IMG/VR virus record: IMGVR_UViG_3300001373_000069
DNA length: 19,030 nucleotides
Direction: 5' to 3' (one strand)
Origin: a virus
Taxonomy: Duplodnaviria > Heunggongvirae > Uroviricota > Caudoviricetes
This document shows positions 1 through 19,030 of the stretch, one piece after another. A model generated the notes under the pieces. The model saw only the letters and a program-made list of their open reading frames with translations, was not told the origin of the DNA and ran no database searches. The position numbers and the translations under genes are program-made. Every line of letters begins with the position of its first letter. Position 1 is the stretch's first letter.

Positions 1-1
1 C

Positions 2-718
2 GGGGCTTCTCAGTGGTTTCTCCCATTTTACCTCTTTGCTAAAAGCCAATGTGAAAGATTTAAAGTTTTTTGGAATAGGGCTCCAGCTTGAACGTTCGCC
101 ATATTTACTATCGTATCGAAGAAAATTCACGTTCCAGGTATCTTCATTATCTTTAAAACGTATGGTTTTAAACGGGATTGCAAGTTCAGCTATCCAACAG
201 TCATCGAAAATTTTTGCCTCCGAAAGCCATTTATTGTCCCATGTCAGCGAGTACGACTTGGTTGCTGTGCTGCCACTACCTGTTTCATTTCCACCATTAA
301 CAATTAAACCTTCCGATTGTACCCCAAACGGACTAAGCGAAAACATAAACGCGTTCGTTTTATCCTTGTAGGTATCTAAAATTACATAAAAGCCATCATA
401 AGAAATTCCTCTTGAGTCGCGACGCAAAGATTCAACAACATAATCACGTGGACCAATATTGTGCATCACTGCAATGATGTATAAATTGTCGTCGTCATAA
501 GTCATTCTTACTTCAGTAGCTCCAATTGCGGCGGCACTATCTGTTGGGAAATTCTGAATAAAGCCATTGGCAATATCTGCTTCATTCCAGACAAAATCGA
601 CCACACCATCGATAATAATTGGAGTAGAAGTTCTTTTAATGTTGAGGTTTTGTGCATTTGTTGAAAATGCAAAGCCAATACAAATTAACGCAAGAAAATA
701 ACCTTGTTTAAAGTTCAT
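2..718 (-). CDS. Secreted CBM9-like/DUF5916-type protein of Bacteroidota (partial, runs off left edge; absent from ORF track)
   Basis: Manual translation from ATG at 718 is open for 239 codons to the window edge: MNFKQGYFLALICIGFAFSTNAQ (Sec signal peptide, ending in a typical A|Q cleavage site), then IIIDGVVD...TEVRMTYDDDNLYI...VESLRRD...ILDTYKDKTNAFMF..SPFGVQSEG...WDNKW...WIAELAIPFKTIRF...W.VNF.R...ERSSWSPIP. I recognise this as the CBM9-like sugar-binding N-terminal region of DUF5916-type Bacteroidota proteins. Confidence 0.8.
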   Translation of the reverse strand, partial: MNFKQGYFLALICIGFAFSTNAQNLNIKRTSTPIIIDGVVDFVWNEADIANGFIQNFPTDSAAAIGATEVRMTYDDDNLYIIAVMHNIGPRDYVVESLRRDSRGISYDGFYVILDTYKDKTNAFMFSLSPFGVQSEGLIVNGGNETGSGSTATKSYSLTWDNKWLSEAKIFDDCWIAELAIPFKTIRFKDNEDTWNVNFLRYDSKYGERSSWSPIPKNFKSFTLAFSKEVKWEKPLRSP

Positions 719-737
719 AATAAAAGTATTTCACGTA

Positions 738-1619
738 TTACCACAAATCAGTCAATACAAAACTTTTTTCTACGAAAGGTAATAAAATCTGGTATATTCC
801 ATCCAGGTCATCGTTGTTTGTGATAACTAGGTCAAAACCTTTAAAGTCATCTAAAGCTGTTTCCGATTCATGAGTATCCGTGGATACTACTGATGGTCTG
901 TTAATGCGAATTAAAAGTCCTCCGCGCTCTTTGATAGCTTTTACCTCATTAGGGAAACGCATATCACTAATAAACCAATTAGGAAACTTAATGTAACCTC
1001 CAGGTAATCCGTTGGGAGCTGGAACTCCTTTATAATCAGCCATTGTGGCGTCAACCCAAGTATTATCATTGAACTGTTTACGAAATAAATCAGTACCTAT
1101 GAACTGCAGAGCATCTCTATAGGTTCTTCTTTCTTGTGTACAGTACTTACGATCACGGTAATCCATTGCATCGAAATAGTTTATCCTATCTGTAAAGAAT
1201 AGCATAGATTCTTTTTGTCTGCGATCGACTTCAGTAGTATCCTCAACATCATACTCCAAACAATAGAATCTGGGATTTTTATTATAGGTCTCCTCGGTTT
1301 GTTTTATCTTACCAAAGTTAGAAGCATAACTTCCGTAAACCCTTTTATTCCACGCAACTGGCATATAGGAATTCTTAAATTCTTCATCCTCAAGTTGTTC
1401 TCGAGTACACCCAGTAAGCATGCAAATGATATCCTTCAATTTATCCGCATACTTCTTGAACTCCCATTCCGTATTGATTTCAATACTATGATCCAGAACG
1501 TATTCTCTCATTGGTGGTAATTGATCTTCTCCTAATTTCTTAGCAGCAATTATCCAATTAAACATTCTAATCACAGTATCTTTACCATGCTGTTTCTTTC
1601 CGCTTACACCAACTATCAT
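738..1619 (-). CDS. Deoxynucleoside monophosphate kinase (phage dNMP kinase)
   Basis: N-terminal P-loop GVSGKKQHGKDT, YADKLKD, R..LQFIGTDLFR, ISDMRFPNE and HESE motifs of T4 gp1/T5-type dNMP kinases; long internal insertion. Confidence 0.85.
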   Translation of the reverse strand: MIVGVSGKKQHGKDTVIRMFNWIIAAKKLGEDQLPPMREYVLDHSIEINTEWEFKKYADKLKDIICMLTGCTREQLEDEEFKNSYMPVAWNKRVYGSYASNFGKIKQTEETYNKNPRFYCLEYDVEDTTEVDRRQKESMLFFTDRINYFDAMDYRDRKYCTQERRTYRDALQFIGTDLFRKQFNDNTWVDATMADYKGVPAPNGLPGGYIKFPNWFISDMRFPNEVKAIKERGGLLIRINRPSVVSTDTHESETALDDFKGFDLVITNNDDLDGIYQILLPFVEKSFVLTDLW

Positions 1620-1897
1620 TAGTTATCTGATGTTTTGATGTTAGGTGTAGATCTCAACATCTCATCCATCTCCATAACCGTTTTGGTGTGGTCTAAATCT
1701 GTCATAAGATTTTCCACTCCACCAGAATTTTCAAGAGCTTTCTTAGTACAAATTAACGTACTGATAAACTCCAGGTGACCGAAGTTGTCGTCTGTTGGGT
1801 CAGCAAGAAAAGCTTCTGCTTTTGCTTTAATGGCGTTTGCTAATTCCTCTTTGCTAGTGAAGCTAGCAAGCATTGGTAATATTTTGAATAAGTCCAT
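1619..1897 (-). CDS. Hypothetical protein (92 aa, likely helical)
   Basis: ORF whose TAA overlaps the kinase ATG (TAATG at 1617-1621); AT-rich leader; no recognisable motif. Confidence 0.7.
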   Translation of the reverse strand: MDLFKILPMLASFTSKEELANAIKAKAEAFLADPTDDNFGHLEFISTLICTKKALENSGGVENLMTDLDHTKTVMEMDEMLRSTPNIKTSDN

Positions 1898-1908
1898 GTT
1901 AAATAGTG

Positions 1909-2406
1909 TTATTTGTTTCCAGAACTACCAAATCCACCCTCACCGCGTTCTGTCTCTGATAGGGTTTCTACTTCTTCAAACTCAATAGGAATGATTTCCT
2001 CGATATACATCTGGGCTACACGTTCTCCTACTTTGTATGGAAATTTAGGGTATATCATCTTTTTGCGTTCTCCACAGCCACCTGGTCCATAAACCATAAC
2101 AGCTGGAGTAAACTCGAAATCAATAGGGAATGCCCTGAATCTAACTTGATACTCACCACGATAGTCAGGATCACCAAGGCCTGGAGCATTTTGAATATTC
2201 CACTGAGTTCCGGTTAAACTGCTTCTTGGAACAATGGTAACTTTATGATCTACTGGTGGTTGCAGAGCAAATCCAAGTTTACAAATTACAAACCCAGGCT
2301 CTTTCTCAACGATTTCAGTAACCGTAACATCCCATCCTCCTGCTAATTCACTTCCGCGTTTAGGCAACTGAGCCTCCGGATGTAGTTTTTGAAATTGTAC
2401 TTTCAT
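1909..2406 (-). CDS. dut: Trimeric dUTPase
   Basis: Motifs GWDV, PRSS, G..DPDYRGE, GERVAQ and RGEGGFGSSG. Start moved from 2445 to the ATG at 2406 (MKVQFQKL), which overlaps the upstream TGA (ATGA). Confidence 0.95.
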   Translation of the reverse strand: MKVQFQKLHPEAQLPKRGSELAGGWDVTVTEIVEKEPGFVICKLGFALQPPVDHKVTIVPRSSLTGTQWNIQNAPGLGDPDYRGEYQVRFRAFPIDFEFTPAVMVYGPGGCGERKKMIYPKFPYKVGERVAQMYIEEIIPIEFEEVETLSETERGEGGFGSSGNK

Positions 2407-2702
2407 ACTATCTTGATAAATTTTATTCTGTTTGCTAAAAACCACAAACCACCCTGACTCGCTGGTCGTTGGATTGATTCATAGTCTTCTATTTCAACTT
2501 CTACCCACACTCTACCTCTCTTAGATAGATGGGGTGCAACACAATCTGCAATACAATGCCAGAAAGGCCTGTCTGCATATCCTGTTGTAGGGTGATCTTC
2601 GGCAATAAGCCATTTATTAAACGGTAATCTCTCTGTTTTATTAATAAATAAAGAGGTTATACTACCGTCCTTCAGCTGCCTCACCAGTTTGTATGCTATC
2701 AT
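2403..2702 (-). CDS. Conserved phage hypothetical protein (His/Trp-rich)
   Basis: ATGA overlaps at both ends; AYKL...KDG...LFIN...HPT.GY..RP.WHC...APHL...RVWVEVE pattern resembles a recurrent phage unknown family (from memory, not searched). Confidence 0.75.
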   Translation of the reverse strand: MIAYKLVRQLKDGSITSLFINKTERLPFNKWLIAEDHPTTGYADRPFWHCIADCVAPHLSKRGRVWVEVEIEDYESIQRPASQGGLWFLANRIKFIKIV

Positions 2703-3394
2703 TTTCTAATTTTAAGTTCTTCTGGATAAAGTACAGACGTATGATCGCTTTGCCAATACTCTTCGGTATCAACATCCATTATTGTCAAAACTCCAAACCA
2801 ACCAGAGCCTGTATCAAGATTCCAACAATTACACCTCTTCTCTGGTTTCTCCTGTCCTAAGGCAGTGTGTCCAATGAAGACTTTGTTGTACATCTTTGTA
2901 CGATTAGCTGAATGACCATAGTGGTGGGATACTCCAAGAGCAGTCCACATAGCTCTATCCCATGTATAACAAGATAGTCTATCATGTCCTAACCCTTTTT
3001 TACTAGCCCATCCACCATGTATGTAAGCATTGTTTGCCTCATCAATGTAGTAATAATGAGCTCTATCGAAATATTCAATACGATGGGTAACCATAGCATT
3101 TGGACATTCTCTGTAGGAATCTATAGTGGCTTGACCGCCTTGAGTAATCCACTCGTATTTCTCAATACCAAACTTTAACCAATCATAAGTCCATTCATCG
3201 TGGTTTCCCATGATAGGAATCATATTTGGTATATTCAGTAGTGTTTCTATACACTCAGCTACATAAGGCCATCCATCGCATACATCCCCTAATACAAACA
3301 AACGGTCCACCTCTTTATCAAAGGCAGACCGTTGTAGTACTTGTTTAAGGGCTTTGATATTTCCGTGGATGTCTCCAACAGCAAATGTTCTCAT
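2699..3394 (-). CDS. Calcineurin-like metallophosphoesterase, lambda Ser/Thr phosphatase/ApaH type
   Basis: GDIHG, GDVCD, GNHD, HGG and GHT motifs in the expected order. Confidence 0.9.
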   Translation of the reverse strand: MRTFAVGDIHGNIKALKQVLQRSAFDKEVDRLFVLGDVCDGWPYVAECIETLLNIPNMIPIMGNHDEWTYDWLKFGIEKYEWITQGGQATIDSYRECPNAMVTHRIEYFDRAHYYYIDEANNAYIHGGWASKKGLGHDRLSCYTWDRAMWTALGVSHHYGHSANRTKMYNKVFIGHTALGQEKPEKRCNCWNLDTGSGWFGVLTIMDVDTEEYWQSDHTSVLYPEELKIRK

Positions 3395-3531
3395 TACCCT
3401 CTTATATTATCAGCTATTTTATTCACTATGGAGTTGTTAGAATCCATAAAATGATCAATAGTCAATATAATTGCTGGAACCACTGCATATAAGCAAGCGA
3501 CCAGCAGAACAACATTTAGAATTTGTTTCAT
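3394..3531 (-). CDS. Small putative single-pass membrane protein (45 aa; not in ORF track)
   Basis: Manual translation MKQILNVVLLVACLYAVVPAIILTIDHFMDSNNSIVNKIADNIRG*. It fills the gap exactly: ATG 1 nt after the upstream TAA, and its own TAA overlaps the phosphatase ATG (TAATG). Confidence 0.62.
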   Translation of the reverse strand: MKQILNVVLLVACLYAVVPAIILTIDHFMDSNNSIVNKIADNIRG

Positions 3532-3532
3532 A

Positions 3533-3769
3533 TTAAGTTCCTTCACATTGGTCTGGATACTCTGTTGGAATAAAGAAACTCTTTACTTTCAGTATTCGAT
3601 GTGGGGGATAATGCTCAAACACAACATTATTATTGTGTCTGTACCCTCCAACAACTATAGCTGATGCATGTTCTCTTACTTTTTCAGCTGAATCAACTTT
3701 ATAAGAGAAAACTCTGCCATCATCTAAGTATACTCTGACAACAAACTCCTTTTTATCCACAGGCTCCAT
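3533..3769 (-). CDS. Hypothetical protein (78 aa)
   Basis: Likely start MEPVDKKEF at 3769, overlapping the RNR end by 17 nt; the longer track start lies deep inside nrdJ. Confidence 0.65.
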   Translation of the reverse strand: MEPVDKKEFVVRVYLDDGRVFSYKVDSAEKVREHASAIVVGGYRHNNNVVFEHYPPHRILKVKSFFIPTEYPDQCEGT

Positions 3770-6272
3770 AACCACATTCTTTACATTGTTTACACCCACC
3801 TTCCATATGCATCTCAGATCCACAGTTAGGGCATGCTGATACACCACCATCGATATCCGGTATGTATCTTTTCAATTGTCTTGCAATAACTTTACTAATA
3901 TGAACTACAGATCCCTCAGACTTGTTTAGCTGTTCAACAACGAATTGTATAGCAGCACCATGTCTTAAGGCAGTAGATATCAGTCTCATAACAAATCCCC
4001 ATTCTGGAGTTTCAAATTTGGAAGTAATATCCTCGATTAACAAATGCCCAGATGTGTCTAGTAAGTTATACACACCGCTTTTCTGTTTTCGTAAAATACC
4101 AGTCTCTATCTTCGAGGATAGTATTGTGTCTCCACGTTTAAAGGCCATAGCTTCGAATGGTTTATCATCGAATAATCCTACCAGTACGATATACTTTTCA
4201 CCAGAAATTGTTGGTTGGAAAATATCACACTTCAGATCTTTAGGTCTTTTAGGCGCATCACGCTGTTCAAACTTACTAGAACTATTTACTACTGAATTCA
4301 ATACTCCGGCACGACTTCCGTCTCGGTAGATAGTTATACCTTTACAACCTGATTTCCAGGCTTTCATGTATAGGTCACCAACTACTTTCTCAGTTGTTGT
4401 AGTGGGCAGATTTGTTGTATTACTTATGCTATGGTCTATCCATTTCTGAACCATACCTATCATCTTGATTTTAACAACAGGGTCAATATCAGCAGAAGAT
4501 GATTTAGCATACGGGGATTCCTCAACCAAAGCAGCTATTATATCGTCAGATAAATCTTCTGGTTCTATTTCAGGATATTTGGTACCTATCCACTCCTTAA
4601 AATAAGGGTGAAATACTGGAAATTCTTCCCAAGAGTCGCCTTGATCATCTACAAAATCAACTTTAGAATGAGTATCGTTAGGATTAACCTTACGACTACG
4701 TTTATAAACCGGCATAAAAACTGGTTCAATTCCGCTAGTTTGATTATTCATAATAATTGACATAGTACCAACTGGTGGTATAGTCAACAATGCAATGTTA
4801 CGGCGCGGGATTCCGGCTTTACCAATACGGTTTAGGAACGGATTACCACGCTCGAGTGATGCATTAAATGCAGGAAATGTACCTCGTTTAGTGGCCAGTA
4901 CATAAGAAGCCTCATAGACTTTCTCTGCAAACTGTTGATGAATTCTCGCCAGATAGTCAGTACTATACTCGGTACCGTACTGCATTCCCAACATAGCTAG
5001 CATGTCACCATGACCAATGATTGAGATACCAGCACGTCGGCCCTTTTCAGTATTAATGCGGATATTATTCCACATATCAAGTTCAGTCCATTTAGTGTCG
5101 ATGTTCTCTGGATCAGCTTTGATCTTGTCGATGATCTGATTGATCTTTTTGATCTCAAGTTCAATGATGTTATCCATCATATGCGTAACCATAGCAGACA
5201 TTTTATCAAACAATTCATTGTCGAACCGGGCCACATCTTGAAATCTATTGATTACCATCTTAACCAGATTAACTGAAATTAGACGACAGCTATCGTAAGG
5301 ACTTAGAGGAATTTCTCCACACGGGTTAGTAGATACGGTAGTAAACCCACTTTTAGCATAGCAATCTGGTACTGACTCACGAATGATGGTGTCCCAGAAC
5401 AATGCTCCTGGTTCAGCAGAAGACCAATTAGCTTTAATTAAAGCATTCCATACCGGTTTAGCTTTAACTTTCCTAACATACACCGGTTTATCGTTATACA
5501 TTAGAGTTGTTAGTTTGTCCAGAATCAAACCATCCATATCAATACCTAGATTACTAACATCGAACTCACATGGAAAATGTTGTAGATAATACCCATCAGC
5601 ATCAACAGCCTGCATGAATTTATCAGACAGTCTAACGGAAACATTAGCACCGGTAACTTTACCAGTGTCCAGTTTCATGTTTATGAATTCCAGTACATCA
5701 GGATGGACAACATGTATGGATAACATTAAAGCTCCACGACGACCGTCTTGGGCCACTTCTCTAGAACTATTACTAAACCGTTCACAGAAAGATACTACAC
5801 CGGAACTAGTTCCAGCACTATTACTTACCGTGGTGGTTTTTGGTCGAAGATGACTCACATCAACTCCAACTCCCCCTCTACGTTTAGCTATTTGCACTAT
5901 CTCCTGATCTGTTTTTAGAATAGATCCGTAGCTATCCTCGTCATTACCAGAGATAACAAAACAATTACCTAAGGACGTTACAGAATACGGATTAGCTATG
6001 CCATATAAAGCAGAGCCTCCGGGGCTGATTACCTGATTTGAGAGAGCCTCGTAGTATTGATCTTCAGTGTAAGTTGTATCCCCTAAAGCAATATCTACAG
6101 AATGGATCTCTTTTGCAATTGCACTAAATCTATCTAATGGAGAGGCCTCAACAAACTCACCTTCTTTGTTTTTTAAACAATATTTGTTCATCCATACTTT
6201 TACAGCTAATTCATCGCCACGAAAGAACTTTAAACAATTTTTCTTTACTTCTTCATTTGTAAATACAGTCAT
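3753..6272 (-). CDS. nrdJ: Class II adenosylcobalamin-dependent ribonucleotide reductase with C-terminal TSCPD-like and Zn-ribbon regions
   Basis: Bacteroidota NrdJ-like N-terminus (FFRGDELAVKVWMNKY), SLGNCFV, GRRGALM, AEPG, TNPCGEIPL, PPVGT.S, QKWIDHSISNTTNLP, KGITIYRDGSR, and C-terminal CPNC..CKQCKEC. No NrdB in the window. Start set at ATG 6272. Confidence 0.92.
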   Translation of the reverse strand: MTVFTNEEVKKNCLKFFRGDELAVKVWMNKYCLKNKEGEFVEASPLDRFSAIAKEIHSVDIALGDTTYTEDQYYEALSNQVISPGGSALYGIANPYSVTSLGNCFVISGNDEDSYGSILKTDQEIVQIAKRRGGVGVDVSHLRPKTTTVSNSAGTSSGVVSFCERFSNSSREVAQDGRRGALMLSIHVVHPDVLEFINMKLDTGKVTGANVSVRLSDKFMQAVDADGYYLQHFPCEFDVSNLGIDMDGLILDKLTTLMYNDKPVYVRKVKAKPVWNALIKANWSSAEPGALFWDTIIRESVPDCYAKSGFTTVSTNPCGEIPLSPYDSCRLISVNLVKMVINRFQDVARFDNELFDKMSAMVTHMMDNIIELEIKKINQIIDKIKADPENIDTKWTELDMWNNIRINTEKGRRAGISIIGHGDMLAMLGMQYGTEYSTDYLARIHQQFAEKVYEASYVLATKRGTFPAFNASLERGNPFLNRIGKAGIPRRNIALLTIPPVGTMSIIMNNQTSGIEPVFMPVYKRSRKVNPNDTHSKVDFVDDQGDSWEEFPVFHPYFKEWIGTKYPEIEPEDLSDDIIAALVEESPYAKSSSADIDPVVKIKMIGMVQKWIDHSISNTTNLPTTTTEKVVGDLYMKAWKSGCKGITIYRDGSRAGVLNSVVNSSSKFEQRDAPKRPKDLKCDIFQPTISGEKYIVLVGLFDDKPFEAMAFKRGDTILSSKIETGILRKQKSGVYNLLDTSGHLLIEDITSKFETPEWGFVMRLISTALRHGAAIQFVVEQLNKSEGSVVHISKVIARQLKRYIPDIDGGVSACPNCGSEMHMEGGCKQCKECGYGACG

Positions 6273-6337
6273 TTTCAACTGGTTAACTAAATTATAAACA
6301 AACTTTTGTCATTATTTATAGTAGTTAAATTTATCTT

Positions 6338-6362
6338 AAAAACTGAGGTAGTAAAGCTCAAT
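6338..6362 (-). terminator. Possible weak intrinsic terminator
   Basis: Minus strand ATTGAG-ctttactac-CTCAGT (one G-U pair) followed by TTTT, just after the 6368 ORF stop. Short, AT-rich stem. Confidence 0.3.
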
Positions 6363-6367
6363 TAACA

Positions 6368-6706
6368 TTAATTTATTAAAAGTTTTGCCGGAAACAGCTT
6401 CAGTAGAAATTGTTTCTCTGGACTATCGGATGACGGACTTATTGTGAACCTATAATTAAATTCAAGTTCAGGGTCTTCGTTGTCCATAGCTACATCCATT
6501 TGTAGGATACCAACATTGTTGAATAAAGTCTTAAGAATACTCTCGACAGTACCCAACTGCTCTAAACTGTTAATAATTAATTTAATATCCAACTTATTAA
6601 CAGACCAGTCGGTTGATAATTCGCTGATCCCCTCTAAGATGTCTATTAACGTATTTACAGTAGTAATACTAGTGGTATCAGATATTTTGATACGTGCGTA
6701 TATCAT
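6368..6706 (-). CDS. Hypothetical protein (112 aa)
   Basis: Co-oriented ORF with AT-rich leader filling the gap between the nuclease and nrdJ; no motif recognised. Confidence 0.6.
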   Translation of the reverse strand: MIYARIKISDTTSITTVNTLIDILEGISELSTDWSVNKLDIKLIINSLEQLGTVESILKTLFNNVGILQMDVAMDNEDPELEFNYRFTISPSSDSPEKQFLLKLFPAKLLIN

Positions 6707-6749
6707 AAAATTGTTGTTAAGATTGTAAAGTATTTAACTAACCTTAACT

Positions 6750-7208
6750 TTACACAGAAGTGTCACCTTCTGGGGTAATTAACTTTAATAAATCCAGCAA
6801 CTCAACAGCCTCCTCTAACGAGAAAACGATATATCCTTTATAGTCTTTTAGTTTGAATAGTTTCCATCTCAACTTAAATAACTCATCGGCATAACCTTTT
6901 ACCTCTAGGTAGCAGTTATAGTCGGGTAAAAAGAAATCAGGTTTGTAGCCTATTTTCCTCTGGGTGATGGTTTTTATATCACCATCTTTAAACTCGGTAG
7001 TCTTTATACTATCAAATAAATCAACACTAGGTTCGTATTGGAAGTTTATACCTTCCTCGGTTAGATATTTCCAGACTTTGAACTCCGGCATGCTGTCAAA
7101 GACCAACTTACCGGGGTTCTCTTCTCTGTACTTGGCTTCAGAACCATTAATGTATTTACCTTCTTCAGTGACTTTCTTAACGACTACCCTTCCTTGGTAT
7201 CTAGCCAT
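6750..7208 (-). CDS. PD-(D/E)XK endonuclease (DUF1064/T7 endonuclease I-like, possible resolvase)
   Basis: FDS..E, YEP, YKPDF and LEVKG motifs. Confidence 0.72.
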   Translation of the reverse strand: MARYQGRVVVKKVTEEGKYINGSEAKYREENPGKLVFDSMPEFKVWKYLTEEGINFQYEPSVDLFDSIKTTEFKDGDIKTITQRKIGYKPDFFLPDYNCYLEVKGYADELFKLRWKLFKLKDYKGYIVFSLEEAVELLDLLKLITPEGDTSV

Positions 7209-8784
7209 TGTTATCTGGGATAATTATTACCTTAGATTTAATTAATGTTTTAGTAACAGACGACGCATTAATCATAGCATTAATAGCTACAAGGGCAGGG
7301 TCAATTATACCTAACGTAAACGCATCCCCTATTTCCAAAGAATCAATATCAAGAACAGTAGTTTCGTTGTCTGCAAATTTAGGATCGGAAGAGTACTTAT
7401 CCCAATCAATACCAGCATTACTACATAATACTCTAACCGGAATATAGCATGCACTAATTACAACAGCAAGAGCAGATTGTTGATCAAATGACATAGTAGC
7501 CTGTCTCTTAGACTCCATAAATCTACCGGCGTAATAAAGAGCCATCCCACCACCAGGTAGAACACCTCCATTTACAGCCGCAGATACAGCACAAACCGCA
7601 TCATCAACTCTATCTTTCTTTTCGATAACTTCGGCTTGAGTGGTTCCACCAACTTTTATGGTAGCAACACTTGAGTATTTAGAAAGCCTACGTTTGAAAT
7701 GAGTACTAGCTGCCGAGTTAGCATCCAGCTTAACATCATTATAAGCAGCTTTTAGCTCTTTTACAAGCTTTTCTACCTCAGATGTTATCTTATCTTCAAA
7801 TGGAAATAATATTAGCTCATTGGGCCCGATGATAGCTTTCTCGACCAGACCATTATGATCAACTGAGTAATCGCGCAGTAAGGTAGAAGTACTTCCATCT
7901 ATACTAAGAATAGTAGCACCAGTTATACTAGCAATATCACGTAAAATCTCTAATCGATAAGAAGAGAAACCTTCTGCTTCCACTAACGTTATATCGGCAA
8001 AAGATCTAGACCTATTAATGTCTACAACACGCTGTACATCAACGGAGAATTCTTTAGCAATAACAATATAAGGTTGTTTACTTGCACTAGCCTGTCTTAG
8101 TATCTGTTCTATCTGATAGATATCGGATATAGGACCTTCAATCAGTACTATATTAGTATCGGCTTTTTCTGATTTAACCTTAGTATATACTTTGGTATCT
8201 AGTGAGGCGCCATTGGTAATGGTTACATCAGATACTAAATTATCAGTAGCTTCTACATTAATTATGCCATCAACACCAGCTGATTTAACAGCTTTATTAA
8301 CTAGGTCTATAACTTCCTGATCATTATTACTAGATATAGTAATGACAGAATGCAGTAATTCAGAATCCTTATTGATAAGGGTCTTGGTATCTTCCAGGTA
8401 CTCAACTACATCACTGATTGCCTCATCAAAGTATTCAAGAAACGCCTTGATAGAGTCGCATATATTCATAGCATTTAGCCCTTCAGTCACCATTGTCTTC
8501 GTCAATAAAGTAGAAGTAGTAGTTCCGTCCCCAACTGCAGCAGCAGTCTTACGAGCAGACTCTTTAATCAATGATACGATGGCCTGTTTAGTAGGATCAG
8601 CATATCTAATACTCTCACTTACTGTAACGCCATCTTTAGTTACATGAGGAATATCCCCATCGCTATTGGCTATTATAACAGTGCGGCCTCCTGGGCCTAA
8701 AGTACTACATACAGCATCGCAAAACTCTGTAACAGTCTCCAGGAGAATGTCAGCAGAGTTATTTAAAATTTTCTTAGGTTCCAT
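7201..8784 (-). CDS. groEL: GroEL-like group I chaperonin (phage-encoded)
   Basis: TLGPGGR, TKDGVTV, GDGTTT, IKVGG.T..E..EKKDRVDDA and GVLPGGG motifs; no GGM tail. Start set to MEPKK at 8784, 1 nt after the ligase stop. Confidence 0.94.
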   Translation of the reverse strand: MEPKKILNNSADILLETVTEFCDAVCSTLGPGGRTVIIANSDGDIPHVTKDGVTVSESIRYADPTKQAIVSLIKESARKTAAAVGDGTTTSTLLTKTMVTEGLNAMNICDSIKAFLEYFDEAISDVVEYLEDTKTLINKDSELLHSVITISSNNDQEVIDLVNKAVKSAGVDGIINVEATDNLVSDVTITNGASLDTKVYTKVKSEKADTNIVLIEGPISDIYQIEQILRQASASKQPYIVIAKEFSVDVQRVVDINRSRSFADITLVEAEGFSSYRLEILRDIASITGATILSIDGSTSTLLRDYSVDHNGLVEKAIIGPNELILFPFEDKITSEVEKLVKELKAAYNDVKLDANSAASTHFKRRLSKYSSVATIKVGGTTQAEVIEKKDRVDDAVCAVSAAVNGGVLPGGGMALYYAGRFMESKRQATMSFDQQSALAVVISACYIPVRVLCSNAGIDWDKYSSDPKFADNETTVLDIDSLEIGDAFTLGIIDPALVAINAMINASSVTKTLIKSKVIIIPDNNG

Positions 8785-8785
8785 T

Positions 8786-9925
8786 TTAATCTGGTCTATT
8801 AATATCAACTACTACGGGAAACCGTAGTTTACCATCATCAGTAAATCCAAAGAAACGAACAGTCGCTTTAAGGCCGACATAATCATCAGCTCTATCCAGT
8901 AGATCCTCAAAATAACTTTTATCCCCCCTAATTCCACAGCCAACCAAAGCCCCATAAACATCAACAACAATAGAGCCGGCCATACTACTACGATTACCTT
9001 TACCAGGTAGTATCGCTTTAATAATGAATTCATCATCATCAAATATCTTAATTTTAAGTAAAGACTTAGCCCTTTTGTTTACATACCTAGCAAATGGAAT
9101 TCTAATAATACTACCTTCGTAACCATCTTCTAGATTTTTATCCAAACCCCATTTATAATCAACAATAGTATTAACTATAGTTCCAGGTATCACAAAGACT
9201 TTATCTATGGATAATGACTGTAAGTGTTCTACTAACCAGGCTTTTCTTTCTTTAGCAGTAAGGTCAGGATTTGCTTCATCAAACATGTCATAAACATGAT
9301 ACTCAGCAACGCTTAACATTTCTCCTAGCTCAGCTTGGTTTGGTTTTTCCTTACGGAACAATTTCATTAGTGTCTGAAAATTAGCATGATATTCGTGATT
9401 ATATAGTTCACCATCTAAAGTTACTGTAGGGTATTGTTCAAAGAATCCTCCTAGATTGGCAAGGATTTCTACAGAAGCTGCTATAGGTTTACCTTTTCTA
9501 GAATGGGCTATTTTTGGTTGGGTAACCATACGCATACCATCAAGTTTAGGGTCGATTATTACCTCTACCCCTTCTTCCATTTCCCACTTAGCATCTTTAG
9601 CTGTTTCAGCTAACATAGGAGAAAAATACTTATGTCGGGTAATAGTAACTTCCTCTATATCGTAAGAATAGTGTTCGATAGCGATCTTCTTTGTATACTT
9701 TGCAGCAACTTCAGCGATAGCTTGCTCCTCGGGAGTGGTAGCATTACTTCTACCAACATTCTTAGGTTTACATTCGGTCCACGCGGTGGTGATTTTAGCA
9801 CCATCAATTAAACCTGTAATGGTCCGATAAGAACCTCCAGACACTTCCATCTGAAAAGTTCTTATCTTACCTTTAGAATCCTGTTTATACAGAACTGCAC
9901 CTAATTCATTAGACAATTCGTCCAT
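8786..9925 (-). CDS. ATP-dependent DNA ligase with N-terminal extension
   Basis: PKLDGMR (KxDG), LDGELY, YHVYD, EGSIIR, LLKIK and OB-fold ATVRFFG..DGKLRFP. N-terminal LYK.DSKGKIR...KNVGRSNATT domain as seen in Bacteroidota phage ligases. Start uncertain (9925 or 9943). Confidence 0.92.
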   Translation of the reverse strand: MDELSNELGAVLYKQDSKGKIRTFQMEVSGGSYRTITGLIDGAKITTAWTECKPKNVGRSNATTPEEQAIAEVAAKYTKKIAIEHYSYDIEEVTITRHKYFSPMLAETAKDAKWEMEEGVEVIIDPKLDGMRMVTQPKIAHSRKGKPIAASVEILANLGGFFEQYPTVTLDGELYNHEYHANFQTLMKLFRKEKPNQAELGEMLSVAEYHVYDMFDEANPDLTAKERKAWLVEHLQSLSIDKVFVIPGTIVNTIVDYKWGLDKNLEDGYEGSIIRIPFARYVNKRAKSLLKIKIFDDDEFIIKAILPGKGNRSSMAGSIVVDVYGALVGCGIRGDKSYFEDLLDRADDYVGLKATVRFFGFTDDGKLRFPVVVDINRPD

Positions 9926-11549
9926 AATTAATCGGTGTATCAATTACCATAGGTAATCCATCGCGTTCTATTATCAGTAACCATCCAGATGTAGATCCAA
10001 GACCTAATCTATCAGCATAGTCATCTGTGGGAGCGAAAGCAGGACAGTGCATCTTGCGATAATTTGAATTATCGTCGTCTTTGCTTATAATACGAGAATG
10101 CCAATGACCCTCTAAGATCAGATTGAACATATCCTGTTTACCATATTTCCAAACAATTTTATCTGCAGACTTCTTGTCAAGTCCTTGATCTCCATGAAGA
10201 TTGATAAATTGTAGATTACCATTACTAAACACAGTTCTATGACTAGTATGAATTATTTCAACACTAGGCATGCTATTAGCTAACATATAGAACAATAGTT
10301 TAGACCCCTCATTGGTGTCTTCTAGTTCTTTATCCGGTTGTAACCGGTCATGATTACCACTTACCGAAGTAACTGTTACCAGATTATTAATACTACCGAG
10401 AAACTTGTATAGAATCTCAAATGGTTTGATAATTGAATTAGCTCCCCAGGCACCTTGTTCTATGGTTTTCCACATTCCTGCATGATTAGTACCAGTAACA
10501 GTATGTATAGTATCACCAAGGAAAGAAACGATAACCTTCTTACCTCCGACGGCATTGATATCTTTAGCTACCTGATTAAGTTTTTGTTCTGCAATATTGT
10601 AATTGAATACCGGTAGTAACAAACCTAAATGTAAATCAGTAATAACCACATTCACGTATTCAGGAGAATCGTTGCTTACTGTTACTGCCGGTTTTGCAGG
10701 TAACGTAATATTCAATGCTTTAATACCCTCAGCAATCTCAGTCATAAAAGAATCGTGACGCAGGTTCTTGTTAGAATACTCCACGTAGGCTTTCTTATAC
10801 GCCTTAATCACTGCTTCTAAGGCAGCTGAATCGGTTTCTTTTACAACATCCAGTAAAGATGTAGCATTAGCTACTGTTACGGCATAGATATCTTCACGTT
10901 CCATATACTCATCGGTAAATGGTCCAAATGGTTCGGAGTCTTTAGTTAGATTAAGTTTAGTCATTATTGCGGATAACTCATTTACAGACAACTTTAAATT
11001 ACTCATTATCTGAGTTTTAGTAAGGTTTAATCCCTTACGCGAATATGCACAGAATACCCTATCAACCAACTCTACATCGAATAAGTAATCGACTTTTGAA
11101 ATGGTTAATTTATATTTGAGGTTCTTAACCTCATAGGTGTCAGTAGTCACTTCTTCGTTCTGTACAGCAAAGTAGACTGGTTTTACGATGTCTGGAAAAA
11201 CTTCTTCTTCTTCCTCTTCTTCCTCAAGTGGGTCGATTTCTTCCTCTTCCTCAAGATCATCATCGGAAACACTGATAGCCATTTCAAGAGCTGCTGAGTA
11301 TTCAGGAGAATGTTCTACCTCTAATTTGTTGATCGGTTCTTCTGGGAGATCAAGAGAGTCGCGTAATTCTGTAATGTCCTCTTCATAGGCAACCTCTGCT
11401 TTAATATCCCCAATAAACCCACGCAGTGTGCGGTGAGATTTACCTGTAATAGCTTGATCTTCAAGTATCTTATCAGCCAAACTAGTATTATTTACACCTG
11501 GATTTTCTACAACGTAATCTCTTATAATATCTCGAATATATTGCTTCAT
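9909..11549 (-). CDS. Multi-domain metallophosphoesterase (N-terminal helical/HTH-like region, acidic linker, C-terminal calcineurin-like domain)
   Basis: C-terminal TDLHLG, LGDTIH, SGNHDR, LHGD and GHWH motifs; long non-catalytic N-terminal half. Confidence 0.85.
   Translation of the reverse strand: MKQYIRDIIRDYVVENPGVNNTSLADKILEDQAITGKSHRTLRGFIGDIKAEVAYEEDITELRDSLDLPEEPINKLEVEHSPEYSAALEMAISVSDDDLEEEEEIDPLEEEEEEEEVFPDIVKPVYFAVQNEEVTTDTYEVKNLKYKLTISKVDYLFDVELVDRVFCAYSRKGLNLTKTQIMSNLKLSVNELSAIMTKLNLTKDSEPFGPFTDEYMEREDIYAVTVANATSLLDVVKETDSAALEAVIKAYKKAYVEYSNKNLRHDSFMTEIAEGIKALNITLPAKPAVTVSNDSPEYVNVVITDLHLGLLLPVFNYNIAEQKLNQVAKDINAVGGKKVIVSFLGDTIHTVTGTNHAGMWKTIEQGAWGANSIIKPFEILYKFLGSINNLVTVTSVSGNHDRLQPDKELEDTNEGSKLLFYMLANSMPSVEIIHTSHRTVFSNGNLQFINLHGDQGLDKKSADKIVWKYGKQDMFNLILEGHWHSRIISKDDDNSNYRKMHCPAFAPTDDYADRLGLGSTSGWLLIIERDGLPMVIDTPINYGRIV
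11201..11265 (-). repeat. Low-complexity GAA/GAG tract encoding DDDLEEEEEIDPLEEEEEEEEV
   Basis: Two copies of CTTGAGGAAGA plus GAA triplets on the minus strand, in frame within the 546 aa ORF. Confidence 0.8.
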
Positions 11550-12670
11550 TATGATGCTAATTTCTCAATAATTAACCTGATAATTTCAGGTCTATCTGTT
11601 TTAAATAGTGATTCCTCGAGTTCGGGGAACATAGTTTTTACTAAAGCCAAACCAGCTTCGACATCATGATGTTTAATGTAATCACTAATATCTTTATCTA
11701 GTACTTTCTGCTTTCCGTTTATTAGTACTTGATCCTGACTTATCCATCGTATTATAAGTCCATATTGTTCTAGTCTAATAGCAGCCTCAATTCCGGCTGG
11801 GTCATAATCCATAACAACGTAGATGGTTTTATATTTGGTTTTAAATTCATTAATAAGGTGTTCTGGGAAATGCCAGGTTTCGCTCTGCGGTGCAATACAA
11901 TCACACTTTATCAGAGAATAGAAACACATAACATCCTTCAAACTCTTAGTGATAATGAGTGTATCGTTACCTTCTAACTGTTCTTGTCCGAGGATATAAT
12001 GAGCTGGACAAGTGTTTCTCCACTTAAACTCATCTTCTTCCGGACAATAAAGTTTAACCTTATCATAAACCACATACACAAATGCTAACTCGGTTCTTTT
12101 AAATTCATATTTTATAGAATAATCTTCACCAAGTAAATACTGCACGCTTCTTACATTGAACTTCTTAAGAATACTTTCATCGATTCCAAATCGAGCCCAC
12201 CATAGAATGTCTCTACGAGTAAACTCTCTTGATTTGAATAATATCTCTTTCTTTTCTCTAGCTGCTTCAAGGTCAATTTCGCGTCTTGTATGTGTTTGTT
12301 TTTCAGTACCAAATATACCCAGTCCTAACTCTGTATCTAGATACTTGATGATATCAAGTCTGGTTTCCAGAGTTATGTTATGATGAAATAGTGCAAATCT
12401 TTGTACAAATGAAAATACGTCTCCATATCCACCTGCAAAATCTTTCCACCACACCTCATCTGGTCTTACATCTCTTTTTGTTTCAGTGGGTACATATAAA
12501 GAAAATGAGGCTCTCGTATCATCATCCCGTAAAGGACTGCTGATAGATTGCCCCATCTCTAAATCAATACCCAATAACTCACAATAAATATCAAAGTCAG
12601 TAATTTCGTCGAGTAGTTTATCAGTTAAAGTTTTTTTACTGGAAACATATTTACGAAATAAATTTGACAT
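11549..12670 (-). CDS. dnaG: DNA primase (DnaG-like TOPRIM, crAss-like type)
   Basis: N-terminal SPLR.D...SF...WKDF.G..GD domain; IITKSLKDV, MDYDPAG (DxD) and KDISD TOPRIM motifs. Confidence 0.85.
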   Translation of the reverse strand: MSNLFRKYVSSKKTLTDKLLDEITDFDIYCELLGIDLEMGQSISSPLRDDDTRASFSLYVPTETKRDVRPDEVWWKDFAGGYGDVFSFVQRFALFHHNITLETRLDIIKYLDTELGLGIFGTEKQTHTRREIDLEAAREKKEILFKSREFTRRDILWWARFGIDESILKKFNVRSVQYLLGEDYSIKYEFKRTELAFVYVVYDKVKLYCPEEDEFKWRNTCPAHYILGQEQLEGNDTLIITKSLKDVMCFYSLIKCDCIAPQSETWHFPEHLINEFKTKYKTIYVVMDYDPAGIEAAIRLEQYGLIIRWISQDQVLINGKQKVLDKDISDYIKHHDVEAGLALVKTMFPELEESLFKTDRPEIIRLIIEKLAS

Positions 12671-12678
12671 ATAAATAA

Positions 12679-12975
12679 TTAAGGTATAGTAACACTATTT
12701 AGAGTAGATATTAGCATATCAGCGTCTTTTACTGCCTTATAAGCTAATTCATCCTCTGGTGTATTTTCAAACGAAGGCGATGATATCAATGTTGAAAAGA
12801 TTGTCATAGCCATAATCTCCCTTTTAGTTAATGGTAACTTTTGTGAGGAGTCACCATTTTCTGGGTAAGTGAAATGCAATGTAATATCTCGAGCTACCCC
12901 ATTAGCATCCATATAGGAGCCGGATACTTCGGTTATTAATGCACTATTAGCCGGATCGGTAGCTACTGTTAACAT
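12679..12975 (-). CDS. Small phage protein with LTKRE...A...AV..AD.L motif
   Basis: C-terminal LTKREIMAM...ELAYKAVKDADMLI resembles a widespread small phage protein family of unknown function; TAATG overlap with the upstream gene. Confidence 0.7.
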   Translation of the reverse strand: MLTVATDPANSALITEVSGSYMDANGVARDITLHFTYPENGDSSQKLPLTKREIMAMTIFSTLISSPSFENTPEDELAYKAVKDADMLISTLNSVTIP

Positions 12976-13676
12976 TAGATAGAATCAAATGTTGGAGCAG
13001 AAACTCGTTTTTCACCTGGCTCCGGAGCCGATCCTACTCTATCAGGTTCAGCCTGTGTAGGTCTAGTTTCGTTTTGTGCTGCATCAAAGATCTCTTTTTC
13101 TTTAACAGTTACTACAGGTAAATCCTGGTCAGAGTCCATAGGAAGAATCCAATTGGTTTCTTTACCAAATTCAAGGAAACCTTTTTTATTTGAAGTCATT
13201 TTACACTGCAGTAAAGGACTAGCATCACCAGTTTTACCATCAATGGCTGTCTTAAATGCATCACGAAGAGCATCCTGTATCACTTTAGCACCCTTTTTGG
13301 TAGATAGGTGTTGTTTTGTGATAACACCATCTTCGATACCAGTAGCATCGATGAAATCACCTACAAACTGTTCCAGGTCACCACCTAAAGCATCCACAAG
13401 GAATACCATAGTTGTAAATTGGTCGTCGTAGTTTAGTAATACGAAATCACTGGTAGGGTCAAGATCCCAGAAGCTTCCTTCGAATTTAGCCTTAACTTCA
13501 CGAGTTATTGGGTCTACTTGCTGTAAAGTAATAAAAGTATTGGCACGTATAGCAGCCTCTTTACCTTTTCTCTCTTCGTAGTCAACACCGGCTACAATAA
13601 TATTATAATTATGTCCAAACGAAAGCGATGCTCTCACTGGTTTAGACTCTACATACTGTCTGAATAAATTACTCAT
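12975..13676 (-). CDS. Hypothetical protein, paralog A (possible ssDNA-binding/replication protein)
   Basis: 233 aa ORF aligning by eye with the 13693-14349 product; low-complexity C-terminal tail ending PTFDSI; N-terminus shared with the primase. Function is inference. Confidence 0.75.
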   Translation of the reverse strand: MSNLFRQYVESKPVRASLSFGHNYNIIVAGVDYEERKGKEAAIRANTFITLQQVDPITREVKAKFEGSFWDLDPTSDFVLLNYDDQFTTMVFLVDALGGDLEQFVGDFIDATGIEDGVITKQHLSTKKGAKVIQDALRDAFKTAIDGKTGDASPLLQCKMTSNKKGFLEFGKETNWILPMDSDQDLPVVTVKEKEIFDAAQNETRPTQAEPDRVGSAPEPGEKRVSAPTFDSI

Positions 13677-13692
13677 GGTATAATATTAAGCA

Positions 13693-14349
13693 TTAAACAT
13701 TAGCGGCGGTTGCACCCAACTTAGCGGATACATTACCACTTTTAGCATGATTCTTTAACTCTGAGTTTGAAAACTTTAGAGTTGTTTCACCATCACCCAT
13801 TGGCTCGCATATTGTACCATATTTAGGTAATTCAACGATAGCACCTTTTGGATCTGTTGTTAATTTTAAGTGTAATAATTTACCTTCAATTCCAACATGA
13901 TCCTTGATGGCAGCACTAAAACAATCTTTTAAACTTGTCATTAGCGTTGTACAATCTTTAACTTTCCACTTATACTCTTTGATATCCTCAACAGTTTTGA
14001 ATTCAAACTCATCGAAGATATGATCAAAGAAAGTATCCACCACATCCTTAGACATATAACATTCCAGAATACCAACTAACTGAGAGCATAGCTCTAGCAT
14101 ATTGTCCTGAAAATACTTGTTACCGATTGGGTCAAGTTTCCACCAACTTACCTCTATATCGCGAAGTTTCTTTCTGGTTGTAGGGTCCACTTCAGCAAAA
14201 GTAATATACAAAAACTTCTTAGAAGGAGTGCCATTAGAACGCCTTTCTTCGGTATCTACCGAGGTTATTGTGATATTCGAATGAATACCCTTATCAAGTT
14301 TGGATACGTTTACTCTGGAAAGTAACGCTAGCACGTCTTTTCTTGCCAT
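13693..14349 (-). CDS. Hypothetical protein, paralog B
   Basis: 218 aa ORF sharing G...NI....VD.EER, IT...VDP.TR and E.S.W.LDP blocks with paralog A. Confidence 0.75.
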   Translation of the reverse strand: MARKDVLALLSRVNVSKLDKGIHSNITITSVDTEERRSNGTPSKKFLYITFAEVDPTTRKKLRDIEVSWWKLDPIGNKYFQDNMLELCSQLVGILECYMSKDVVDTFFDHIFDEFEFKTVEDIKEYKWKVKDCTTLMTSLKDCFSAAIKDHVGIEGKLLHLKLTTDPKGAIVELPKYGTICEPMGDGETTLKFSNSELKNHAKSGNVSAKLGATAANV

Positions 14350-14393
14350 TTTATTTCTTATTTGTTATCAACTAATTATTTAATTACAACAAT

Positions 14394-15038
14394 TTAATCA
14401 TGGATTATTGTAATATCACCATCTTCCGTCAATTCGACGTCCATTTCATCTCCACCAAGGTCTCTAGCGACATCGTTCAGCTCCACATCGGAATACATTC
14501 CAAGAAGAACCTCAGGAAATAATGCCCTTACAGCATAGCTTAGACATCTTGCTCGCATCATCTCCTTTGGGTACTTAGACCAATTCTGTTTATCGGTATA
14601 ACCAGCAAGGGTCATTTGATTCCAGGTAATAGAGAATACGGTTTCGATAACTGTTCCAGTTACATTTGACTTCCAATAGAACTTGTAGGAAGTACGTTTA
14701 TCCGGTTTACCGTTAGGAGCATCGACTGTTACATAATCCTCGGCAATTACCCATTCTACACCATGTTTCTTTAGCATTGCGCCAAGCATAGACGAACTGA
14801 TTACAGGACGACCGGCTATAACGTGAATGTTATTTAACGCGATATGAGGGGTTAAACCAAGCTCTTTACCATGTTGTACGATAGTTATTACTTGTTCTGG
14901 TTCGGTGATACTACTTGGTAATAGTCCAGAGTTTATGATGGTATCGGCCCATCTTTTCATCTCGTCAATGTTAGAAAATCCAGTTAACTTAACTGGGGCA
15001 CTGTCGAGGGGTTTTATTGTTGCTAATTCTTTAGCCAT
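14394..15038 (-). CDS. RecT/Redbeta-like single-strand annealing protein
   Basis: G.ELGL.P..AL.NI.VI.GRP and W.KYP..M.R.R.L..A.R..FP.VL.G.Y motifs; acidic C-terminus. Confidence 0.8.
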   Translation of the reverse strand: MAKELATIKPLDSAPVKLTGFSNIDEMKRWADTIINSGLLPSSITEPEQVITIVQHGKELGLTPHIALNNIHVIAGRPVISSSMLGAMLKKHGVEWVIAEDYVTVDAPNGKPDKRTSYKFYWKSNVTGTVIETVFSITWNQMTLAGYTDKQNWSKYPKEMMRARCLSYAVRALFPEVLLGMYSDVELNDVARDLGGDEMDVELTEDGDITIIHD

Positions 15039-15099
15039 TGCTATATAAAGTTTGTTAGACCATTAAATCTAATTTACTTTACATTAATTACAGACACAC

Positions 15100-15385
15100 C
15101 TAAGACATTAATAAAGATCTATCGGCATTCCATTTTTGCTGAAACTCACCGGGATTATCGAGATATGCAGATAACTTCTCAATAAGTTTCTTTTTGTTTT
15201 CAATAGCAAGAGTTTGACATCCTACCTTAACAAGGTAACCATAGTCTAATGCTTCGATGCGAATATTGTACAATGTACTATTAGAAGCTCCTAAAGAACC
15301 CGCAGCTAAACCTGTACTATAGATATCCGAAATACCTAAATAAGGACCATCGACAGTTTCACATTGATTATTTTGATCGAAAAAA

Positions 15386-15393
<8 letters not shown>
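15100..15393 (-). CDS. Hypothetical protein (97 aa)
   Basis: Likely start MSDFF at 15393, overlapping the DnaB-like stop by 8 nt; contains IRIEALDYGYLVKVGCQT.AIE. Confidence 0.68.
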
Positions 15394-17750
<2,357 letters not shown>

Positions 17751-17751
17751 C

Positions 17752-19029
17752 TTATTTAGTCCATTTGGTTAATACTTTAGTATCTACACCAAGCAAACCT
17801 TTACCGAGAAATAATTCACCGGCCTCGATCATACACTTCTCCTGAAGAGCTACCAATGTTTCCTGATCATCTTTATGACAAGATGACAGTATTTCATCAT
17901 GAACTGGTAGGTGCAGCTTGGCTCTTAGCCCAGTACTTTTTATCTGTTTAGATAATTCGCAAAGTGCTATCTTTAAGATAGTTGCGTTCGTCTCCTGGAT
18001 TGGGTAGTTCTTCCCTTCTCTTCCGATAGCCTCACGTTCACCTTGATTCTCTGGCTCTGCAAAGAATCTTATTCTACCTGTAGGCATCAAACTCCTTACA
18101 AACATATTCTGCATAGCTGAATTACCAGTACTATCAAACAATATTCTGAGTTTAGGAAAAACCACAAAGAATTGATTAATAAGTGCTTTGGCTTCATCTT
18201 TAGGAATATCTAAGCGTTCGGCTAAGCCGTGGTATGTTAAACCGTAAGCAAGACCAAAACTAATTGCTTTAGATTTCTTTCTAAGCTTCAAATGCTCAGG
18301 GCATGTACATTGAGATCCATCAACCATCCAAGCACAATCAGGTTCAGCGGCACTAGTCCACTTATCACCAAAAATCAATGACGCAGACATGCAATGCAAA
18401 TCCCTTTTATCTCTTATAGCATCTAGGAAAGCTTCTTCTCCGGCAGCATATGACATAATCACAAGTTCAGCTGATGAGAAGTCAGAATCCACAAACACAT
18501 CATCTTCACCTGGAGGTAAGAAAGCATTCCTAAACCGTGGTTCTGATGGTATCTGCAACAAAATTCCAAAGGCTATTCTGCCGGTATTTAAAATTTGAGA
18601 GCAGTTATTAGGACATATCATACCATCTCGACGTACATACTTCTCTAGAAAGCTGGCTCCGTACGAAGTTACCCTCTTTTGAGCTGATACATACTTCTTG
18701 AAATGTGTAATGATTTCGTTCTTGGTGATTCGATTTAGGCTTTTCGAATTAGTATCAACTAAGTTAGGGTAGTAGAAAGTAAAGATAGCTAATTTGTGGG
18801 GATTGGAATTCCAATTTATCATAACAGTACCCTTAGGTACATATAGTCCGCATTCTATTAACCAATCTCTATGCTGAGACACAAGGATGTCATTTAACGA
18901 GTCGTAGTCTCTATCCATATAATAATTGATATAATCAATCTCATTCATGGTTAGGGTATCTTCGTTATCTTTAAACCACTTTTTAATCGTTGGTTTGGTA
19001 GTACAATCAGCAGGAAGACTAGGTACTAA
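17752..19029 (-). CDS. polA: Family A DNA polymerase, C-terminal polymerase domain (5' partial)
   Basis: Motif A DSDFSSAEL, motif B RKKSKAISFGLAYG (Phe at the E. coli 762 position), NYPIQ and motif C VHDEI. The frame stays open upstream of the track ATG (18948) to the window edge (LVPSLPADCTTKPTIKKWFKDNEDTLT-M). Confidence 0.95.
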   Translation of the reverse strand, partial: LVPSLPADCTTKPTIKKWFKDNEDTLTMNEIDYINYYMDRDYDSLNDILVSQHRDWLIECGLYVPKGTVMINWNSNPHKLAIFTFYYPNLVDTNSKSLNRITKNEIITHFKKYVSAQKRVTSYGASFLEKYVRRDGMICPNNCSQILNTGRIAFGILLQIPSEPRFRNAFLPPGEDDVFVDSDFSSAELVIMSYAAGEEAFLDAIRDKRDLHCMSASLIFGDKWTSAAEPDCAWMVDGSQCTCPEHLKLRKKSKAISFGLAYGLTYHGLAERLDIPKDEAKALINQFFVVFPKLRILFDSTGNSAMQNMFVRSLMPTGRIRFFAEPENQGEREAIGREGKNYPIQETNATILKIALCELSKQIKSTGLRAKLHLPVHDEILSSCHKDDQETLVALQEKCMIEAGELFLGKGLLGVDTKVLTKWTK

Positions 19030-19030
19030 T

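Follow-up and report, generated by a model that had tools for sequence, protein, structure and literature searches.

A phage-to-bacterium junction within a dNMP kinase gene, most likely a contig-end join and not a stable phage feature

INTRODUCTION

Morons normally bring their own promoter and terminator, have phage genes on both sides and are common to related phages. Examples of host-derived morons and auxiliary genes are lom of phage lambda, a moron encoding an outer-membrane beta-barrel, and the gene for the BACON-domain protein of crAssphage. As to junctions created during assembly, De Bruijn assemblers seldom join genomes in the absence of a shared k-mer. Concerning integration, some large crAss-like (epsilon) phages encode repressors and anti-repressors, and prophage-like relatives of theirs are present in Parabacteroides chromosomes (PMC11054128).

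Here we analysed a stretch of 19,030 nucleotides from the IMG/VR virus record IMGVR_UViG_3300001373_000069, called the window below, in which a phage operon runs into the beginning of a bacterial gene. A previous examination of the letters (the sequence-only reading) had offered three explanations: a prophage boundary, the capture of a host gene or an assembly chimera. All three survive our analysis, now constrained and re-weighted. The observation itself is correct and the junction could be mapped to the base; its meaning is most likely mundane, a join at the end of a contig.

RESULTS

The junction

All genes of the window lie on the minus strand. The dNMP kinase (DNMK) ORF occupies positions 738..1619 (293 aa) and ends with a TAA at 740-738. 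It is followed, after a spacer of 19 nt (737-719), by the ATG (718-716) of a DUF5916/CBM9-like ORF, of which the 5′ part (2..718, 239 codons) is open at the window edge. The stop codon at 738-740, the same-strand ATG at 718 and the 19-nt gap had all been given by the sequence-only reading, and these coordinates hold when the minus strand is read.

Position 764 and everything rightward of it is homologous to five related phage contigs. When the window was compared by blastn with four related phage loci, unbroken homology ended at 764 (L007) or at 767 (L006 and L015), and leftward of this point neither blastn nor the alignments gave a match to the related loci. The phage/foreign breakpoint (763..764) is thus located 24 nt inside the DNMK ORF, at a run of six A on its phage side (764..769, minus strand), where the window reads GTAGAAAAAA before the break and GTTTTG after it. 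Base 763 is the first difference: the window has AGT (Ser), compared to AAY (Asn) in P0242, the kinase of a second contig described below. According to PF21448, phrog_139 and our alignment A1, residues 1-285 of DNMK are of phage origin and residues 286-293 belong to the foreign segment. The latter (1-763) comprises the last eight kinase codons (763-741, SFVLTDLW), the stop, the 19-nt spacer and the DUF5916 gene, so that 45 nt of foreign leader (719..763, minus strand), devoid of homology to the related phages, precede the DUF5916 ATG. Locus L007 shares the A-run, which is followed there by ATAT and then by the overlapping start of the next gene. The A6 run is a possible site of microhomology or low complexity for template switching or illegitimate recombination.

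The surroundings of the break were searched for signals. No terminator-like site was found in 1-2500 and no tRNA or tmRNA in the window. Rfam gave no match close to the junction, and Pfam and PHROGs profiles detected no integrase domain among the ORFs of the 19 kb. These results uphold the previous impression that terminator, tRNA and integrase are lacking here. No convincing sigma-70 or Bacteroidota promoter was detected at the junction. A direct repeat of 719-790, which had been suggested as a sign of an attachment site, does not occur within the window; the far end of the element would lie outside it. The repeats that touch the junction region (I5, I19 and D3/D4) are short, imperfect and at chance level. 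For a prophage boundary, the lack of a tRNA and of a repeat of the junction in the window is unfavorable, whereas the host-side break, intergenic and 45 nt before a start codon, is what such a boundary could look like.

The sequence-only reading had also taken a weak Bacteroidota -7-like element in the 3′ end of the kinase as a hint that cellular sequence might extend into this gene. The string TACCTTTCG is indeed present at 781-773, but it does not fit the Bacteroidota -7 consensus TAnnTTTG. Exact matches to this consensus are absent from the junction region, and the window as a whole shows no enrichment (16 matches, compared to 21.6 expected). The element at 773-781 (minus strand) is phage coding sequence, made of L-P-F-V codons conserved in the relatives, and is therefore no mark of cellular DNA. 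The extension of cellular sequence into the kinase was nevertheless correct as far as the last eight codons and the stop are concerned; it is the proposed evidence that fails.

The phage side

From 1619 to 19030, Pfam and PHROGs matches define a phage operon on the minus strand, collinear with L006, L007, L008, L010 and L015. It includes a 92-aa ORF, a dUTPase, a 99-aa ORF, a metallophosphatase, the ribonucleotide reductase (RNR) large subunit, DUF1064, GroEL, an ATP ligase, a primase, a RecT-like protein, an exonuclease and PolA (family A DNA polymerase). DNMK itself matches PF21448 (49.6 bits for a cut-off of 27.1) and, over residues 1-278, phrog_139 (E=9e-35); its N-terminal P-loop, GKKQHGKD, is invariant in alignment A1. 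By these matches it is a predicted T4-type dNMP kinase.

Two gene models within this operon deserve a remark. The 105-aa ORF at 3533-3850 overlaps the 3′ end of the RNR gene (3753-6278) by ~98 nt, where the relatives have an ORF of 72-78 aa with an overlap of ~17 nt. Its exact 105-aa product is not in the protein collection, and the true start is probably further downstream. The RNR gene of the window is a single uninterrupted ORF of 841 aa with a weak C-terminal TSCPD match. In a phage related at 72%, the large subunit is split into parts of 325 and 522 aa by a LAGLIDADG gene (L007:4677-8042, L008:4759-8124), an insertion of intron or intein type.

Five independent relatives were used for comparison (L006, L007/L008, L010/L011 and L015 in our numbering), with kinases 58-77% identical to that of the window. 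Some of them are carried on contigs of 170-178 kb. In all five, DNMK is followed by an ORF of 96-102 aa that overlaps its stop, and then by ThyX. Since the kinase of the relatives overlaps this ORF, the join in the window splits a gene pair that is conserved and translationally coupled, well inside the operon. Neither the 96-aa ORF nor ThyX is found anywhere in the window. Past ThyX, all five encode a GIY-YIG protein and then MazG or an Rnl-like RNA ligase; a Pnk-like kinase and UDG, KilA-N and RlaP proteins are also encoded there in the relatives, and L010 and L015 have extra small ORFs near the site. The Rnl-type RNA ligase (phrog_968) and the Pnk-like kinase, encoded 3-5 kb past the dNMP kinase gene (L007:13702-15483, L010:12975-14993), constitute an RNA repair pair like that of T4, which fits virulent, T4-like biology.

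The nearest phages in GenBank are distant, with identities of 25-33% at the protein level and no match at the nucleotide level. Primase and DNMK are closest to crAss-like phages, GroEL to Flavobacterium and Vibrio phages and PolA to assorted phages. The previous label 'crAss-like' is therefore weakly supported: it agrees with primase and DNMK, at 25-33% identity, and not with GroEL, and the relation of this phage to crAss-like phages is distant at most. Two invariant motifs of the DNMK clade were used to scan 185,579 GTDB species genomes. No member of the clade was found, the only returns being two 2-kb MAG contigs with 30-34% identity. The closer relatives are all on phage-only contigs.

These comparisons weaken the explanation by a prophage boundary, which would place attP at the overlap of the kinase and the 96-aa ORF and attB in the promoter region of the host DUF5916 gene. 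The attachment site would then interrupt an overlapping gene pair within an operon with which all five relatives are collinear. No integrase or recombinase is encoded within 19 kb on the right side (the window) or 10 kb on the left side (the relatives), the kinase clade was not found in the chromosomes of the GTDB species genomes scanned, and the gene set, with the RNA ligase and Pnk seen in the relatives, looks virulent. On the other side of the balance, the relatives encode the KilA-N protein 8-9 kb from the site.

Locus L001:9163-13292 of IMG/VR record G001, and likewise L002 of G002, carries an operon of NrdD, NrdG, dUTPase, ThyX, a 194-aa DNMK and NT5C. At the end of this operon, 1.2 kb past the kinase, a large serine recombinase of 580 aa faces a convergent lysis module, and G001 encodes in addition a tyrosine integrase, at 52.6 kb. 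An integrase next to the kinase is thus possible in large phages with operons of this type. G001 and G002 are a different kind of large phage (NrdD, and ThyX before a 194-aa kinase), and their recombinase says little about the phage of the window.

The bacterial side

The product of ORF 2..718 starts with a typical Sec signal peptide, followed by a match to Pfam CBM9_1 (residues 36-212, 32.4 bits for a cut-off of 23.4), and is 76% identical over 97% of its length to DUF5916 proteins of 746 aa. The best matches among 5.8 billion proteins are DUF5916 proteins of 707-756 aa with 61-78% identity. As the window ends at residue 239 and the DUF5916 domain begins at about residue 244 in the homologue P0003, we infer the membership of the gene in the DUF5916 family (PF06452 + PF19313) from these similarities.

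The closest homologues (76-78% identity, 707-746 aa) are set among cellular genes for glycoside hydrolases, two-component systems and proteases. Many homologues are on large Bacteroidota contigs, some up to 8 Mb, and several are named Cyclobacteriaceae, Flavobacteriaceae or Bacteroidota. Of the closest loci, the two that have long flanks are plainly cellular: at L003 the gene is accompanied by GH3, GH2, GH42 and GH30 genes and a LytTR two-component system; at L004, by an S41 peptidase, OmpR/HisKA and hydrogenase-maturation genes. No member of the family was found in 50,697 GenBank phage records, among the PHROGs, in an IMG/VR scan with two invariant family motifs or in G001 and G002. The sequence-only reading was thus right to regard the downstream gene as a cellular Bacteroidota type.

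A literature search on DUF5916 found no paper. In the AlphaFold model of P0003 (mean pLDDT 73.5), an N-terminal beta-sandwich precedes a long run of antiparallel strands. The sandwich resembles solved CBM9 modules (TM-scores 0.62-0.71 by target), and the best matches of the rest are large outer-membrane barrels (LptD, TonB-dependent receptors and ushers), with TM-scores so low that the fold class alone is supported. The protein to which the fragment belongs is, on this model, most likely an outer-membrane protein with a carbohydrate-binding-like module. More generally, the predicted fold suggests that DUF5916 proteins are a class of Bacteroidota outer-membrane proteins still awaiting characterisation.

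The two sides cannot be told apart by base composition, because the foreign piece, the phage and the cellular contigs L003 and L004 have the same G+C (38%). They can be by synonymous codon usage. Each of the 14 phage genes tested fits the phage better than L003 or L004, by +0.002 to +0.10 log-likelihood per codon, and the DUF5916 fragment is the only one of the 15 genes tested that fits the cellular contigs better (-0.069 for L003, -0.035 for L004). By its codon usage, the fragment is recent cellular DNA. A copy long resident in the phage is ruled out by this usage and by the absence of the gene from all relatives. Comparison of the 45-nt leader with the upstream regions of the DUF5916 genes of L003, L004 and L012 did not place the boundary on the host side, intergenic conservation being too low.

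These data bear on the capture of a host gene. In a very recent event of this kind, microhomology-mediated illegitimate recombination at the A-run would have replaced or displaced what follows the kinase with host DUF5916 DNA in one phage subpopulation. The gene would be read through from the phage operon, since 45 nt of leader are too short for a complete Bacteroidota promoter. It is co-oriented with the operon and begins 19 nt past the new kinase stop with no terminator in between; the kinase is spared, with the foreign DNA standing in for the next cistron; the donor has a host-like taxonomy and the same G+C; and the neighbourhood is plastic, as indicated by the small ORFs of L010 and L015, the nearby GIY-YIG gene and the LAGLIDADG gene that splits the RNR of L007/L008. 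Cellular codon usage, however, implies that the event would be extremely recent, the gene is in none of the phage collections searched (GenBank phages, PHROGs, IMG/VR), and events of this kind are rare. Together with the sister contig described below, these points make such a capture rather unlikely.

The same phage without the join

The exact DNMK of the window (P0002) is recorded on a single JGI contig, of 96,683 nt. At 90% clustering it groups with a single further protein, P0242, which is encoded on a JGI contig of 37,570 nt. Both proteins are identical at 285 of 286 positions and unrelated from residue 286 on. Nine other proteins encoded between 1622 and 17750 of the window are each present in identical form on two JGI contigs, the longer of which is 96,683 nt. 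Most parsimoniously, one phage strain would have been assembled a second time as the 37.6-kb contig, the only difference starting at DNMK codon 286. The tail of P0242 (N-M-F-P-W-E-R-N-S-K...) agrees with the A-run and ATAT at locus L007, and the W/K-rich tail of L010 is similar to it. Since it continues as the relatives do, P0242 represents the native state and the window the derived one.

Cluster look-ups for the downstream proteins of L015 and L007 gave no member from the 96,683- or the 37,570-nt contig; one lead from the look-ups (P0303/L022) begins ~6 kb past the site. We also considered that the genome might physically end at the junction; this is ruled out, as the sister contig and all relatives read through.

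For the bacterial partner no such counterpart is known. Ten of the 11 complete window proteins looked up are in the protein collection (nine of ten, plus DNMK). In the same collection of 15 billion proteins, neither a product of the window DUF5916 gene of any length from 131 to 2000 aa nor the exact 239-aa fragment is present. A partial product might have been expected, as JGI partial products do occur in the collection (e.g. P0244). The source contig may end here, or the gene may be uncalled; these observations fit a contig beginning at window position 1 or close to it.

The sister contig bears differently on the rival explanations. A stable gene capture, already weakened by cellular codon usage, is contradicted by the absence of the gene in this essentially identical phage and in all relatives. 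Against a very recent capture speak the same phage, identical in nine neighboring proteins and lacking the gene, the five relatives, which lack it too, and the probable stop of the contig inside the gene, odd for a phage with coverage sufficient for 96 kb.

Identical sequences that diverge at one sharp point, on the other hand, resemble attP compared to attL or attR. In the corresponding prophage explanation, a single phage would be represented by the 96.7-kb contig in its integrated form and by the 37.6-kb contig in its free form. We consider it unlikely, a degree more so than recent capture, and give it this much weight because the junction is tidy and because some large crAss-like phages are reported to be possibly temperate (PMC11054128). 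Its fully specified version would have a ~170 kb virulent-looking, distantly crAss-related Bacteroidota phage inserted upstream of a host DUF5916 gene with no integrase adjacent, the attachment site inside its own nucleotide-metabolism operon and the 37.6-kb contig as free form; a biological junction of this description is still more doubtful.

DISCUSSION

Most likely, the junction is not a stable feature of the phage; it is probably either an assembly artefact or a one-off recent event. The explanation that we favour, with a chance somewhat short of even, is a misjoin at a contig end during assembly, or else a DNA molecule that is itself chimeric or hybrid. Part of a large, virulent-looking Bacteroidota phage would have been linked to ~760 nt of Bacteroidota chromosome bearing the start of an outer-membrane CBM9/DUF5916 gene. 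The native phage would continue from the break with a short kinase tail, the overlapping ORF of ~96 aa and ThyX. The break would coincide with a gene and mosaic boundary; there the assembly graph would branch, and extension of the contig would have carried it into unrelated bacterial sequence.

We favour a misjoin because the same phage exists without the join (nine identical proteins, two versions of the kinase), because all five relatives continue from the kinase to the 96-102-aa ORF and ThyX, because the foreign gene is of cellular type with cellular codon usage, and because the absence of the DUF5916 product from the collection fits a short foreign tip at a contig end. Each side is not equally documented: the phage partner is known without the join, the bacterial partner by homologues of 76-78% identity alone.

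Several observations run against a misjoin. The join is tidier than expected of a random chimera. Its host side leaves just 45 nt ahead of a co-oriented start codon; on its phage side, the conserved portion of the kinase is intact and the break coincides with the expected beginning of the next gene. The chance of both tidy features can be roughly estimated at ~0.1-2%, allowing for a bias toward A/T runs and for the clustering of contig ends at mosaic boundaries. A tendency of contigs to break off at gene or mosaic boundaries would account for the tidiness on the phage side. The partner, moreover, belongs to Bacteroidota with the same G+C of 38%, a plausible host and not a random member of the community. 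The weak point of the misjoin is therefore the tidiness on the host side, together with the lack of a demonstrated shared k-mer.

The distinction has practical consequences. Should the join be an artefact, we recommend trimming the contig at 763/764 prior to host prediction, provirus calling or the cataloguing of auxiliary genes; untrimmed, the contig would have a cellular outer-membrane gene booked as phage-encoded and the phage booked as temperate. If the join is real, it would either show a host gene shortly after its entry into a phage operon, not yet ameliorated, or be the first indication that this group of large Bacteroidota phages can integrate. It would then bear on the acquisition of host genes by such phages and on the debated lifestyle of crAss-related phages.

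Compared to known systems, the gene itself resembles Bacteroidota DUF5916 (PF19313) proteins with an N-terminal CBM9-like domain (PF06452), with the same signal peptide, CBM9_1 match and 76% identity over 239 residues; in contrast to the full-length proteins, the window has the first third alone, the barrel lying outside. As with morons and auxiliary genes such as lambda lom and the crAssphage BACON-domain protein, a host-type gene for an envelope or carbohydrate-binding protein stands directly behind a phage operon and is co-oriented with it. Unlike morons, it has no promoter or terminator at the junction and one flank in view, and is absent from a near-identical phage and from the relatives. 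With the attachment boundary of a prophage the junction shares a sharp phage/host edge, intergenic in the host, through which identical phage sequence reads elsewhere; it differs by the site inside an operon, by the lack of a detected adjacent integrase, tRNA target or att repeat, and by a phage clade not found in bacterial chromosomes. The tidy gene boundary and orientation, with no shared k-mer or repeat demonstrated, set the window apart from the usual chimeric contigs. Like inter-genome chimeric contigs of metagenomes, on the other hand, it switches abruptly from one genome to another at a low-complexity run, apparently ~760 nt from the contig end, and its phage partner is known without the join.

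Follow-up and report, generated by a model that had tools for sequence, protein, structure and literature searches.

The window, by which we mean the whole 19,030-nucleotide stretch of phage DNA that was analysed, carries on its minus strand a group of replication and recombination genes, two of which encode proteins that open with nearly the same peptide. The features on which the argument turns are given below, with the source of the assignment in brackets where there is one.

11549..12670, minus strand: DnaG/Toprim-type primase, 373 aa (PHROG 12622 'DNA primase', E 2.9e-26)
12635..12670, minus strand: N-terminal arm of the primase, MSNLFRKYVSSK (translation; AF2 model)
12679..12975, minus strand: 98-aa ORF separating the primase from paralog A, no family match
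12975..13676, minus strand: paralog A, putative SSB-like OB-fold protein, 233 aa (AF2, BFVD and PDB structure matches)
12978..13061, minus strand: C-terminal tail of A (residues 206-233), predicted to be disordered, its hydrophobic tip conserved
13641..13676, minus strand: N-terminal arm of A, MSNLFRQYVESK (translation; AF2 model)
13693..14349, minus strand: paralog B, second putative SSB-like protein, with a different N-terminus, MARKDVLALLSR
14394..15038, minus strand: RecT-like annealing protein (PHROG 561, E 9e-17; Pfam RecT, 23.4 bits)
15386..16465, minus strand: DnaB-like protein in which the Walker A lysine is missing, possible third-party receptor

The 98-aa ORF, which has no Pfam or PHROG match, is present in 11 loci; within the dereplicated genomes it is confined to the window's subclade (the window, L001 and L024), and it is also found in L002 and L030. 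GroEL is encoded in the module that also holds the arm-bearing pair, and of PolA the window holds the C-terminal part only. Searched by megablast, the phage collection yielded no match to the region.

The primase has 636 homologues, is about 33% identical to annotated Crassvirales primases and was modelled by AF2 with a pLDDT of 91. Its Toprim catalytic domain is recognised through PHROG 12622, the score against Pfam Toprim_2 (18.2 bits) falling under the cut-off of 22.1, and inspection of residues 1-120 revealed no CHC2 zinc ribbon, there being one Cys (C30), adjacent His residues at 96 and 97 and no CxxC. The DnaB-like gene is situated a few genes upstream of the SSB-like/primase pair in the window's clade and in crAss-like phages alike. 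At the Walker A position 12 of 12 orthologues read GxxxxG[TVIR][TS], and the crAss-like counterpart reads GSGKSS and matches DnaB-like helicase PHROGs; a PDB profile search with the DnaB-like family found nothing.

Paralogs A and B, which are 28% identical (E 1e-14), were described in the first-pass annotation as proteins of unknown function, a description that fold and gene context now lead us to replace. Several searches gave little: neither protein matches anything in Pfam or PHROGs, a single-sequence locus search with A found nothing, Foldseek against the PDB returned nothing below E 0.001, and no Pfam model, DUF669 (PF05037) included, hit A at E <= 0.01. A profile search nevertheless gathered 169 relatives of A, and its AF2 model (pLDDT 82.7) has a confident core at residues 15-205; a wide PDB search placed OB-fold ssDNA binders on top (PrgE at a middling Z of 6.7, RPA at a likewise middling 4.6, Cdc13 and Teb1). 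Among the BFVD matches the best are crAss-like proteins (E 2e-7), with DUF669 proteins at E 1.3e-3 and the 'SSB' of cr110_1 the weakest cited at E 3.7e-3; in one Atlas neighbour cluster DUF669 is found on 14% of members. The C-terminal tail has a pLDDT below 50 at residues 206-218 and 220-233, and its tip (..TFDSI, ..SLDSI, ..FASL) is kept across the family. The A-type gene adjoins RecT in the window and its clade and a Sak4-like gene in crAss-like loci. The OB fold, the disordered tail and this position beside annealing genes suggest that A is SSB-like, and the modelled structures would tie its family to DUF669 only by fold, at an E value of about 1e-3. Three proteins, crAss001 Gp81, phi14:2 gp046 and FpV4 gp56, go undetected by the A-family HMM, so what links them to A is gene position, with fold in addition for phi14:2.

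Both the primase and A begin with the consensus MSNLFR.YV.SK, and their arms are identical at 10 of 12 residues, though just 22 of the 36 bases agree. In a BLASTP comparison of the two proteins this 12-residue segment is the sole match (E 0.001, as a single comparison), in agreement with the earlier description of near-identical peptides on otherwise unrelated proteins. Paralog B, because it begins MARKDVLALLSR, lacks the peptide, as had also been noticed, and no second carrier of the B N-terminus was found among the proteins of a 175-kb relative. When the window was searched with a degenerate DNA pattern for M-S-N-L-F, the only two occurrences were these starts, where shuffles predict 0.04. 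Each start is the first ATG past an in-frame stop, with the preceding gene ending 8 and 16 nt before, and the peptide is kept at the protein level, with synonymous changes, in more than 100 homologues; the caveat that either gene might truly begin elsewhere was checked against these two observations and did not hold. The window's arms carry a net positive charge and no acidic run, and the AF2 models would make each a detached, low-confidence helix: in the primase residues 1-10 have a mean pLDDT of 50 and a predicted helix at 4-11 is unpacked from the body, and in A residues 4-13 fall below 50, with a short helix at 4-10.

The N-terminal arm is retained in both families down to 30-40% identity, crAss-like phages included, and its sequence varies by clade. 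The arms of A and the primase read, respectively, MNLYKELIES and MNLYKELIQS in L022, MSNIFKDFVLA and MKNIFRDFVLS in L026, NLTNVFLET and NLTKIFLQT in L122, MNLFVQLSEAG and MNLFCKLSEEG in L123, MYSTKTATT and MYSTKTAIT in L040, and MYSSSRAKK and MYDSKRIKK in L046. Matching arms are likewise found in Flavobacterium phage FpV4 (gp56 MLKNIFAVNDTD, gp55 MNKNVFTLDNAD), and tentatively in crAss001, where Gp81 read from an internal Met gives MAVKVGK and Gp80 gives MAISIGK. A matched pair is present in at least 30 genomes, orthologues of both proteins retaining the motif, a point on which the docking proposal of the first-pass annotation had been staked. In 36 genomes, dereplicated at <80% primase identity, the mean arm score was 24.2 within genomes and 13.3 across them, a value reached by 0 of 20000 permutations, and each major clade taken by itself gave 0 of 20000 as well. 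A kinship-aware test on 27 path-disjoint sister pairs of the primase tree favoured the same genome in 10 and the cross pairing in three (by 1, 1 and 6 score units), with 14 tied (sign test, p = 0.046; Wilcoxon, p = 0.0037). Judged from these sequence comparisons, the two arms co-vary genome by genome across many Bacteroidota phages, crAss-like gut phages included, so that the co-conservation sought by the first-pass annotation is accompanied by co-variation across distant clades.

The pattern is not uniform. In the clade of L056, L059 and L072 both proteins are armless, A starting at its core and the primase having no extension, and the match is weak in some crAss-like lineages (L036, L041, L106 and L111). 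The arm usually occupies the very start of the protein, but in L028, P0164 and P0168 it is preceded by an N-terminal extension of 9-30 residues in the ORFs as called, whose starts are putative. The crAss-like arms of MYSTK type are polar and not amphipathic, and the binding mode may therefore differ between clades.

With the two genes about 1 kb apart on one strand, the match might be ascribed to a recent duplication, to gene conversion between the 5' ends or to chance, and it might also be a feature of the RNA or of translation initiation, through A/U-rich starts or a translational repressor binding both mRNAs. Bacteroidota have no Shine-Dalgarno sites and favour A/U-rich starts; here no Shine-Dalgarno sequence precedes either gene, and the arm codons are A/T-rich (AAT, TTA, TTT, AAA, TAT). 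The codons themselves, however, argue against all of these. The codon pairs that the first-pass annotation had listed between the two arms are all present (Ser2 AGT/TCA, Phe TTC/TTT, Arg AGA/CGT, Val GTA/GTT, Ser11 TCT/AGT), and the Ser and Arg classes are not interconvertible by one base change. Wherever both proteins have the conserved Ser, A encodes it with TCN and the primase with AGY, and the Arg difference (AGA versus CGN) also persists across the genomes compared, the distant L123 included in both cases, which leaves these codon classes fixed per gene across clades. The same codon is used at 93 of 167 identical arm residues, against 80.9 expected from codon usage, and comparison of the two genes' 30-nt upstream stretches revealed no common motif; codon identity near random expectation, together with the lack of a shared upstream motif, thus excludes gene conversion and an RNA signal. 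Duplication, conversion and chance, the last of these having also to contend with the 0.04 expectation per window and the permutation result, can be taken as refuted for practical purposes. The RNA reading, which must further accommodate the 22 of 36 identical bases, the fact that other genes in these genomes lack the arm, and a position-specific amino-acid co-variation that base composition is not expected to give, is close to refuted. The claim that selection acts on the peptide and not on the DNA therefore held up, given the near-random sharing of codons and the synonymous changes among homologues.

Among 3006 starts scored in the 175-kb relative the two arms reached 60 and 59 and the next best 29, and in three crAss-like genomes the arm was likewise restricted to the primase and the SSB-like protein; the proteome scan that had been proposed thus found these two carriers only in the four genomes covered. 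The closest third candidates in the 175-kb relative, a 60-aa TTG ORF (score 29) and an 84-aa ORF reading MSNFFRPLVII (score 28 versus 59-60), were taken as chance. A crAss-like polymerase segment, M(L)YS.KLRVGLKE, was set aside because it begins inside a longer ORF, at an internal Met, and does not vary with the arm type, and the N-termini of the DnaB-like protein and of an Mre11-like protein (MKQYIRDII) bear a loose likeness that follows their own family consensus, with no visible co-variation.

Several known systems offer partial parallels. In phage T7 the acidic C-terminal tails of gp2.5 (the SSB) and gp4 (the primase-helicase) bind the gp5 polymerase at basic patches (PMC12593628; for the gp2.5 tail, PMC12339929), so that there too a similar short terminal peptide on an SSB and a priming enzyme is taken to dock on one receptor. 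The T7 tails are, however, C-terminal and acidic with an aromatic end, whereas the present arm is N-terminal, hydrophobic and basic, is predicted to form a short helix, and diverges strongly between clades while staying matched within a genome. The N-domain of T4 gp32, through its LAST motif, binds the core of the neighbouring subunit and gives cooperative binding (PMC12893549). The AF2 model of A resembles gp32 in having an N-terminal arm of about 20 residues, an OB-fold SSB core and a flexible C-terminal interaction tail, although residues 1-20 of A contain no K-R-K-S-T (LAST) motif. We know of no other T4 replisome protein with a copy of the gp32 arm. One DUF669 protein, Gp63 of the 'Healer' pair, has been shown to act as an SSB in concert with a neighbouring AAA/Sak4-like recombinase, and for residues 1-20 of the DUF669 SSB a contact with the next subunit's middle region is predicted (PMC13687109). 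The likeness to A lies in an OB-fold SSB beside an annealing or recombinase gene, in the flexible C-terminal region and in the structural matches of the A model; the differences are that A misses the Pfam model and that the DUF669 paper says nothing of a primase sharing the N-terminus. The bacterial SSB tip (..DDDIPF) is likewise a short peptide on a disordered end that recruits several DNA enzymes, but it is C-terminal and acidic, with its receptors on the client enzymes, whereas here the copied peptide is the N-terminal arm. A literature search found no described N-terminus common to a primase and an SSB.

Since the same peptide stands on both proteins and changes in step across many phages, its most likely role is that of a docking arm within the replication machinery, and we consider it probable that the arm binds some protein. 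The earlier idea of a docking tag for a common partner is thereby kept as the preferred reading; the partners then listed (PolA, the inactive DnaB, the host clamp, GroEL or a membrane) gained no support. The receptor that we rank first, with a probability of about 0.45, was not among them and is the core of the SSB-like protein itself. The 12-residue N-terminus would be a free docking arm, and that of A would extend to the core of the SSB that follows it on ssDNA, in the manner of the gp32 N-domain and the predicted DUF669 contact. The primase would bear a copy of this neighbour-binding arm and, having the same arm, could plug into the same SSB site, by which it would be recruited to SSB-coated lagging-strand DNA; the arms would change in step because both must fit one drifting receptor surface. 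Mutual information between arm and core in the A family (154 sequences) places the top arm couplings at residues 157-193 (z 3-4.7), columns that also mark the split between the A and B subfamilies. Against the SSB core as receptor stands the armless SSB-like protein of L056, L059 and L072, whose lack of an arm is not what one would expect if SSB cooperativity depended on it. The DUF669 contact is itself a structure prediction, made in a very distant relative.

All of the co-variation evidence would fit equally well if the arms docked on a third protein whose surface both clients track, be it the syntenic DnaB-like protein, the polymerase, a Dda-like helicase encoded at another place in the genome, or some protein of the host. 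Bacterial DnaB is about 470 aa long and binds DnaG through its N-terminal domain; the DnaB-like protein, at 326-406 aa, may be without that domain, in which case a different contact with the primase would be needed, and its gene is syntenic with the arm pair in the window's clade and in crAss-like phages. The use of one receptor by SSB and primase-helicase in T7 (PMC12593628) is a precedent. Yet no candidate is singled out, the armless L059 keeps its DnaB-like gene, fast clade-specific change is not accounted for by a conserved host hub, the beta clamp for instance, and the arm (S-N-L-F-R in the window, of MYSTK type among crAss-like phages) does not fit QL[SD]LF; we think a third-party receptor somewhat less likely than the SSB core. 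Complex prediction for the DnaB-like protein with residues 14-205 of A (the core) and residues 1-34 of the primase (the arm) gave a score of 0.00 and the verdict 'no answer', which is evidence neither way. A signal acting outside the replisome appears improbable. Lambda O carries a degradation tag of the ClpX N-motif type, and the common N-terminal peptide of the T4 internal proteins is a capsid-targeting sequence; protease tags, chaperone recognition (for instance by the phage GroEL, encoded in the same module) and capsid targeting would all work by short N-terminal peptides on unrelated proteins, and the run N-L-F-R (polar, hydrophobic, hydrophobic, basic) resembles N-motif 1 of the ClpX motifs reportedly defined by Flynn et al. 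in 2003. A free N-terminus may, however, not be required, given the arms that lie behind putative extensions in L028, P0164 and P0168; only two proteins carry the arm in the four genomes, the crAss-like phages have the arm with no GroEL seen in their modules, and host protease pores are probably too conserved for clade-specific change.

Returning to the SSB core as receptor, it may be, and this we put forward tentatively, that arm mimicry recruits the primase in many Bacteroidota phages including Crassvirales, with the primase inserting into or capping the SSB filament in place of the bacterial DnaG-DnaB contact, and with an arm-receptor pair that drifts fast enough to give each lineage a private address. 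Among Crassvirales, which are the most abundant phages in the human gut, the primase alone of all replication genes is found throughout (PMC10136315), and a genome-matched peptide on the primase and an SSB-like protein offers a concrete and cheap handle on the assembly of their replisome. It also suggests a function for cr53_1 gp49, a 'hypothetical protein' in one reference genome that was checked. The T7 principle of a shared docking peptide would be extended to one that is N-terminal, non-acidic and fast-evolving, providing a clean natural example of two clients co-evolving with one receptor that is visible from sequence alone. If each lineage does have such an address, co-infecting phages could be restricted in how far their replication modules mix.

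The primase and paralog A, one of two neighbouring homologous genes in the window, begin with nearly the same short peptide (MSNLFR.YV.SK, hereafter the arm), and beyond it no further similarity between the two proteins was found. For the pattern M-S-N-L-F the window has two occurrences against an expectation of 0.04, both at the starts of these proteins. The two arm segments are identical at 22/36 bases and use different codons for Ser2 (AGT/TCA), Arg (AGA/CGT) and Ser11 (TCT/AGT), which confirms the first-pass annotation of a near-identical, differently encoded N-terminal peptide on two unrelated proteins; the other homologue, paralog B, has a different N-terminus and, as also claimed there, lacks the peptide.

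11549-12670, minus strand: primase, N-terminus MSNLFRKYVSSK
12679-12975, minus strand: 98-aa ORF between paralog A and primase, without family match
12975-13676, minus strand: paralog A, N-terminus MSNLFRQYVESK
12978-13061, minus strand: C-terminal tail of paralog A, a disordered Pro/Glu-rich linker followed by the hydrophobic tip
14394-15038, minus strand: RecT
15386-16465, minus strand: DnaB-like protein
16462-16998, minus strand: separate Rv2179c-like exonuclease, 178 aa
17752-18948, minus strand: PolA ORF, polymerase domain only

All window genes lie on the minus strand and together make up a module for phage replication and recombination, which in the downstream direction reads PolA, a 251-aa unknown protein, the 178-aa exonuclease, DnaB-like protein, RecT, paralog B, paralog A, the 98-aa ORF, primase, an Mre11-like nuclease, an ATP-dependent ligase, GroEL, a Holliday junction resolvase and ribonucleotide reductase. 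No close DNA relative was found in the phage collection; the same module occurs in two IMG/VR contigs at about 80% protein identity to the window, and one of these contigs, bearing terminal repeats, is a complete genome of 175 kb. Among dereplicated genomes the 98-aa ORF is confined to the window's subclade (window, L001, L024), being found also in L002 and L030, and in the other clades examined paralog A and primase are directly adjacent. Four relatives (L023, L024, L026, L027) encode a single 720-aa exonuclease-polymerase protein and in L022 PolA is likewise in pieces, which suggests that the polymerase gene of the window is split or interrupted.

The primase matches phage DnaG/Toprim primase families and is about 33% identical to annotated Crassvirales primases; the window protein has no zinc-ribbon cysteines. 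Paralog A has no match in Pfam or PHROG, and its AlphaFold2 model is confident over residues 15-205, with a core similar in structure to crAss-like phage proteins, one protein annotated as SSB and DUF669 proteins. A Foldseek-independent search placed OB-fold ssDNA binders on top (PrgE, Z 6.7, then RPA, Cdc13, Teb1, LEF-3 and Rim1). Disorder extends over residues 206-233, the last of which form a conserved hydrophobic tip, and the gene always adjoins an annealing-protein gene, RecT or Sak4-like. Recent work established one DUF669 protein as an SSB that acts together with an adjacent AAA recombinase (PMC13687109). Because of the fold, the disordered tail with its tip, the annealing-gene neighbour and this precedent, paralog A and paralog B (28% identical to it) are read as SSB-like proteins with putative ssDNA binding. 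Tips in the family (proteins P0006-P0296) read ..TFDSI, ..SLDSI, ..FASL or ..LGGL, and resemble a second peptide for docking, possibly onto the annealing protein encoded next door. In the Crassvirales reference genome CrAssphage cr53_1, the SSB-like gene that precedes the primase (gp49, L139 3562-4191) bears no annotation beyond 'hypothetical protein'. Residues 12-21 of RecT (..DSAPVKLTGF) resemble the stretch behind the arm in paralog A (ESKPVRASLSFG in the window, ESAPVKARLQFG in L022), a resemblance that may be coincidental or may reflect a further element in common.

Relatives of paralog A numbered 25 by word-based and 169 by profile search, and those of the primase 636, the genes being paired when on the same contig. 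Both families keep the N-terminal extension, the sequence of which varies by clade, and at the paired loci the two arms match within each genome, so that the co-conservation check proposed in the first pass came out in its favour.

Arms of paralog A and primase at paired loci of related phages
L022: paralog A NLYKELIES; primase NLYKELIQS
L026: paralog A NIFKDFVLA; primase NIFRDFVLS
L028: paralog A NVFKDF; primase NVFKDF
L122: paralog A NLTNVFLET; primase NLTKIFLQT
L123: paralog A MNLFVQLSEAG; primase MNLFCKLSEEG
L034: paralog A AFLRKLL; primase PFLRELL
L040 (crAss-like): paralog A MYSTKTATT; primase MYSTKTAIT
L046 (crAss-like): paralog A MYSSSRAKK; primase MYDSKRIKK
L089 (crAss-like): paralog A MYNKELAK; primase MYDKEKAK
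L095 (crAss-like): paralog A MYSTKNAVK; primase MFSTKTAVR

The crAss-like loci were confirmed by primase identity of 85-95% to Crassvirales reference genomes, and at three loci (L056, L059, L072) the arm is absent from both proteins. In Bacteroides phage crAss001, Gp81 (L140 4036-4956) reads MAVKVGKES from its second Met and the primase Gp80 (L140 4977-5972) starts MAISIGKPN, and none of the 92 starts at L140 gives a better match (score 29, runner-up 20). Perhaps Gp81 has been annotated 8 codons too long at its N-terminus; alternatively, its arm could be internal. Flavobacterium phage FpV4 gp56 (L142 4124-4882), a hypothetical protein upstream of the primase that the HMM did not detect as a member of the paralog A family, starts MLKNIFAVNDTD, and the primase gp55 (L142 4938-5972) starts MNKNVFTLDNAD (score 31, next 18).

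Had the arms evolved independently after one ancient copying, that of paralog A should be equally like the primase arms of its own and other genomes. The 36 genomes compared were dereplicated to under 80% primase identity; ungapped BLOSUM62 scores averaged 24.2 within and 13.3 across genomes, the observed within-genome mean being reached in 0/20000 permutations, with the same permutation outcome in the window's clade alone (34.0 versus 23.2) and the crAss-like clade alone (18.0 versus 13.3). Pseudo-replication was controlled with 27 path-disjoint sister pairs from a primase tree built without the first 20 residues, among which the arms matched better within the genome in 10, better in the cross pairing in 3 (score margins of 1, 1 and 6) and equally well in 14 (p = 0.046 by sign test and 0.0037 by Wilcoxon test).

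Codons are shared at 93/167 identical aligned residues, against 80.9 expected from the codon usage of each genome. Wherever the conserved Ser is present in both proteins of a genome, its codon is TCN in paralog A and AGY in the primase, even in the very distant L123, and separate codon classes at Ser2 and Arg6 are maintained across the window's subclade. Such classes are not interconvertible by single synonymous steps, and the arm segments have therefore been separate lineages throughout, their amino acids changing in parallel. As no common motif was found in the 30 nt upstream of the two genes either, we rule out gene conversion, recent duplication and an RNA operator common to both genes, and the earlier proposal of selection on the peptide holds. 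A general A/U-rich bias of start regions cannot account for position-specific co-variation limited to two genes.

A scan of every possible start in the complete 175-kb relative and three crAss-like genomes detected the arm on the SSB-like protein and the primase alone, two further candidates having been rejected. In the AlphaFold2 models of both proteins the arm is a short low-confidence helix unpacked from the body, behaviour typical of peptides that become folded when bound. L4, F5, Y8 and V9 of the window arm do share one helical face, as first suggested; in the crAss-like phages the arms are polar, and their mode of binding may differ. A degradation tag, chaperone signal or capsid-targeting signal is a weakened reading, since on the ORF calls the arm can follow an N-terminal extension and since its carriers are just two proteins, both of replication.

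Identical substitutions in the two clients, along with rapid divergence between clades, would be expected of arms that fit a single receptor surface and change in step as it drifts. We rank first, as the candidate receptor, the SSB core itself, because the arm is ancient and family-wide in the SSB-like proteins and because there are precedents: the N-domain of T4 gp32 attaches to the core of its neighbour and thereby confers cooperativity (PMC12893549), and for a DUF669 SSB a contact of residues 1-20 with the following subunit is predicted (PMC13687109). Nearly as likely is a third protein, such as the DnaB-like protein, which is syntenic with paralog A and primase and is a helicase in crAss-like phages, but which lacks the Walker A lysine in 12/12 orthologues of the window's clade (GxxxxG[TVIR][TS] in A3, their alignment), so that the loss is conserved through the clade and is no defect peculiar to one genome. 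The syntenic crAss-like counterpart retains GSGKSS.

No description of an arm shared by a primase and an SSB-like protein was found in the literature searched. The nearest known system is that of phage T7, in which gp2.5 and gp4 both carry acidic C-terminal tails (PMC12593628); the arm, which is N-terminal and not acidic and is hypervariable from lineage to lineage, is an analogue of that system rather than a member. With the SSB core as receptor, the primase would carry a copy of the SSB arm and so dock on SSB-coated ssDNA. The cultured phage FpV4 may lend itself to laboratory study of the arm.
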